Shown: in pieces, positions 1 through 64,000 of the stretch
Layout of the letters: each line of letters opens with the position of its first letter
How positions within the stretch are numbered: the stretch's first letter is position 1
Origin: Savitreella phatthalungensis
Taxonomy: Eukaryota
Assembly: GCA_051599415.1 (NCBI GenBank)
Contig: AP039695.1
Span: 186,001 to 250,000 of the forward strand
Direction of reading: 5' to 3'
DNA: 64,000 bases
Notes under the pieces: model-generated
What the model was told of the DNA's origin: nothing
The model's database searches: none
Seen by the model: only the letters and a program-made list of their open reading frames with translations
Program-made: the position numbers and the translations under genes

Positions 1-1268
1 TCGAGAACTTCGACTACCAGCGCGTCATGGGTGCATGCTGCGAGAACGTCATCGGGTATCTGCCGCTCCCCATCGGTGTCGCCGGCCCTCTCCTGATCGA
101 CGGCAAATCGGTCTTCCTGCCGATGGCCACAACGGAAGGTTGTTTGGTAGCATCTACTCAGCGCGGCTGCAAGGCTATGAACGCCGGCGGTGGCGTGTCG
201 ACCGTCTTGACTGGCGATGGCATGACGCGTGGGCCGTGCGTGGCATTTCCGGGCGTCAAACGCGCCGGTGCAGCCAAGATCTGGCTGGACTCTCCCGACG
301 GTCAAAAACGTATTAAGGCAGCGTTCGATTCGACTTCCCGCTTCGCCCGTCTCCAAAGCACAAAGACAGCGCTCGCTGGACCGAACCTCTTCATCCGCTT
401 CCGCACCACGACAGGCGACGCAATGGGCATGAACATGATTTCCAAGGGTGTCGAGCACGCACTCAAATACATGTCCGAGGAGGCAGGATTTGCCGACATG
501 CAGATCATCTCACTGTCAGGTAATTACTGCACAGACAAGAAACCTGCAGCGATCAACTGGATCGAAGGGCGTGGCAAGTCCGTTGTGGCAGAAGCCGTTG
601 TACCCGGAGACATCGTCAAATCTGTACTGAAATCATCGGTCGACGCAATGGTCGACCTCAACATCCGGAAAAACCTGATCGGATCTGCAATGGCTGGAAG
701 CATCGGTGGCTTCAACGCCCACGCAGCCAATATCCTGACTGCCGTCTTCCTCGCCACCGGCCAGGATCCAGCACAGAACGTGGAATCATCTCAGTGCATG
801 ACACTGATGTCGAATGTCGGCGGCGACCTCCATATCTCAGTCAGCATGCCCTGTATCGAGGTCGGGACGATCGGCGGCGGCACGATCCTCGGCCCACAAG
901 CAGCGATGCTAGACCTCCTGGGTGTCAAAGGTCCTCACCCGGATCGCCCCGGAGACAACGCGAAACAACTGGCCCGCATCATCGCCTCGGCCTGTCTCGC
1001 AGGCGAACTGTCCCTGTGCGCAGCCCTCGCTGCAGGACACCTTGTCAAGTCTCACATGATCCTGAACCGATCTCAGGCAAGCACGCCAGCAATCCCATCC
1101 ACCCCAGCACTCAACGGCCACTCCGCACCCACCTCGAAGGGCTCCATCCCGAACGGAAACGGTGCCATCGCACCAGACTTCCTCACCATGACAGCCAGGC
1201 CGACCGTCGACAAAACTGCCAAAACCGCACCGAGCTCACCGATCCTAGGATCCTGCATCAAGTCGTGA
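1..1268 (+). CDS. HMG1: HMG-CoA reductase, C-terminal catalytic domain (5' end lies outside the window)
   Basis: Frame is open from position 3 ([19 protein letters not shown]). Class I HMGR motifs [47 protein letters not shown] and GHLVKSHM. Confidence 0.97.
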
Positions 1269-1479
1269 CCCACAATCCTAATCTCCCGCATCACAACACC
1301 TAATCGCATATAACCCTTTTTTTAACCTTACTTATTCATATCTAATCCTCTTATCGAGCACGCGCGTCTCGTCAAGGTGAGCCCAGGTATGCATCACATG
1401 CGAGTTTTTGATCATTAAAAAAAGAGGGTGTACGTGCGTACGTATACGTGAATTGGCGTGTGCGTGTGTAGTTGTTGGG

Positions 1480-4272
1480 CTAGCGCCAGACGGAAGACGT
1501 CCTGCCTACCGCTGTTGGTTGCGGTGGTGGTGGTGGTGCTGTGGTGACGACCCCTGACGTACTCGCTGACCTAGTATGGGCACCGCCGCCGAGCGACTGT
1601 CTCACAGCTGCTCCCAACCCACCACCCAGGCTAGAGGCCCTCACGCCGTCCTCACCACCTCGCGACCGCGGTCGCTCCAAACCCCCACCATTCTCCTTAC
1701 CGTGCGTAGACCGCTTCACGTCGTAGGGCGAGTGATCGACAGAGGCGATATTCGCGAGCGCCAGTGCAGACAGCCCGCCTCTAGACGCCGCCGTGTCCCG
1801 CATGAAGCTAGAGTTTGACCGAACCAAGCTCCCATCGACAGCCACAGCGCCGCTAGAAGACGGTCGGCGCAACGGCAGGTCTTTAAGAGGTCGGCCTGCC
1901 AACCCACCGCCGCCGCCGGACGCGCTGGTGTCTGGAGATACGGCACCCACAGCTACGCGAGACCGCTTGTACTGGGCAGGTGGCGAGTTCGGGGTCGAGT
2001 TGGTCGTGGGCTGGACACGCTTGCGGGAGGGTGGTGCGGCTGCTGATGTTAGGCGCGTCCGTGGCGGGGACGCTGTGATGGAGTCGTCGGTGGTCGGAAT
2101 CGGGACGTCATCGATCGTGTCGATTCCCCACCGGACGCTCTTCTTCGTCGCCGTCGTACCGGTGCCGACGCTGACCCGCCGCTTGGGGAACACGGTGCTC
2201 GGCCGGTGTGTGGAAGCCTTGACACGCCGTGGGGACGATCGCGCTGGCGATGCGACGGCGATTCGCGACATTAGGTGTGCGAGTGGTTTGACGGGCGAAG
2301 GGTGAGGGATTTCGTGAGTTGAGGCATCGAACGGAAGTGATTGGAGTGCAGCAACGCCAGACTCGAACGTCGCGCCGTACAGTGCATCAAAGTGGGCGAC
2401 TTCTTCCTCTGTCGTGCCGCCATCCGTGTCGAGGACGACGGTGGCCTGGATGGCTGCGACTAGGATCTCGCGCGTATGACGCTCGAGCTCGAGGTCACAT
2501 GATCGCCTAGCACACATCTCGCTTTCGTAGTGGTCGTTCACAATCTTGTTCTTCAACCGGTCGGCCTCGAGCTCGAGCGCGCGGCAGAGCAGGCGAGTAC
2601 CGCTCGACGCAGATTGTCCGTGCGAGCCGACGTTGCCGGTTGCGTGGTTGCGTTGTAGGGTGGCAACGACTGTGTCAATCGCTCCAATAGCAGGACAGCT
2701 ACCAAGCAAGTGCTGGAGGTGGTCGTGCTTTGCCTGGAGCTCGCGAAGTTTGTGCGAGTTTTCATCCGCGACTGAAGAAAGAGAAGCGCTTGCCTCGCGA
2801 TAGTCTTCTTGCGCGCTCACTTGTGCGAACGCAGCAAGCCATGCACGCAGATACGCCATCTGGCTGCTGACCTGCCGGAGTTCTGTGACCTGGGCAGCAC
2901 GCAGCTCTTTTGCAGCACGAGAGTCGGTTTCGTAAGCGGCTTTGAGCTGCTGGTATCCTTCCTCGTGCTTCAAGTTCTGTAGACGTAACTCCTTCTCCAC
3001 TTTACCCTCATCTCCCTCGCTTCGCTCGCTTAGCCGTTTCTTTAGCTCCTCTACCTCTTGGCGCAGGTCGTAGATGATTTTGACGTACTGGCCCACATGC
3101 CTGTCGACGGAGACGATGTTGCGCGTCACCTTGGTCTTGATGTTCTTCGCACGATTGCCGTACTTGAGCGTGTTGTGCGTTTCATCGTAGTGAGCTGATG
3201 ACGGACTAACACAGACAACCATGACCGTGCGACAGTTGCCGCCAAGGGAGAATTTCAGCAAGCGCGTTAATTTCGAATCGCGGTATGGAACGTGGTTGCG
3301 CCTGTGCGGGTCGCAGAGCGCGTTGATGCAGTTTCCGAGTGCAAGTAGGGATCTGTTGATGTTAGCGCCTTCAAGAAGGCGTTCTCCCCGATTCTTCGTC
3401 ACCGAAGCACGCTCTGATCCAGCTAGGTCGATGATACTGAGTGTAGCCATCGTGTGGTCCTCCTGAATGTTTGCCGTCCTCGCCTTTTGTGCCACATTGA
3501 CCTGTAGGACTGCGTGAGAGCGAGATGAGACTGCATTGGCCTCTGTTGGAGAGATTGTTCGGTTCGCGTTGCCCTGAAGGATGAGTTCGATGACTTCCTC
3601 CACACTCTGTGGGCAGTGCGTGCTCAGACCAGGCACGCTGATCTGCTTGTTTGCATCTTCACGAAGGTTGAGAGCCTTGGACGTGCCGGGCGGGATGAGG
3701 AGATCTCGAATGGTCTCATTGTAGATCTCGAGGTACGTGACTGAGAGCTCGACGGTTTTGTCTTGCTCGATAGCCTTGATGCGCTGGAAGAGGTCCTCAA
3801 ATGTCTGAGAGATGATGCCGGGGTCTTCGCGAGTGCCGCTGATGGTGTGTGTCTTGCCGCAACCGGTAGCGCCATAGGCAAAGCAGGTAGCATTGTAGCC
3901 GTCAAACAGTCCATCGAGCAAGGGTCGGCATGTGTGGGCATAGACTTCCCGCTGAGAAGCGTTCTCGTCGAAGATGTGGTCAAATGCGTACCGCATGTCC
4001 TTGACCTTTTTGCCCGGCAGCAGTGACTTCTGAAACTTGACCATCGGATTTGTGTCTGCTGGATCGAAGACGAGGACTCGTTCGTCTAGGACCTGGATCA
4101 CTTTGCGAATGCCTCTCTGTGCAGCGGTCATTGTAGTGGTTGGGTTAGAGGCGAGGGCGCCATCCCCGAGAAACAGTCTCTCTTCCTGCTGTGGAGCAAT
4201 CTGAGAAGACTCTTTAACTGTGAATGGTCTGACACGGACATTGACGCTGATACTGGAGCCTGCAGCGTCCAT
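1480..4272 (-). CDS. KIP3: Kinesin-8 family motor (Kip3/Klp5/Klp6-like)
   Basis: N-terminal motor domain with P-loop GATGCGKTHT, NAVSSRSHAV, DLAGSERAS and HVPYRDSKLTRLL. Kinesin-8-like segments RVLVFDP and ERLLEGANINRSLL; coiled coil and disordered tail follow. Confidence 0.93.
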   Translation of the reverse strand: MDAAGSSISVNVRVRPFTVKESSQIAPQQEERLFLGDGALASNPTTTMTAAQRGIRKVIQVLDERVLVFDPADTNPMVKFQKSLLPGKKVKDMRYAFDHIFDENASQREVYAHTCRPLLDGLFDGYNATCFAYGATGCGKTHTISGTREDPGIISQTFEDLFQRIKAIEQDKTVELSVTYLEIYNETIRDLLIPPGTSKALNLREDANKQISVPGLSTHCPQSVEEVIELILQGNANRTISPTEANAVSSRSHAVLQVNVAQKARTANIQEDHTMATLSIIDLAGSERASVTKNRGERLLEGANINRSLLALGNCINALCDPHRRNHVPYRDSKLTRLLKFSLGGNCRTVMVVCVSPSSAHYDETHNTLKYGNRAKNIKTKVTRNIVSVDRHVGQYVKIIYDLRQEVEELKKRLSERSEGDEGKVEKELRLQNLKHEEGYQQLKAAYETDSRAAKELRAAQVTELRQVSSQMAYLRAWLAAFAQVSAQEDYREASASLSSVADENSHKLRELQAKHDHLQHLLGSCPAIGAIDTVVATLQRNHATGNVGSHGQSASSGTRLLCRALELEADRLKNKIVNDHYESEMCARRSCDLELERHTREILVAAIQATVVLDTDGGTTEEEVAHFDALYGATFESGVAALQSLPFDASTHEIPHPSPVKPLAHLMSRIAVASPARSSPRRVKASTHRPSTVFPKRRVSVGTGTTATKKSVRWGIDTIDDVPIPTTDDSITASPPRTRLTSAAAPPSRKRVQPTTNSTPNSPPAQYKRSRVAVGAVSPDTSASGGGGGLAGRPLKDLPLRRPSSSGAVAVDGSLVRSNSSFMRDTAASRGGLSALALANIASVDHSPYDVKRSTHGKENGGGLERPRSRGGEDGVRASSLGGGLGAAVRQSLGGGAHTRSASTSGVVTTAPPPPPQPTAVGRTSSVWR

Positions 4273-6104
4273 GCTGAGGTCTTACGGGGAGAAAGAATCA
4301 GCAGGCAGTGACGATCTGTGGGTAGTGTGCGATGCAGGAAACAGGAGTTCTGGAGAGGAACTTTTCTCCGGCAATCGTGACGGACCAGGTCGATAGTGCG
4401 GTCGACAGTGACGGCTGAGCTGCCGAATGTCAGCACGATATGTTGTCGATGATTATAGACTTGAGCTTGTCTACGACTTGTATACTTTGTCTGTGTAGAC
4501 TCAGACTCGTCTGGGTAACTTTGTTTACAGTCGTCACAACAGCAACTGTAACTGTGCACAGCCCCACTGTGGCGTATCTTTGGATATTGACCCGTGTCGA
4601 TATCTACAGACTACATTCATTCACGTGCATGAGTTCTGAAATAGTTCTCTCAACATGATGCACGCAGAATTCCAAGTTGTCTGGGAGATGAAGAACATGC
4701 ACAGCGATCAATGGGATATACACGGACAACAGCTAGAGTGATATAGCTGGTACTTTCGATCTTCGATGCACGCACCATGAGACTTGACTAGAGCTCCTGC
4801 AATATGCAGACCATCCATCTGGGTAAACTCCAAAGTCACAGGTGATCGTGCGATGAGTTATCTGTTGAGGAATGACTTGACTTTACACTTCCATGAAATG
4901 GATCTACAACTTGGTCGACATATTGCATCGATCCCGCGGATAGTGACATGCAAAAGGGTACTTTGGTAAGCTCTGACTGATGCCTCGCCTTTCACATTTC
5001 AAGAATTCGACGGCTCTTTGAGAACCAGCGAGGAAAGGTCGAGCGAGTAGTGTCGATCGAGGTTACAAACGGGTGGGGCAAGTGGATGATGACATGTCTG
5101 TGATCTGATTAGTGAAGCGGCGTCTCTTCTTCGCAAGGACTCGCGTTTAATTTCCGAAGCGAATCCACGATGGACAATGATCAAGGGAGTATGATGAGAA
5201 GAGTATGATGATCAAGGTGTTGGCATCACCTGACTGCATGCCATTGATTCAATCTCATGGTTGGACTCTTGGCTGTGTGAGGTTGAGTAAGTGGATGTAT
5301 GTGTATGTATGTTCACGTGTGGGTGTGCATGGGAACCATTATGAAAATGGAACAGATGTAAGCCTAATTCGGTCTTCTGCGGAGAATTTCGATCTGGGTA
5401 GAGTCAATCGATCGAAGCGAGCGAAAGGCCAATTCATTCCCATTCTTCGATCGACATTCACACCGGCAAGAATCTTTCAATCTCATCAACCTTACAAACT
5501 AAAATCCAGTTACATTTGTTAGAACTCAAATCTACACCCATTCCACAGCCACTTATCCATGCCTAACTAAAGCTATCCACAGCTACGGTAATCAAGAATC
5601 TTACACTCCACCGAAGCCGCCCCGAGCACTGGAGTTGACTTGATCTTTCTGCCACAAGGATTATATTGTTCTAGTCGATAGGAGGAGCAGATCTCTGCAG
5701 ATGATTGATTCATTCCAAATGTATAGCTAGCTGGAGACAATCACTTTTCCCAGGCCAGCCATCTAACATAACCCCACACTCAACCTTTGACATCTTTCCC
5801 GCAGCCCACTTCACTTCAATTCCAGTCAGTCACTCAATCAATCAACCGATCGTATTCTGGCCCTCATTCATCCATTCATCGGGACGACATGCCGCTTCCA
5901 AGGCAGGCACACGATTTGACGATCATACCTCAATCTTCATACGATCCTCCAGATCAAGAATCTAAAGATTCGCGTGCCACATATCAGAGAAGGGAAAAGC
6001 CGAGGGCGTCAAAAGCCGAGCGGCGTGACCAAAGCAAGCGAGAGACGCCCGTCCCGTCCTCTACTGCTGCCGTGACCCTCGCTGCAGGGCGCACGGCGTA
6101 GCGC

Positions 6105-7841
6105 ATGTCACGCTCTCGCCGTACTGCCTCCATCCAGGGCACAGGTGGCATCAGACCACTCCTCCTCTCCCCAGACAACCCCAACCGCATCTCACGATCA
6201 CCTCCAGGCTCCTCTCACTCACGCTCCCCACCTCCGAAGATCTCGCCCTGGCATACATCCTGGGACAATGACGACGAAGCAGCACTACTCTCCGACAGCT
6301 ATAAAGCACGGCGTTCTTCCCGACATTCTCTCGCCAGGATTCTAGCAAGTCCTCTAGCCTTTTCTCCAAAACTTGTCACCTTGCTCATCGTCTCTTTTCT
6401 TGCCGTCATCATGTACATCAGGCAATCCTCATTCACGATGGCTGCCGTCGCTGCGCTCTGGGCAACATCTGCTGCAGCTGCAGGCACAACCTTGGACGGC
6501 TGGCTCAACAACGAGTACCCGCTTGCGCAGACTGAGATTCTCCGCAACATTGCGCCAGGAGACCACGCATCTGATGGCGCAACTGGCGTCGTTGTCGCGT
6601 CTCCATCTACCAATCACCCAAATTACTACTACCAGTGGGTCCGTGACGCAGCCCTGACTTATCAGACGGTCATCGACGACTATATCGCTGGAAAGACATC
6701 AAATGATCAGCAGATTCGGGGATACATCGATTCGTCTCAGACAGTCCAGCACGTGTCAAATCCGTCCGGTGACTACTACTCTGGAGGACTCGGAGAGCCA
6801 AAGTTTTACCTCAACAACACCGCTTTCCAAGGCTCATGGGGAAGACCACAGAATGATGGTCCAGGACTGCGTGCGACAGCGCTTGGCAAGTATCTGACAA
6901 ACTACCTGGCCGGCAGCGGGTCCAAGGACCAGAACTTTATCAACAAACTCTACCAGGGCGACCTGTCGAAGCAGTCGATCATCAAATCTGACCTGGAGTA
7001 CGTGGCACACCACTGGCAAGACCAGTCATTCGACCTCTGGGAGGAAGTTAAGGGTACACACTTCTTCACGTTGATGGTGCAACTGCGGTCGATGGTGGAG
7101 GGCGCTACGTTGGCTGACAAATTCAACGACGGCGGTGCATCGAGCTACTACCGGCAACAGGCGTCGTCGATCACGTCGCAGCTGCAGCAGTTCTGGAATG
7201 CGCAGCAGAATCATCTGATCGAGACGCTCAACACTCAACGCTCCGGTCTCGACTGCGCTCTGCTACTGGGAGCTATCCACGGACCGACATCGGGATCACC
7301 GTTCTCGCCAGGAAGTGACAAGATCCTGGCCTCCCACTACGCCATTCAAGAGTCCTTCAGATCTTTATACAAGATCAATTCCGGATCGTCAGCACCATCC
7401 GGCTATGTCGGCATCGGCCGCTACCCGGAGGACATCTACGATGGCTATGACACGTCGCGCGGCAACCCTTGGTACTTGTGCAATGCAGCAGCTGCTGAAG
7501 TCTTGTACTCTGCAGTGACGGAGCTGGATGGTGCTGGCAGCGTGAAGGTGACGAACGTGACTTCTGCATTCTGGTCGCAATTCGGCAGTTACAAGACGGG
7601 CGCACAAGTATCAAAGTCGTCGAACAAGCAAGCCTTCACCACACTCCTGCAGTCGGTCAGGCAGCACGCAGACCAGCTGATGCAAGTCGTCCAGGATCAC
7701 GCAGCCAACAACGGATCCCTCGCAGAGGAATTCAACAGAGATAATGGATACGCTCAAGGTGCAAGAGACCTCACCTGGTCTTACGCCTCCATCCGCACAG
7801 CCACACAGGCACGCAACGCTGCCAAAGCTCTAGGCTACTGA
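6105..7841 (+). CDS. Glucoamylase, glycoside hydrolase family 15, no CBM20; alternative start at 6438
   Basis: GH15 motifs VVASPSTNHPNYYYQWVRDAAL, GLGEPKF, WGRPQNDGPGLRA, FDLWEEV, GRYPEDIY and ARDLTWSYAS. Confidence 0.95.
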   Translation: MSRSRRTASIQGTGGIRPLLLSPDNPNRISRSPPGSSHSRSPPPKISPWHTSWDNDDEAALLSDSYKARRSSRHSLARILASPLAFSPKLVTLLIVSFLAVIMYIRQSSFTMAAVAALWATSAAAAGTTLDGWLNNEYPLAQTEILRNIAPGDHASDGATGVVVASPSTNHPNYYYQWVRDAALTYQTVIDDYIAGKTSNDQQIRGYIDSSQTVQHVSNPSGDYYSGGLGEPKFYLNNTAFQGSWGRPQNDGPGLRATALGKYLTNYLAGSGSKDQNFINKLYQGDLSKQSIIKSDLEYVAHHWQDQSFDLWEEVKGTHFFTLMVQLRSMVEGATLADKFNDGGASSYYRQQASSITSQLQQFWNAQQNHLIETLNTQRSGLDCALLLGAIHGPTSGSPFSPGSDKILASHYAIQESFRSLYKINSGSSAPSGYVGIGRYPEDIYDGYDTSRGNPWYLCNAAAAEVLYSAVTELDGAGSVKVTNVTSAFWSQFGSYKTGAQVSKSSNKQAFTTLLQSVRQHADQLMQVVQDHAANNGSLAEEFNRDNGYAQGARDLTWSYASIRTATQARNAAKALGY

Positions 7842-9365
7842 GCGAGAAAGCTGTTCTCATCACGTGTCGTCCCTCGCCTACAGCACGACCATGATGACCC
7901 ACTGTTATTAATGTAGCTTTTAATCACAACATTCCTAAGGGGTATTCGGTGACATCATCTCGAGATGCCACGATACAAATCTTATTCCTGACCCTAGGCT
8001 GTGCTGACTGGGACAGACTAATTCTTGTTTACAAATTGACGTTCCCTTTTTTGTTCCTCCTTTTCCGTATGCACGCGCATGCATCCAGCTTGTTCATTCC
8101 TTTGTCATGCGCTCGCGTGTGCTGCGCGTCTCCTGCCTGCCATCCCTTGATCCCCAAGTCGAGCGTGCAAACAAATGTCTCGGAGAGCGGCTCGAGTGAG
8201 TGTCCCGTTTACATACTCGTCCACTTCCATTCATCATCATAACAAGACCAATAAGCTGGATGGCAGCAATGTGGGGGTTCATCTCAATTCCCCCACGTAG
8301 TCAAGCAAATGAACGAGATCGATCGACTATAGCGAGGATCCTCCCTCATCCTTGATGTCTCCTTCAAGCTGTGATTTCAATATCGTCTGCATATGTCCGT
8401 CTCTTCATCTATCGATCTGGCAATTTAAATGCTCCACATGACCTGCTGACCAGCCCATACCCACCCACATGCATACGCGTGATGGCGATGCAAAAATAAT
8501 TTATGCGAGGGAGAGATCTGAGTCCGCTTGTTGTTCTGTTATGATTCATCCGTGGATTGAATGGGATTGAATGAAATTAGATTATTCCATCCCCTATGCA
8601 TACTCATACGCAAGTTTCACCTCGATCTGCTATCTCACATGCTCGTATTCGTTCCACAAAACGCACAAACACATGCACCTGCACCTGGTCCTGCACCAAC
8701 AACAAGCACATGGGAAATCCTCCAAGGGTTCAGTCGTTTCAAGTTGAATGAAATTGCAGATCGGAGCCGCTTTGAGTCAATCACTTCCAGCTCAACCACA
8801 ACACCCACTGGTATTCACTCATTCATTCATTCATTCATTCATCCATTCAATCACTCCAGTCAGTCAATCCATCGATCGATCTACCATCAAAAGTTAACCA
8901 TCTCACTCTTCCAGACTACAGCCCGTCCATGTGCATACATACACACACGAAAGTGAACAATCATCATCCCATCCACCTCGATCGACCATCGGTTTTAATC
9001 TCTTCCATCAACCTAATCTATCTTTCTCTCTCTTCTTCCCCTTATACGCAACAACATCTGCAAACCACATCCAGAGTCACGCTCAACACAAGTCTACATC
9101 CACATTTACACCTACTTACCACTCACGCTCATCCACCCAGATCCTCATCGTGCATCAACAGCTTCTGAAGTGTACACACAAGAGACGCCAAATCCACGCG
9201 CCTACGTTTTGCAAATCATCCTCACAGACGCACGCCCAGTAATCATGATCGCACCTCCAACGACGTAGTCCCACCGTCTCTCGCGACAAGCAGCGCTTTC
9301 CCATCTCGTGCTCAACAGATGACTATCTCCTAGTCACGCCGCCACCTTCTGCTGAGCTTCTGACC

Positions 9366-11054
9366 ATGACGACAGAGCAACCCATCACAACAGCTGCTCA
9401 ACACAGTCCATCGTCAACGCGATCGATCGGTGTCATGGCTACACCTGAAGTCAGATCTGCCAAGGCAAGGCGCAGGCATGACTTGGCAGCACACCGTGCG
9501 CGTCACGCGACGATGGGCAGTACCTCCTCTATCAGCGAGTATCAGTCTGACGATGAGCATCTTCACTCCTCCAGCAGTAAGAGACACTCCATTGCGTCCC
9601 TCGCATCTGCAGGCCTCTCTGCTGATGATCCAGCACCCCACGCCATGGAGCGCACCTTGTCTGAACCCGTTGTCTACAGCCACCACTCCCGCAGGAGATC
9701 AACTTCGCGGACACCTCGGACGCACTTGCTCGGTCACGAGAGTCAATCTCAAAACATCTCACCGGAGAGTGTCTCCTCGCACGCCTCAATCGACTCACCT
9801 GTCAGACTTCGTGCCGCTAGGAGCCAGCAGCGTGACGACGAGCGCTGGATCAACCTGCTCGAGCGGCAGAATCAGTGCTTGCTCGAACAGCTGTCGACCA
9901 TGTCACGCGATGTGACGACTGCAGACGTGGAGACGACCCGGATTGTGAACAACTCGCACGCACAATTACGCAGTCTGCATGACGAAGTCGACAGTCTGCG
10001 TCAGGCGCTTGACGAGCAGACTCGCAGACACGCGTCTGAGCTCGCGAATTTCCGCGCAGGTGCGATCAAGCAGAAGATTGCAATGACTCAAGCCGTTGAA
10101 GAAGCACAGTCACTCATCGCTCAGCAAGAGTCCTCCCTGGCAGCTATCCGCACAGAGCGTCAAGAGCTCGCAGACATGGTCCGTCAGCAGGACACGGAGC
10201 TTCTCCGACTCCGTCGTCGCGTCGGCGCTCTTGCAGAAGAGATGTTGCAAAAGCGATGGCTAGAGAGCACGATGGAAGAGTCTTCCCGCTCCGTCGACGA
10301 CATGACCTCGATGCTACGTTCCCAGCAACAGCAACAGCACCACCACCAGCACCACCATGGACTCCACACTCCGAGACCATCACTCTCAATTCTTGCCAGA
10401 CGCGGCAGCACATCTCATCCGCAAATCGAGGGCAGTCCGATCTTTAGCGACTTCCTGCCACCTCGGAGCAAGTCCTCACAGGCCTGTATTCCGGGCCCAA
10501 ATCGATCGTCCACCCTCTACTCTAGCCCTGCCACAGCGCTAGAACGTCACTCACCGCCTCCGCCTTCGGCAGGATTACGCAGTCCTCGTGGGACGCCGCT
10601 ACACCAGCAAGTGATGAATCACTCTCCCTCGATCACGCGGACCGGTGTCGGCAGTGATTTGACTGATGACGAGTGCAGCGAAGCTAGTGTTTTGGCAATC
10701 CGCGCTACGTTGCTTGCATTGTGGCATGAGATGCGGCGTCGCGGATGGCAAACCTCCTCTCGTCTCTTGATGCTCCAAGGTCTGCATGGCCGCAGCGCGC
10801 GTGATCCGAGTAACGACGACAGACGTCCGCGTACACGTGCACGCTCCATCACCCAGACCCTCGTCAACAGATCAGCCAACACAGCTCACCACATCACAAC
10901 AGCAGTCTCACATTGGGCACATTTCATACTACTCGTCCTCATCGCAGGATCAATCCTTCTGACGGAAGGACCATCGAGAATGCCGTCCTCATCCATACCG
11001 ACAGGACGAGCCCGTGGTAGATCCAGATCGCCTTCCACGCAAGTCATCCAGTGA
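9366..11054 (+). CDS. Hypothetical coiled-coil protein with a C-terminal transmembrane segment
   Basis: 562-aa ORF. Ser-rich N-terminus, central heptad-rich region, hydrophobic segment HWAHFILLVLIAGSILLTEGP near the C-terminus. Confidence 0.75.
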   Translation: MTTEQPITTAAQHSPSSTRSIGVMATPEVRSAKARRRHDLAAHRARHATMGSTSSISEYQSDDEHLHSSSSKRHSIASLASAGLSADDPAPHAMERTLSEPVVYSHHSRRRSTSRTPRTHLLGHESQSQNISPESVSSHASIDSPVRLRAARSQQRDDERWINLLERQNQCLLEQLSTMSRDVTTADVETTRIVNNSHAQLRSLHDEVDSLRQALDEQTRRHASELANFRAGAIKQKIAMTQAVEEAQSLIAQQESSLAAIRTERQELADMVRQQDTELLRLRRRVGALAEEMLQKRWLESTMEESSRSVDDMTSMLRSQQQQQHHHQHHHGLHTPRPSLSILARRGSTSHPQIEGSPIFSDFLPPRSKSSQACIPGPNRSSTLYSSPATALERHSPPPPSAGLRSPRGTPLHQQVMNHSPSITRTGVGSDLTDDECSEASVLAIRATLLALWHEMRRRGWQTSSRLLMLQGLHGRSARDPSNDDRRPRTRARSITQTLVNRSANTAHHITTAVSHWAHFILLVLIAGSILLTEGPSRMPSSSIPTGRARGRSRSPSTQVIQ

Positions 11055-11931
11055 CGATTTGATCTTCGAACAGCATCATTTAGATAGGCTTTTCACGACA
11101 ATCGATCAGTCACTCTTGTCAGTCTGACTTTCTAGAATCCGATGACAATTCACATGTGTAGATAATTAAGGAGGATCGACCTGTCAAGAATTCATACTCA
11201 CGCATTTGGTTGGTGTAGCACCTGCGAGAGCTTCTTTCCTCGGAAGACAGACATCGTTGAACAGAGCTTCCGAATGACTCGATGGAGATGATCAACCGTT
11301 CGTTCTGATTCCCCAAGTGATCAGGTATCAGAAGTAGGCATGCGTCTGATTTCCCTTTCACTTCAACCCTCACAACACATACTCACATACGTACACTCTG
11401 ACGAGAGTATAGAGCAGAGAGAACAGATGCGAGATGGCAATACAGTTCAGGGAAATTTGAGGCTGCAGACTGTTGAAGGAGTGATTCGGCAAATGACGTC
11501 GACCTCCTAAACCTCGTGGTCCTCTCGTGCTTGACCCAGAATAACTCACCTGGATCAGCTGCCGGACTTTGACTGTGAATTCTATTTTCTACACAAATCT
11601 CCAAGCTCGCTCGAATTAGATTGAGTCAGGGTTGCATCGCCACTTTCATCCATCTGACCTCTCTCTGCACATTCTTCCTATTCTGACAATTCAGCCGAGA
11701 TGGAAGGTTGGAAAAACAATCTTGACAGGTCTCAGATACAATGTTAGTCAGATTCTAAAAATATAATTCACCATCACTTTCACCCGAATACATACCCAGC
11801 CAAGCTTCTGCCTTTTCTTCCTTCATTTGCTACGGCTGTCAAGCTGGGATTGGCATTCTGGAAATGACCGATCCAAGCCATCCATGAGGATCAGCAACTT
11901 CACTCTCTCATTCACACACTCTCACCCAGAG

Positions 11932-11958
11932 ACACACACACACACACACACACACACA
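11932..11958. repeat. (CA)n microsatellite
   Basis: Uninterrupted CA run upstream of the GPI protein gene. Confidence 0.9.
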
Positions 11959-12172
11959 TACTCAGACACCCACACTCAATCACACACCCACGAACGTAGA
12001 CTTTGATCCACCGCGCACGTACCTTCTCCGTACCTTCCATCAACATCCACGCACGTCCCCTGACTCAATCGGATATAAGAACTCATCATCGTCACCATAT
12101 CAAGCGCAACAACTTCAACTCTCGCTAACTCAGACACTCACTCACCTACATCCTTCCAACCAATCACACAAG

Positions 12173-12823
12173 ATGCTCTCGATCCTTGCACTCCTTACAC
12201 CCGCGGCGCTTGCTCTGATGATCACTTCACCACAGCAAAACACAGTCTGGACAACGGGAGAGTCTCAGACAGTGACCTGGAACAGCGTCAACACTGACCA
12301 GCCAACCTTCAACGCCTACCTTTCCAACTACGCAAGCTACCCACCGCAGACAATCCTGCTCGCTTCCGACGTCTCCTCTTCCGCAGGATCTCTGACCGTC
12401 GACGGCTCAAAGCTCGTCGCAGGCAACGCGTTCCAGATTAACTTCACCAACGGTACTCGCACTGAGCAGATCTACGCCCAGTCGAACCAGTTCAACATCA
12501 AGCAGGGCACCAAGGCAGCAGCTGTCTCCGGAGCGTCCTCTGTCGCTTCCACCGCCGTTGCCGGCGCATCCTCTGTCGCCTCGACTGCCGTCGCAGGTGC
12601 ATCCTCTGTTGCATCGACCGCCGTTGCCGGTGCTTCCTCTGTCGCTTCACGCGCAGTCAACGGTGCTACCTCTGTCGCCGGCGCTGCAGCCTCAGCAGTC
12701 ACTGGTGCAGCTGGCGCAGTCGCTTCCACTGTCGCCAACCGCTCAGGCGCTCCTGCATCATCACTTGCTCTCGGATTCGCAGCCTTCTCCTCCCTCGCTG
12801 CAGCCGTCCTCCTCGTCTGCTAG
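12173..12823 (+). CDS. GPI-anchored Ser/Thr/Ala-rich cell-surface protein with Kre9/Knh1-like N-terminal Ig-like domain
   Basis: Signal peptide; domain ITSPQQNTVW...VTWNSVNTD...IYAQSNQFNI; AVAGASSVAST repeats; hydrophobic C-terminal GPI signal. TATAAG at about 12074. Confidence 0.88.
   Translation: MLSILALLTPAALALMITSPQQNTVWTTGESQTVTWNSVNTDQPTFNAYLSNYASYPPQTILLASDVSSSAGSLTVDGSKLVAGNAFQINFTNGTRTEQIYAQSNQFNIKQGTKAAAVSGASSVASTAVAGASSVASTAVAGASSVASTAVAGASSVASRAVNGATSVAGAAASAVTGAAGAVASTVANRSGAPASSLALGFAAFSSLAAAVLLVC
12521..12652 (+). repeat. Intragenic 33-bp tandem repeat (4 units plus degenerate copies) encoding AVAGASSVAST
   Basis: The 11-aa unit repeats with synonymous differences between copies. 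Confidence 0.9.
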
Positions 12824-12969
12824 ACGCCTGCGCATGACCACTCTCAATCACTGAAAATCACGTCGATACGTAGACTAGACCTAATTGATGAAGATCGTTT
12901 CTCCCGCTACTCGTACATGCACGTGTACGCGTATTCTGTCAAACGCCACCCCCAACAGTATCGTGAAGG

Positions 12970-14370
12970 TCAGTGATGTTCTGGGGTAACACCAGTTCCG
13001 CCGTTGTTTCTATCCCCGTTCTCATTCCCGTCATTGTTACCACCGCCACCTCCAGCGCCAGTGCCGACTCCCGCCTCATTACGTCTCCTCAAATGAATAC
13101 AATCCGGATCCTCCGGTTTCGCGCACCCACCACTAATCTGAGCGTTCCGCCTCCACCTCGATCTCCCAGTCATCGCCAACAACTCCTCCGTCAGCAACCA
13201 CGGCGACCTTCTCAACACCTCTTTCCTCATCTCACACCCTTCCTCGCAACCCACCCTGTACGTGCCCCTGCTCTCCCGCCTTTCCAACCTCCGCAACTCT
13301 TCCGCCTCAGCAGCAACATCACGGCGCATCTTGCATCCAGGCAGCGGGTTCGGGTACGGGCATGTGGTGATCTCAGGCGACTCACCACGTCGCTCTATCT
13401 TCTCAGCCGCCTCAGCAACATCCCGGCGCATCTTGCACCCTGAAAGCGGATCGGGGTCTGGACAAGTGGCGACCAAGTTCGATTTCCCAGGAGCAAGCCT
13501 GCCTCTATCGATCGCATCCACCCGGATCCCGCCACGCCTGACCTTCTTTGCCACAGCATGCGTCTCCTGGCGCCCAGCCTGCGAATTCAACCCAGACTGC
13601 GTGGTGATCTCTGATGACTCACGTCGCTCCATCTTCTCATCCGCTACCGCAATCTCTCGACGTTCCTTGCACCCAGGCAGCGGGTTCGGGTATGGGCAAG
13701 TGGTGATGCCATCTGCCTCATCTCGCCTAGGGAGATCACCTTCGTCCGACACAGGTGGCTTCTCCTTGCACCCTGGCTGCGGGTCAGGGTATGGGCAAGT
13801 CTTGATCACGCTCGACACCACTCGCCGACCGAGTTCGCCACCCTCCACACCATGCCCATCGCAGTCGGACGAGGTCGGGTCGGGACATGGGCCTGTGCTC
13901 CCGTTACCGGGCGTCGGTGTCGGCGTCGATGTGTCGTCGCGACGATCCAACAATCTACCACCCTGGCAAGCTGGGTGTGTCGGGTCTCTGCACTGTCGCG
14001 AAGGCGCGCTCCGATCGGGCGTGTCATCCCGTCGGTCGAGCTTGCCCATAAGCGTTCCCTTGTACCACGGAGCGGTCGGGCCGGCCGGGCTTGTTCTGCC
14101 ATTGACCGGTGTTGTCTGCGCAGCACGCCGATCAAGCGCTTTGAAGCCGTGACAGTTGGGATCGTCTGGATTCGGACACGAGCCGGACTGGTGAATCAGA
14201 CCAAGCGACTGGTCTTCAAATCTGGTCGTGCTGCCATCAGCACGGCCGTCGAGCGCAGGGTCGTTGTCCGACAAACTCCTGGCGCCGTTCGGATGGACCG
14301 GCGCAGCGTTGATCGTCAGAGGCAGCACCCAGGCAGCTACGGCAGCAATCTTGCAAAGTGTAATTGTCAT
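12970..14370 (-). CDS. Secreted Kex2-processed repeat protein (KEP) carrying multiple Cys-loop peptides, 466 aa
   Basis: ATG at 14370 gives signal peptide MTITLCKIAAVAAWVLPLTINA. More than 14 RR sites separate units with CPNPDDPNC, CRDPTHPAC, CPDPTSSDC, CPYPDPQPGC, CPYPNPLPGC (x2), CPDPDPLSGC, CEEGC and CAKPEDPDC. Confidence 0.85.
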   Translation of the reverse strand: MTITLCKIAAVAAWVLPLTINAAPVHPNGARSLSDNDPALDGRADGSTTRFEDQSLGLIHQSGSCPNPDDPNCHGFKALDRRAAQTTPVNGRTSPAGPTAPWYKGTLMGKLDRRDDTPDRSAPSRQCRDPTHPACQGGRLLDRRDDTSTPTPTPGNGSTGPCPDPTSSDCDGHGVEGGELGRRVVSSVIKTCPYPDPQPGCKEKPPVSDEGDLPRRDEADGITTCPYPNPLPGCKERREIAVADEKMERRESSEITTQSGLNSQAGRQETHAVAKKVRRGGIRVDAIDRGRLAPGKSNLVATCPDPDPLSGCKMRRDVAEAAEKIERRGESPEITTCPYPNPLPGCKMRRDVAAEAEELRRLERRESRGTYRVGCEEGCEMRKEVLRRSPWLLTEELLAMTGRSRWRRNAQISGGCAKPEDPDCIHLRRRNEAGVGTGAGGGGGNNDGNENGDRNNGGTGVTPEHH

Positions 14371-14936
14371 TGTTCTCTCGAAATACCCGCAGGCCGTTGA
14401 CAGCGATGTGATGTACACATACACTATTGGCGGCTTAAGTAACATGCTCCTGTAGAGGCCAAACGCTCTATCTTCGTCACATAGATGGATCACGCGCGGC
14501 AACGGCGACACAACAGATCGCCCAATTAGGCTAAGTGGCGAAAGTTTTCCTGCAGGTTGTCGCAATTTGCATTACTTGTGTTTCGGCAACGACTTCAGTA
14601 TCGCCACTCATCCTGCAGGCGAAAGGAAGCACGAAAGCGACAAATCGCCACTCAACTATCCTTCAGGTATGTTTCAGAACGCGTCCTCATGATCTACCGG
14701 CAACCGACTTTAATCAAACGAGTCTTTCAACATTCGAGACTTTTCTTCACACCCAGCTGACTAGCGCAACGCTGCTAAATCTCGGACAGCTTCAATACTC
14801 CGATTTGACCCGTTGTGCAATGCACTCGGTCACGCACAACGGGAGATGGAAGGTGGCACTGATAAGCCATTTTGGCAATCTACGACATATTCGATGTCTT
14901 TTTGTGGAGCGAGCCGGCCAAGTAGAGCACCGAATG

Positions 14937-15275
14937 TCAAACCACCTGTGGGACCCAGTCGTTTGTAGTGCTGCTTTCGAGATTGATATCGTCTCGCCTG
15001 CGTATGTTGCCCGGATTGCATCGAGGATCATCGACTTTCTCACAGTTCGTGCTGCCGCCAGCTTGCGGCGCTCGTCGATCCAGCTTGAACTTGTGGTGTA
15101 GCTCTCGTCGATGAAGCGCGTGCTCGTTGGGTGTCTTGACAGGGTAGTTCGCCTTGACAAAGGAGGATCGCTCGGGCAAGTCTCTCACATGAAGCACTGG
15201 CTCTGCAGTTGCCATTGTGACGAGTGGAGAGAACCAGGTCGCTACTGCGACTACCTTGAACAACGAGATCATCAT
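14937..15275 (-). CDS. Small secreted prepropeptide, paralog of the neighbouring KEP
   Basis: Signal peptide MMISLFKVVAVATWFSPLVTMATA; LHRR, LDRR and RRR sites; core APQAGGSTNCEKVDDPRCNPGNI. Confidence 0.8.
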   Translation of the reverse strand: MMISLFKVVAVATWFSPLVTMATAEPVLHVRDLPERSSFVKANYPVKTPNEHALHRRELHHKFKLDRRAPQAGGSTNCEKVDDPRCNPGNIRRRDDINLESSTTNDWVPQVV

Positions 15276-15795
15276 CCCTGAAAATATCTTCTGAACGATG
15301 CGACTTGGCTGGACGTCTTATGTACACCGCTGTGTCGCAACTCAAACAATTCATCCTCGTCACATGGATGCCCTACGTACGCGTGCTGACGGGATCGCAA
15401 CATGTAATCGAATCGGGAAAAGAGGCGAACGACCTCACAGATCGTCAAGGCTGATACAGACAATCGTACGCCACTCTTGAGTCCCCCTTGCCACGCCCGG
15501 CGCAATCGGTTTCGAGACACGTCCTCCTTATTATGATCTCGAGTCGCACCCGCTCCATTCAGCTGTAAAGAGCCGCTCAATCTCGAACACATATGCCACT
15601 CGCATCTGACCTAGGCACTCAACCTATTGGGGATCTTTGCAGCAGTCTTACCACTGGGTCACGCACGATTCAAGTGATGGGATGTCAATGACAGGGATGC
15701 CCTGTAAGGTACTTGACCAAGACTATGCTGTACGCGCTTACACCATCTGCGTTGCACGATCGTTTTGACTCAGTGCTATTCCTATAACTCTGTTC

Positions 15796-16155
15796 CTATC
15801 GATAAATTGGCGGCGTGTCGCGCCTCTGTAGCTCCCCATCGAGCGTCTTACCCTGAATATCAGCATCCCCGCGCTTGCGCAACTTCCCAGAAGTGCATCG
15901 CACATCGTTTGGATTCGGGCACGAATACTGCTCGCTGCCTGAGCCTTGCTGAGCGTCCGCGTCTGCGTGTGCGATCGCGTCACGCCGTCGGAGCGTGCGC
16001 TGATCGCCGGTTTCCACAATTCCACGCGACTCACCAAAGACAGAACGCCCGGACAAGCTTCTCACGTTGTCCACAGGCGTGACAGCGACGGTGAACGCCA
16101 GCGGGAATATTGAGACCGCTACAGTAGCCAGCTTAAAGAGCGAATTCACCATCAT
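15796..16155 (-). CDS. Small secreted prepropeptide, paralog of the neighbouring KEP
   Basis: ATG at 16155 gives signal peptide MMVNSLFKLATVAVSIFPLAFTVA, similar to the 15275 gene. Core RRR-DAIAHADADA-QQGSGSEQYSCPNPNDVRCTSGKL-RKR. Confidence 0.8.
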   Translation of the reverse strand: MMVNSLFKLATVAVSIFPLAFTVAVTPVDNVRSLSGRSVFGESRGIVETGDQRTLRRRDAIAHADADAQQGSGSEQYSCPNPNDVRCTSGKLRKRGDADIQGKTLDGELQRRDTPPIYR

Positions 16156-16871
16156 GCACCTGGTCGTCGATCGGGATGCGCTACGGGCATTGACTGCTGC
16201 CTTATGTAGTGCACAAGACACTCAGTACCATGCTCCGTCGTGTACGTGGCTTGCACCGCGTGACAATGATGTTACATTTCTCCGAATGCGGTCGTTTGGA
16301 AACGGCCTCATATCTGTAGTTGAGTCGTTGAAGCACCGAGAGCTTCCGCCAGGACGGAGGAGGGAGATTGTGGCGGGCGGTCGACTGAGTCGTGCCTTCG
16401 GTGGACGAGTCCAACATTCATACATGAGGAAAAGAGAAGCACGAACTTCCGGGATCGGGATCGGGATCGAAGCAGCATCCACTCCATGGCTGACGAGACA
16501 ATGTGGCCTTCCCCAATTCCGGCTGGCATTCTTGTGACAGCGTTTCTGAACCGAGTCGAGTCAGGCGCGGGGATCGCAGCAGCCGCTAACACTCCATATT
16601 GTTCAGACACTCGGAATTCCAACGATCGTCTCGTGGCAAATAGCCCGAATCTCGATGGTCCATCATTCAATCACAAACACACAGAACGGGCAAAAGACAG
16701 GGAACACAACAACACGAGACGATCGGAGTGAATGATGGGAAGTTGATGAGGATTTGGCGATTGGAGGAGAGCTCTTTCTCGACCGTTGATCGAGATGTGC
16801 TGCTGATGCCTGGACTGAACGTGACATCGAAGCTTTGCAGCTCGACACGCCTGCGTTCGGCAACTCCCCTG

Positions 16872-17267
16872 TTAGGTCAAGAGGCCGCCAGTCGCGGCTG
16901 CCTGCGAAGCCCCAGCTCGCTTCTCGAACACGCTGTGAGGGTCTCCGGTCGTGTCTCCGAGGTCTCCTTCGTCATCGCTTTCGCGCTTCTGGTAGGTATT
17001 CATGAGCTTCGGCGGCGGCGTAGGTGTATGCGACACCCTCGCCCAGGTGACTGTGCCGGTGGGGTAGTTGCGCTTCTCGAGGTCCAGAGCTGCCATGAGC
17101 TTCGGCGGGTGCGTGGCCCTGGCACAGGTGGGAAGACATGCTTGAGGATCACGCTTGTCGAGCTGAGCATCAGCCGTGCCGGGTGAACCGGGCACGGCAA
17201 TTGCATTGACAAGCGCTGGAAGGGCGATCGTCACACCTAGCGTGAGTAATTGGTTGAGTGAGTACAT
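16872..17267 (-). CDS. Small secreted Kex2-processed repeat protein
   Basis: ATG at 17267 gives signal peptide MYSLNQLLTLGVTIALPALVNA. Four KR sites (LDKR, LEKR, YQKR, FEKR); two related units ending in H..PPKLM. Confidence 0.8.
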   Translation of the reverse strand: MYSLNQLLTLGVTIALPALVNAIAVPGSPGTADAQLDKRDPQACLPTCARATHPPKLMAALDLEKRNYPTGTVTWARVSHTPTPPPKLMNTYQKRESDDEGDLGDTTGDPHSVFEKRAGASQAAATGGLLT

Positions 17268-17867
17268 CTTGTCAAGGTGTGGCAGGCTTGGGAACGGTCG
17301 CAGCGATATCGATTTTGGACAGGGTAGAGAGGCGGACAACCGGGGTTAAGTAGACCTGGGGATAAGTGCTCAGGTGATCGTGAGGGCGTTATCAAGCACT
17401 AAACATGGCGTCCCGGAACAACCTCGTGGATGTGAGGGCGTGGTTGAAGACGAGACTGTCGACAAGTCATGGCCAGAGACAGTGATAGACAGATCATCAA
17501 TTACAGACAAAAAATGGGCGTGGAAAGGATAAGTTTGCGCCTGTGGATGCGGCGAAGTGAGCCATGCTGCGTGAAATCGAGATGACCTCGAGCCGGGACG
17601 GGTGATGCACGAGCATGCCAGGAACTGCGGAAGGCATATCGCCCTCGCACGGTTCTGGCGTGACGGCATGGGTCGCTGACTCAGTACTCAGAGTGATTGC
17701 GCAACTGGTCAAGACCATGAACAGCCACACTCAAGTACTCTCTGTCGGGCATTGTTGTGGTTCGAGCCGAAAGAATTGATTGTTGTCAAGTCTCTGGACA
17801 GATGATGCACACGCGGCAGGTGATTCGCAGTGTGTTATGTGCAGTGATCAGCCGGGCGCACCTCCTC

Positions 17868-18137
17868 TCAATAGCAATAAGGTTCGCACTTCTCGACCTC
17901 AGGTTCTTCCCAGAATCGATGGTGGTTGGACATGGGTCTTGGCGGTGTATGCTGAATCCAACCTCCTGGATGACGGATTGGGTAGCCTTCGTCTGGTAGG
18001 ATATCGCTGTCCTCGACCGGGACGACTGTCGGGTCTTGCTCTGACGGTGTGACTTCGAGCGGCGCGCGAGGTACTGGGATTACGGCTGCTGTGCAGAAAG
18101 ACGCGAGGCCTATGGTAAGGACAAGCGAATGGCGCAT
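17868..18137 (-). CDS. Small secreted protein, 89 aa
   Basis: ATG at 18137 gives signal peptide MRHSLVLTIGLASFCTA. Acidic pro-like region, HPGGWIQHTPPRPM segment and C-terminal CEPYCY. Confidence 0.65.
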   Translation of the reverse strand: MRHSLVLTIGLASFCTAAVIPVPRAPLEVTPSEQDPTVVPVEDSDILPDEGYPIRHPGGWIQHTPPRPMSNHHRFWEEPEVEKCEPYCY

Positions 18138-18336
18138 GTCGCTCCAGCTGAATGATGACAGAAGCTTTGGCGTACTGTCCTCAAATAAGGTACCTGGAGT
18201 AATGCTATCCGAGCATACTTGACACGTAAAGCTCGTCGGAAGCGGTCGACTTCGGAGGTTGAAGAACACACGCATGTCACATGGGGATGGGCACGCGTTT
18301 GATGTGCCGACGCCACGTGATAGTCGCCGTTGTGCA

Positions 18337-19692
18337 CTAGTACAAGGTAGTGATCTTGGTTGCACCATCTGGGAGTTTTGCTCTGAGGACAGCGCCTGGG
18401 TGGACACGGTAATCTGTACCGTTGTTCCAGTCCGGTTGGAAAGGAAGTTGGTTGATGTTGATGTAGATGTAGCCGTCTGCGCCGACGGTCGCTCCATCTG
18501 GCCAGAGGATTCGCGGGTCGCGGAGGAATGGCCGAGTCTCGCCGACTTGCGGATCGAACGCGTAGATGGCGTTCTGAGACGGCATCAGCTGGTAGATTCT
18601 GCCTGACGAGTCGCCTTCGAAGCCGTTCGCGTTTCCGCCACGCTGACCCCAATCACTCACGTTGCTGTGCGCCCACACCTCAGCGAGTGGCTCGCTTGGT
18701 GGAACGCGTAGATTGGAGGTCGGCACGGAGTAGAGCGTATTGGAAGTCAAGGGGGAATAGTACATTCTAAGACCATCTGGAGACAGCTGGATTCCGTCGA
18801 GTCCTTCCTTCTGCCATGTTACCGGCGATCCGAGCTGGCGGAAGTAGAAGGGGTTGCCGAAGTACGTCGGCACGTCCTGCTGGACACGCAGGACAGATGG
18901 ATCCTGCTCCAAACGTCGCCAAGACTTGCCGGATCCCAGGTCGACCATGATGAAGCCCGGTCGGCCCTCGTTTGAGGAATCGACAAGGTATGCAATGCCT
19001 TGGCCGGTCGTGCCAGACAGATTGCTTCGCAGATCGAACCGGAGGTCATTCAGATACGAGTCTGGATAGTGGACGGTGGCAGGGAATGTGAACGTCTGGT
19101 AGATGGTGTCGTTTGAGAGGCTGATGGCGACGAGCTTGGGGCCGCCAGGTTGAGCATATGGCATGCTCGGCGCGCCTTGTGCATCGTGAACTGTCGGTCT
19201 GCCTGTATCGAGCACCCACAAGGTCTCCGGCCTGGAACTAGTCTGCGGTGTGATGTAGAGCGCCTGGACTGAGATGAAGGCCGAGCTATTATCGCTGCCG
19301 AAGGCGATGCCATTGAACGAGGTGTTCAGTCGGGAGACTGGCAGGTTGAGGTCGAGCGAAGGGTAAGCGCGTTCAGCAGTCTTGTTGACCGTTTCTCCGA
19401 GCGTGTATCGGTAGTCTCCGCGAGTGTAGGAGACGAAGAATCTACCCGTGGATGAGATGGCCAGGCCAATGGGCCACTGGTCGTAGTAGTAATGATACTC
19501 TTCGAGCTGTGGACCATAGACACCGCTGTCGTAGCGCAAGACTGAGCTTGATGGCCTGCAGAACGTAGAGCTGTTACTCGATGCATTAGTGCTTGTGGAG
19601 CCCGGCAGGACTGTACTGTTGAGATGAGCGTCGGTGATAGGGCTTGCGACCTGTGCCGCTGCACCTGCAGCTAACACTAGCAGTGAGAACAT
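18337..19692 (-). CDS. Secreted major royal jelly protein/yellow-like beta-propeller protein
   Basis: Signal peptide. MRJP-like motifs FISVQALYI, LWVLDTG, PKLVAISL, YLNDLRFD, GLDGIQLSPDG..MYYSPLTS and DPRILWPD. Confidence 0.88.
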   Translation of the reverse strand: MFSLLVLAAGAAAQVASPITDAHLNSTVLPGSTSTNASSNSSTFCRPSSSVLRYDSGVYGPQLEEYHYYYDQWPIGLAISSTGRFFVSYTRGDYRYTLGETVNKTAERAYPSLDLNLPVSRLNTSFNGIAFGSDNSSAFISVQALYITPQTSSRPETLWVLDTGRPTVHDAQGAPSMPYAQPGGPKLVAISLSNDTIYQTFTFPATVHYPDSYLNDLRFDLRSNLSGTTGQGIAYLVDSSNEGRPGFIMVDLGSGKSWRRLEQDPSVLRVQQDVPTYFGNPFYFRQLGSPVTWQKEGLDGIQLSPDGLRMYYSPLTSNTLYSVPTSNLRVPPSEPLAEVWAHSNVSDWGQRGGNANGFEGDSSGRIYQLMPSQNAIYAFDPQVGETRPFLRDPRILWPDGATVGADGYIYININQLPFQPDWNNGTDYRVHPGAVLRAKLPDGATKITTLY

Positions 19693-19901
19693 CCTCTCAA
19701 GACGCTTGTTGGTTTGATGTGTTGGTAAAGAGAGAAGGTATCCTCGGTACTTTATACCGCTAGAGCCGCTGCTCGGTTAGATTTTCCCCGGATCAAGAAG
19801 ACCTTGTCAATTGTTGATGTCATATGCAGATCCTATCCGCACCGGAAATTGCAAACGTATTCGTGGAGTGGACACGGGTTGAACTTCTTCTTTCATGACC
19901 A

Positions 19902-21128
19902 TCAATCGTCCTCCATCAGAGCTTCAAGTTCAGCTAGCTCGTCGTCGTCGAGCACTGGCTGAGCTGTTGTGGGTGTGCTTGGCGTGTCGAGCTGCTGTCT
20001 GAACTTGCGCTGTTCTTCGTCATGTCGAGCTAAACCTGATGGCGTGACGTCCCAGAGCCTGAGCGTGCCGTCGAGTGAAACTGAGACGAGGGTGTGCCCG
20101 TGTGCTGCTACGCCTGAGACTGCGTCGTAGTGTCCCTGGAGTTCCTCGCGGAGCTGGCCGGTGGCCTGGTCAAACAGCCTGACAAGGCCATCTCTGCAGC
20201 CTGTGGCGAACAGGCCGAGGCCGTGCAACGGCACGATGCATTGGACGTAGTCGGGGTGCTCAACCTTGAGATCTTCCGTGAAGATCAGACCCTCAGCAGC
20301 TTGAGTGACGGCAAATTGACGTGCATGCTTGTCGGCAGACGCCGTCCAGAGGCATTCGGCATTATCGTCCCAGACGAGTGCGTAGATAGAGGTATCATGT
20401 CCCCAGAAAGGTTCCCTCTTCTCGCTTGCGTTGCCCTTACTGTCAATCTCCCACACCCTGACACTCGACTCTGAGCTGCCTGTCAGTAGGAGGTCGAGGT
20501 GTGGGAGGTACGCTAGCGATTCGATGCCTCTGGTGTGTGCGCGCACGACTGCCACGCACTTGAGCTCGCCTGTGCTACGCACATCGGAGATATCCCAGAC
20601 CCGCGCAGAACTGTCACTTGACCCGGACACAACGAATCCTGAAGTGCGGGACCCGGCACTGGGCACCCACACTAGACTCTTGACAAAGTCGTCATGCAGG
20701 GCGCCTGTCGCCAGACACTCGCCTGACTGAACGTCCCAGACCTTGATCGTCTTGTCCCATGAGCCTGTGATCAGGAGTCCTGCGCCTTGGGCTTCACCGT
20801 CGCTTGCGGTGACCTGGTTGTCGGGTAAATGTAGGAGTGCTGTGCAAGGTGCTGTGTGGCCTATGTAGGATTTCGCGACAGGCCGCTTGAACGGCTGACT
20901 ACTGGCTGCTGTGGGTGTTGCATCGATACGTATGTGCTTGGCGTGACCGCCCGCTTCTGCGACAAAGACATACTTGGCTGGGGAATGTGCGTCTGGGATG
21001 ACGGCGAGCACTTTGGTGGAGAGCCTTGATGGAGCACCGAGGACATTGTCACGCTCTCTCGCACGTTGGGCGGCTTTTGCACGGGCTTCGTCCGTCTGGA
21101 AGAAACTGTCGGCGTGCGTGGTCTCCAT
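19902..21128 (-). CDS. WD40-repeat protein
   Basis: Several GH...WD repeats: LITGSWDKTIKVWD, SGSSDSSARVWD, TGSSESSVRVWE, SVSLDGTLRLWD. Confidence 0.92.
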   Translation of the reverse strand: METTHADSFFQTDEARAKAAQRARERDNVLGAPSRLSTKVLAVIPDAHSPAKYVFVAEAGGHAKHIRIDATPTAASSQPFKRPVAKSYIGHTAPCTALLHLPDNQVTASDGEAQGAGLLITGSWDKTIKVWDVQSGECLATGALHDDFVKSLVWVPSAGSRTSGFVVSGSSDSSARVWDISDVRSTGELKCVAVVRAHTRGIESLAYLPHLDLLLTGSSESSVRVWEIDSKGNASEKREPFWGHDTSIYALVWDDNAECLWTASADKHARQFAVTQAAEGLIFTEDLKVEHPDYVQCIVPLHGLGLFATGCRDGLVRLFDQATGQLREELQGHYDAVSGVAAHGHTLVSVSLDGTLRLWDVTPSGLARHDEEQRKFRQQLDTPSTPTTAQPVLDDDELAELEALMEDD

Positions 21129-21301
21129 GGTCGGACCTTGTGTTGTTACGCGTCACGGAAATCCAACGCGTCTTTACCACTAGCTCTAATATACGGTGGT
21201 CCAGGCACAGGTACTAGCACAAGCAGGGCACTTCACCGCGACAAATAAACAACGCCAACACCGTGTTTGCAAGCATACAGAAGAGGAAGGGGGAAGAAGG
21301 G

Positions 21302-21572
21302 AGGTGTCTGTCAATAATACAGGTCCGAACACCTCTATGATGTGGTAGAGGGGATCCTACGAATCGACGCAGCCCGCGTATTGACAGAGCATGTGGAACC
21401 CCCATTCGACCTCGCTGAGGAAGGAGAGGGAAGACACAGGAACTCGACCAACAGCAGACAATCACTCTTGCAATACCTGATAGACCACGTCACCAATAGT
21501 CATTGGACCGCCACGGACATCTCGCTATTCCTTCATTGAAGGATGAGCAGGAGACGGCGGATGGGTACAATA
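21302..21572. ncRNA. Candidate structured ncRNA, H/ACA snoRNA-like; strand unresolved
   Basis: Hairpin 1: 10-bp stem 21307-21316/21379-21388 with inner stem 21332-21337/21346-21351. Hairpin 2: 21508-21560. ACA triplets lie next to hairpin ends on both strands, and AGAGCA (ANANNA) is at 21386-21391 on +. Confidence 0.35.
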
Positions 21573-21960
21573 AAGGCTGCTTAAATTGAGTATGAAGAGG
21601 CTACAGAGGCGGCTAGTACACTACTTGAAGGACGTCCACGGAGACTGCGTCTGGATTCGTGTGTGTAGGAGAGAGTATCCGTGGGTGCAGGCGTCCTAGG
21701 GACAGGGAAGTTTGTCTCTCCACAGTGTTCAGGGTTGTTCGTCATTGTAATGCAGGAAAACTTAATTTCTTTTTTGTCATCCACGTCGATCCGAGCACAG
21801 TTATAGACACACACATACACACACGTACACAGGGAAGTCAGTCGGTCAGTCGGTCAGTCGGTCAGTCGTTGGAATGCTTGCTCAAATTACTGGTCTGATG
21901 TGGGACGCGGTCGACGGAAAGAGAAGAAAGGTTGGCAAAGGTTTGTCGAGAGCTCTACCT

Positions 21961-24183
21961 TTAGCCATAGGCGACTTCAGGCTTAAGGTCTGCATCGTTG
22001 CCTGTGGTTGCTGCGTTGAACTGTGTGTGACAACGTGCCATTGTCTTTGAGGATCTTGCGATTGGGTCTGTGAGGTAGAAGTTTTCGAGGGTGATTGGGT
22101 TTTTGAGGGGAGCGTTTGATGCTTTTGTTGCTTGCCCCTTGTTGGCGTCGACCATGAGCGCCTTTGCGCCGACTGCCGCTAGCGACGTCTTCTCGACAAT
22201 GTCGTAGCGGACGAGGTTAGGGCTCACGTCAGCCATCCGGTCACGCACCGACATGATGTCGTCGTATGGGAGAGTGACACCGAGTGCTTCGGAGACTGCA
22301 CGCACAATCTTCCAGTCCTCGCGAGCGACGCCTGGTGGATTGGTTGCTGCGCGAGTCGTCTGCACACGGCCCTCTGTGTTGACGTAGGTGGCAGACTTCT
22401 CCGTGTATGCTGCGCCGGGGAGAACGACGTCTGCGTACTGAGCACCAAGGTCGCCGTGGTGGCCCTGGTAGACGACAAATGCATCACGCGGGATGTCCTC
22501 TGGTGCGAGCTCGTCTGCGCCGAGCAGGTAGACGAACTTGGCCTTTGTCTCAGACGCCGATTTGAGCTGCGTGGAGAATCCAACATCGTATGCGCCGGCA
22601 CGCGAGGCCGCGCGCTGGAGAACGTTGAAACCGTTCCAGTCATCCCGGAAGAAGACCTTCTCGTTCTTGTTGACGAACTGGCCGACGGTCTCGACGATGG
22701 CCTTGGCGTCAGGGTGCTCGAGCACAGCGGAACCGAGAATGATCATCGGCTTCTTTGCCGCGCTCAGCTTCTTGCCCCACTCACCCTTCAGCGCGTCCTT
22801 GACAGCCTGTGCGCCAGAGCCGAGTGTCTCATACTGGAAGATGTTATCGGTCGGTTCACCCACGAGACCGATCTCAAGCTCGTCACTACGGAGCCATGCC
22901 TTGCGCAGACGGGCGTTGAGGACGGAAGCCTCGTGACGCATGTTGGATCCGATGATGAGCACTTTGTCTGCGTCCTCGACACCGTGGATGCGTGAGTTGA
23001 AAAGGTAGTTCGAGCGGACATCGATACCGGAAGCGAGTGGCTTGTCACCGAGCGGCTGGTCGACCGCCAGGTTCTCTGAGCCGAGACGGTTGACCATGTC
23101 CTTTAGGGCGACCATGGACTCGACATCGGCCAGCTGTCCTGCGATAGCCTTGACCTCGTTGTCTTTAGCTCCAGTGCTCTGCAGACCGTCGCGAATGGCA
23201 AGCAGGGCCTGCTCCCAGGTCGCCGGCTCGAATCGGTCTCCCTGCTTGACGAGCGGGTGTGTGAGACGCTGGACCTTGAGACCGTCATTGGCGAAACGGG
23301 TCTTGTCGTTGATCCACTCTTCATTGACGTCGTCGTTGAGACGAGGCATGACGCGCATTACCTCGATGCCGCGGGTGTCGACGCGAATGTTGGAGCCGAG
23401 AGCATCGTGGACATCGATCGTCTCTGTCTTCTTCGTCTCCCAGGGTCTTGCACGGAAAGCGTACGGCTTCGAGGTCAGGGCACCGACTGGGCACAGGTCA
23501 ATCACATTGCCGGACATCTCTGTCTTGAGAGCTGTCTCGATGTAGGTGCCGATCTGCATGGAGTTGCCGCGGCCGGACGTCCCGAGTTCCGGTGCTCCAG
23601 CGAGCTCGTTTGCGAACCGCACACATCTTGTGCAGTGGATGCAACGGGTCATGATCGTCTTGACGAGCGGGCCGATGTTCTTGTCCTCGACCGCACGCTT
23701 GCCCGTGCGCTCTGCGAATCGAGATCTGTCTGAGCCATAACGCATCGATTGGTCCTGAAGGTCGCACTCACCTCCCTGGTCGCAGACCGGGCAGTCGAGT
23801 GGGTGATTTGCGAGGAGGAATTCCATGACTCCCTCACGAGCCTTGTGTACTGCCGGTGTGTTTGTGTGAACCTTCATGCCGGGCATGGCTGGCATGGCGC
23901 ACGAGGCCTGTGGCTTTGGTGACCGCTCGACCTCGACAAGACACATACGACAGTTTCCTGCGATCTGGAGCTTCTCGTGGTAGCAGTACCTGGGGATGTG
24001 GACGCCTGCCTTTTCACATGCCTGAATCAGAGCGGAACCTTGCTCTACCTTGACCTTCTTTCCGTCAATCTCGAGCTCGATCTCTGCGCGAGCAGTTGCA
24101 GTTGTGGTGAAAAGGCGTGATGCGTTGGCTGCAGTGGTGGCTCTCTGGCGAGCAGCTGCGAGCTGGATTGTTCGTCTGTACAT
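21961..24183 (-). CDS. NDUFS1: NADH:ubiquinone oxidoreductase 75/78 kDa Fe-S subunit (NDUFS1/NuoG), mitochondrial
   Basis: Arg-rich presequence. Fe-S motifs IPRYCYH..AGNCRMCLVE, HPLDCPVCDQGGECDLQDQ, RCIHCTRCVRF and DLCPVGAL. Confidence 0.98.
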   Translation of the reverse strand: MYRRTIQLAAARQRATTAANASRLFTTTATARAEIELEIDGKKVKVEQGSALIQACEKAGVHIPRYCYHEKLQIAGNCRMCLVEVERSPKPQASCAMPAMPGMKVHTNTPAVHKAREGVMEFLLANHPLDCPVCDQGGECDLQDQSMRYGSDRSRFAERTGKRAVEDKNIGPLVKTIMTRCIHCTRCVRFANELAGAPELGTSGRGNSMQIGTYIETALKTEMSGNVIDLCPVGALTSKPYAFRARPWETKKTETIDVHDALGSNIRVDTRGIEVMRVMPRLNDDVNEEWINDKTRFANDGLKVQRLTHPLVKQGDRFEPATWEQALLAIRDGLQSTGAKDNEVKAIAGQLADVESMVALKDMVNRLGSENLAVDQPLGDKPLASGIDVRSNYLFNSRIHGVEDADKVLIIGSNMRHEASVLNARLRKAWLRSDELEIGLVGEPTDNIFQYETLGSGAQAVKDALKGEWGKKLSAAKKPMIILGSAVLEHPDAKAIVETVGQFVNKNEKVFFRDDWNGFNVLQRAASRAGAYDVGFSTQLKSASETKAKFVYLLGADELAPEDIPRDAFVVYQGHHGDLGAQYADVVLPGAAYTEKSATYVNTEGRVQTTRAATNPPGVAREDWKIVRAVSEALGVTLPYDDIMSVRDRMADVSPNLVRYDIVEKTSLAAVGAKALMVDANKGQATKASNAPLKNPITLENFYLTDPIARSSKTMARCHTQFNAATTGNDADLKPEVAYG

Positions 24184-24655
24184 GGTGAACTGATGGATAT
24201 TGTGAGTGGATTGAAGTAAGAAGCGTGACGAGCGTGGTAGGAGTGAGGAGAGGGAGCGGCTTCGGGACTTCGATTGGGAAATTCGTTAGGTGACTTGGCT
24301 TGTTAGGCTAGCGGCGCGCCTGTAGAACAAACTTGCTCTGAGCTTAACGAACCAAGGCGTCTCCTTACCTGACCTGGAAGATGTACCGACTCCTCTAGCT
24401 CAGGGTAGCTGGAGCTGATAGTAAGTGATGTTGTCAAAAGAGATGCTTATGGACTGTTTGAAGCTGACCTGAGCATACATCCGCCCATCAACTTCCGAAG
24501 CGAAAAAGTGGAAGAAACACGTGCACTTTTAAAGTCAACAGCGAATCACAAATGACCTATTACAACACCATCAAACCATAACCTCTCACAACCACCACTG
24601 ATCCCAGTCTTCTATCAAAGCCTGCTCATCTAAGTCCACGTCGACGACGTGACCG

Positions 24656-25375
24656 ATGCTAAAGATGATGCTGTCCTCACTGTGGGTAATGGCCACGGCT
24701 GGGGTTTGTGCTGGCCTGGGTGTCAGCGGGACTGGAACGGCTGTGATAGGCAGGATTGTGGAGAGCCAGCTTTTGCCGGATGTGTCTGGCCTGCCGTATG
24801 ACTGCCGCGTGCGGCTATCGAACGGTGAGCACACCTACACCGCACCTGTGCGTGCTGATGGAGGATTCAGCTTCGGGGGTGTGGCCAAGGGGAGCTTCCT
24901 GCTGCAGACGCAGTGCGGAATGTACGGCGTGATGCCCCTGCGTGTGGACGTCGGGCAGACCCAGAGCAGTGCCGACGAGCTGGCAGGAGCGGTCGATGGC
25001 GCTGTTGGGGACGTGGCAGTGTACAGGACGCTGCGTGGAGGTGAGTGGAGTGCAGTTCAGGGTCGACTCGACCACCCGATCACACTCGAGGTGCATAGGA
25101 CGTTTGACTACTACACACCTCCACCGACGTTCAACCCACTAGGCATGCTGAAGAATCCGATGGTGCTTGCTGGAATTTTCATCGTGCTCTCGCTCTTTGT
25201 GATGCCGAAGTTTGTCCAGTGGATAGACCCTGAGGGCGTTGCTGAGATGAACAGGATCAAGGACGAGAAGGCGAAAGAGGCGGCTGTCAAGGCACGTACC
25301 CAACGACAGACGAATCCAAGTGCAGAGCAGCTGGCAAATTTCGACGTCAGCGGTTGGCTTGCCGGCAAGAAGTAG
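24656..25375 (+). CDS. EMC7: ER membrane protein complex subunit 7 (DUF2012)
   Basis: Signal peptide; beta domain (APVRADGGFSF..V..GSFLL...LRVDV); FNPLGMLKNPMVL followed by TM, PK, IDPE; terminal FDVSGWLAG. Confidence 0.85.
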   Translation: MLKMMLSSLWVMATAGVCAGLGVSGTGTAVIGRIVESQLLPDVSGLPYDCRVRLSNGEHTYTAPVRADGGFSFGGVAKGSFLLQTQCGMYGVMPLRVDVGQTQSSADELAGAVDGAVGDVAVYRTLRGGEWSAVQGRLDHPITLEVHRTFDYYTPPPTFNPLGMLKNPMVLAGIFIVLSLFVMPKFVQWIDPEGVAEMNRIKDEKAKEAAVKARTQRQTNPSAEQLANFDVSGWLAGKK

Positions 25376-25435
25376 GTTGCTGAAATGAGAAACACGATGA
25401 ATTGCTCGTTAGATACATGAACGTCAGGAGGGGGT

Positions 25436-26797
25436 CTACGGTCGCAGAAGGGCTTGCCGGTGTTGGCGGTGCCGACGCCAAGATCGAATTGCGAGAGTGG
25501 ATGCGCTGAGGATGAGGGCGCGACCGAGCTCGTACATGAGGAAGAAGCAGCCGATGTACAGTACGAACCAGAAGATGCGGCTGCCGTAGAGCTCGAACTT
25601 TCGGGGCTGGCAAAACTCGCCTGTGAAGGAGTACATTCCTTTGTCCTCGCTGAACAGCCAGCCGAACTGGAGGGCGGTCAAGGGCGCCCACGCATTGTAG
25701 CCTCCGAACGTCTGTCTTTCCGGGAAGTAAGCTCTCTCGACTGGTCCCGTAGCAGAGTAGAGGAACGTCGAATTTCGACGGAATAATGCATCGAGGATAC
25801 CATTGATCGAGCGATCTGTGACGTTGAGTGCATTCCAGACGTAAGGTGGGTTGCTGGCGACGTGGATGTCATTCGATGCTATGATCGGTAGCCCGAGACG
25901 CTCGCTTTCCCTGACCATCCGTAGGTCGATCGTGTTGTCGTGCACGCTCTCGAATGCATCCACTCCCCACGACAGCAGGTCGTCGATCGATGGTCTGTCT
26001 GGCAGAACAGGTAAATCCCAGCCGGACTCTGTCTGGTCTGACCACGGGAGGTGGTTGACGACGACGTATCCGCCAAGTGTGTGTGTCCTATCGATGACGC
26101 TGCGAAGGTCATCGTCGGACGGCCAGGTGGTCGGCTGGAGTCCTTCTGTGGTATTGACGTTGACGAGATTCATGTGGATCCTACAGCAGGAGTACTCGAT
26201 CGCTGGGATGACAGTCATGTTGAGCTTTGCCGCCTCGGCTCTCGCTCGAGCGTACCCGTCCAGGGTGTTGTGGTCAGACAACACAAAGCCGTCGAAACCG
26301 TACGCGCTCAGCCAATGGACCAGCTGCTCCGGTGACATCTCACCGTCAGAAGCCGTCGTATGCGCGTGCGTCTCCAGCTTGAAGTTGAACGGCAGACTCT
26401 CGTCCCATGTCTGGAGATCCGGAATCCCAGACTCAGACACGTTCACGTGGAAATCGAATGTCAATCCATCGCGATTGATCGAGTCTGGGGCGTCGGAGTA
26501 GCTCAGCTTGATGGCGATTGCAATTGCGATTCCGACGACGATGATGCAGCTCACTAGCCGGGATAGTATTCCTGCGAATGCCCAATCAGCCCAGGAAGGT
26601 GTCTGTGCGAGGACGTGGCGCGCTTTGGCAGCGAGTGTCGGATGATCTCCAGGTGATAAGAGTTGGTCGTGAGAGGTGGCGCTGGTGGTAGTGCCGCTCG
26701 TGGAGAGGTCTCTGACTGGTGCGTCGAGTGAGGTGCTAGGCCTAGGGAGACCCTCCTCATGCTCACTCACTGCGATCTGTGCCTTCTTGGTAGACAT
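25436..26797 (-). CDS. Membrane-anchored PHP-domain metallo-phosphoesterase-like protein
   Basis: PHP motifs ETHAHTTASDG, LSDHN, IPAIEY..CRIHMN, VNHLPW and SNDIH, flanked by N- and C-terminal TM segments. Confidence 0.82.
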   Translation of the reverse strand: MSTKKAQIAVSEHEEGLPRPSTSLDAPVRDLSTSGTTTSATSHDQLLSPGDHPTLAAKARHVLAQTPSWADWAFAGILSRLVSCIIVVGIAIAIAIKLSYSDAPDSINRDGLTFDFHVNVSESGIPDLQTWDESLPFNFKLETHAHTTASDGEMSPEQLVHWLSAYGFDGFVLSDHNTLDGYARARAEAAKLNMTVIPAIEYSCCRIHMNLVNVNTTEGLQPTTWPSDDDLRSVIDRTHTLGGYVVVNHLPWSDQTESGWDLPVLPDRPSIDDLLSWGVDAFESVHDNTIDLRMVRESERLGLPIIASNDIHVASNPPYVWNALNVTDRSINGILDALFRRNSTFLYSATGPVERAYFPERQTFGGYNAWAPLTALQFGWLFSEDKGMYSFTGEFCQPRKFELYGSRIFWFVLYIGCFFLMYELGRALILSASTLAIRSWRRHRQHRQALLRP

Positions 26798-27454
26798 GGT
26801 GGTGTCACTCGAGTCACACTATGTACAAGCACATGATCCGCCCAGGTATATTAGAGACTGGACGATTGACGGTACGAATATCGTCGCTTAAACCCTGCCT
26901 GAAAGACTCAGGTTGTCTTGTACACTGTGTCTGCGAGGTCCACAGTACTGTACGCTGTATATCCTTGTGCATTGTGACCTGCACATGCACACACATACGT
27001 ACGTACGTACATGCACATGCATCTGTGTGCGAGCGTAGTTCAATATGAGTGAGAGAATGGCGGCTGTGTGAATTGCCAGATTAGGAAATTCACTTTCATT
27101 GCTTGGCCTGATTTCCAACCTCCTCGAGATCGACTCCATCACTCACAAACACATACACAGGTGGGGTGAGGAAGGCTGTGTTATGGACTGACTGATTGTG
27201 TGTTACATGGGCAGGAAACTTCTTGGCATTGCTGACGAACGCCAATTGATGGTCCATTCCTAGAACGCTGATTCTTGACACGTCTCCTGGACAAGTCGCA
27301 GATATCATTGACCCGTACACACTGCCACGTCATTGATCAGTGAAGACTGAAGTCGACGTGAGTCTGATTGATTGATCCAATCCGATACAGTTGAAGTGGC
27401 AGGTCAGATCCACGCGTATCCACGAACTCTTGACAACAGACGATTCGGTACGGA

Positions 27455-28957
27455 ATGCGACTGGACTCGCCGCATATGGACTCGAAACCGTCTGAGGATG
27501 TCAATGGAGTGGCTGCCGCTGACTTACCTGCACAGGTGCCGACGATCACCGTGTCGAAAGGGAAAAGTCGAGCGATTGAGCGGGCTGATACTGACCTTGG
27601 TGCGCTGGCTGACGAGCTAGACGCTGCATGCCTTTCAGCGGACGAGGACGAGCATGGCGAGGGATCGAGCCGTGGTCGCGGAGCTATTGCTGGGTCATCT
27701 CGAGCGCCGTCGACGCAGCGGTCTAGATCGCGTGCGATACGCGTCCCGGACGATCACCACGATGCCAACGACGATCTGTCGACCATCTCGTACGAGCTCA
27801 AGCCGATCACCTTCAACGGCACACCACACAGGATCGTCTGCCAGACGACCAATGGCGCATGCCCCATCCTCTCCATCGCCAACTTCCTAGTCCTCACCTC
27901 AGCCATCACCCTTCCCTCCAGAGCACACATATCAGCCAGCAGTCTTACAGACGTGCTGGCAGACTACTTGCTCGGTCGACAGGCTGATCTGTCTGCGCTC
28001 GATATGCTGCCTGGCCTGCACCGTGGTCTGAATGTGGATCCTGGATTTGGTGGTGTGGATGGGTTCGCGGAAGGCGATGGGGTGATGCGTGCGTTTGGAT
28101 GTGAGCTCGTGCACACGTGGGTGCCGACGGCTGGCGTGGATCCAGCGTACGATGCACTGGTCGGGCAGTACGACACATTCGACAAGGCACAGATGCAGGT
28201 CCTCCTCCACCCCGAGGAGGAAGTGTCGTTGAAGATTGCACACTTCTTCGACACTTACCCAATGAATACCACACCAGCGGGCGTCCAGCAGCTCCAGGAG
28301 AAGATGCGCGAATGCGAGATGTGTATCCTCTTCCTCAACGCTCACTTCTCCCTCGTGTACAAGCACCCTGTGTCAGGAGATCTCTACACACTCGTGACAG
28401 ATGCAGGATATGTGAGTTCACGTGATGAGGTGGTCTGGGAGTCGCTTGAGGCAGGGAAGACGACGCAGCTGTTTTCCGCAGATTTCATCCCGCGCACTGT
28501 GCTGGGTGAAGGTCTGAGGGAGGATGTGTTTGGTCGCCGTGGGGATACGCGTCAAGGTGGCGCTGGAGGTGGAGGTGGAGGTGATAATTCTGTAATTGAC
28601 CCTGAGCACAGCGCAGACGCTCAACTCGCAAGAGATCTACAGAGAGAGGAAGACGAGCGTGCGGCAAGCAGATTGTCAGCACATCATGCTAGATCAGCAA
28701 CCGCAGCAGCGTCGTCAGCTCGGCATGAGGCCCCAATGGAAGGAGAATCTGATGGTGACTATGCACGGCGGATACAGGAGGCAGAAGACGCATGGGCCGC
28801 AGCAGGACAAGGGCAAGGACAAAGGCGAGAGCAAGGTGCAGATCGCATGAATGATGGCGTGAATCGGAGCAGGAATGACAAGCGACGAGCTGGGAATTCA
28901 GCCAAACAAAAGGATTCCTCCAAAGCAGGGAAGAAGGACAAGTGCGTGGTGATGTAA
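27455..28957 (+). CDS. MINDY-family (DUF544) deubiquitinase with MIU-like motifs and a CaaX end
   Basis: Catalytic QTTNGACPILSIAN and FLNAHFSLVYKH..LYTLVTDAGY..VVWESL. Ubiquitin-binding-like DAQLARDLQ and DGDYARRIQ; C-terminal KCVVM. Start may be the Met at 27476. Confidence 0.9.
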   Translation: MRLDSPHMDSKPSEDVNGVAAADLPAQVPTITVSKGKSRAIERADTDLGALADELDAACLSADEDEHGEGSSRGRGAIAGSSRAPSTQRSRSRAIRVPDDHHDANDDLSTISYELKPITFNGTPHRIVCQTTNGACPILSIANFLVLTSAITLPSRAHISASSLTDVLADYLLGRQADLSALDMLPGLHRGLNVDPGFGGVDGFAEGDGVMRAFGCELVHTWVPTAGVDPAYDALVGQYDTFDKAQMQVLLHPEEEVSLKIAHFFDTYPMNTTPAGVQQLQEKMRECEMCILFLNAHFSLVYKHPVSGDLYTLVTDAGYVSSRDEVVWESLEAGKTTQLFSADFIPRTVLGEGLREDVFGRRGDTRQGGAGGGGGGDNSVIDPEHSADAQLARDLQREEDERAASRLSAHHARSATAAASSARHEAPMEGESDGDYARRIQEAEDAWAAAGQGQGQRREQGADRMNDGVNRSRNDKRRAGNSAKQKDSSKAGKKDKCVVM

Positions 28958-29317
28958 GGCAATATCTGGTGGGGACCACAATCAGAGACATCAAAGAGTT
29001 GATCTAAGCGATGGATGATGTGAACTTTCAGGCATTGACTCGCCTATTGCTGAAAATCGATGCTTAGACATATGAACAGCTAGATGGTCAGGATTGAATG
29101 AGATATGTGAACTGTACGTGAGCTGCTGATTGCACGTGTTCATCCTCAACGGTCATGATTTGCAGCTGCAGCAGAGAAAGTCACTGTAAAAGCTAGTCCT
29201 CCACACATATACGAGCAGAGACTCTGTGGCTATTATGCATCTGAGATTAACTCAGTATGGAACAGTTTAGACGAGCACGTTGATTTCCTCGTGCTTGTGC
29301 TGTAAATACATATACTA

Positions 29318-29362
29318 TACTGTACTGTACTGTACTGTACTGTACTGTACTGTACTGTACTG
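29318..29362. repeat. (TACTG)9 pentanucleotide microsatellite
   Basis: Nine perfect units in intergenic DNA. Confidence 0.95.
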
Positions 29363-30241
29363 TGCCATCATGCTGTGCAACACAGCTACAGTGGTGAAGG
29401 TGGGAGATGCCGAGGAAATGATTCCGGGGTAACAGATTGACCTGACCTTTGTGAGATTCATTCCCATTTGTGCCGAGGATGTCATCTGGGAATATTTCCA
29501 TCCAAGAAGTCCGTTGATAAGTCTGAGCACGGAAGATGAAATTCGGCAATCCACACGAGGATCTCAGTATCGAATAGATTGAAGACCAGGGTAGCATCTG
29601 AATCTGATGCCTGTCTGAATCTGCTCGTTTCAAGTTCGTTTCAAATGTTCGTTTCAGATTTCGATTTGAATTGAAAATCGATCCAAGCTCGATCTAGTTG
29701 AATCACTGGCCGAAACCATACGGTCGACCCATTCCATTTTTATTCTATCTAGCCTAATTGAATTTGCTCAGTAGTCTGGAGAAGAGTAGACTTGTATCTT
29801 ATACAGATTCAGAGGTAGAGAAAGGATTCTGTATACTATAGTTGATGTCCAATCAGCGTTTGATTGCATTTGTCCGAAGCATGTGCAACCCCACACCCAC
29901 CCACCACACACCCACACACACACACCCTCGGATACACGCACACACACACCCTCGGATACTCGGACGCTTGGACACTCTGCGTGGACACTCACCCGTGCAC
30001 TCACTCTACTCACTCACTCCATCGCTCTCTCTGTCTCTCACTACTGCACCCTTGCCCTTGCACACCATCCTCAGACAATCATCAAACACTCGACCAACGT
30101 ACACACTTCCTTACTGACGTTCCTCCATCCACCACATCTGAAAGAACAAAAGTCCTCGCATTTCCCTTCGAGAAACCTAACCTGATTTCCTACTTTATAT
30201 CTCCCTTCTCCTCTCCACCACACTCGTAGTCTCTGCCCACC

Positions 30242-32347
30242 ATGTCTGCAGGCACGTCATTTCCTCCAGATGCAATCTACAACCTCGGCATCCGTGCGGA
30301 GGAGTTCAGCGAGTCCAGACCGATGGGTGTAGCCCTGCCCGGAACTGCCAGACCAGGCTTCAGTGCAATTTACAAGCACGGCAAGTACACCAACGTCCAA
30401 TTCGGTACAGACGAGTTCAAGACCACGACCGCCTACGAGGCTTTCAACCGCGGTCTCCGCAAGTCCCCCACAGGCGACTGTCTCGGTCACCGTCCGTACG
30501 ACCCCGCCACCAAGACCTGGGGCAAGTATGTCTGGCAGACGTACGAGCAGGTAGCCAAGCGTCGTGATGAGTTTGGAGCAGGTCTGGTCAAGCTGCACGA
30601 GAATTCATTCAGCGGTAAGCTGTCCCAGTACATGATCGGTATCTTTGCAAAGAACAGGCCAGAATGGGCCATCACCGATTTTGCAGCAGCCTCCCAGAGC
30701 ATCGTCTCTGTAGCACTCTACGACACTCTTGGCGCAGACTCGACCGAGTACATCATCAACCACAGCGAGATCGAGCTCGTTGTCTGCTCTGTTGACCACG
30801 TAGCACCCCTCCTCCTCAACCGCTCAAAGACCCCAAAGCTGCGTGTCATCGTGTCCATGGACCCGCTCGACGCCGGCGAGACACTTGGTCAGAACAAGCA
30901 CACCATCCTCAACCTGTTCGCCAAGGAGGTCGGCGTCCAGGTTCTCTCATTCGAGGAGGTCGAGGAGCTCGGCCGGAAATTCCCACGTGCGCACAACGTG
31001 CCATCACCAGATGACATCTGGACCGTCAACTACACCTCCGGAACCACAGGAAACCCGAAGGGTGCTGTCCTCCAGCACAAGGCCGTTCCTGCCTCCGCCA
31101 TGGGTTCTGGCTCTGGTGTCGGCTCTCGCCCGGGGGACATCGTCTTCTCCTGCCTGCCACTAGCCCACTGCTACCAGCGCTCGATTGATAACGCTGCCTT
31201 CTTCGGTGGAACAGCAGTTGGCTACTTCCACGGCGACATGCTCTCCATCATCGAGGACATGCAGCTACTCAAGCCAACTCTGTTCCCGTCCGTGCCCCGT
31301 ATCCTGTCGCGATTCGCAGCCGCAATCCGCGCCCAGACGATTCACGCGACAGGTGTGGCAGGAGCCATCTCCCGCACTGCGTATGCCGCCAAGAAGGCCA
31401 AGATTGACGCCGGCGGCGACAACACACACATCGTCTGGGACCGTGTGTGGTGTGCAAAGATCCAGCGGATATTCGGTGGACGTCTTCGCACGATCGTTTC
31501 TGGCTCTGCGCCAATCTCGAAGGATGACTACCTATTCCTGCAGTGCGCGCTAGGCTGCAACGTTCTCAACGGCTACGGTCTCACAGAAACGAACGCGACC
31601 GCCAACGTCGCCCTTCCTGGAGACTGCTCTGTCGGACACTGCGGTCCGCCGATGCCGCTATCAGAGTTCTGCCTGCGATCTGTGCCGTCAATGGACTACA
31701 CGGTCGAGGACAAGCCATACCCTCGCGGCGAGCTGCTCATCCGCGCACCAAACCGCGTCAAGGAGTACTTGAAGGACCCTGTCAAGACGGCCGAAGCAAT
31801 CACGTCAGACGGCTGGTTCTGCACGGGCGACATCTTCGTGGTCGACCACCTCGGTCGCTTCGGCATGATCGATCGCGTCAAGAACTTCTTCAAGCTGGCG
31901 CAGGGCGAATACGTCTCACCCGAGCGGATCGAAAACATGATGCTCGCCTCCACCCTGTTCACCCAGCTCTTCATCCACGGCAACTCCGAGGAGACCTTCC
32001 TGGTGGCCATCGGCGGTGTCAACCCGGACGAGTTTGCACCTTTCGCCTCTAAGATCTTGGGTCGCTCGATCTCCAACACGGACTTGGCAGCCGTCAAGCA
32101 GGCTTGCGACGAGCCCAAGGTCGTGGACGAGGTCATCAAGATCTGCTCTCGCAACGCAGACAAGGCAAAGCTCCAAGGATTCGAGCGCATCAAGCGCATC
32201 TACCTCACACTCGAACCTTTCACCTTCGACAACGACCTCGTCACGCCCACCCTCAAGGTCAAGAGAGCTCAAGCAGCAAAGTACTACAAGAAGCAGATCG
32301 ACGCCATGTACGCATCCAAGGGCGAGGAGAAGATTGCCAAGCTGTAG
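30242..32347 (+). CDS. Long-chain fatty acyl-CoA synthetase, probably peroxisomal (Faa2/ACSL-like)
   Basis: AMP-binding motifs YTSGTTGNPKG, GYGLTE, GWFCTGD, IDRVKNFFKLAQGEYVSPE and TPTLKVKR; C-terminal PTS1 -AKL. Confidence 0.95.
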   Translation: MSAGTSFPPDAIYNLGIRAEEFSESRPMGVALPGTARPGFSAIYKHGKYTNVQFGTDEFKTTTAYEAFNRGLRKSPTGDCLGHRPYDPATKTWGKYVWQTYEQVAKRRDEFGAGLVKLHENSFSGKLSQYMIGIFAKNRPEWAITDFAAASQSIVSVALYDTLGADSTEYIINHSEIELVVCSVDHVAPLLLNRSKTPKLRVIVSMDPLDAGETLGQNKHTILNLFAKEVGVQVLSFEEVEELGRKFPRAHNVPSPDDIWTVNYTSGTTGNPKGAVLQHKAVPASAMGSGSGVGSRPGDIVFSCLPLAHCYQRSIDNAAFFGGTAVGYFHGDMLSIIEDMQLLKPTLFPSVPRILSRFAAAIRAQTIHATGVAGAISRTAYAAKKAKIDAGGDNTHIVWDRVWCAKIQRIFGGRLRTIVSGSAPISKDDYLFLQCALGCNVLNGYGLTETNATANVALPGDCSVGHCGPPMPLSEFCLRSVPSMDYTVEDKPYPRGELLIRAPNRVKEYLKDPVKTAEAITSDGWFCTGDIFVVDHLGRFGMIDRVKNFFKLAQGEYVSPERIENMMLASTLFTQLFIHGNSEETFLVAIGGVNPDEFAPFASKILGRSISNTDLAAVKQACDEPKVVDEVIKICSRNADKAKLQGFERIKRIYLTLEPFTFDNDLVTPTLKVKRAQAAKYYKKQIDAMYASKGEEKIAKL

Positions 32348-32609
32348 AGATTTTCGTATCACACCTCTTTTCACCCTTCAGACAGAGTCACGTACTATTT
32401 CATTCCGTCCAATTGTTCCAATCTACCGTCCAGGTGTCAAGTGTCCTTTGCCTGTTAACCAGTCTTTTCTTAGCGCAGGACGAAGACCGCAAGGTCTGCG
32501 AGGCCTACGACCTGTCGTTCACCTATGAACGTGGGCTTGCACGTGTGGGCCGCTGCGTTTTGTGTGGGCAGGTGCCTAAATTGCCACATCTTCAAAAGCT
32601 CCTGTGCCC

Positions 32610-33392
32610 TTAGTCGTCAGCCGGCGAGTCAGGCTGATCGTCAGCAAACTCATTTGATTTTCTCGAGAGCATGCTACGCTTCGAGAAGAACGCCCTATCC
32701 GCCCGACCGAGCACCTTTCCTGCACTATCCCTCCTCGGCTCCCTTCCCTTGACGCGTGCCCCGACACCGGATTCCATCGCCACCGGCACACACGAGCCAA
32801 ACGGTCCGGCGATCGAGCGCGCCGTTCTACACCTGATCAGACAGACGTTGCCGTTTCTCGAAGCCGCGCACGGTGTAGCGTCTTTTGGAATCTCGACGGT
32901 TAGTGGGAAATCCCTTGCCCTGGCAGCCGAGAATCCCATGATCCCAGGCACGTCCTGCGTGATCGTCAGCGGTACCCAGACGTCTCCCTTGGTTGAGGAG
33001 GAGAGCTCGCAGGATACGGGACCTGCGCCGTCCTGGTTGACTTGGTGGAAGGTCATGGTGATTGGGGTTGCGGGTGCGATGGTCGGGAGTTGGTTTTGGG
33101 GGAGGGTTTTGATGAGCGCTTCGACATCGCGGTCGATGTCGATCATCCCGCTCTGCTTCGTCCAGCCGCACGGACCAGACACGCCTGACCGGATCGCACC
33201 GTCGCGGATGATGGACGAGTCACGCTGGAACGGGTTCGCTCGGCCGCCGTTACGGGGAGTCAGTGGGTCTACACCGAGACCACGGCCCTCGATGCCGTTC
33301 AGGCCTTTGATCCCGGTAATGGCGGCGTGGGCAGAGACAGTCGCTGGAATGATGACGGTCAGGGCGGCAGTGATGGTGGGAATGAGTTGCAT
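32610..33392 (-). CDS. Secreted Egh16/GAS1-like (DUF3129) protein
   Basis: ATG at 33392; signal peptide ends VSA|HAAI. Family motifs NPFQRDSSIIRD, CGWT, MTFHQVNQDGAGP, CLIRCR and AGPFGSC. TATATAAG on the minus strand at 33444-33451. Confidence 0.85.
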   Translation of the reverse strand: MQLIPTITAALTVIIPATVSAHAAITGIKGLNGIEGRGLGVDPLTPRNGGRANPFQRDSSIIRDGAIRSGVSGPCGWTKQSGMIDIDRDVEALIKTLPQNQLPTIAPATPITMTFHQVNQDGAGPVSCELSSSTKGDVWVPLTITQDVPGIMGFSAARARDFPLTVEIPKDATPCAASRNGNVCLIRCRTARSIAGPFGSCVPVAMESGVGARVKGREPRRDSAGKVLGRADRAFFSKRSMLSRKSNEFADDQPDSPADD

Positions 33393-33776
33393 GGTGAACT
33401 CGATAGGCAGGGGCACGACAGATTCGTCCGTGAAGTGGCAAGACTTATATATCGAAGACTGCATGGTAAAGAGGGAAGATAACGAGACGGGCAACGGTCG
33501 TGTTGCATCGCAGATCGAGACAATCTACGAAGGATGCTCTGATGGAGTGTGACGTCCTAGGTTTGACCAACCGGCATTGTTTTAGGGAAATGTGGCGACG
33601 GATACTGCTACATGGGATGATTCGTCGAGGCTATTTGGCCAGTGATCGATTGAGCTTGAAATTGGAGGAACTCGAAAGTGGTTTTAAATTCGATTTTCGA
33701 GTGTAAAGGACGGGATGGGACGGTCGGAGTATTGGGTATGGTCATCTTGTGATGAATGTGATGGGATATTGCTGCT

Positions 33777-35680
33777 TCAGACAACCTGTGCGTGATCGGC
33801 GGAGCCCCGACCACGACCGCCACGACCTCCACGACCTCTGCCTCCTCGTCCGCCTCTTCCACGTCCACGACCTCCTCGGCCTCCGGCTGAAAAGGCGAGA
33901 TCCTCACCAAACGTCTCCAAATTCATCTCTCGTTCTTCCTGACGCATGGCACGACCGCGTGGTTGACCTGCTTCTCTGGCAGCGGCGAGCTTGGCCGCAC
34001 GTTCTGCTCGCTCTGTCGACTCGTTCGAGAGCGAGTCGAAGAACGAGGACTTCTTGTTGTACTTAGGCTCCTCGACAGCGTCTCCCTGGCTTGCTGCAGC
34101 TTCTGAGGCGCCGTCTGTGGCAGGCTTCTCCTTGACGAATGCCGCATTCGCAGAGTCAAAATCAAAGTCCGCGTCTGGCACGACTACCGGAGCGGCAACT
34201 GCTGGCTGCGGCGGTCCACGCGGCGGCCCACGAGGAGCACCACCGGCGACACTTCCTCCACGCCGTCCACCATCATTGTGCGACCGTGCCAGAATCTGTT
34301 GCGGCTGCTGTTGTGGCTGACGCGCTCCATTGGCTGGCGGCGCTGGCTGCGATGGCGCCTTCATCTTCCGGTCTACCTCGAGCAAGGCGTTGCGCTTCGA
34401 CGGCTGCTGTGAGGCCGACAGACCTGCGACGCCTGAAGTGATAGTGTCCACAGTGGCACTGCCAGCCGCGCCAGCTGCAGCGCTTGCGAACGACAATGGC
34501 TGTGCGACGGATGCGGCCGAGTTGCGCTGGTTCGGGAGTGGCAGTGCGGGTGTGACACGGGCCTGTGAGCCTGTCTCGCCCGCAGTCTTCTGCGGCGCCT
34601 TGGCGACATCGTCTGGCAGATCTGGAAAGGCGTTCTGGGGCTGTGCGGCGAAGAAGGGAGTCTGTGAGGATGACTGTTGCGATTTCGACTCTACAGGCTT
34701 CGGTGCTTGAGCAGGAGGAGCCTGACGCTGCTGCTGCTGCTGCTGCTGAGGTGGCTGTTGAGGCTGACGGGGTGCTTCTCGTTCGGCCACCGGCTGCTGC
34801 TGCTGCTGTGGTTGTGATTGAGGGACATTTCCTCCTGCAACCTGCCCCGGGACCTGCCCAGGGTGTCCTGCAGTTCCTGGCGGTCCACGAGGTGGCATCT
34901 GCTGTCCTGGGTACGCGTACTGCCCTGGGTAGCCCTGCGGTGGCATTCCATACGGACCTGGAGCGCCGAATGGCGGCGGTGCGCCAAATTGCCCTGGGTA
35001 TCCCTGCATGGGCATACCGTATCCCTGCGGTGGTCCATACCCCGGACGTGGCCCGTACGATGCTCCCTGCTGGAGTGGCTGATGCTGCTGCTGTTGACCT
35101 GGTGGCCGATTGAGTTGCTGCTGCGGTGCTGCCGCTGCTGCGTTGGACTAAAACATGTCAGTAAGGTCTATCATCAAACAAAGACAACACGCTCCGCCGA
35201 CGGCCGGAAGAACCCTCAGAAGGAAGGCAACGGAAATATCCACAGGGGTTTTTGCGCTCTCGGACTAAAGTTTGAAAAACATCCGTGTATGCTTCATCTC
35301 TGGGCTCTTGGCGCTTCGGCTTGGACGTAAAATGTAGAATGTCGTGATCGAGATCAACTTACCTGAAGAATCGCGGGATCGTGCTGTTGAGGACGCGGTT
35401 GCTGTGGCTGCTGCTGAGGTGCCTGTGCTCCTGCTGCTGATCCTTGCTCTACACGAAGGTCTTTGACATCTGAGCCGCGGAAGACGATGTACTCGAAGAC
35501 CTGATCGCTCGGTGGAATCTCCTGACTAGGGTCACCGCCCTTGCGGCCTTCTGTGCCATAGGATACAACGTTCTCGAGTGAGACGGTGGAATTGACCGAG
35601 TCAATCTCGTGCAGAACACCGACATATCGGATATCTGACTTTGAAATGAGGGAGAGGCGCGAGCCAATATAATCTGCCAT
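33777..35680 (-). CDS. SCD6: Scd6/Sum2/Lsm14 mRNA decapping activator; exons 35680-35363 and 35147-33777
   Basis: Lsm domain YIGSRLSLISKSDIRYVGVLHEID, then DFDF, FFD box (YNKKSSFFDSLS), TFG box (NLETFG) and an RGG tail. Intron 35362-35148 (GTAAGT...TACTGAC...TTTTAG) joins the exons in frame. Confidence 0.95.
35208..35309 (-). ncRNA. Intronic box C/D snoRNA, snR52-like, predicted guide for 18S rRNA Am420 (yeast numbering)
   Basis: Terminal stem AAGAGCCC/GGGUUCUU, box C variant GAGAUGA, D' CCGA and box D CUGA. The 12-nt element GUUGCCUUCCUU just before box D pairs with 18S AAGGAAGGCAGC (one G-U). Confidence 0.85.
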
Positions 35681-37565
35681 GTCGAGGTTCGGGTGAGGGT
35701 ATAGGTAGGACGTGTATGATTCTTCAAGTAAAGAATTGAAGACGTAGGCAGAGAACTTGGAGTGAAACTTTGTCGAATGTCACTTGATCGTTATGGAGTG
35801 GCCTATCGTGAGCCCTTCCTATCAGTGTTTACAATGAGCAGAGCCGATGGCGAGCTTGTACCGCGGCTATTGCGTGTATGTAGGCTGACGTGTAGACTAC
35901 ACTGAGCTGTACTGGATTGAATTGGCTCGAGAGGTTGGTGAACTGGACTCGTGCGCTACAACGATGGTTGCTCTACGGCTCAACGCTCAGACTTTGACTT
36001 CTCACTGTCAATCTAGAACTCAGAACTCGAGATTCATGCGCTGTAGTGCAGCATCTCACGACAGCAGAAGGATATTCTACAATTGGCATATGCATGTAAG
36101 AAATGCTGTGGCTGACTGTGGCTAAGTAATTCAGCCAATTCAAATTGATTGCACATGTTGCACTGCCCAGGGCTGTCCAGCACAGTGCTGTGCTCCAGCG
36201 AGCTGCACTGTTATGCACACTGCTCAAGGCTTCACTGCGCTGCAATGGGCTGCACTGCACTGTGCGTGCAATTTCAACTATGCTAGCAATTAACATGTGC
36301 AAATTCCGACATGCAGTAGATCGTGGCTTGAACAACAGTTTCTTTCCCTTTCACGAGTCGATGAGTTCTGCAAGGTATATACTCTGGATTCGAGCTGTGG
36401 TTGATCTATAGAATACAGTACTGAACGATTCAAATCTTGTGCATTAGAGGAGACGATCGAGTGGATGCTTCATGCACGCTGATCAGCATGCACTCTCTCT
36501 TTTTCGCACTTCAGGAGACTGTAGCTATATAGACACTTCCATTGTCGAGTGACTGCCATCACGTGGTGTGACAGCATAGCAATCTACTTGAAACGTCGTG
36601 TTTCAGATTGATTGAGTGTTCGTTCGTGTTTTCTATCAAATGTCGTCATTGTACTCTGAATGCAAGTGGCAAATAGCAAGATGAAACGTCAAGTATGCTC
36701 TTGCTGGTAGAACGATACTGATTCGACGAGCAGAGCAAGTACAGTATAAATCCTAACCTCAATCACTCGACTTCGTGACTATTCACACATCACGTCAGAC
36801 ATCACGAAAGTCCGCGCTGTTCCCTGCTCCTCACGTGTCATGTTCTTGAGCAGGAGAACACTGTCCAAGGCACTTTCGTGCATCCGCGGGCGCAGTCTGT
36901 CAAGCATCTCCATTGTAGACGCTTGAGTCTCGATCTGAACTGCCGATCTGTGCTACCGCGTCAATTTGAGAGTGCAAACCCGTTCAGTACTCCACAACGT
37001 CAGAAGAATCACTCTCTGAGACTGCAACATTTGTCCCAAGATCCGAGTACACTTACCTCCCCTGCTGCTGCCTTAACTGCATGCCTGGCTGCTCGGAAGA
37101 AAGAGACAAAAATTTAGACAAATTGCAACTTGCTGATCGATCGATCTACACTCATCTGATCTGGATTGATTCTCTAATCCAATTGCTTGATCCTCTCTCA
37201 GACTGTTTGGAATTCACGCGCACCTGCACTAAGTTTTCCCCCAGGTCTCAATCTCCGCAAAAACAACGACGGCACAAAGCACAGTGTTAGCACCGAATCA
37301 GCAAATGGTATAGCAGTATCTGCTAGGTGAAATCCGCTACGAATACGTACACACGCACTCACACTCACGCACGAAACAAACGCACGCTTCAGCGTCTTAT
37401 AGTCAGACGACCTAACCCTCGAATACCTTCTCGTCCTCGATCAGAACCCCATTTTCCAAGCACGATCACTTGTCAAGTGCTCTGCTCATCAATCAAAACA
37501 CCCTTCTGGACAACGGCTACAGCCACTCGCAGGACCGAACCGGACGACCGAGAGGTTGAGCGAGC

Positions 37566-39077
37566 ATGAACGGCGTCGACCGCGTCTTCGTGTCTGCCTT
37601 GAACACGGTAAAGCGGCTTCCTACTCATCCAGGCGCACCAAAGCCGCCGCTTGAAGACCGTCTGTTACTGTATGGACTGTTCAAGCAGAGCATGGAGGGC
37701 GATGTGCCGGAATTTATCGCTGCCCAGCTCGACCATCCTGCTCCACCTGCCTCATCTGCACGTGGGTCTACTCGGCCTTCTGTGACAGGTAGCAATTCTG
37801 CTCGCCAGCAGTTGGGCGGAGAAGATGATGAAGGTGGAAGTGGTAGCGGAGGTGGTGACGACGGCAGCCGGGAAAAGATCGGGGCGTGGCTTGCGCAGAA
37901 GGGAACGTCGCGACATGAGGCGAAGCGTTTGTATATCACGACGCTGCTGCGTTCCATGCGACAGTATGGTTCACAGACTGCGACAGCTCGAGCTCTGATC
38001 GACGAGCTCGACTTTGTGTGGCAGCAGGTGCGTGCATCGGAGGGCAGCGGTTCGGACGACGACGATGGTCTGTCGCATGCAGATTCAGGAGAACTCGGTG
38101 CTTCACCGATTCGGACGCGCGCCTCATCACGGGATGCCGTGCAAAGACAGCAGCGTCGCCGGCGGAGACGTGGTCCACATGACGATGAGGATGACGACGA
38201 GGAGAACGATGAAGGCGACGAGGGTGAAGCTGAGCTTGTGCGGGAGAATGGAGAGGATCTTGATGAAGAGGAACTTGGATTCGCACCGCCGAACGTGTAC
38301 CGGACTGCTCCTCATTCGCCAGCTCGGCGCGGGCTTGGTGGAGCAGAAGACGACGATTTGGCTGGTGACCTGGCTGCGCTACGTGACGAGCTGACGATGT
38401 CTCGGATGCGCCAAGCGGCTGACGACGTTGCTGGTGACGGCGCGCCTGGTGACACGGATGGGAAGTGGCGCGCTCGAGTGGAGCTCGCCCTCCAGCACCT
38501 CCGGGCGGAACTCGCAGGCGTCAGGGAAACCATGGTCGACACATCCTCACCAGACCACACACGCTCACGAACCTCTCACAACCCACTAGCAGCAGCAGCC
38601 GCCAGACTACACCCCTCACACGCCTCACCACATCACCGCAACGCAGGCGCAGGCAGAGGCCTCTCACACGCTCACGCGTACTCCGTCACGGACGCGCTGG
38701 CAGCCACTCTCTCGCCCGTTGCGCTCGGTCGAGGTGTTGGTCGGGGTGGTGTCGGTGGTGGTGATCGAGGTGGTGGTGTTGGTGGTGGTGTTGGTGGATG
38801 GCGGTCATGGCGATTGAGTGATCTAGGTCGCGGGAGGACGTACCACCTGTTGCTTTCTGCCATCGTCCGACGTGCCTTCTTCCTCGTCCGACTCACCACC
38901 GCAGTACTCCTGTACGACCTCCTCTTCGGTCTCTGCATCTGGTACTACCTCTGGCTCAGAGACGACCCTCGCGCCTCAATCATCGAGTTCGCAGCCAAAG
39001 GCGCACTCAAGACCCTCACCACCAAACTCAAATTACGCGTCAGAAAAGCACCTAGAGCAATCGCCGACAGGCGATAA
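37566..39077 (+). CDS. Acyl-CoA-binding domain protein with C-terminal TM (Atg37/ACBD5-like)
   Basis: ACB domain VDRVFVSALNTVK...LLLYGLFKQSMEGD...KIGAW..KG.SR.EAKRLYI; acidic linker, short coiled coil, C-terminal hydrophobic segment. Confidence 0.85.
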   Translation: MNGVDRVFVSALNTVKRLPTHPGAPKPPLEDRLLLYGLFKQSMEGDVPEFIAAQLDHPAPPASSARGSTRPSVTGSNSARQQLGGEDDEGGSGSGGGDDGSREKIGAWLAQKGTSRHEAKRLYITTLLRSMRQYGSQTATARALIDELDFVWQQVRASEGSGSDDDDGLSHADSGELGASPIRTRASSRDAVQRQQRRRRRRGPHDDEDDDEENDEGDEGEAELVRENGEDLDEEELGFAPPNVYRTAPHSPARRGLGGAEDDDLAGDLAALRDELTMSRMRQAADDVAGDGAPGDTDGKWRARVELALQHLRAELAGVRETMVDTSSPDHTRSRTSHNPLAAAAARLHPSHASPHHRNAGAGRGLSHAHAYSVTDALAATLSPVALGRGVGRGGVGGGDRGGGVGGGVGGWRSWRLSDLGRGRTYHLLLSAIVRRAFFLVRLTTAVLLYDLLFGLCIWYYLWLRDDPRASIIEFAAKGALKTLTTKLKLRVRKAPRAIADRR

Positions 39078-39196
39078 CCTCCTTTGTGACCACTACAACG
39101 ACCTTTAGCAGTAGACACGAACACCTTTTATCTACATCCACATTCACATCTATTTGTGTTATTTGGATTTACAAGTGCGGCTAGACTTACGTACGT

Positions 39197-41320
39197 CTAG
39201 TGGTTGTCTCTCGGAAGACCTTGGGTTTGAGCGATCCGCTGGTAATCTGTTGCCGAGCGTAACGTCATGCCTTTGGAGAGCGGTTGTACGAGTGATCTGA
39301 AGATTTCCTGCCATGGTGTTTGTGAGGGTGGAGCTCCGGGGAACATGCCGTCGTTGTGTTTGGTGGCTGGGGGTGCTGATGGATTTGCGGTGATGCGCGC
39401 TTGGAGGATCTGTCTTCTTGCTTGGAGCTCGTGCTCCGGAATGAGAATGTCGACACGGCATTTGAGGAGATCGACTCGGATGAGGTCGCCTGATTTGACA
39501 ATCGCCAAACCGGATGTCGGGTCTGCTGCTTCGGGAGAGGCGTTCAGGATGGCAGGCGTGCCTGAAGTGCCACTCTGTCGACCGTCGCCGATACATGGGA
39601 GTGAGCGCACACCTTGCTTGAGTAGGCGTGCTGGCGGCTGCATGTTGACGACCTCAGCAGCACCAGGGTAGCCTAGCGGTCCTGCACCACGCATGATCAG
39701 CACCGTGTACGCATCGATCTCCGGGATAGAGTCAATGTTCTGGTGGTAGTCTTCGGGTCCGTCAAATACCACACAACGCGCCTCAAATGCCATGGGGTCG
39801 TTCGGGTTACGCAGGTACCGCTTGTGGAATTCTTCGGAGATGACACACGTCTTCATGATCGCGCTGTCGAAGAGATTGCCACCGAGGTTGAGGAAGCCAG
39901 CGTCCTTGACAAGCGGTTTGTCGTAGGGAAGAATGACGTCGCGATTCCATGAGAATCTGCCGCGGCAGTGGTTGCCGATCGGTTGGCCTGTGACTGTCAT
40001 CGCTTCCGTGCGAAGCTCGTTATTTGCATCGAGCTCTGCGAGGACGGCAGGCAGGCCGCCGGCGCGATGGTACTCCTCGCCGAGGTATTTGCCCGCAGGC
40101 TGAACGTTCACTAGTAGTGGGATGTGGTGTCCCCATGTCTGCCAGTCGTCGTTCGTCAGGGGTACACCAATGTGGTGTGCGACGGCATTGAGATGAATCG
40201 GCGCGTTGGTTGAGCCGCCGATGGCAGCATTCGCCTTGACGGCGTTCTCGAAAGAGGCGCGCGTGAGAATATCGCTCGGCTTAAGATCCTCCCAGACCAT
40301 ATCGACGATGCGCTCACCCGTGAGGTATGCCATCTGACCACGCTCGCGGTAAGGTGCTGGAATAGCAGCTGAGGCAGGCAGTGCCATGCCGAGGGCTTCG
40401 GCAAGCGCATTCATTGTTGATGCGGTGCCCATGGTGTTGCAGTGGCCGACGCTGGGCGCCGAAGACCCCACGATGTCCATGAACTGGCTGTAGTCGATGT
40501 CTCCTGCGGCGTGCCGTTCACGTGACTCCCAGACGATCGTGCCACTGCCGGTGAGACGGTCCTGCCAATATCCGTTGAGCATGGGTCCGACGTTGAGGAC
40601 GATGGCCGGGATGTTGATGGTGGCTGCAGCCATGAGCATGGCAGGCGTCGTCTTGTCGCAGCCTGTGAGGAGGACGACGCCGTCTAGCGGGTAACCGTAG
40701 AGGATCTCGACGAGCCCGAGGTAGGAGAGGTTGCGGTCGAGCGAGGCGGTAGGCCGCTTGCCGGTCTCCTGGATGGGATGACAGGGGAACTCCATGGCAA
40801 TGCCACCTGCTGTGCGAATACCCTCGCGTACGCGCTCTGCCAGAGTCAGGTGGTGGCGATTGCATGGGGACAAATCAGATCCTGTCTGAGCGATGCCGAT
40901 GATTGGCTTGCCTGATTGAAGCTCCGGTATTGTTAGACCGAAGTTGAGATAGCGTTCGAGGTAGAGGGCTGTCATGCCTGGATTGTCGTGGTTATTGAAC
41001 CATTTGAGGGAGCGGAGATCCTTTGGCCGTATGACTTTTGGTCTGCCTGACTTTGTGTGTCCGAGTCCGGGAACTGTGGCGATGCCATGACTAGTGAGAC
41101 TGGTGCTGTCCGTGTGCCCGTTTGTATGGCCGTTAAGGTGTCCATTGGCTCTGGCAGTGGCGCTCTCTGCGAGAAGCTGCTGTACGAGGGCTTCTGCCTT
41201 TGCCGCTCGCTCCTGAGCAGACACGAGATCCTGCCGCAGCGCTGGAAGGGTATCCTCAATGTCCCTTGGGGCGGCGCGGTCGCATGAGCATCCTTCACAC
41301 TTGTTGGCGCATCCAGCCAT
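39197..41320 (-). CDS. IlvD/Edd-family dehydratase, sugar-acid (xylonate dehydratase XylD-like) subgroup
   Basis: Motifs [48 protein letters not shown] and ILNASPEA; C-terminal PRDNH. Confidence 0.92.
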
Positions 41321-41625
41321 GATGCTCGGGGGAGTTCAGCCAAGAGCCAGGCAGAGTAGCGGAGATCAGTTAATTCTGAGGAACAAGATGTACTTATAAA
41401 AAGCGTGACTATGGGGAGTACGAGTGGAGGCGAGTGGAGGCGAGTTTATTCAAAGGAGATGACTGACTCGTGAAAGAGTACAAGTTGGTTGAACGATGGG
41501 AGAGCGCGGGAGAGGGATGAGGGAGATAGGTGGACTCCAGGATGATGATTGAGACCCTAAGTCAACTTAAGCGCATAGTCTGACTTCCATTTAAGGTCCG
41601 AGACTTGGAACTTGAGACTTGGAGA

Positions 41626-41659
41626 CTGATGCTGATGCTGATGCTGATGCTGATGCTGA
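41626..41659. repeat. (CTGATG)n hexanucleotide repeat
   Basis: About 5.5 tandem units in intergenic DNA. Confidence 0.85.
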
Positions 41660-42526
41660 GTACTTGCTTGACTTGTGAAGAACATACTCGCTCCCGTGGA
41701 GGAATTTGCCGATTTGCCCGCGCTGATTGTTTGTGCGGGATGGATGACCTCCAGGGCAAGCGAGTTGATAAGAAAAGAGAGAAGAGAAGAGAAGAGAGAA
41801 AGAGAACGAGAAAAGAGTATTGGAACGTACGTATGTTTGTACGGCTTGACTGTGCTTGGCTTGTTCTTCTCCATCAAAATAGATCTACTCAATCTGAACT
41901 TGGTGTGAAGATCGAGTTTTCTATTTTATCTTGTGCGAGGGATCGAGAACGATCATCAGTGAGGGATTGTTGAAATTACCCGGTCTTGGCCTTGATTAGA
42001 TTGACAATCTTGTTTTGGAAGAAAGGTTCAAAATGTGGGGGTGAAGGTGAAGTATTCTATTTTAAACTGGAATCTAATCAAATCTAATCAAATCTAATCA
42101 ATCAAACCTAGATTTAAATTCGAAACAGATTAGCATATATAATTCATGAATTACTTGATATCGTTTCACTTTGATTGATACCCAGGGTTGTATTGTCACA
42201 TGTCAATTCGATCTCTCTCCATCATCATACTACAGCTCTCCATTGTACGACCAGAGGCAATCATCTTCGCCACTTGTATAGACAGGCCTCGTATCTCGAA
42301 AGAGTGAAACATATCCAGTCTAGATTTGACCTTACCACACGTTCTGCAACGGAATTCAAGGAGCGAGACCGATGACTGACTTCTGAAGCTTCCAACGTTG
42401 CATAATCACACGCGACAGTCACAACATCAGAATCACGTTGGCACGCCTCCTCACCCTTCCGTGTTACATCCTTGCCACAGAATTTCAAAACACTATTGGA
42501 TCAAGAAGAGTAGACTATCTCTATGC

Positions 42527-43048
42527 TCATGTCGACCTGAAATCTGAAGAAGCCTTCTTGAACATATCGTCAACTTTCTGTCCTTCTGCCTCGATCTTTG
42601 GTTGGAGTGCTGGTTGGACCTTTGTCTTGAGCTGGTTTGTGAGCGTGAGGGTTGACTCTGTGAGTTGGTCGAGTGATGTCTGTACTCTTGGCCTGAAGAT
42701 TCTCGGGAATGCGGATTTCTTCTGGACGACTGCATCCAGAGTTGCCTGGAGGTCTGGAATCAGTCCCTCGACGGCTGTGAGGATCTTCTGCGACTCGTCG
42801 TCAGGCAAGCTCGACAACGCGTTCGCATCCGAAGCCATCTGCTTCATCGCCGACGTCACGCGCCCGGAAGCAGAAGACACAGACGCCGTTCCAGCCAACC
42901 CGCCAGAGTAACCTTGCGTCGTACTCGTCATCGCCTTGATCGAGGTCTGCAGCTGTGTGAAATCGTTCAGGAGCTTGTTTGCATCCTGTGCGAGGACGAT
43001 CGATGCCGCAGTTGCGAGGAGCGCGATGGTTCTGATGACAACCTGCAT
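42527..43048 (-). CDS. Secreted helical protein, HsbA/cell-wall mannoprotein 1-like
   Basis: ATG at 43048; signal peptide MQVVIRTIALLATAASIVLA; amphipathic helices with LPDDESQKIL...TLDAVVQKKSAF, a pattern typical of HsbA. Confidence 0.72.
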   Translation of the reverse strand: MQVVIRTIALLATAASIVLAQDANKLLNDFTQLQTSIKAMTSTTQGYSGGLAGTASVSSASGRVTSAMKQMASDANALSSLPDDESQKILTAVEGLIPDLQATLDAVVQKKSAFPRIFRPRVQTSLDQLTESTLTLTNQLKTKVQPALQPKIEAEGQKVDDMFKKASSDFRST

Positions 43049-43679
43049 CGCGCGTAGAAGCCAAGGTCTAGTGGAACACCCTGACAAACGGATAGGTCTG
43101 CCGTTTTGTACAATTCCGGCTGCCACACACGCTGCATCAAGGGACACTGAATCATTCACGCACAACGGTTTGCGCTGCACTCACCGCTCACCACAAGTCA
43201 AATGCGACACACACCAACATCTGGACCACTCAATGTTTCGCGATGCCTTGCATCGGCATCTGAAAGAGTCATTGCAAGGGCGGCAAATGTACAGTCGAAA
43301 CCGATGAAGCATCTTAGCCGTGGCGGAGACGCCCTGGCAGATAGAGCTGCAGATGCCGAGCATCGGATTCGACCTACTTTTCAATGGGCTGCAGAAAACA
43401 ATGGTTGGGAAGTAAGTGATAATGAAGGTAATGATAATCATGAAGGTATTGACAATCAGGGTTGGATGCGACACTTTCTAATGAGTATTTTGTCTGTCTG
43501 TCTGTCTCCTTATTGCAGGGACTAGTGTGGGATGGGTATGGGATGAAGGGATCAGAGTCGGATGAGGGTTTGGTCGTGGCAGTGGCAATGTCTGTCGGTA
43601 GGGGAGAATCCCGAGAGGTTCCAGGGACACGCTGAACGTAGCGGCCTGCGGGTGTGAACGCTGTTTGGTGGGTTTAGAT

Positions 43680-44256
43680 CTAGCATGTGACGCCCTCAGT
43701 CGCCTTGGTGTTGAGGAGGAGGGCGACGATAAGTCCGTAGAGACCTAGCACCTCAGAGAAAATGAGGATGAGGATCATACCGACGAAGAGACGGGGCTGC
43801 TGTGCGACACCACGTACGCCTGCGTCACCGACAATGCCGATTGCGAAGCCAGCTGCAAGACCAGCCAGACCGACAGAGAGACCTGCACCGAGCTGGATGA
43901 AGCCGGTGTAGAGCGCCTGCTTCTGTGCCAGACCGTCCGACACCAGCACAGACACGACCAGTCCGTAAATGGCAATAATACCAGCCATGACGACGGGCAC
44001 GACGCACTTCATGATCTATAGTCGAATGTTAGTGTCTGTGTCACGCGAGAGACAAAAGCTTGAGCTCAGAGTGTGTATGCAAGTGAGCAAAAGATGAAGG
44101 ACTTACCAAGTCTGGGCGGAGAACACCCATGGCACTGATACCGACGCCTGACTTTGCTGTGCCGTAAGCTGCGCCGAAGCAGGAGAAGACGATGGCAGCT
44201 GTGCAGCCCATTGCGCCAAAGAAGGGTGCGTAGACTGGGCAAAGATCGGTAGACAT
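43680..44256 (-). CDS. VMA3: V-ATPase V0 proteolipid subunit c; exons 44256-44107 and 44015-43680
   Basis: [17 protein letters not shown]...GTAKSGVGI...RPDL joined to [19 protein letters not shown]...[14 protein letters not shown]. Intron 44106-44016 is GTAAGT...CTAAC...TAG. Confidence 0.97.
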
Positions 44257-44752
44257 GATCAAGCTCGCTCGGTAAAGAGGAAAGAAAGGTTGTGTTGGTG
44301 ATGGAGGAGAGATTGAGAAGGAAAAGGTTGCTGGCTAGAGCTAATTAGGATGAAGCGCGCACACTTTAAATCTAGCGTCTGATGACCCTGAATAACAGTC
44401 TGCTTCGAGGAGACGTTGTTGGAAAGGATGAGGGCTGTGTGAGTAAGAGTGAGTTGTGAGCGTGGGTGTAGAGTTAGCTGACGTCGTCGATGCGTTCGTT
44501 CCACTCTGTCGCGAATGTTGGTTGATTGCAGGACACGTGTATACGGAGGTCTAGATGGAAGAATGCACAAATTGCTATCAGACTTGAATTTATGTAAATT
44601 GTGGCTTAACCCTAAGTTGAGGCGTAGACCTGTCGCCACACCCGCTGTCTGATTCTGTGGCTTATGCAGTGACAAATTTGGATTTTGTAGAGGGCGATGC
44701 ACGTGAAGGCTGTCCAACATGCTGGGCTGAATATTCACAGCAATGTCCCTTG

Positions 44753-44787
44753 CACAGCACAGCACAGCACAGCACAGCACAGCACAG
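44753..44787. repeat. (CACAG)7 pentanucleotide microsatellite
   Basis: Seven perfect units between the divergent VMA3 and NHP2 genes. Confidence 0.95.
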
Positions 44788-44956
44788 CCCAGGTACCGTA
44801 CGACATCCAGCACACTCACTCACTACCCTTGCACTCAGTGGACTCACCACAGAGACCACCACCACCACACAGGCCCAATTCGTGTCCAGTCCATCCGGTC
44901 AATTGTACTCTTGAAAGAGCTCTCCCAACGTATTGCGTTAATTCATTCGATCGACC

Positions 44957-45520
44957 ATGGCAAAAACGAAGGAAAAGAAGGAGAAGAAGGAGAAGAAGGT
45001 CAAGGTCACTACAGCTGATGTCTCCATGACAGATGCACCCGCAGCTGCCTCTGCACCAGCTACAGAGTCAAACACTACCGTCAAGCCATCCGCAGACGAG
45101 GTGGACGACTACGAGGCGCGTCTCGGCACCCTCTGTGCGATTGCCAAGCCTCTCGCCCCGAAGAAGCTCAACAAGAAGATCCTCAAAACTGTCAAGAAGG
45201 CTTCCAAGGCAAAACACGTCAAGCGTGGCGTCAAGGAAGTCGTCAAGGCGCTGCGGAAGAAGGAGGCTGGGCTCGTCATCATCGCAGGAGACATCTCACC
45301 GATCGACGTCATCTCTCACCTCCCTGTCTTGTGCGAGGACAACTCGACGCCATACATGTTTGTTGTCTCAAAGGAACAGCTCGGCGCAGCAGGCGGCACC
45401 AAGCGTCCCACCTCTGTCGTCATGGTCCAGCCGGGAGGCAAGAAAAAGGACATGTCCGCAGCGAAGGAGTACAAGGACGCGTTTGACGAGATTGTTGCAG
45501 AATGCAGCAAGGCTGCCTGA
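44957..45520 (+). CDS. NHP2: H/ACA snoRNP protein Nhp2 (L7Ae family)
   Basis: IAKPLAPKKLNKK, VKRGVKEVVKALRK, AGDISPIDVISHLPVLCED and GTKRPTS. Confidence 0.95.
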   Translation: MAKTKEKKEKKEKKVKVTTADVSMTDAPAAASAPATESNTTVKPSADEVDDYEARLGTLCAIAKPLAPKKLNKKILKTVKKASKAKHVKRGVKEVVKALRKKEAGLVIIAGDISPIDVISHLPVLCEDNSTPYMFVVSKEQLGAAGGTKRPTSVVMVQPGGKKKDMSAAKEYKDAFDEIVAECSKAA

Positions 45521-45833
45521 GGAATTCCATCTATGAGCCCCTTTGGAGAAGTATCATCTGGAGTGCTAATTCGTCTCGGTCTCCTTCGTACATAACAAGA
45601 GACGTAGCAATGTACTATACATCCCAAGATATGAAGACATTCGAGTGCATCTTCGTGCATCGCATATCCTCCCTTGTCTTTGAACGCATCTAGTGTTGTG
45701 ACACCTGGGATGACACAAGCGTTATGACGACGTTATCCCACGCCGCTTATTGACCACATCGCCCTGACGCCGTTTCGGGGATGAGCAGCTAGCAAATCAA
45801 GATTCTGGCTACCTTTGGTGAATCACAGGCGAG

Positions 45834-48170
45834 ATGCTCTGCTGTGCCTGTCGTGCATCACGGCAATCGCCCGTGTCAGGCGCTCTCACACGTCGCTCCA
45901 GGGATACTACTACTACTACTCCCGCCTCTGTCACTATCCGATTGAAGCACGCGTACGCGGACCGCGGTTATGGCGCATCACGTAACTCGGTCCATCGTCT
46001 GGCACCGTTGCGGAAGCCGAGATTACTCGTCAGATCTGCACAGCAGCGTGAGCTCGAGCAGGAGCAGCCGCGGCGTCCATTTCCTCGCTCTCAGACTAGA
46101 ACACCTCGAGAGCAGCGAGAAGTGTCACCGGATCAACCACTCGAGCTCTTCAAAGAGGAAGACGCCTATATCACACTGCCATTTCCAAAAGCTGCACCTG
46201 TCAAGGCCAAGGGTACGACCAATGGGAAGCGCGCTAAAGCTCAGCCGACAGCATGGGAGTTACGCAGGCAGGCAGACAATGCATTGTTTGACCTTCACAC
46301 TTCAGCGGATCAACTGCTCGCCGGGACTGATAACACCAATATCCTCCGATCAGTAGAAGATGCAACGACGCTACCAAGTGCCTTGCTGCAAGCCAAGCAC
46401 GACTACGAGGCGATGTCTGAGCAGGTGGATGACATCACCGAGCGATTGAGAAATCCCCGGCGCCGTACCAAGGACAACTTCAATCACACCGTCGATCAGC
46501 TCAGCAAGGCGTTCTCCAAGCCGCAGCTCGACCGGTGGCTCCGTTGGCACACACATCTGATGGGAGCTGTCGTCGCTCGCCCACCGCGTAACAAAGACGA
46601 CGCTGTGTATCGTCTTATACAAGCTGCAGTACCGCTGGAGGAGGACGAGCTGCGCATGATGCAGAGTGATTCTGCGGATAGTTCATCCCCAAATACTCGA
46701 GCACGTAAGCAGTCAACTACCATCGATCTCACGCCGGCTCAGCAGCATCTATTACACGGCGCAGATCCACAGGCGCTGCAGGACTTAGGTACTCGGTACC
46801 GCTGTACGGTGGCCTTGGGTAGAGCAGATTCGCCCACCTTGGTGATTGATGGGTCCTGGCGCGGCGTTCAGGCGGCGAGAGAGTCAATCATCCAGACGAT
46901 ATCATCCATCAGATCTATGACCCTAAGTGCCCCTGAATTTGAGCACTTTGACACGGCTTCGCCCACAGCGAAGAGGCTGATGGAGCTGACGAAGACGCAT
47001 CTCGGCCGTGGCGTTGCTGGTGACTCCCTCGTTGTCAGCTGGCTTGGCAAAGGCAGTCGTCAAGGGGAACTGCCCGCCAACGGCGACGAGAACCCGCTGC
47101 TGGGATACCAATGGAACGAGACAAAGAAGTTCCTGGCGGCATGGTGCCATGCGCGCGCTGCTGCGCGAGAGCAGACACTCGTTTGCTTGACGGATCCCTC
47201 GACGACCACGATGGAAGTCCCTGCGCCAGTGGACATCATCCCATGGGCACTGTCCGACCTCTCGTGGTGGCGTGTACAGGCACTTCCCGAGTTTCAGGCT
47301 ACCCGCCTGGACACCAGTGCACCACCAGCGCTCACGCGGCCTCCCACTACCGCTGCAGGCGATAGCTTACGTGCGTCTGGACTGCCGCACGCTGCGAAGC
47401 AGAAACTGCGTGAGCTCTTATCTCCCGAGCTTCCTGACGGTTCGCGAATCGGGTTCGGCCGAGTGCTTCAGCGACGTGAGTCTTCCACCGATGCCACCAC
47501 CACTGCTGTATTTGTACCGGTATTCCCGCGCCTGCGTGACGTCGTCGCGAGATTGACTCCCACTCCGGACGCGCCTATCGCCGTCACCTTCAGGATCATT
47601 CTACACCGCGACCCAGCACCATCATCCACCACCACCGCCACCACATCATTCTCGACAGCCTCAGAAGCACTCATCATCAACGTCCCACTCACCTCAGGTC
47701 ACCGACCTACAGCCGCAATCCACCAACGCTATCCGCCACACCCCAAGGCACTCGTCTCTCTCCCATACCACGCAGTCGATCTCGCACTGCCTGGGGATGG
47801 GATCGGGGTGGTGGACATTCCGCTATCGCGGGAGATTGTGGAGTTCATCGATCGCGCTGACTTGGTTGGTGACGATGGGAGCGTGCAGGGTGGTAGGCAG
47901 ATCAAGGTGCCTGGATTGCTGGATGTCGGAGATGAGCGGTGGTGGTTTGGTAGGTACGAGGTCGTGACGGAAGGCCGGTGGGAGGTTGTGGAGGGCGTCA
48001 AGGCGGTCGTGGTGGCCACAAAGGCAGGAATACTCTCGTCTTCTACAACGCCAGCTGCAACGACCGCGCTGGCACTCGCACTCGAAGTCGATGGGCAAGT
48101 GACAGCAGATAATGTCGTCAAGGCTATTGATCACGTCGTCAGACTCGCCGAAACCGACAGGGCGACCTAA
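45834..48170 (+). CDS. Probable mitochondrial protein, possibly Sls1-like with a KH-like domain
   Basis: 778-aa ORF with an Arg/Ser-rich presequence-like N-terminus. QLSKAFSKPQL and a KH-like LLHG...L...YRCTV...LVIDG segment recall Sls1; the family call is tentative. Confidence 0.6.
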   Translation: MLCCACRASRQSPVSGALTRRSRDTTTTTPASVTIRLKHAYADRGYGASRNSVHRLAPLRKPRLLVRSAQQRELEQEQPRRPFPRSQTRTPREQREVSPDQPLELFKEEDAYITLPFPKAAPVKAKGTTNGKRAKAQPTAWELRRQADNALFDLHTSADQLLAGTDNTNILRSVEDATTLPSALLQAKHDYEAMSEQVDDITERLRNPRRRTKDNFNHTVDQLSKAFSKPQLDRWLRWHTHLMGAVVARPPRNKDDAVYRLIQAAVPLEEDELRMMQSDSADSSSPNTRARKQSTTIDLTPAQQHLLHGADPQALQDLGTRYRCTVALGRADSPTLVIDGSWRGVQAARESIIQTISSIRSMTLSAPEFEHFDTASPTAKRLMELTKTHLGRGVAGDSLVVSWLGKGSRQGELPANGDENPLLGYQWNETKKFLAAWCHARAAAREQTLVCLTDPSTTTMEVPAPVDIIPWALSDLSWWRVQALPEFQATRLDTSAPPALTRPPTTAAGDSLRASGLPHAAKQKLRELLSPELPDGSRIGFGRVLQRRESSTDATTTAVFVPVFPRLRDVVARLTPTPDAPIAVTFRIILHRDPAPSSTTTATTSFSTASEALIINVPLTSGHRPTAAIHQRYPPHPKALVSLPYHAVDLALPGDGIGVVDIPLSREIVEFIDRADLVGDDGSVQGGRQIKVPGLLDVGDERWWFGRYEVVTEGRWEVVEGVKAVVVATKAGILSSSTTPAATTALALALEVDGQVTADNVVKAIDHVVRLAETDRAT

Positions 48171-48220
48171 ATAGGTACACGCTGTTGATACAACCTGTGA
48201 TATTCTTTTACGATGAGGGT

Positions 48221-50317
48221 CTACAATTGGTGCGGTCCGAGCGACCGCGGAACGAATTGCGATGGTATATCTTGCTTCGTCAGGCGATTCGCGATGAGCA
48301 TGTCGCCGTAGAACAGGGCGATCTTCTCGCTAGTGAAGCCGAGGTAATCGAATCCGTCCGCGTTGTCATCCTCGTCAATCCAGTCCTCGTCGGTAACATG
48401 TTGTTGTGGAGCATCGGGCTGCGGTGACGGGCGAGGCGAGAAAAGGATGTTGTACTTGTCGGGGATTGTGTCCTTCGCCACTGATGTTGATGGATTGTCA
48501 TCGAGAGATAGCTCCGCAATCGCGGGCTCGCCGAGCGAGAAGTATTCCTCCTCGTGACCTGTCCCATTCTCCCGCTCTTCTGGGATCGATAGACCTTCTC
48601 TGAGCAAAGACGACGCACCTGGCGATCGCGCGTGCGATGAGCCTGGCAGCGAGTGCTTGCGGGAGGACGAGGAGATGGGAGCAGTGCCGTGCCATCGTGG
48701 TGATTTCGGAGTCGATGCTGCACTCGAGCCAGCAGTGGGAATACGGTCACGCTGCGGTCCTAGGAAAGGTGATCGCATGCCAGGATTTTCTGGTTTGTGC
48801 TTGCTCGATGCGAATTCTCGGGTGGTCAAGATGGAGTGAGCGGATGCGGTCGACTGTGTGCGTGGCAGGCTCGGTGGTGGGCCCGGCAAATCTTCGTCCC
48901 CGGCGTTGGTCAATGGACTACCGACCTCACCACCAGGTAGCGCCTGAACGACTCCCCAGACTGCCCACTGCGCATTGCACAGAGGTCGCCACAGGTCGAT
49001 CTGCCTCCGCAAATGAGCCATCTCCTCCGGTGTGACTGCCTTCATAGGACGATCGTCACCAGGCGCACGGCGCATCACACGCCCAAAGCGCAGATACTCT
49101 TGTAGGAAGTTGTCAGCTTCTTGGCGTGTCGGGTATCGCTCGACATGGAGTTTGTGCGGCTTTCCATAGACTGCGTTATAATCAGCCATCCATTCGCAAA
49201 AATGATTAGCCAAGTCGAACGCCCGCGGGTTCGGGCCTGCGTACTCAAAGTCGATGACCTCGAGTGTTTTGTGCTCGATCACACCTGGACCTCCACGAAC
49301 GCGTAGCAGATTTCCTGGTTGGAGATCATTGTGACAGAGAACGAGTTCAGCGCCAAAGGCTTTCTTTCGAGCGGCTAGAGATTCCTCGTCCTCCATCAAG
49401 CCATCCGGGGGCAGGATTGAGCTAGGCATGATCTTCTCCTGTTCCAACCAATCGACGTAATCTTGAATATGTTTCAGAAAGCGTCTGAATGATGGGGTCA
49501 GCTTCCGCCTCGGCAAAGCTGCGACCCAGCTGTTGATGTTGACCAGGCACGAGAGCTTGCCACGCTCTGCAGGAACAAGTGCGATGTGGTCATGGAATTC
49601 ACGCATTCTGCGAGCCACGTAAAGTGAGGTCGTCGCCTCGCGAGCCTCCTCGGCCGTGACCTCGCTCGAGTCAAGCCACTGTTCGACACGGCCATTCTTG
49701 AACTTTCCCAGAAGCCGTGGACCAATCCGATGATGTGCAAGCCTTGCAAGCACAGAAGTCTCATATTCACGGTCGATCAGGTGGAGTACATTCTTGCCAA
49801 AGATGCGAAGCAAGAAGGCCTTGTCATCAAGCACTACCCGGTAGACCATATTTGTGAGTGCACTGGCGATATTCTTCACCATGACCTTGTCTGCGTCTGC
49901 AAGCTTCCAGTGCGTCAACTTGAGCTTGATGAGCATCTTGAGAACGACGATCTGAAGATCGTTTCCCTTGAGCGTCGGATCGAGGGTCGACTCTGATTCC
50001 GGAATGAGTTCACCAGTTGCACTGTATGAGCTGCCGAAGCTGGATGTGCGTCTCAGCGGAGCAATTGTACCGTCGGAAGCCTTGTAGGAGGACGCTCTGA
50101 GCATTGGAGACGGTGGCACTGGCGGTGTGCTGTGACCATCCTTTCCATTATGATGGTGATGATGTTGTTGATGGTGATGGTGGTGCTGTGCATGGTGACC
50201 GGCATGTGACTGGGACATCGGAAGAGGGATTCCACCAGACATGGTAGCCTTTGCAGACGGTAGGTCAATATGTAATGGCAGTGACGCATTCGCATTCGCA
50301 GACTTCTCCGAAGACAT
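48221..50317 (-). CDS. Choline/ethanolamine kinase
   Basis: SALTNMVY, LLRIFG, IGPRLLGKFKNGRVEQWL, Brenner motif CHNDLQPGNLL and IDFEYAGPNPRAFDLANHFCEW. Confidence 0.93.
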   Translation of the reverse strand: MSSEKSANANASLPLHIDLPSAKATMSGGIPLPMSQSHAGHHAQHHHHHQQHHHHHNGKDGHSTPPVPPSPMLRASSYKASDGTIAPLRRTSSFGSSYSATGELIPESESTLDPTLKGNDLQIVVLKMLIKLKLTHWKLADADKVMVKNIASALTNMVYRVVLDDKAFLLRIFGKNVLHLIDREYETSVLARLAHHRIGPRLLGKFKNGRVEQWLDSSEVTAEEAREATTSLYVARRMREFHDHIALVPAERGKLSCLVNINSWVAALPRRKLTPSFRRFLKHIQDYVDWLEQEKIMPSSILPPDGLMEDEESLAARKKAFGAELVLCHNDLQPGNLLRVRGGPGVIEHKTLEVIDFEYAGPNPRAFDLANHFCEWMADYNAVYGKPHKLHVERYPTRQEADNFLQEYLRFGRVMRRAPGDDRPMKAVTPEEMAHLRRQIDLWRPLCNAQWAVWGVVQALPGGEVGSPLTNAGDEDLPGPPPSLPRTQSTASAHSILTTREFASSKHKPENPGMRSPFLGPQRDRIPTAGSSAASTPKSPRWHGTAPISSSSRKHSLPGSSHARSPGASSLLREGLSIPEERENGTGHEEEYFSLGEPAIAELSLDDNPSTSVAKDTIPDKYNILFSPRPSPQPDAPQQHVTDEDWIDEDDNADGFDYLGFTSEKIALFYGDMLIANRLTKQDIPSQFVPRSLGPHQL

Positions 50318-50861
50318 CAGATTATTAAGACTGGGGATGAGGGAGCCGGGTCAGGAACTCAGACTCAGCCTCCTGGCTCACACATGAGGCTTGAAGCGAG
50401 TTACAGGCGATAAATGAGGACTTAAATGAAGCGCAGTCTTCAAGCGTACGTCTGAGCTGTGAGCAATCGCTAGCAATAGTTTCTGTAGACCTTGAGCGAG
50501 TGATTGACTTGGGAGTGTCTGAGAATTGGAAGAATTGAGTGTTTGTGACGTTGTGCTGTATACCCTGTCACCTGTTATTGAAGAGTCTATGTTGTTGTGC
50601 ATGTGATAAGGTTGACGTGGGTGGATGAGTGGAGATACAGTACACTCAATACAGTACATGTGAGATCAATTTCAAAGCTAAAAGATGCACGAAACGCCAG
50701 GCACCACTCATCTCAACAACACATCCAACAGTATCAACACTCTGTCCTATTACATTCCCTTATCTTGCCCTCCTGATTACTCTCCTGCAGTGTCAACAGA
50801 AGCCTCATACCCCATTGACTGAGAACTACGGGGAAGTTTTCAATCGTGCAGGGTGACAGGG

Positions 50862-53540
50862 ATGGCGAAGAAAGGCTCAGGCTCACAGCTTAAGCGGCTC
50901 AAGACAGCCTTGAGAGACTCAGGTCTCAGCAGAGGAGGTGATCAGGCTGGCTCACAGGGCAAGAAAAAGAAAGGCAGCAAGGCAGCTGGCTCTGCAGGTC
51001 ATGGCGCCAACGGTCAGGGCCTATCCCGAGAAGAGAGGGAAGCCAAACTGGCGGGCATTCGCTCACAATTCAACCCATATGAGGTACAGATGAATCGTAC
51101 AAAGTTCGCAGTCGGCGGTCGGAAGGTCAAGGGCGACCAAGGTCGACCTGGAGCTGCTGCATCCGCGGCCGAGCGGATGCGCGTTGAGACGCTCGGCAGG
51201 CAGCGTGAGATGCGCGGACGTGCAGGAGGTATTGTTGACCGGCGGTTCGGCGAGGGTCGTACAGATCTGACTCCGGAAGAGGTTCAGCTTGAGAGGTTCA
51301 CACGTGAGCGCCAAAAGGCGTCTCGGCGCAATGTCTTCTCACTGGACGATGACGATGCAGAAGACGGACTCCTCGGCCAGGATGATGCTGACCTCGGACT
51401 TACACACATGGGTCAATCGCTTAGCGCGATGGACGACTTTGGACCGGCTCCTGTATCCGACGACGAAGACATGGGAGCGGAAATGGTGGCCCGCACGAAC
51501 TTCGGCGGCTTTGACGAAGACCTGGCTGAAGACGAGACCATGGACGTAGAGACTGGGGAGCGGCGAAAGAAGACAAAGAACGAGATCATGGCTGAGATCA
51601 TCGCCAAGAGCAAGCAGGGCAAGTACGAGCGACAGCGCCAGGCGGAAGAGGACGAAGAAGCACGTGAAGCTCTAGATGCTGAACTTGAGGACCTTCAGAT
51701 GCTCCTGGCCGACTCACAAGCCCAGCGTCCACAGGTCAAAGACTCTGACGGCATTAATCCTGAACGTATGCGTGCGATTCAGGAGGATACAGAGTACGAC
51801 AAAGCTGTCAAGGAGCTCATCTACGATCGTCGTGCGCAGGCAACCGAACGCACGAAGACCGAGGAGGAACTAATCGAGGAGGAGGCGAAACGTCTTCACG
51901 AGCAGGAGGAAAGCCGACTGAAGCGTATGCGTGGCGAGGAAGATGACGAGGATGACCAGCTCGAAAATGGAAAGGGACGTGGAGGCAAGCGCAGGCGCAG
52001 AGCTGCACAGGGCGATGACCTGTCCGACGACTTCGCCGAGGAATCCGACATTGAAGATGAAAGTGAGAACGAATTCGGTCTAGGTGTCAATGCGTCTGCT
52101 GCTGCCGCTGTAGCATTGGACGTTGAGACCGACGAGGACGACGCTGTGAAAGATGTGAACGAGGGCGATGTAAATGATGAGGAGGATGAAGACGAAGATG
52201 ATCATGATGCCGAAGACTATTACAGTGCGGAGGATGAGGCCGATGATGACGACGATGACGATGATGATGGTGAAGATGAAGAAGACGACGACGACGAGGA
52301 TGACGAAGATCTGCCGAGCGAAGAGCTGGTCGAGGCTGCCAAGGCTGAGTTGGCACGACGCGGCGTTTCAATCAAGGACAAGGTCACGATGAGTGAGGAG
52401 AAGCACAAGGCACCTAAAGCTATCGTCAATAGCCCTTCAGTGCTCAAGTTCACCTACCCATGTCCGAGCACGGTATCACAGCTTCAGGAAACCATTGAGC
52501 CGCTGTCTGTGAAAGATCAATTGACAGCACTGCATCGCATCAAGGTTCTCCACCACCCAAAGTTGAACCCTGCAAACGGTGGCAAGCTGGATGTGTATGT
52601 GACAGTGTTGATTGACTACCTGATCGACCGATCTTCATTACCCGGACAGGTCGTCGACTACTGCACACGCGAGATCTTCGAGCTGAGTGAGCGTCAGTGG
52701 GAAGCTTCCGCGAAACATTTTCTCGCACGACTCGATGTTGTCCGTCAGCGGCTGTACAAAGATGTCGACAGAGTCTGGAGTCACAGCGAGCTGACGCTCT
52801 TCGCCTTGATCGGTAAGGTGTGGTCAGTCAGTGACAATCACCACCGCGTCGTCACACCGGCATTCATCATCGCTGGGCAGTATCTGGCACAAAATGAATC
52901 GAGCGAGCTACGAGGCTTCGCGTCCAAGGCTATTCTTTGTGGAATTCTGCTTGGCTACGTTACTGACAGTAAACGGTACCTCCCAGAAGTCGTACTATGC
53001 CTGCGCACGACACTCGAGGCGCTCAAGGCGGAAGCACAATGCTCTGAGCCAGAAGAGTTGTCCGCAGATCTATCAAACGCCACACCACATGTAATTCGGA
53101 CAACTGCTTCTCGCCTCGCTCTCGCATTCGCGCAGCTATACACCGGATTACCGGGATACGCTGAGGCGTTCACGCCCCTGCTCGCCCACCTCGAACCACG
53201 CGAGAAGGAACCTCTGGGAAAATCCATCAACAACGCAACAAAGTCACGGAAGCCACTCCAACTGCAGCAGCACAGAGCGATCGGTCTCGCCACATACGTG
53301 CCGAAGTTCGAGGAATCCTTCGACCCTGACAAGAAGTCTTACGATCGTGATGCCGACCGTCAGCGAACATCGAAACTCAAGGCGGAAGTCAGAGACGCTC
53401 GCCGCGGGGCTGTGCGTGTACTCCGGCGGGACGCAGCGTTCGATGCCCGCCAGCGTGCACAAGACCGCAAGACCAAAGGAGAAGGGTACCGCAAGAAGAT
53501 GGGCAAGATCGAAGGGCGTCTGCGACAGCCGGACGAGTGA
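50862..53540 (+). CDS. NOP14: Nucleolar protein Nop14 (SSU processome)
   Basis: GSQLKRLK, GGIVDRRFGE, LTHMGQSL, KTKNEIMAEIIAKSK, WSVSDNHHRVVTPA, VPKFEESFDPDKKSYD and a long acidic tract. Confidence 0.95.
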   Translation: MAKKGSGSQLKRLKTALRDSGLSRGGDQAGSQGKKKKGSKAAGSAGHGANGQGLSREEREAKLAGIRSQFNPYEVQMNRTKFAVGGRKVKGDQGRPGAAASAAERMRVETLGRQREMRGRAGGIVDRRFGEGRTDLTPEEVQLERFTRERQKASRRNVFSLDDDDAEDGLLGQDDADLGLTHMGQSLSAMDDFGPAPVSDDEDMGAEMVARTNFGGFDEDLAEDETMDVETGERRKKTKNEIMAEIIAKSKQGKYERQRQAEEDEEAREALDAELEDLQMLLADSQAQRPQVKDSDGINPERMRAIQEDTEYDKAVKELIYDRRAQATERTKTEEELIEEEAKRLHEQEESRLKRMRGEEDDEDDQLENGKGRGGKRRRRAAQGDDLSDDFAEESDIEDESENEFGLGVNASAAAAVALDVETDEDDAVKDVNEGDVNDEEDEDEDDHDAEDYYSAEDEADDDDDDDDDGEDEEDDDDEDDEDLPSEELVEAAKAELARRGVSIKDKVTMSEEKHKAPKAIVNSPSVLKFTYPCPSTVSQLQETIEPLSVKDQLTALHRIKVLHHPKLNPANGGKLDVYVTVLIDYLIDRSSLPGQVVDYCTREIFELSERQWEASAKHFLARLDVVRQRLYKDVDRVWSHSELTLFALIGKVWSVSDNHHRVVTPAFIIAGQYLAQNESSELRGFASKAILCGILLGYVTDSKRYLPEVVLCLRTTLEALKAEAQCSEPEELSADLSNATPHVIRTTASRLALAFAQLYTGLPGYAEAFTPLLAHLEPREKEPLGKSINNATKSRKPLQLQQHRAIGLATYVPKFEESFDPDKKSYDRDADRQRTSKLKAEVRDARRGAVRVLRRDAAFDARQRAQDRKTKGEGYRKKMGKIEGRLRQPDE

Positions 53541-54105
53541 TTGTAGATCAGGTCAAAAGTCATACATATATGTACCATTACATGAGCAATCGGTGTGCCG
53601 TCCCTGTTGTCCTAGGGCAGCTGCTGCTTCACCAGCTCGACAACCCATGGCACCGTGTACAGAAACGCAGCGAGGCCAAATGCCCACTGTAAATTGCCTC
53701 GTGACTCCTGTGTAGCTCGCTCGAGTTCGGCCTGTGAAGGTCCTGCTGAGGGTCCACCAAACTGTCAAACGGTCAGTTGTCACCGAGAACAGAGTGTCAG
53801 GATCTGTTAAGCACTGACCATGACTGTGTAGTGTTGTAGGGAAGAAGCTCTGTTCGTCTGAGGTGTGTGCTGACGTCGAAGTTGGACTCAAGGCCTGTCA
53901 CAGTGTTAGCACATAAAACATACGTTGTTTCTGTGGTGAAGTCTAAGTACAGGAAAATTTATTTTCATTTTCTACTCTATGTGCACGTGACTCCCACAGG
54001 ACATGGAAGCTCGTCTTGGAGATCTCACGTACGATAAAGTCACTCACAGACAAGACGTACAGCACATCTACTACCACACATCAAGTAGCATCAAAAGTGG
54101 GTCGT

Positions 54106-55737
54106 ATGATGGCTACGCGTGACAAGACTGTCTCCACTGATGCGCCATCGACAGATGTTGCTGCTGGCGAGGCTGACAGAGTCAGTCCTGATGGAGAGCG
54201 CGCTGGGACGACAGACGCGGCAAGATTAGGAGGAGCAGGAGCGGAAGCAGGAGCTGATGAGATTCGTGACGCGCAAGTTGATATGGAGCCTGAAGAAGAT
54301 CCTTTGGCAGCGGAAGATCCCGCGGCGTCAACTGAGGAAGGTTTGACAGAGGATCAGGCTGAAGAACTCCAGCAGGATGCTCCACGATCGGCAGAAGATG
54401 TGTCCAATCAACCGCGACCTGCAGAAGCGAGTAATGTTGATGAAGCGGCTGTCTCTGACGGTGATGATGACGGCAAGGGCGACGAGATCACCGGCGAAGC
54501 AGACAAGACAGGCCCATCAGTCACGTCTGCGGCTGTGGACAACATGTTTGACTCTGACGATGAGCTTTCTGACCTGGACGAGGAGCAGTTCAAAGACATG
54601 GACGCGGCTGGAATTGATGCGAGTCAGCCTGCTATTTACAATCTGCCTTCGTTCAAAAAGCGGTCCGGGGCAAAGGCTAGCGAGCGGCGAAAGGCAGCGA
54701 AACCAGCTCGCCGACAGAAGGGCAGCGGTCCAGCGCCAGCAAGGGGCGATGCCGCCGGAGGCGACTCTGACAGTGAAGATGGCAAGATCTACAGCGACGA
54801 TGAGAAACCCCGGAAGAAGGCGAGTGCAAGATCACTACCGCCTCCGAAGCCAACAGATCCGGAGGAAGCTGCCAAATGGGAAGTCGACCGGATTGTTGAG
54901 CGTGCGATTGCGCCTGCACGCAAGCGGACAAAGCTCGACGGCGATGCGCTGGAAGCGAAGATGGATGACGAGATTGTCAATGTCACAGACCGAATGCGAG
55001 TGGCCGCGCAGGCTGATGCAGAAGCAAATGCATCGCGCAAGGTCGCCACTGCCAAGCTGCGCATGCTGCCGGAAGTCAAGGCTGTCTTGACGTCGCAGCA
55101 ATTGTCAGAGTCGATTCTGGAGAACGGCATGTTGACGTCAGTCAAGTATTGGCTAGAGCCATTGCCAGACCACTCGCTCCCATCACTCGATATTCAGCGT
55201 GCCCTGTTTGCTGCACTGGATCAGCTTCCCATCAAGACCGAGCACTTGCGCGAAAGCGGCGTGGGCAAGGTTGTCCTCTTCTACAAGAAATCACGCCGGC
55301 CAGAGCACGAGATTAAGATGTTGGCAGACCGACTGATTCTTCGATGGTCTCGACCGATCATTAAGAAATCGCACGACTACAGGACACGGCGCGTCGAGCT
55401 CAGGGATGTCTCTCGTCAACCCGGGACGGGAGCAGGTGCGATGCTCGGTCGGAGTCTCGCGTCGCGAGCGCCAGAGCCGGTCGCGACCTCGCTCTACCGC
55501 AGCAAGGGTGGCACGGTGATCCCGCGCGGAGAATCGACCTATGACGTTGCTCCAAGGGCAAGAGATCTCCTGGCAGCTTCCAACTCCCTTCGCATGGCAG
55601 GCGCATCCAGAGACGATGCACCTGACGCATACCGCAACCTGAAGCGCACCCTCAAGGGCATGTCCTCCCGCGCAGGAGCAGGTGGATCGTCCACCAAGAA
55701 GGGCGGCGTCAGCATCGAGGGACGTGGCATTGCATGA
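54106..55737 (+). CDS. IWS1: Transcription elongation factor Iws1/Spn1
   Basis: Acidic N-terminus; TFIIS-N-like domain ATAKLRMLPEV..WLEPLPDHSLPSLDIQ..LRESGVGKVVLFY..WSRPI; terminal SIEGR. Confidence 0.95.
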   Translation: MMATRDKTVSTDAPSTDVAAGEADRVSPDGERAGTTDAARLGGAGAEAGADEIRDAQVDMEPEEDPLAAEDPAASTEEGLTEDQAEELQQDAPRSAEDVSNQPRPAEASNVDEAAVSDGDDDGKGDEITGEADKTGPSVTSAAVDNMFDSDDELSDLDEEQFKDMDAAGIDASQPAIYNLPSFKKRSGAKASERRKAAKPARRQKGSGPAPARGDAAGGDSDSEDGKIYSDDEKPRKKASARSLPPPKPTDPEEAAKWEVDRIVERAIAPARKRTKLDGDALEAKMDDEIVNVTDRMRVAAQADAEANASRKVATAKLRMLPEVKAVLTSQQLSESILENGMLTSVKYWLEPLPDHSLPSLDIQRALFAALDQLPIKTEHLRESGVGKVVLFYKKSRRPEHEIKMLADRLILRWSRPIIKKSHDYRTRRVELRDVSRQPGTGAGAMLGRSLASRAPEPVATSLYRSKGGTVIPRGESTYDVAPRARDLLAASNSLRMAGASRDDAPDAYRNLKRTLKGMSSRAGAGGSSTKKGGVSIEGRGIA

Positions 55738-56001
55738 GCAAAGCGAGAAGGTATGTAGACACTAGCAACTAACGCTTCCGTATCCTGTATATCCTCATCG
55801 ACCGACCGACCCCGTTGAGCATGCATTCACGGTAGCAATGATGGTCTTCCACGTGCAAAATGCTGTGCTGTGTTTTACCCTGATATCACACAAAAACCGG
55901 CGACTTGGAGTGTAAACATATTTGGAGGAGACGTGGGATTCTCACGTCCTTGCTCGCTGAAGCATCAGGCAGGGTGATTTGCGTATAACGCGTCGACCGT
56001 C

Positions 56002-56573
56002 ATGGAGAGTAAGTGTACAAAAAGCAGGTCATCACGAGCATACTGACCTATACCTTTTTAGCTCATGCGAATGCACTGAATCCTCTCTCGCAGATCCCAC
56101 TAGTACGCTCACCCTACCTGCGAATCCCTCCAGCTGTCACACTCCCTTACAACTACACGTCCGCGCGCGCATCGCTTACGGACCCATCGATGGACGACGG
56201 TACTGATCTTGCGAGACTGGTTCCGAGAACGCTGCCGCGGTCGATCGCCATTGCTGATCGACCGGCTGGCGGAGCATCGGTCGATCTGATGTCTGCTGAG
56301 GAGGGTGTGGAGGAAGTTGTGATGAAGGTGGTAACCGATGAGCGGGAGGCGATTGAGCGCGCGGGCGCGCTTGTTGGTGCGTGGAAGAAGGAAATTGGCG
56401 ACCGAGAGCTGGCGAGGAAGAGACGAATCGCCCCGGGATTCCTAGACACCGGCGTCACAATGCTAGTCCCGCAACCGTCCGGATCATCCGATCAGAACAC
56501 TCACAAACACAGCGGAAACGAGGTGCCAACAAACGCGAAGCCTTCAGAGCTGCTTTCGGGCCTGCACTTCTGA
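56002..56573 (+). CDS. Hypothetical protein; exons 56002-56008 and 56062-56573
   Basis: ATGGAGA|GTAAGT...TACTGAC...TTTTAG intron (56009-56061) gives METHANALNPLSQIPL...; RKRRIAPGFLDTG..MLVP looks like a conserved fungal motif. Confidence 0.75.
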
Positions 56574-59500
56574 TCACGGTGTTCCCGACCACTAATGAAA
56601 CATACTGGACATACAGATTCACATTGGCTTCAGTAATGAATGATATACAATGACACGACTCAGCATTGCTTGATATTCGACGATTTGAGCTTCGGACAAT
56701 AACACGGGTTCAGCGCTCGGTTGACCAGGTTGCCATTATGCCCAAGTTGCTCCTCTGCGGGCATGGGGTCTGAGGACGAAAGAGCGGCAAGCAGTATTGA
56801 CTACTCCCTCCTACGGATAGACACGTCTTCTGTGACAGCAGTCATCAGCAGCTATTAGTAGGGCTAGTCCCTGAGCTGCTCAAGCTGCACACGCCTCGAC
56901 ATTCAAGCTATTCGAAAGCACCTTAGCTGAAGTTGGACTGTACAAAACTCACACGACTTCCACAGCCCGTGCATGTTACAGACCTCGATCTAGTGCGCAT
57001 TCTACAGATACGCATTCAGGCGTAGCTTGATACGACCATGTGGGAGCTTCATGCACAACTCGAACCATATGGGAACTCGATCCAGAGAGAGAATGCACCG
57101 TGCTACAGAGTGTCTCGAAGTCACCCCACGTGCAGAGTGGTGCTCACATGATTAATCAGATGAACCGAGTTGGTTGTCAGCTAGATCCAGGATCTGGTAA
57201 ATTGAGTACAGAATCAATTCCATCTGACATACAGTAATTAGAGCTCGGTATCTCTAAATAGCCTGGAGTTCTTTCAAACTTCTATTCAGAGAAAAGAAGG
57301 TAGGAAGGTGTTCTCAGTGAACTTAAATCCACGAGACTCCGCTCATATAATTTAGGTATTTTCTTGCGGATGGGCTGGCTATGTGACTAGCGCCGTTTTA
57401 GTGCTTTTCGGTACACTGACGTCAGGCCGTCTCTGCCTGGGTTTGGATACGAGCGTTCTACAGAATGCAGCGGAATAAGTGGAATTGATTCACACTGATT
57501 TTTATACTCGACGGGATTACTTCCAGGATTGCAAACCACGTCTGTACATCCATGAGTTCCACTTGCCGCGACTGCCGAATTCCCCAGTCAAAGGCTTGTC
57601 ACAGTGGAGAAGGCCCGCTCCATGGGTAAGCCATTCCGCTACCCTCGATCGCCAGGTCAGACCCAACCGCAACGGCTGACTGCTATTCAGAAGGCCATGT
57701 TGCAGTGTCAATAGTTCCTCGCCGCATCGCTCAACGGCGCGCCAGATTTGTATCGATGTTGCCTATCGAGTGTTGCATCCCAGGTGCCAGGCAGTTTTTC
57801 TGCTTTAGCAAAAAAATGCGAGGTTGAGAGAAGTATCCGCGTATGGCGACACTTGAATGACACTGCAAGTAGAGACAAACACGAACATCACTTTAGAATT
57901 TCTCGACTCGGATACACCTGCTGGCCGAGACTGTCGTGCATCGAGACAATTGAGGGATGTGCTTCCTCCCTGGTTGTTGTTCTTTTCATCGAGTGCGAGC
58001 TATGCGACAGCAGGGTTGCAATTCGGAGACTCGGGAGAACTCGCAAAGCCTGGCTTCTGGACAACTAATAGCGTTATTGCTCTGGCCTACTCTGGCGGAT
58101 CCTCCAGGTAGAAGAGCAGACCATAGGAACGGCGTCTTGTTGGCATCTGGGCAGGGCATGTGAGATAATTGACCAGGCTCGAGTTAAGGGTACCATACGG
58201 TCTAGACAAGAAGCGGCTCTCCCGGAGGCCGTGGTAGTATATCTATCCTGTTCCAGCTATATCTAATCTATAACGCCACGCAGGATTAGATTTATAGATA
58301 TGGAAAGTATATCTGAGACAGGACCAAAGGAATCAAGTCGTAGAATGCTTCTCAAACCACCGTCCGCAGTCTCAAGCCAGCCAGAAGGCCAAGGCACATT
58401 CTCTCTTTCTCTTCCACTCTCTTCTCGCTCTTTAGCGCCTTCCTTCCTCTCATTACTCTGTCTCCTACTCAAGCTGACCTCTCCAATCGCAGGCGCAGAT
58501 CTGGTCTGGAGCACTTCATAGCTCATCAACTTCCATCTGGATCTAGGGGATTGATGTCCGTGCGTACCTGCTCACCCAATTCTATTGCTAGAAAGTCTGA
58601 TCATTCGCGAGTCTGACACATGTGATCACGCTTCAGCGAGGGAGACTATGTCTGCTGCATGAGTGAGTACTAGCTAGCTATGTCGGTCAAAAGTTCTGGA
58701 GCGAGGTAGACCGAACGCTAGATCTGTCAGCTGAAGTAAAGGATCTCGGAAAGGAAACCTACAGTTCTCGCATCGGAAAGAAAAGACGCTTCCATACTTC
58801 CATAACCAGGCCGCAATTGATCTTTTCTCCGTCCGATGAACAAATTGCGCTTCCTCCAGCATTGTCACTCATCCAATCCAAGTCAAAGAAAACTAATCAC
58901 CAGCCTCGGTCAGTTTCTACACATATTCTCATCCGGTCATTTGGACAAGCTTCTTCTTCAGACCTAACATTCATACCGTGAATGATATTAGCCTGTCAAC
59001 CTTGTCAAATTTAGATGTTAATGCCTAAGAATCACGCGAGATCTCTAACTGCGCGGGCCTGAGGGTCAGTAAAATTAGATCAGATTCACAAGCATATCTG
59101 TGCAGTGTAAAATGTTAAAGCACGCCTATCGTAAAGGAGCTTATTGGCTGGAAGGTTTACAACAGTTGGAAGACATCATCGTTAGCTTCTGGTCTCGTCT
59201 AAGGTTTTTGATCAAATTCATCCGAATTCAATCTAAACACTGTATCACTCATCTGATTCCTGTAACCAGCAACCGAACGAAAGAGGTCAATCACAGGCTA
59301 ATGAAATCATCATGCGGACTAGAGTTCCAAAACATTCAGCTGGATGAGTTCATTGATTCTCTAGTCTACCGAACCAACCACGACAGTTCAATTGAGCCCA
59401 GTGTATTCCAGAGTCAGAGTCACAGTCAAAGTCAGAGTCAGACAAGAAATCCCCTGCCCGCCATGAATCCAGATCCAGATCCTGATCCTGATCCTCCGCC

Positions 59501-59759
59501 CACCCGGCCTCCCCTAAAAGGCTCCACATTCGACCTTCTGAATTTCATCGAGTTCTGAGAGCGATTACCTTGCCAATCTCGTAGCTGTCACGAGTGTTGT
59601 GTGCGCGTTTCCGAGAAGGTAGCGGCAGGTCTCCTTCCTCTTCCTCTCCCATCTCCTCTTCCTCTGCATCTCGACTGGCAACTAAGGCGTTAGACAGAAG
59701 CGTCCGCTTCCCTCTCGCCGCCTCCAACTACATCCAACCAAGCGGTAGCTCATTCTACG

Positions 59760-59856
59760 CTCTCTCCCTCTCTCTCTGTCTCTCTCGCTCTCTCTGTCTC
59801 TCTCGCTCTCTCTGTCTCTCTCGCTCTCTCTGCCTCTCTGCCTCTCTCTCGCTCTC
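59760..59856. repeat. CT-rich compound repeat with about 3-4 copies of an 18-bp unit (CTCTCTCTGTCTCTCTCG)
   Basis: Visible tandem units upstream of the permease. Confidence 0.85.
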
Positions 59857-60120
59857 TTGCTTCGGACGTTGGACAGACTGCGCGCACTATCCGCCTCCCC
59901 GACAAGGTGTGCACACGACTATAAGATACTTCATACGCCCACATCTACTTTCCTTTCCAGACGACTCGTCACCTCACCTGACCTCCCCTCACACCAATCT
60001 CCCTCCTTCTCCCCCCAAACCCCTTCCCTCCTGCTCGATCACAGAACCTCCCTGCTCGCCATCAAAACCTTCTCTACCAAAGACCCAAGTACTTCGTCTT
60101 CCAATCACAAATCACACAGT

Positions 60121-61830
60121 ATGGCGACCGAAGCAAAGTCGTCTGCTATTCAGACCTATGAAATCTCAGGAAAGGACCACCATGTCGCAGGCGTCGAGAC
60201 CAAAGCCGTTGAGGCTATGTTCGATGGCGCCTCGATCGGCTCTCGCGACGGTGACACGATCCGCAAGCTCCAGCCTCGCCACGTCGCCCTGATTGGTATC
60301 GGTGGCACGATCGGAACTGCTCTTTTCGTCGCCATCGGTGCTGCTCTCACCGCCGGTGGGCCTGCATCCCTCCTCATCGCATTCTCCCTCTGGACGACCG
60401 TCATCTGGGGCGTCAACGAGTGCATGTCCGAGGTCGTCACTTGGCTTCCGATTAATTCCGCTTTCGTCCGTTTTGCAGGTCGCTTCGTCGACGAGGCCTT
60501 CGGTGTCGCTACTGGATGGAACTTCTTCATTTGTGAGGCTGCGCTCGTCGCATTCGAGGTCACTGCATGCACTGTGATTGTCACCTTCTGGGACCCGACT
60601 TACAAGTGCCCGCTCTGGGTCTACATTCTCGTCGTCATTGCCATTTACGCTCTCCTCAACCTTATCACCGTCCACTACTACGGTGAGGCTGAGTTCTGGT
60701 TTGCAATCGGCAAAGTCCTTCTCATCACTGCCCTGATCATCATGACTTTCATCATGATGGTCGGCGGCAACCCGAAGCACGATGCTTTCGGCTTCAGAAA
60801 CTGGCGCATCCCAGGAGCACCGTTCGCCGAGTACATTTACACTGGTGATCTCGGTCGCTTCATCGGCTTCTTCCAGTGCTTGACTGCCGCCTCCTTCGTT
60901 ATTGCTGGTCCTGACTACCTGTCGATGGCCGCTGGTGAGGCAATCAACCCGCGCAAGACCATGCCTGAGGCATACAAGGTCGTATTTGCTCGTCTCGTTG
61001 CATTCTTCATCCTTGGCTCTCTCGCCGTCGGTATTATCGTGCCCTTCAACGACCCGCATCTGCTGCACGCCATCAAGTCGCACCAGCCAGGAGCTGCTCG
61101 TTCACCTTATGTCATTGCCCTCCAGAACTTTGGCGTGCCGGTCCTGCCGCACATCATCAACGCCGCCGTCCTGCTTTCTGCCTTCTCTGCAGGAAACTCG
61201 TACGTCTTCTGCGCGTCTCGCACCCTCTACGGTCTCGCACTCGAGCGCAAGGCTCCTCGCATCCTGACCAAGTGCTCGAAGCGCGGCGTGCCTTACTGGT
61301 CCGTGTCGATCGTTCTCGCCATTGCCCTGCTCTCGTTCCTGTCTGTGAACAAGAACTCGAACGTGGTGCTCAACTGGTTCGTTTCCCTGATCACGGCCTC
61401 CCAGCTTATCAACTTCTGGACAATGTGCTTCTCCTACCTGCGCTGGCGTGCGGCACTCAAGGCTCAGAACATCCCTCTTTCCGAGCTGCCACGCAAGTCG
61501 AAGTGGACACCTTACCCTGCATACTGGGCCCTTGCCATGCTTTCGATGATGATTGTTTTCCAGGGCTACTCGCTGTGGACTCCAGATGGTTTCGACGTCT
61601 CCACTCTCATCTTCGACTACTTTGCAGTCTGGGTCTTCATCGCCGTCTACTTCGGCTGGAAGCTCATCTACCGCACCCGGATCGTCCCGCTCAACGAGGT
61701 CGACCTCTTCACCGGCAAGCGGGAAATCGACGAGGACGAGCTCCGCTGGCGCGAACTCGAGCGCTCAGGTGCACTCGACAAGGGTCAAGCCCGTACCATC
61801 TGGTCGGCGATCCGCAAGTTCTTCTTCTAA
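60121..61830 (+). CDS. Amino acid permease (YAT/APC family, Agp2/Put4-like)
   Basis: LQPRHVALIGIGGTIGTALF, YGEAEFWFAIGK, AGEAINPRK, SAGNSYVFCASRTLYGLA; about 12 TM helices. Confidence 0.95.
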   Translation: MATEAKSSAIQTYEISGKDHHVAGVETKAVEAMFDGASIGSRDGDTIRKLQPRHVALIGIGGTIGTALFVAIGAALTAGGPASLLIAFSLWTTVIWGVNECMSEVVTWLPINSAFVRFAGRFVDEAFGVATGWNFFICEAALVAFEVTACTVIVTFWDPTYKCPLWVYILVVIAIYALLNLITVHYYGEAEFWFAIGKVLLITALIIMTFIMMVGGNPKHDAFGFRNWRIPGAPFAEYIYTGDLGRFIGFFQCLTAASFVIAGPDYLSMAAGEAINPRKTMPEAYKVVFARLVAFFILGSLAVGIIVPFNDPHLLHAIKSHQPGAARSPYVIALQNFGVPVLPHIINAAVLLSAFSAGNSYVFCASRTLYGLALERKAPRILTKCSKRGVPYWSVSIVLAIALLSFLSVNKNSNVVLNWFVSLITASQLINFWTMCFSYLRWRAALKAQNIPLSELPRKSKWTPYPAYWALAMLSMMIVFQGYSLWTPDGFDVSTLIFDYFAVWVFIAVYFGWKLIYRTRIVPLNEVDLFTGKREIDEDELRWRELERSGALDKGQARTIWSAIRKFFF

Positions 61831-62530
61831 ACTGTTGCACAGTCTTGTCACCCAAAATTTTGAGCTCACACCCGTTCCCTGCACAAGGAAGAACAGAAAC
61901 AAAAACATTGTCACAACCACAGTGCCCATCTCCTTGTCCCGATCTCGATCGCTCTGTTACATTCACTACCCTTTCTGTATACTCTAAAAAGAATTCACAT
62001 TGCTCTAGACACCCGTTGCTCATCGTATGGTCGATTGATGCGCAGCATTGGTGAGCCACATGGAAGCCAGGACATGTATGTGTCTATCTTTACATTACAT
62101 TTATTGCTCGTTTTGTCTGGTCACAGCGAGAGAGTGTGTGCTCGTTGTGCATGTGGATGTAGGCGGGACGTGCGTCATCGGCATCTATCCAGAAGTAATA
62201 ATTCTCTCTCTAATCAGTTCTTAATTCTGCATAAATCAATTTGAAAGTTCAACTTTCACCCCGTGCATCCATCCGGCTGTCGCTCTTTCACTTTCTCTCT
62301 TTCTCTAACGATTCCCCGAATTCGATCATTCGACCTATCGATCGATCGGTCGGTCGGCGTGAATGCGTGGGTGAGCGACCGGCCCAGAGGGACGTGGACG
62401 ATGTGTGTCGCGGTCGTCGGTGTAGGTAGGTCTGAATCCGCGTGAACGATCACAGTTGCCACTCATCATCAACTCAAATCCAAAATCGCATCCACACATC
62501 TTCTTCTTTCCCCCACCCCCATCAGTTGTT

Positions 62531-63143
62531 ATGGTAAGCCCGAACCCCCACACCACAAACACACCATCGTCGCATACCCTTCTCGCGCAACACCTTGCAC
62601 AAGGGAGGAAAGATTGGCGCGTGGTAGACACGGAAAGTAGAGTCAACTGACATCCCGTGCTTTAGTCTCGCTCAGGAGTGCCAGTCTCGCAGGAGGTGAA
62701 CGATGTGTTCCAGCAGTTGAAGCTCGGTAAGGATGACACAATGGTTCTGGGAGGATGAGACTGACAGGCCGTCGTGGCGTACAGGAAAGTCGCTCAAGTA
62801 CATTGTGTTTGGGATGAACGAGGCAAACACGGAGATTGTGGTGCTTCAGAAGAGCGAGAGTGACGACTACGAGGAGTTTGTAGGCCACCTGCCAGAGAAC
62901 GAGTGCAGGTACGCCGTGTACGACTTCCACTGGAACAAGGGGGACGAGGGAAAGAGGTCAAAGATCTGCTTCATCCACTGGTCACCCGACTCGGCAAAGA
63001 TAAAGGCAAAGATGATCTCAGCTTCGTCAAAGGACACAATCAGGAAGACACTTACAGGCGTCTCAGCAGAGGTCCAGGCAACCGACTTTGCAGAAGTCGC
63101 CTACGACACCGTGCTCGAGAAGGTCTCCAGGGGAGGATACTAG
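62531..63143 (+). CDS. COF1: Cofilin/ADF; exons 62531-62533, 62666-62726 and 62785-63143
   Basis: Spliced product MSRSGVPVSQEVNDVFQQLKLGKSLKYIVF...CRYAVYDF...WSPDSAKIKAKMISASSKD. Both introns are GT...CTGAC...AG. Confidence 0.95.
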
Positions 63144-64000
63144 ACATCGGGAGAGCGAAACACTCGGTCAGGGTTCTTCCTTCTTTTTGAGATCAACACT
63201 CACGCAAGAGAAAGCCACTCTTATGACTCTCTTGGTTCGGCCGTGTCTGGTCACTCATAAAGAAATTCACTCCCGAAAGATCCTTCGATTAGACAGAAAT
63301 CAATGCTGTATACTGTGTGATCTTTGTCAATGGACTTAACGTTACTGGCGTTCCTCAAGCATACTATACGCAAGGATCCTGTATAGAGTATGCTGTATAT
63401 ACTAGACCCATCATGAAGATCATTCACATCTCCTCTCACTTGACCCATTCGTTATATGACGATTTGCAAATCCATGGGTTGAGTGCATCGGCAGTGGATT
63501 ACTGACACTCACGTGCAGGATGCCGTGCATCAACTCTAAATCATATGTCATAGGGTACGCTACATACATATCATCCGTATCAGAATGGACCAAGAAGACC
63601 ATGCAGTTCATACAGTGGGTACATCCATCCATCCAGTGTATACAGTGCATGTGAATCAATCATCATTTTGTAGCTATCATTTTTTCCTTCTGTTTCTTTC
63701 ATCTCTCTTTCTTTCATCACTCTCTCTCTCTCTCTTGGATTTCCATTCTAGGCAATTCTACCACCCCGTGGAAAATTTATTCTTCTTCTGATGGTGAATT
63801 GCAAACAAAGTGCGTAAGAATTCTCTGGAACGTTTTCGATCTTGCTGGAGAATACTCGAACTTCTCAGATCAATCTATCAAAAATTCTGATTTCACCTCC
63901 GTCAGATACAAGCATCCACCATTCCGCCACCTCACCAACACCTCTCTACCTACCTGTCTCCCACTTCACCCTCTCATCCTCTCACTCTCAGTCACCTTCC

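Follow-up and report, generated by a model that had tools for sequence, protein, structure and literature searches.

Within a 64,000-nucleotide stretch of Savitreella phatthalungensis contig AP039695.1 (the window), five small ORFs lie in a row on the minus strand, with ATG codons at 14370, 15275, 16155, 17267, and 18137 (g1 to g5; Table 1). All five genes and start codons proposed in an initial annotation of this DNA were found again in the ORF listing (5/5), and each protein is identical to an NCBI-derived protein entry; variants of g1 and g5 from longer upstream ATGs are absent from the NCBI-derived set. For all five, the frame given here scores best of the six for codon usage, with values of -0.01 to 0.13 as compared to 0.12–0.42 for 15 reference genes of the window. 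The genes had been described as inserted among housekeeping genes, but their immediate neighbours encode a Kre9/KNH-like protein and a member of the major-royal-jelly/yellow family. The row consists of five genes for small, predicted secreted proteins, four of which resemble precursors that would be cut to short peptides.

Table 1. Genes, subregions of g1, and flanking genes (positions in the window)
Feature	Position	Strand	Description
Kre9/KNH-like flank ORF	12173..12823	+	PF10342, E = 1.2e-14; convergent with g1
g1	12970..14370	-	466-aa putative multi-core precursor of the KEP type; based on ORF, NCBI protein, and dibasic/loop statistics
g1 C-terminal part	12970..13275	-	residues 366-466; CX3C fragment CEEGC, last CX7C loop CAKPEDPDC, Gly/Asn-rich tail
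g1 repeat block	13276..13821	-	residues 184-365; four CX8C units, T-C-P-x-P-x-P-x-x-G-C-K
g1 N-terminal half	13822..14304	-	residues 23-183; three CX7C loops
g1 signal-peptide-like N-terminus	14305..14370	-	residues 1-22, ending ...TINA before APV
g2	14937..15275	-	112 aa; single loop CEKVDDPRC between LDRR and IRRR; NCBI protein
g3	15796..16155	-	119 aa; single loop CPNPNDVRC between LRRR and LRKR
g4	16872..17267	-	131-aa KEP-like putative precursor; KR sites LDKR, LEKR, YQKR, FEKR
g5	17868..18137	-	89-aa Pro-rich ORF; signal-like N-terminus, C-terminal CEPYCY
Major-royal-jelly/yellow-family flank protein	18337..19692	-	PF03022, E = 7e-21; directly upstream of g5

According to Kyte-Doolittle profiles, each of the five proteins starts with a hydrophobic, signal-like N-terminus and has no other hydrophobic stretch. 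For instance, the best 19-aa mean of g1, 1.82, is found at the N-terminus, and no other part of the protein exceeds 0.20. Judged from hydrophobicity alone, the signal peptide previously assigned to each gene is therefore matched in 5/5, and the signal-peptide pattern described as common to g1–g3 is present.

RR sites divide g1 into 17 fragments, nine of which have one Cys pair, and the number of Cys per fragment is 0 or 2 in 17/17 (0/20,000 permutations). The protein contains eight Pro-rich CX7-8C loops, as compared to 1.03 expected (0/10,000 shuffles), with seven distinct sequences among them, as the CPYPNPLPGC loop occurs twice. The loops of the N-terminal half (CPNPDDPNC, CRDPTHPAC, and CPDPTSSDC) are each followed by L-x-R-R, and three of the four CX8C units of the repeat block are followed by RR and then by an acidic spacer with ERR or LRR at its end. 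In the DNA of this block, the repeats of families D1 and D2 are 67–72% identical. In six-frame translations of 396 kb, two or more Pro-containing CX7-8C loops in combination with three or more dibasic sites were found in g1 alone.

Codon differences among these repeats indicate that the loop motif of g1 has been kept by selection, with diverging flanks. Two identical 14-residue cores (ITTCPYPNPLPGCK) show three synonymous and no nonsynonymous codon differences, and the RR that follows them differs synonymously at both codons, while four of the five codons upstream differ nonsynonymously. Across the four CX8C units, the T, C, P, P, P, G, C, and K residues are invariant through synonymous differences, and pairwise comparison of the units gives 19 synonymous vs. 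13 nonsynonymous differences in the loop and 13 vs. 74 in the flanks. Because no orthologue is present in the collections searched, the evidence of conservation is limited to paralogues and internal repeats.

The paralogues are g2 and g3. By BLASTP, g2 matches g3 (7e-16), g1 matches g3 (2e-6) and g2 (6e-5), and the whole of g3 is collinear with the N-terminal half of g1, the match covering g1 residues 1-118. The local duplication proposed in the initial annotation holds for these three genes, and the CX7C cores attributed to them (CPNPDDPNC, CEKVDDPRC, and CPNPNDVRC) are all present. On the other hand, a single five-gene family could not be upheld, as the sequences of g4 and g5 show no relationship to the others (E = 0.14 and E = 4.5 against g1, neither significant) and only g1–g3 are demonstrably related. 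Despite the protein-level matches, similarity among these genes at the DNA level is almost nil, apart from a 21-nt stretch of g3 that is 90% identical to the DNA of the first g1 loop; protein paralogy with almost no DNA similarity is the pattern of old coding duplicates. From these alignments, g2 and g3 are single-core paralogues of the N-terminal module of g1, a gene that itself probably originated by internal amplification of a single-core gene like g2/g3.

The dibasic sites suggest how these proteins could be processed. There are 17 [KR]R sites in g1, as compared to 7.6 in shuffles (P = 0.0004), and four in g4, where 0.62 are expected (P = 0.0013). RR/KR sites had been claimed for four of the genes and do occur in 4/5; the excess is significant for g1 and g4 alone, and neither g2 (P = 0.048) nor g3 (P = 0.11) is significant by itself. 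The P4 position is occupied by L/I/V/M at 18/26 dibasic sites (background 14.5%, p = 4e-10) and the P1' position by D/E at 14/26 (p = 3.6e-6). Per 100 aa, [LIVM]-x-[KR]-R occurs 1.5–2.7 times in g1–g4 vs. 0–0.71 times in 21 other ORFs of the window. This context agrees with the Kex2 motif outlined in the accessible text of PMC8528282, namely P1 Arg, P2 Lys/Arg, and P4 Leu or another aliphatic residue. According to the same text, Asp at P3 is kinetically unfavourable for Kex2, and five sites carry it (LDRR three times in g1 and once in g2, LDKR in g4).

These less favoured sites, as well as the long non-repeated fragments (28–58 aa) in the N-terminal half of g1, would fit a different role, in which g1 (perhaps also g2 and g3) is secreted and acts intact or partly cleaved as a wall-associated or host-binding protein like Ustilago Rsp3. 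The Cys pairs would then be local staples, and peptide cyclisation would not be their role. Repeat-containing secreted proteins are known both with and without Kex2 processing, as far as PMC5293756 and PMC8528282 are accessible. However, the aliphatic P4, the dibasic sites that never split a Cys pair, and the RR codons preserved through synonymous change are difficult to account for if the sites stay uncut, and an intact or only partly cleaved protein is therefore rather unlikely.

On balance, g1 likely encodes a Kex2-processed repeat protein (KEP) specific to its lineage, with g2 and g3 as single-core paralogues, and the KEP-like architecture first noted for this locus (a signal-like N-terminus followed by cores bounded by dibasic sites) is present. 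With regard to secretion, cleavage, disulfide formation, and function of the g1–g5 products, we infer the following. The g1 protein would enter the ER via its N-terminal signal peptide, and each neighbouring Cys pair would form a small loop rich in Pro (CX7C or CX8C). A Golgi kexin would cleave after [L/I/V/M]-x-R-R, leaving basic residues that a Kex1-type carboxypeptidase would then remove. The predicted output of g1 is about nine different one-disulfide peptides of 19–58 residues, together with short acidic spacer peptides. In g2, g3, and g4, both mature Cys lie within one fragment each. Adding one peptide from each of these genes gives about 12 predicted one-disulfide peptides, in line with the more than 10 Cys-cyclised peptides anticipated at the outset. 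The predicted peptides are mostly acidic or neutral, which argues against classical cationic antimicrobials, one of the functions suggested at first; extracellular signals or effectors are more likely than membrane-active antimicrobials.

The two remaining genes differ in standing. By its sites, which are of the LDKR type, g4 would be a small, independent precursor built to the same plan; it has one CX3C fragment, the string PPKLM in two fragments, and an internal 21-nt repeat (D9) that is 90% identical, and a search for a homologue returned none. The CX3C strings CEEGC, CLPTC, and CEPYC reported for g1, g4, and g5 are indeed all there. The weakest gene call of the five is g5, a doubtful gene that may be an unrelated small secreted ORF. 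A scan for dibasic sites in g5 found none, a GC3 of 0.55 ranks it lowest of the five genes, a codon score of 0.055 ranks it second lowest after g1 (-0.011), and only 199 nt separate its ATG from the stop of the neighbouring gene. Long chance ORFs are abundant in this high-GC DNA, and homologues are absent for all five genes. On these grounds, the small ORFs could in part or altogether be gene-prediction artefacts, above all g5 and possibly g4. Such a reading is improbable, given that g1–g3 are paralogous as proteins without DNA similarity, that change in the cores is synonymous only, that all five genes occupy their best codon frame, that the multi-loop and dibasic pattern is unique to g1 within the 396 kb, and that the KR sites of g4 exceed expectation, with Leu at P4 in two. 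The ESM recognition value of g1 is low (1106), a value not informative on whether the gene is real.

Relatives of g1–g5 were found neither in Pfam or 1.84 billion representative proteins nor in a 5.8-billion-protein collection searched by word index, and 42 metagenome loci with homologues of the flanking yellow-family gene contained no relatives and no synteny; the statement that the genes fit no recognisable described family was thus borne out in all of these searches. The strings CPNP, CPDP, LPGC, DPNC, and PPKLM are absent from the supplements of PMC7329392 and, apart from its KEP list, PMC6339444. A RiPP cluster (ustiloxin/dikaritin-like or other), in which nearby enzymes modify the cores further, would agree with the Tyr present in three CX8C cores and with the KEP precursor that forms the first component of ust-RiPS pathways in the available text of PMC7329392. 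As in ustiloxin-type (dikaritin) precursors, the architecture is of the KEP type. However, the ORFs scanned in the window contain no DUF3328 (UstYa), as claimed before, and no tyrosinase, methyltransferase, or P450 domain either. The scan covered 30 large ORFs and, among the 105 stop-to-stop ORFs with 90 aa or more that lie between 3 and 32 kb, another 58; the remaining 47 are frames inside genes already assigned. Unlike the Tyr ether cross-link of dikaritins, cyclisation would likely be a plain disulfide here, and a RiPP cluster is highly improbable.

The language-model neighbours nearest to g1 are the ESM Atlas cluster 'Pheromone 1' of Ascomycota (0.82) and an MF_alpha cluster (0.75), which are leads only. 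They raise the question of whether g1 is an alpha-factor-type (ppg1-like) mating pheromone precursor with the CX8C units as mature pheromone. Ascomycete alpha-pheromones are KEPs, many with two Cys and a PG/GQ turn, such as WCGRPGQPC and CKYVGQGCW (PMC10569646) or RFCHLPGQGCSK (accessible part of PMC6339444). Like the precursors of the ppg1/CCG-4 type, its nearest ESM neighbour, g1 would be a secreted polyprotein with KR/RR cuts and short two-Cys cores, and PGC terminates three of its four CX8C units; pheromone KEPs also have no DUF3328 neighbours, according to the part of PMC7329392 available. In contrast to that type, g1 has DEAD.. or GESP.. after the RR preceding the cores, where the XA/XP (STE13) dipeptide is absent, and it lacks a core Trp. 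The cores are heterogeneous (seven sequences in eight loops) with CX7-8C rather than CX6C spacing, Pfam MF_alpha and MF_alpha_N match none of the proteins at E <= 1, and single-core paralogues adjoin g1. Moreover, g1 has no homologues, yet alpha-pheromone families show low diversity (PMC10569646). A pheromone precursor is thus quite improbable.

Preferring a lineage-specific KEP places g1 in a class whose definition comes from Le Marquer et al. (2019; PMC6339444) and from Umemura (2020; PMC7329392). As far as the accessible text of these papers describes KEPs, g1 shares a (predicted) signal peptide, the absence of a TM segment, many KR/RR-bounded fragments, and repeated cores, and, like many KEPs, it has no homologues outside its lineage and no DUF3328 neighbour (PMC7329392). 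On the other hand, KEP repeats are near-identical and linear there, whereas the cores of g1 are heterogeneous, Cys-bracketed, Pro-rich loops, and single-core genes stand in tandem with a multi-core one. The minimum of three repeats excludes g2, g3, and g4, and the repeat coverage of g1 (13–17%, according to the definition of the unit) is borderline with respect to the 15% rule of PMC6339444. Ustilago maydis Rep1 and Rsp3 are secreted, repetitive, and lineage-specific, with Kex2 sites (PMC8528282, PMC7329392, as available), features that g1 would share. However, Rep1 yields 37-aa water-repellent wall peptides (PMC6339444, PMC7329392), whereas the fragments of g1 are hydrophilic and acidic, with predicted Cys loops, and no sequence similarity to Rep1/Rsp3 was seen. 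The single-core g2 and g3 resemble the K2PP effectors described in the available text of PMC8528282 in having a (predicted) signal peptide, a probably disordered pro-region terminated by L-x-R-R before the midpoint of the protein, and a small Cys part; unlike in K2PP effectors, that part is only 23–34 aa with one predicted disulfide and further dibasic sites after it, and is not a folded effector domain. Though relatives of this peptide type are not detectable, its underlying design is common in fungi. In the KEP catalogue of PMC7329392, as far as accessible, 2560 of 7878 entries (about a third) stand alone and 78% of KEPs have no DUF3328 neighbour, so that KEPs are common and orphan KEPs routine.

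Five small genes of the secreted type (g1 to g5) lie in tandem on the minus strand, with 520-716 nt between consecutive ORFs. They are flanked by an ORF of the Kre9/KNH-like type and by a gene of the major-royal-jelly/yellow family (MRJP), whose stop codon is only 199 nt from the ATG of g5. The start codons that the initial annotation proposed for all five genes hold up, as the exact proteins are present, from a single contig, in an NCBI-derived protein collection; versions of g1 and g5 beginning at longer upstream ATGs were not found in that collection. An independent gene caller therefore made identical models, although this is not evidence of expression. Codon usage scores the stated frame highest among the six frames in each of the five genes, with values (-0.01 to 0.13) below those of 15 reference genes (0.12-0.42), and their GC3 (0.55-0.67) compares with a range of 0.56-0.75 for the reference genes. 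Each protein has a single hydrophobic N-terminal segment (19-aa KD mean 1.75-2.15) and a mean of at most 0.50 elsewhere; judged by hydrophobicity only, all five are predicted to begin with a signal peptide and to lack transmembrane segments. Pfam gave no family match for g1-g5 (best E = 0.013, far short of the cut-offs) or for the alternative frames over g1, and Rfam found nothing in 11000-20000.

Coordinates of the five genes, their flanks and other features of the window
Feature	Position	Strand	Length or match
Kre9/KNH-like ORF, one flank	12173-12823	plus	PF10342, E = 1.2e-14
g1, multi-core precursor	12970-14370	minus	466 aa
g2	14937-15275	minus	112 aa
g3	15796-16155	minus	119 aa
g4	16872-17267	minus	131 aa
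g5	17868-18137	minus	89 aa
MRJP/yellow-family gene, other flank	18337-19692	minus	PF03022, E = 7e-21
Stretches of g1, g2 and g3 with the pro-region motif	14011-14370, 14937-15275, 15796-16155	minus	
Upstream direct repeat, copies	15416-15435, 16428-16447, 17323-17342		
Upstream direct repeat, further pair	14460-14487/15343-15370		
Upstream direct repeat, further pair	14605-14635/16415-16445		
ORF without Pfam family	9366-11054	plus	562 aa
Egh16-like virulence-factor family protein	32610-33464	minus	E = 5.5e-48
HsbA hydrophobic-surface-binding protein	42527-43048	minus	E = 4e-20

Cutting the g1 protein at [KR]R after the signal peptide yields 17 fragments, nine with exactly two cysteines and eight with none, a 0-or-2 pattern that did not arise in any of 20,000 permutations in which the dibasic sites were kept fixed. 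Of the loops enclosed by the nine cysteine pairs, four are CX7C, four CX8C and one CX3C (7, 8 and 3 residues between the cysteines, respectively), and the eight CX7-8C loops compare with 1.03 expected (0/10,000 shuffles). In the C-terminal half, four units follow the pattern T-C-P-x-P-x-P-x-x-G-C-K; after three of these four CX8C units comes RR and an acidic spacer ending in ERR or LRR. The four units are mutually identical at 9-14 of 15 positions and are accompanied by three acidic spacers, while the corresponding DNA repeat families are 67-72% identical.

Three codons distinguish two 14-residue cores of identical sequence, each by a synonymous change, and the RR behind them likewise differs by synonymous changes only; four of the five codons preceding these cores differ nonsynonymously. 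Across the four units, T(-1), C(0), P(+1), P(+3), P(+5), G(+8), C(+9) and K(+10) are invariant, with synonymous differences at T(-1), C(0), P(+1), P(+3) and G(+8). Pairwise, the loop has 19 synonymous and 13 nonsynonymous differences, as compared with 13 and 74 in the flanks. This codon pattern is the strongest internal evidence that the g1 frame is correct and that selection acts on the loop motif and the predicted cleavage sites.

The initial annotation described the five ORFs and their features accurately, and it read them as one family, a unity that extends only to g1-g3. The g2 and g3 proteins form a gapless alignment of 103 residues (31% identity, E = 7e-16), g3 is collinear with residues 1-118 of g1 (E = 2e-6), and g1 and g2 have the signal peptide in common (E = 6e-5). 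All three are laid out as a signal peptide, a pro-region, an L-x-R-R site and one CX7C loop, followed by more dibasic sites. At the DNA level, the g1-g3 units have just one 21-nt stretch in common, at the g1/g3 loop, and blastn between the gene units of g1-g5 found no similarity beyond these 21 nt. Similarity at the protein level with a single short DNA stretch suggests that g1-g3 are old duplicates whose likeness was retained in the protein. By contrast, neither g4 (E = 0.14) nor g5 (E = 4.5) has significant similarity to g1. Directly after the signal peptide, g1, g2 and g3 carry ARSLSDND, VRDLPERS and VRSLSGRS, respectively, all of which keep the R and the L when aligned; this pro-region motif may serve as an additional signal for processing or sorting. 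The regions upstream of g1-g4 contain short imperfect direct repeats (D4-D6; 20-31 nt, 71-80% identical), which may be due to chance, because exact k-mers of 9-12 bases never recur in three or more of the regions upstream of the five genes, nor does any 8-mer in four or more.

Dibasic sites are enriched in g1 (17 versus 7.6 expected, P = 0.0004) and g4 (4 versus 0.62 expected, P = 0.0013), marginally so in g2 (P = 0.048) and not in g3 (P = 0.11), and the 89 residues of g5 contain none. The Kex2 motif, according to the accessible text of PMC8528282, has Arg at P1, Lys or Arg at P2 and Leu or another aliphatic residue at P4, and Asp at P3 is kinetically unfavorable. At the 26 dibasic sites of g1-g4, P4 is L, I, V or M in 18 cases (background 14.5%, p = 4e-10) and P1' is Asp or Glu in 14 (p = 3.6e-6). 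The density of [LIVM]-x-[KR]-R is 1.5-2.7 per 100 aa in g1-g4, compared with 0-0.71 in 21 other ORFs of the window that served as a control. LD[KR]R occurs at five g1-g4 sites, and the sites of g4 are LDKR, LEKR, YQKR and FEKR. Two g4 fragments also have PPKLM in common, which corresponds to a 21-nt repeat with 90% identity. Cleavage by kexin and removal of C-terminal basic residues would release nine one-disulfide peptides of 19-58 residues from g1 and one such peptide each from g2, g3 and g4, together with short acidic spacer peptides. The predicted g1 products include two CX8C peptides of 20 residues, bounded by RR in front and [E/M]RR behind. A net charge of zero or below, found for 11 of the 12 Cys-containing fragments, makes classical cationic antimicrobial activity of these peptides unlikely.

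This organization resembles that of the Kex2-processed repeat proteins (KEPs) of fungi. In the accessible part of the defining study (PMC6339444), a KEP has (i) a signal peptide; (ii) no transmembrane segment; (iii) at least four fragments between KR/RR sites, including at least three similar ones; and (iv) repeats over at least 15% of its length. The fragment counts of g1 (17), g2 (4), g3 (4) and g4 (5) reach this number, and g5 remains a single fragment. At least three similar fragments are found only in g1, according to our own alignment rather than the authors' MEME/FIMO pipeline; g4 carries two cores, and g2 and g3 a single one apiece. The repeats of g1 cover 13% of its length when taken as four 15-aa units, 17% as four 20-aa fragments and about 23% as eight loops. 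By this definition, g1 agrees with the first three points and is borderline (13-17%) on the fourth, and g5 falls outside throughout. In some respects g2 and g3 resemble K2PP effectors, secreted proteins in which, as far as PMC8528282 is accessible, a Kex2 motif (KR, RR or LxxR) ends a pro-region in the first half: the predicted sites are ALHRR at residue 57 and KLDRR at residue 68 of g2, and TLRRR at residue 58 of g3. They differ from K2PP effectors in having no folded mature domain.

Cysteine pairs within KEP cores are known from alpha-type pheromones, such as RFCHLPGQGCSK in the available text of PMC6339444 and WCGRPGQPC and CKYVGQGCW (PMC10569646), and the accessible portions of KEP catalogs discuss them for alpha-pheromones only. 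A precursor of an alpha-factor-type pheromone would share with g1 the signal peptide, the RR trailing three of the four CX8C units and the PG turn found in three of the four (PMC10569646), although GQ is absent. However, the single conserved repeat of 9-14 aa that such a precursor carries is not seen, as an identical core recurs in only two of the nine Cys-containing fragments of g1 and the loops vary in both length and sequence. Moreover, the residues following RR (DE.., GE.., DD.., VV.. and others) are not the STE13 dipeptides (XA or XP) that would directly precede the core, CX6C spacing does not occur, no homologue of g1 was found in the collections searched, and neither MF_alpha nor MF_alpha_N of Pfam matches g1 at E ≤ 1. 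It is therefore very improbable that g1 encodes a pheromone of this type.

Ustiloxin-type RiPP loci (ust-RiPS), according to the accessible text of PMC7329392, have a DUF3328/UstYa gene within about 15 genes of the KEP gene, at 3.09 genes on average. Pfam detected no DUF3328/UstYa domain in 30 large ORFs of the 64-kb window. Between 3 and 32 kb there are 105 stop-to-stop ORFs of 90 aa or more, and the 58 of them that were scanned likewise gave none, although exons shorter than 90 aa may have escaped; the remaining 47 correspond to the large genes covered by the first scan or to frames within those genes. The g1 locus differs from ust-RiPS loci in showing no such neighbor among the scanned ORFs, and tyrosinase, methyltransferase, P450 and S8 protease domains are likewise missing from the Pfam matches of the scanned window ORFs.

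Relatives of g1 were sought in several collections. A word-indexed protein search retrieved none, and an exhaustive phmmer search of 1.84 billion representative proteins retrieved no true relative; its lone match, at E = 5.6e-6, is P0001, a repeat protein of low complexity that does not have the motif. The 90%-identity protein cluster that contains g1 (P0002) is represented by an unrelated 56-aa ENA protein (P0003, P0004), and the 56-aa cluster mates of g1 are unrelated to it. This grouping looks like a clustering artefact, and because of it g1 does not retrieve itself among the representatives. A profile built from g3, g2 and the N-terminus of g1 retrieved only g3 and g2 themselves, a search with g4 matched only g4, and 87 pattern matches to g1 among metagenome contigs yielded no confirmed relative. 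The nearest clusters to g1 in the ESM Atlas, a protein language-model map, are 'Pheromone 1' of Ascomycota (0.82) and MF_alpha (0.75), which are leads only.

The MRJP flank has relatives at 42 metagenome loci (51-79% identity, contigs of up to 100 kb, 332 kb in total). Among window ORFs of at least 120 aa from stop to stop, only MRJP and one opposite-strand ORF inside it match these loci, and the MRJP gene has different surroundings wherever it is found. Since there is no synteny around MRJP, the absence of the g1-g5 island there says little. At the best of these loci (L023), no KEP-like ORF lies downstream of MRJP. Relaxed tblastn against these loci gave only chance-level matches, the best of which (g3 against L013, E = 0.075) lies antisense to a longer, unassigned ORF. 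In six-frame translations of 396 kb, at least two Pro-containing CX7-8C loops combined with at least three dibasic sites were found in g1 alone; a crude KEP finder run on the same 396 kb returned mostly Arg-rich noise ORFs.

Collectively, these data suggest that g1 is probably a lineage-specific KEP, with g2 and g3 as its single-core paralogues, g4 as an unrelated KEP-like gene and g5 as a doubtful fifth ORF. The predicted products of g1-g4 are about a dozen peptides with one disulfide each, rich in Pro and for the most part acidic, with a putative extracellular role. The KEP-like architecture that the initial annotation recognized thus stands, and the novelty it claimed was overstated. In the accessible part of the survey, 7878 KEPs occur in 1345 of 1461 strains, about five per ascomycete; 2560 of them stand alone without homologues, most types are limited to one genus, and only 22% have a DUF3328 gene nearby (PMC7329392). 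On these figures, an orphan KEP without DUF3328 is ordinary. The locus opens no new class of system: KEPs number in the thousands, and about one in three is without homologues. Provided that the predicted peptides are indeed made, the locus would add a core type that is Cys-looped and Pro-rich to the catalog of fungal KEP-derived peptides. None of CPNP, CPDP, LPGC, DPNC and PPKLM occurs in the readable supplements of PMC6339444 and PMC7329392, and the KEP list that PMC6339444 provides as a PDF might contain a similar core; CPYP matched only a gene name, not a peptide, in the same readable supplements. Coprinopsis KEPs, which have been expressed heterologously in Komagataella, are cut into linear peptides according to mass spectrometry, and the passages of PMC9769878 on them mention neither cysteine nor disulfide. 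Knockouts of several KEP genes (six kep genes in Coprinopsis) gave no phenotype in axenic culture, as stated in those passages (PMC9769878).

The locus would also be a compact example of a multi-core precursor growing from a single-core gene through internal amplification, with selection visibly centered on the loop and the cleavage sites, and it offers about a dozen short, synthesizable candidate peptides for bioassay. Peptide families in which a fixed scaffold carries variable loops exist in animals and plants, and the locus would be a fungal counterpart if it encoded a small library of Pro-rich loops, constrained by disulfides and restricted to the lineage, that act as putative receptor ligands or protease-inhibitor-like effectors. 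Variable residues would then be displayed within a fixed C...C frame (CX7C or CX8C), one polyprotein and its single-core paralogues would supply at least 10 different loops, and the targets would lie in a host or partner organism. Such a role is unlikely.

The region outside g1-g5 is fungal and intron-poor, with about 55% GC in the window. According to Pfam, its genes encode a kinesin, a GH15 glucoamylase, a WD40 protein, the complex I 75-kDa subunit, EMC7, MINDY, an acyl-CoA synthetase-like protein, Nop14 and an amino-acid permease, among others, as well as the Egh16-like and HsbA proteins, both of which belong to secreted types typical of filamentous ascomycetes. The ESM Atlas places the 562-aa ORF nearest to unnamed clusters of Ascomycota (0.92), with a weaker link to Cep57-like coiled-coil proteins. 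Together with the Egh16-like and HsbA proteins, these largely ascomycete neighbors suggest that the DNA may come from a filamentous ascomycete. The Kre9/KNH-like ORF (216 aa) is absent from the protein collection, and the public model must therefore have another start or an intron. This ORF contains a 33-nt tandem repeat (12528-12678; 4.6 copies, 80% matches) that encodes a Ser/Ala-rich repeated stretch of the GASSVASTAVA type. Just upstream of the Kre9-like ORF, at 11884-12046, ORF translations are His-Thr-rich on one strand and Cys-Val-rich on the other, which points to a microsatellite of the (AC)n/(GT)n type.
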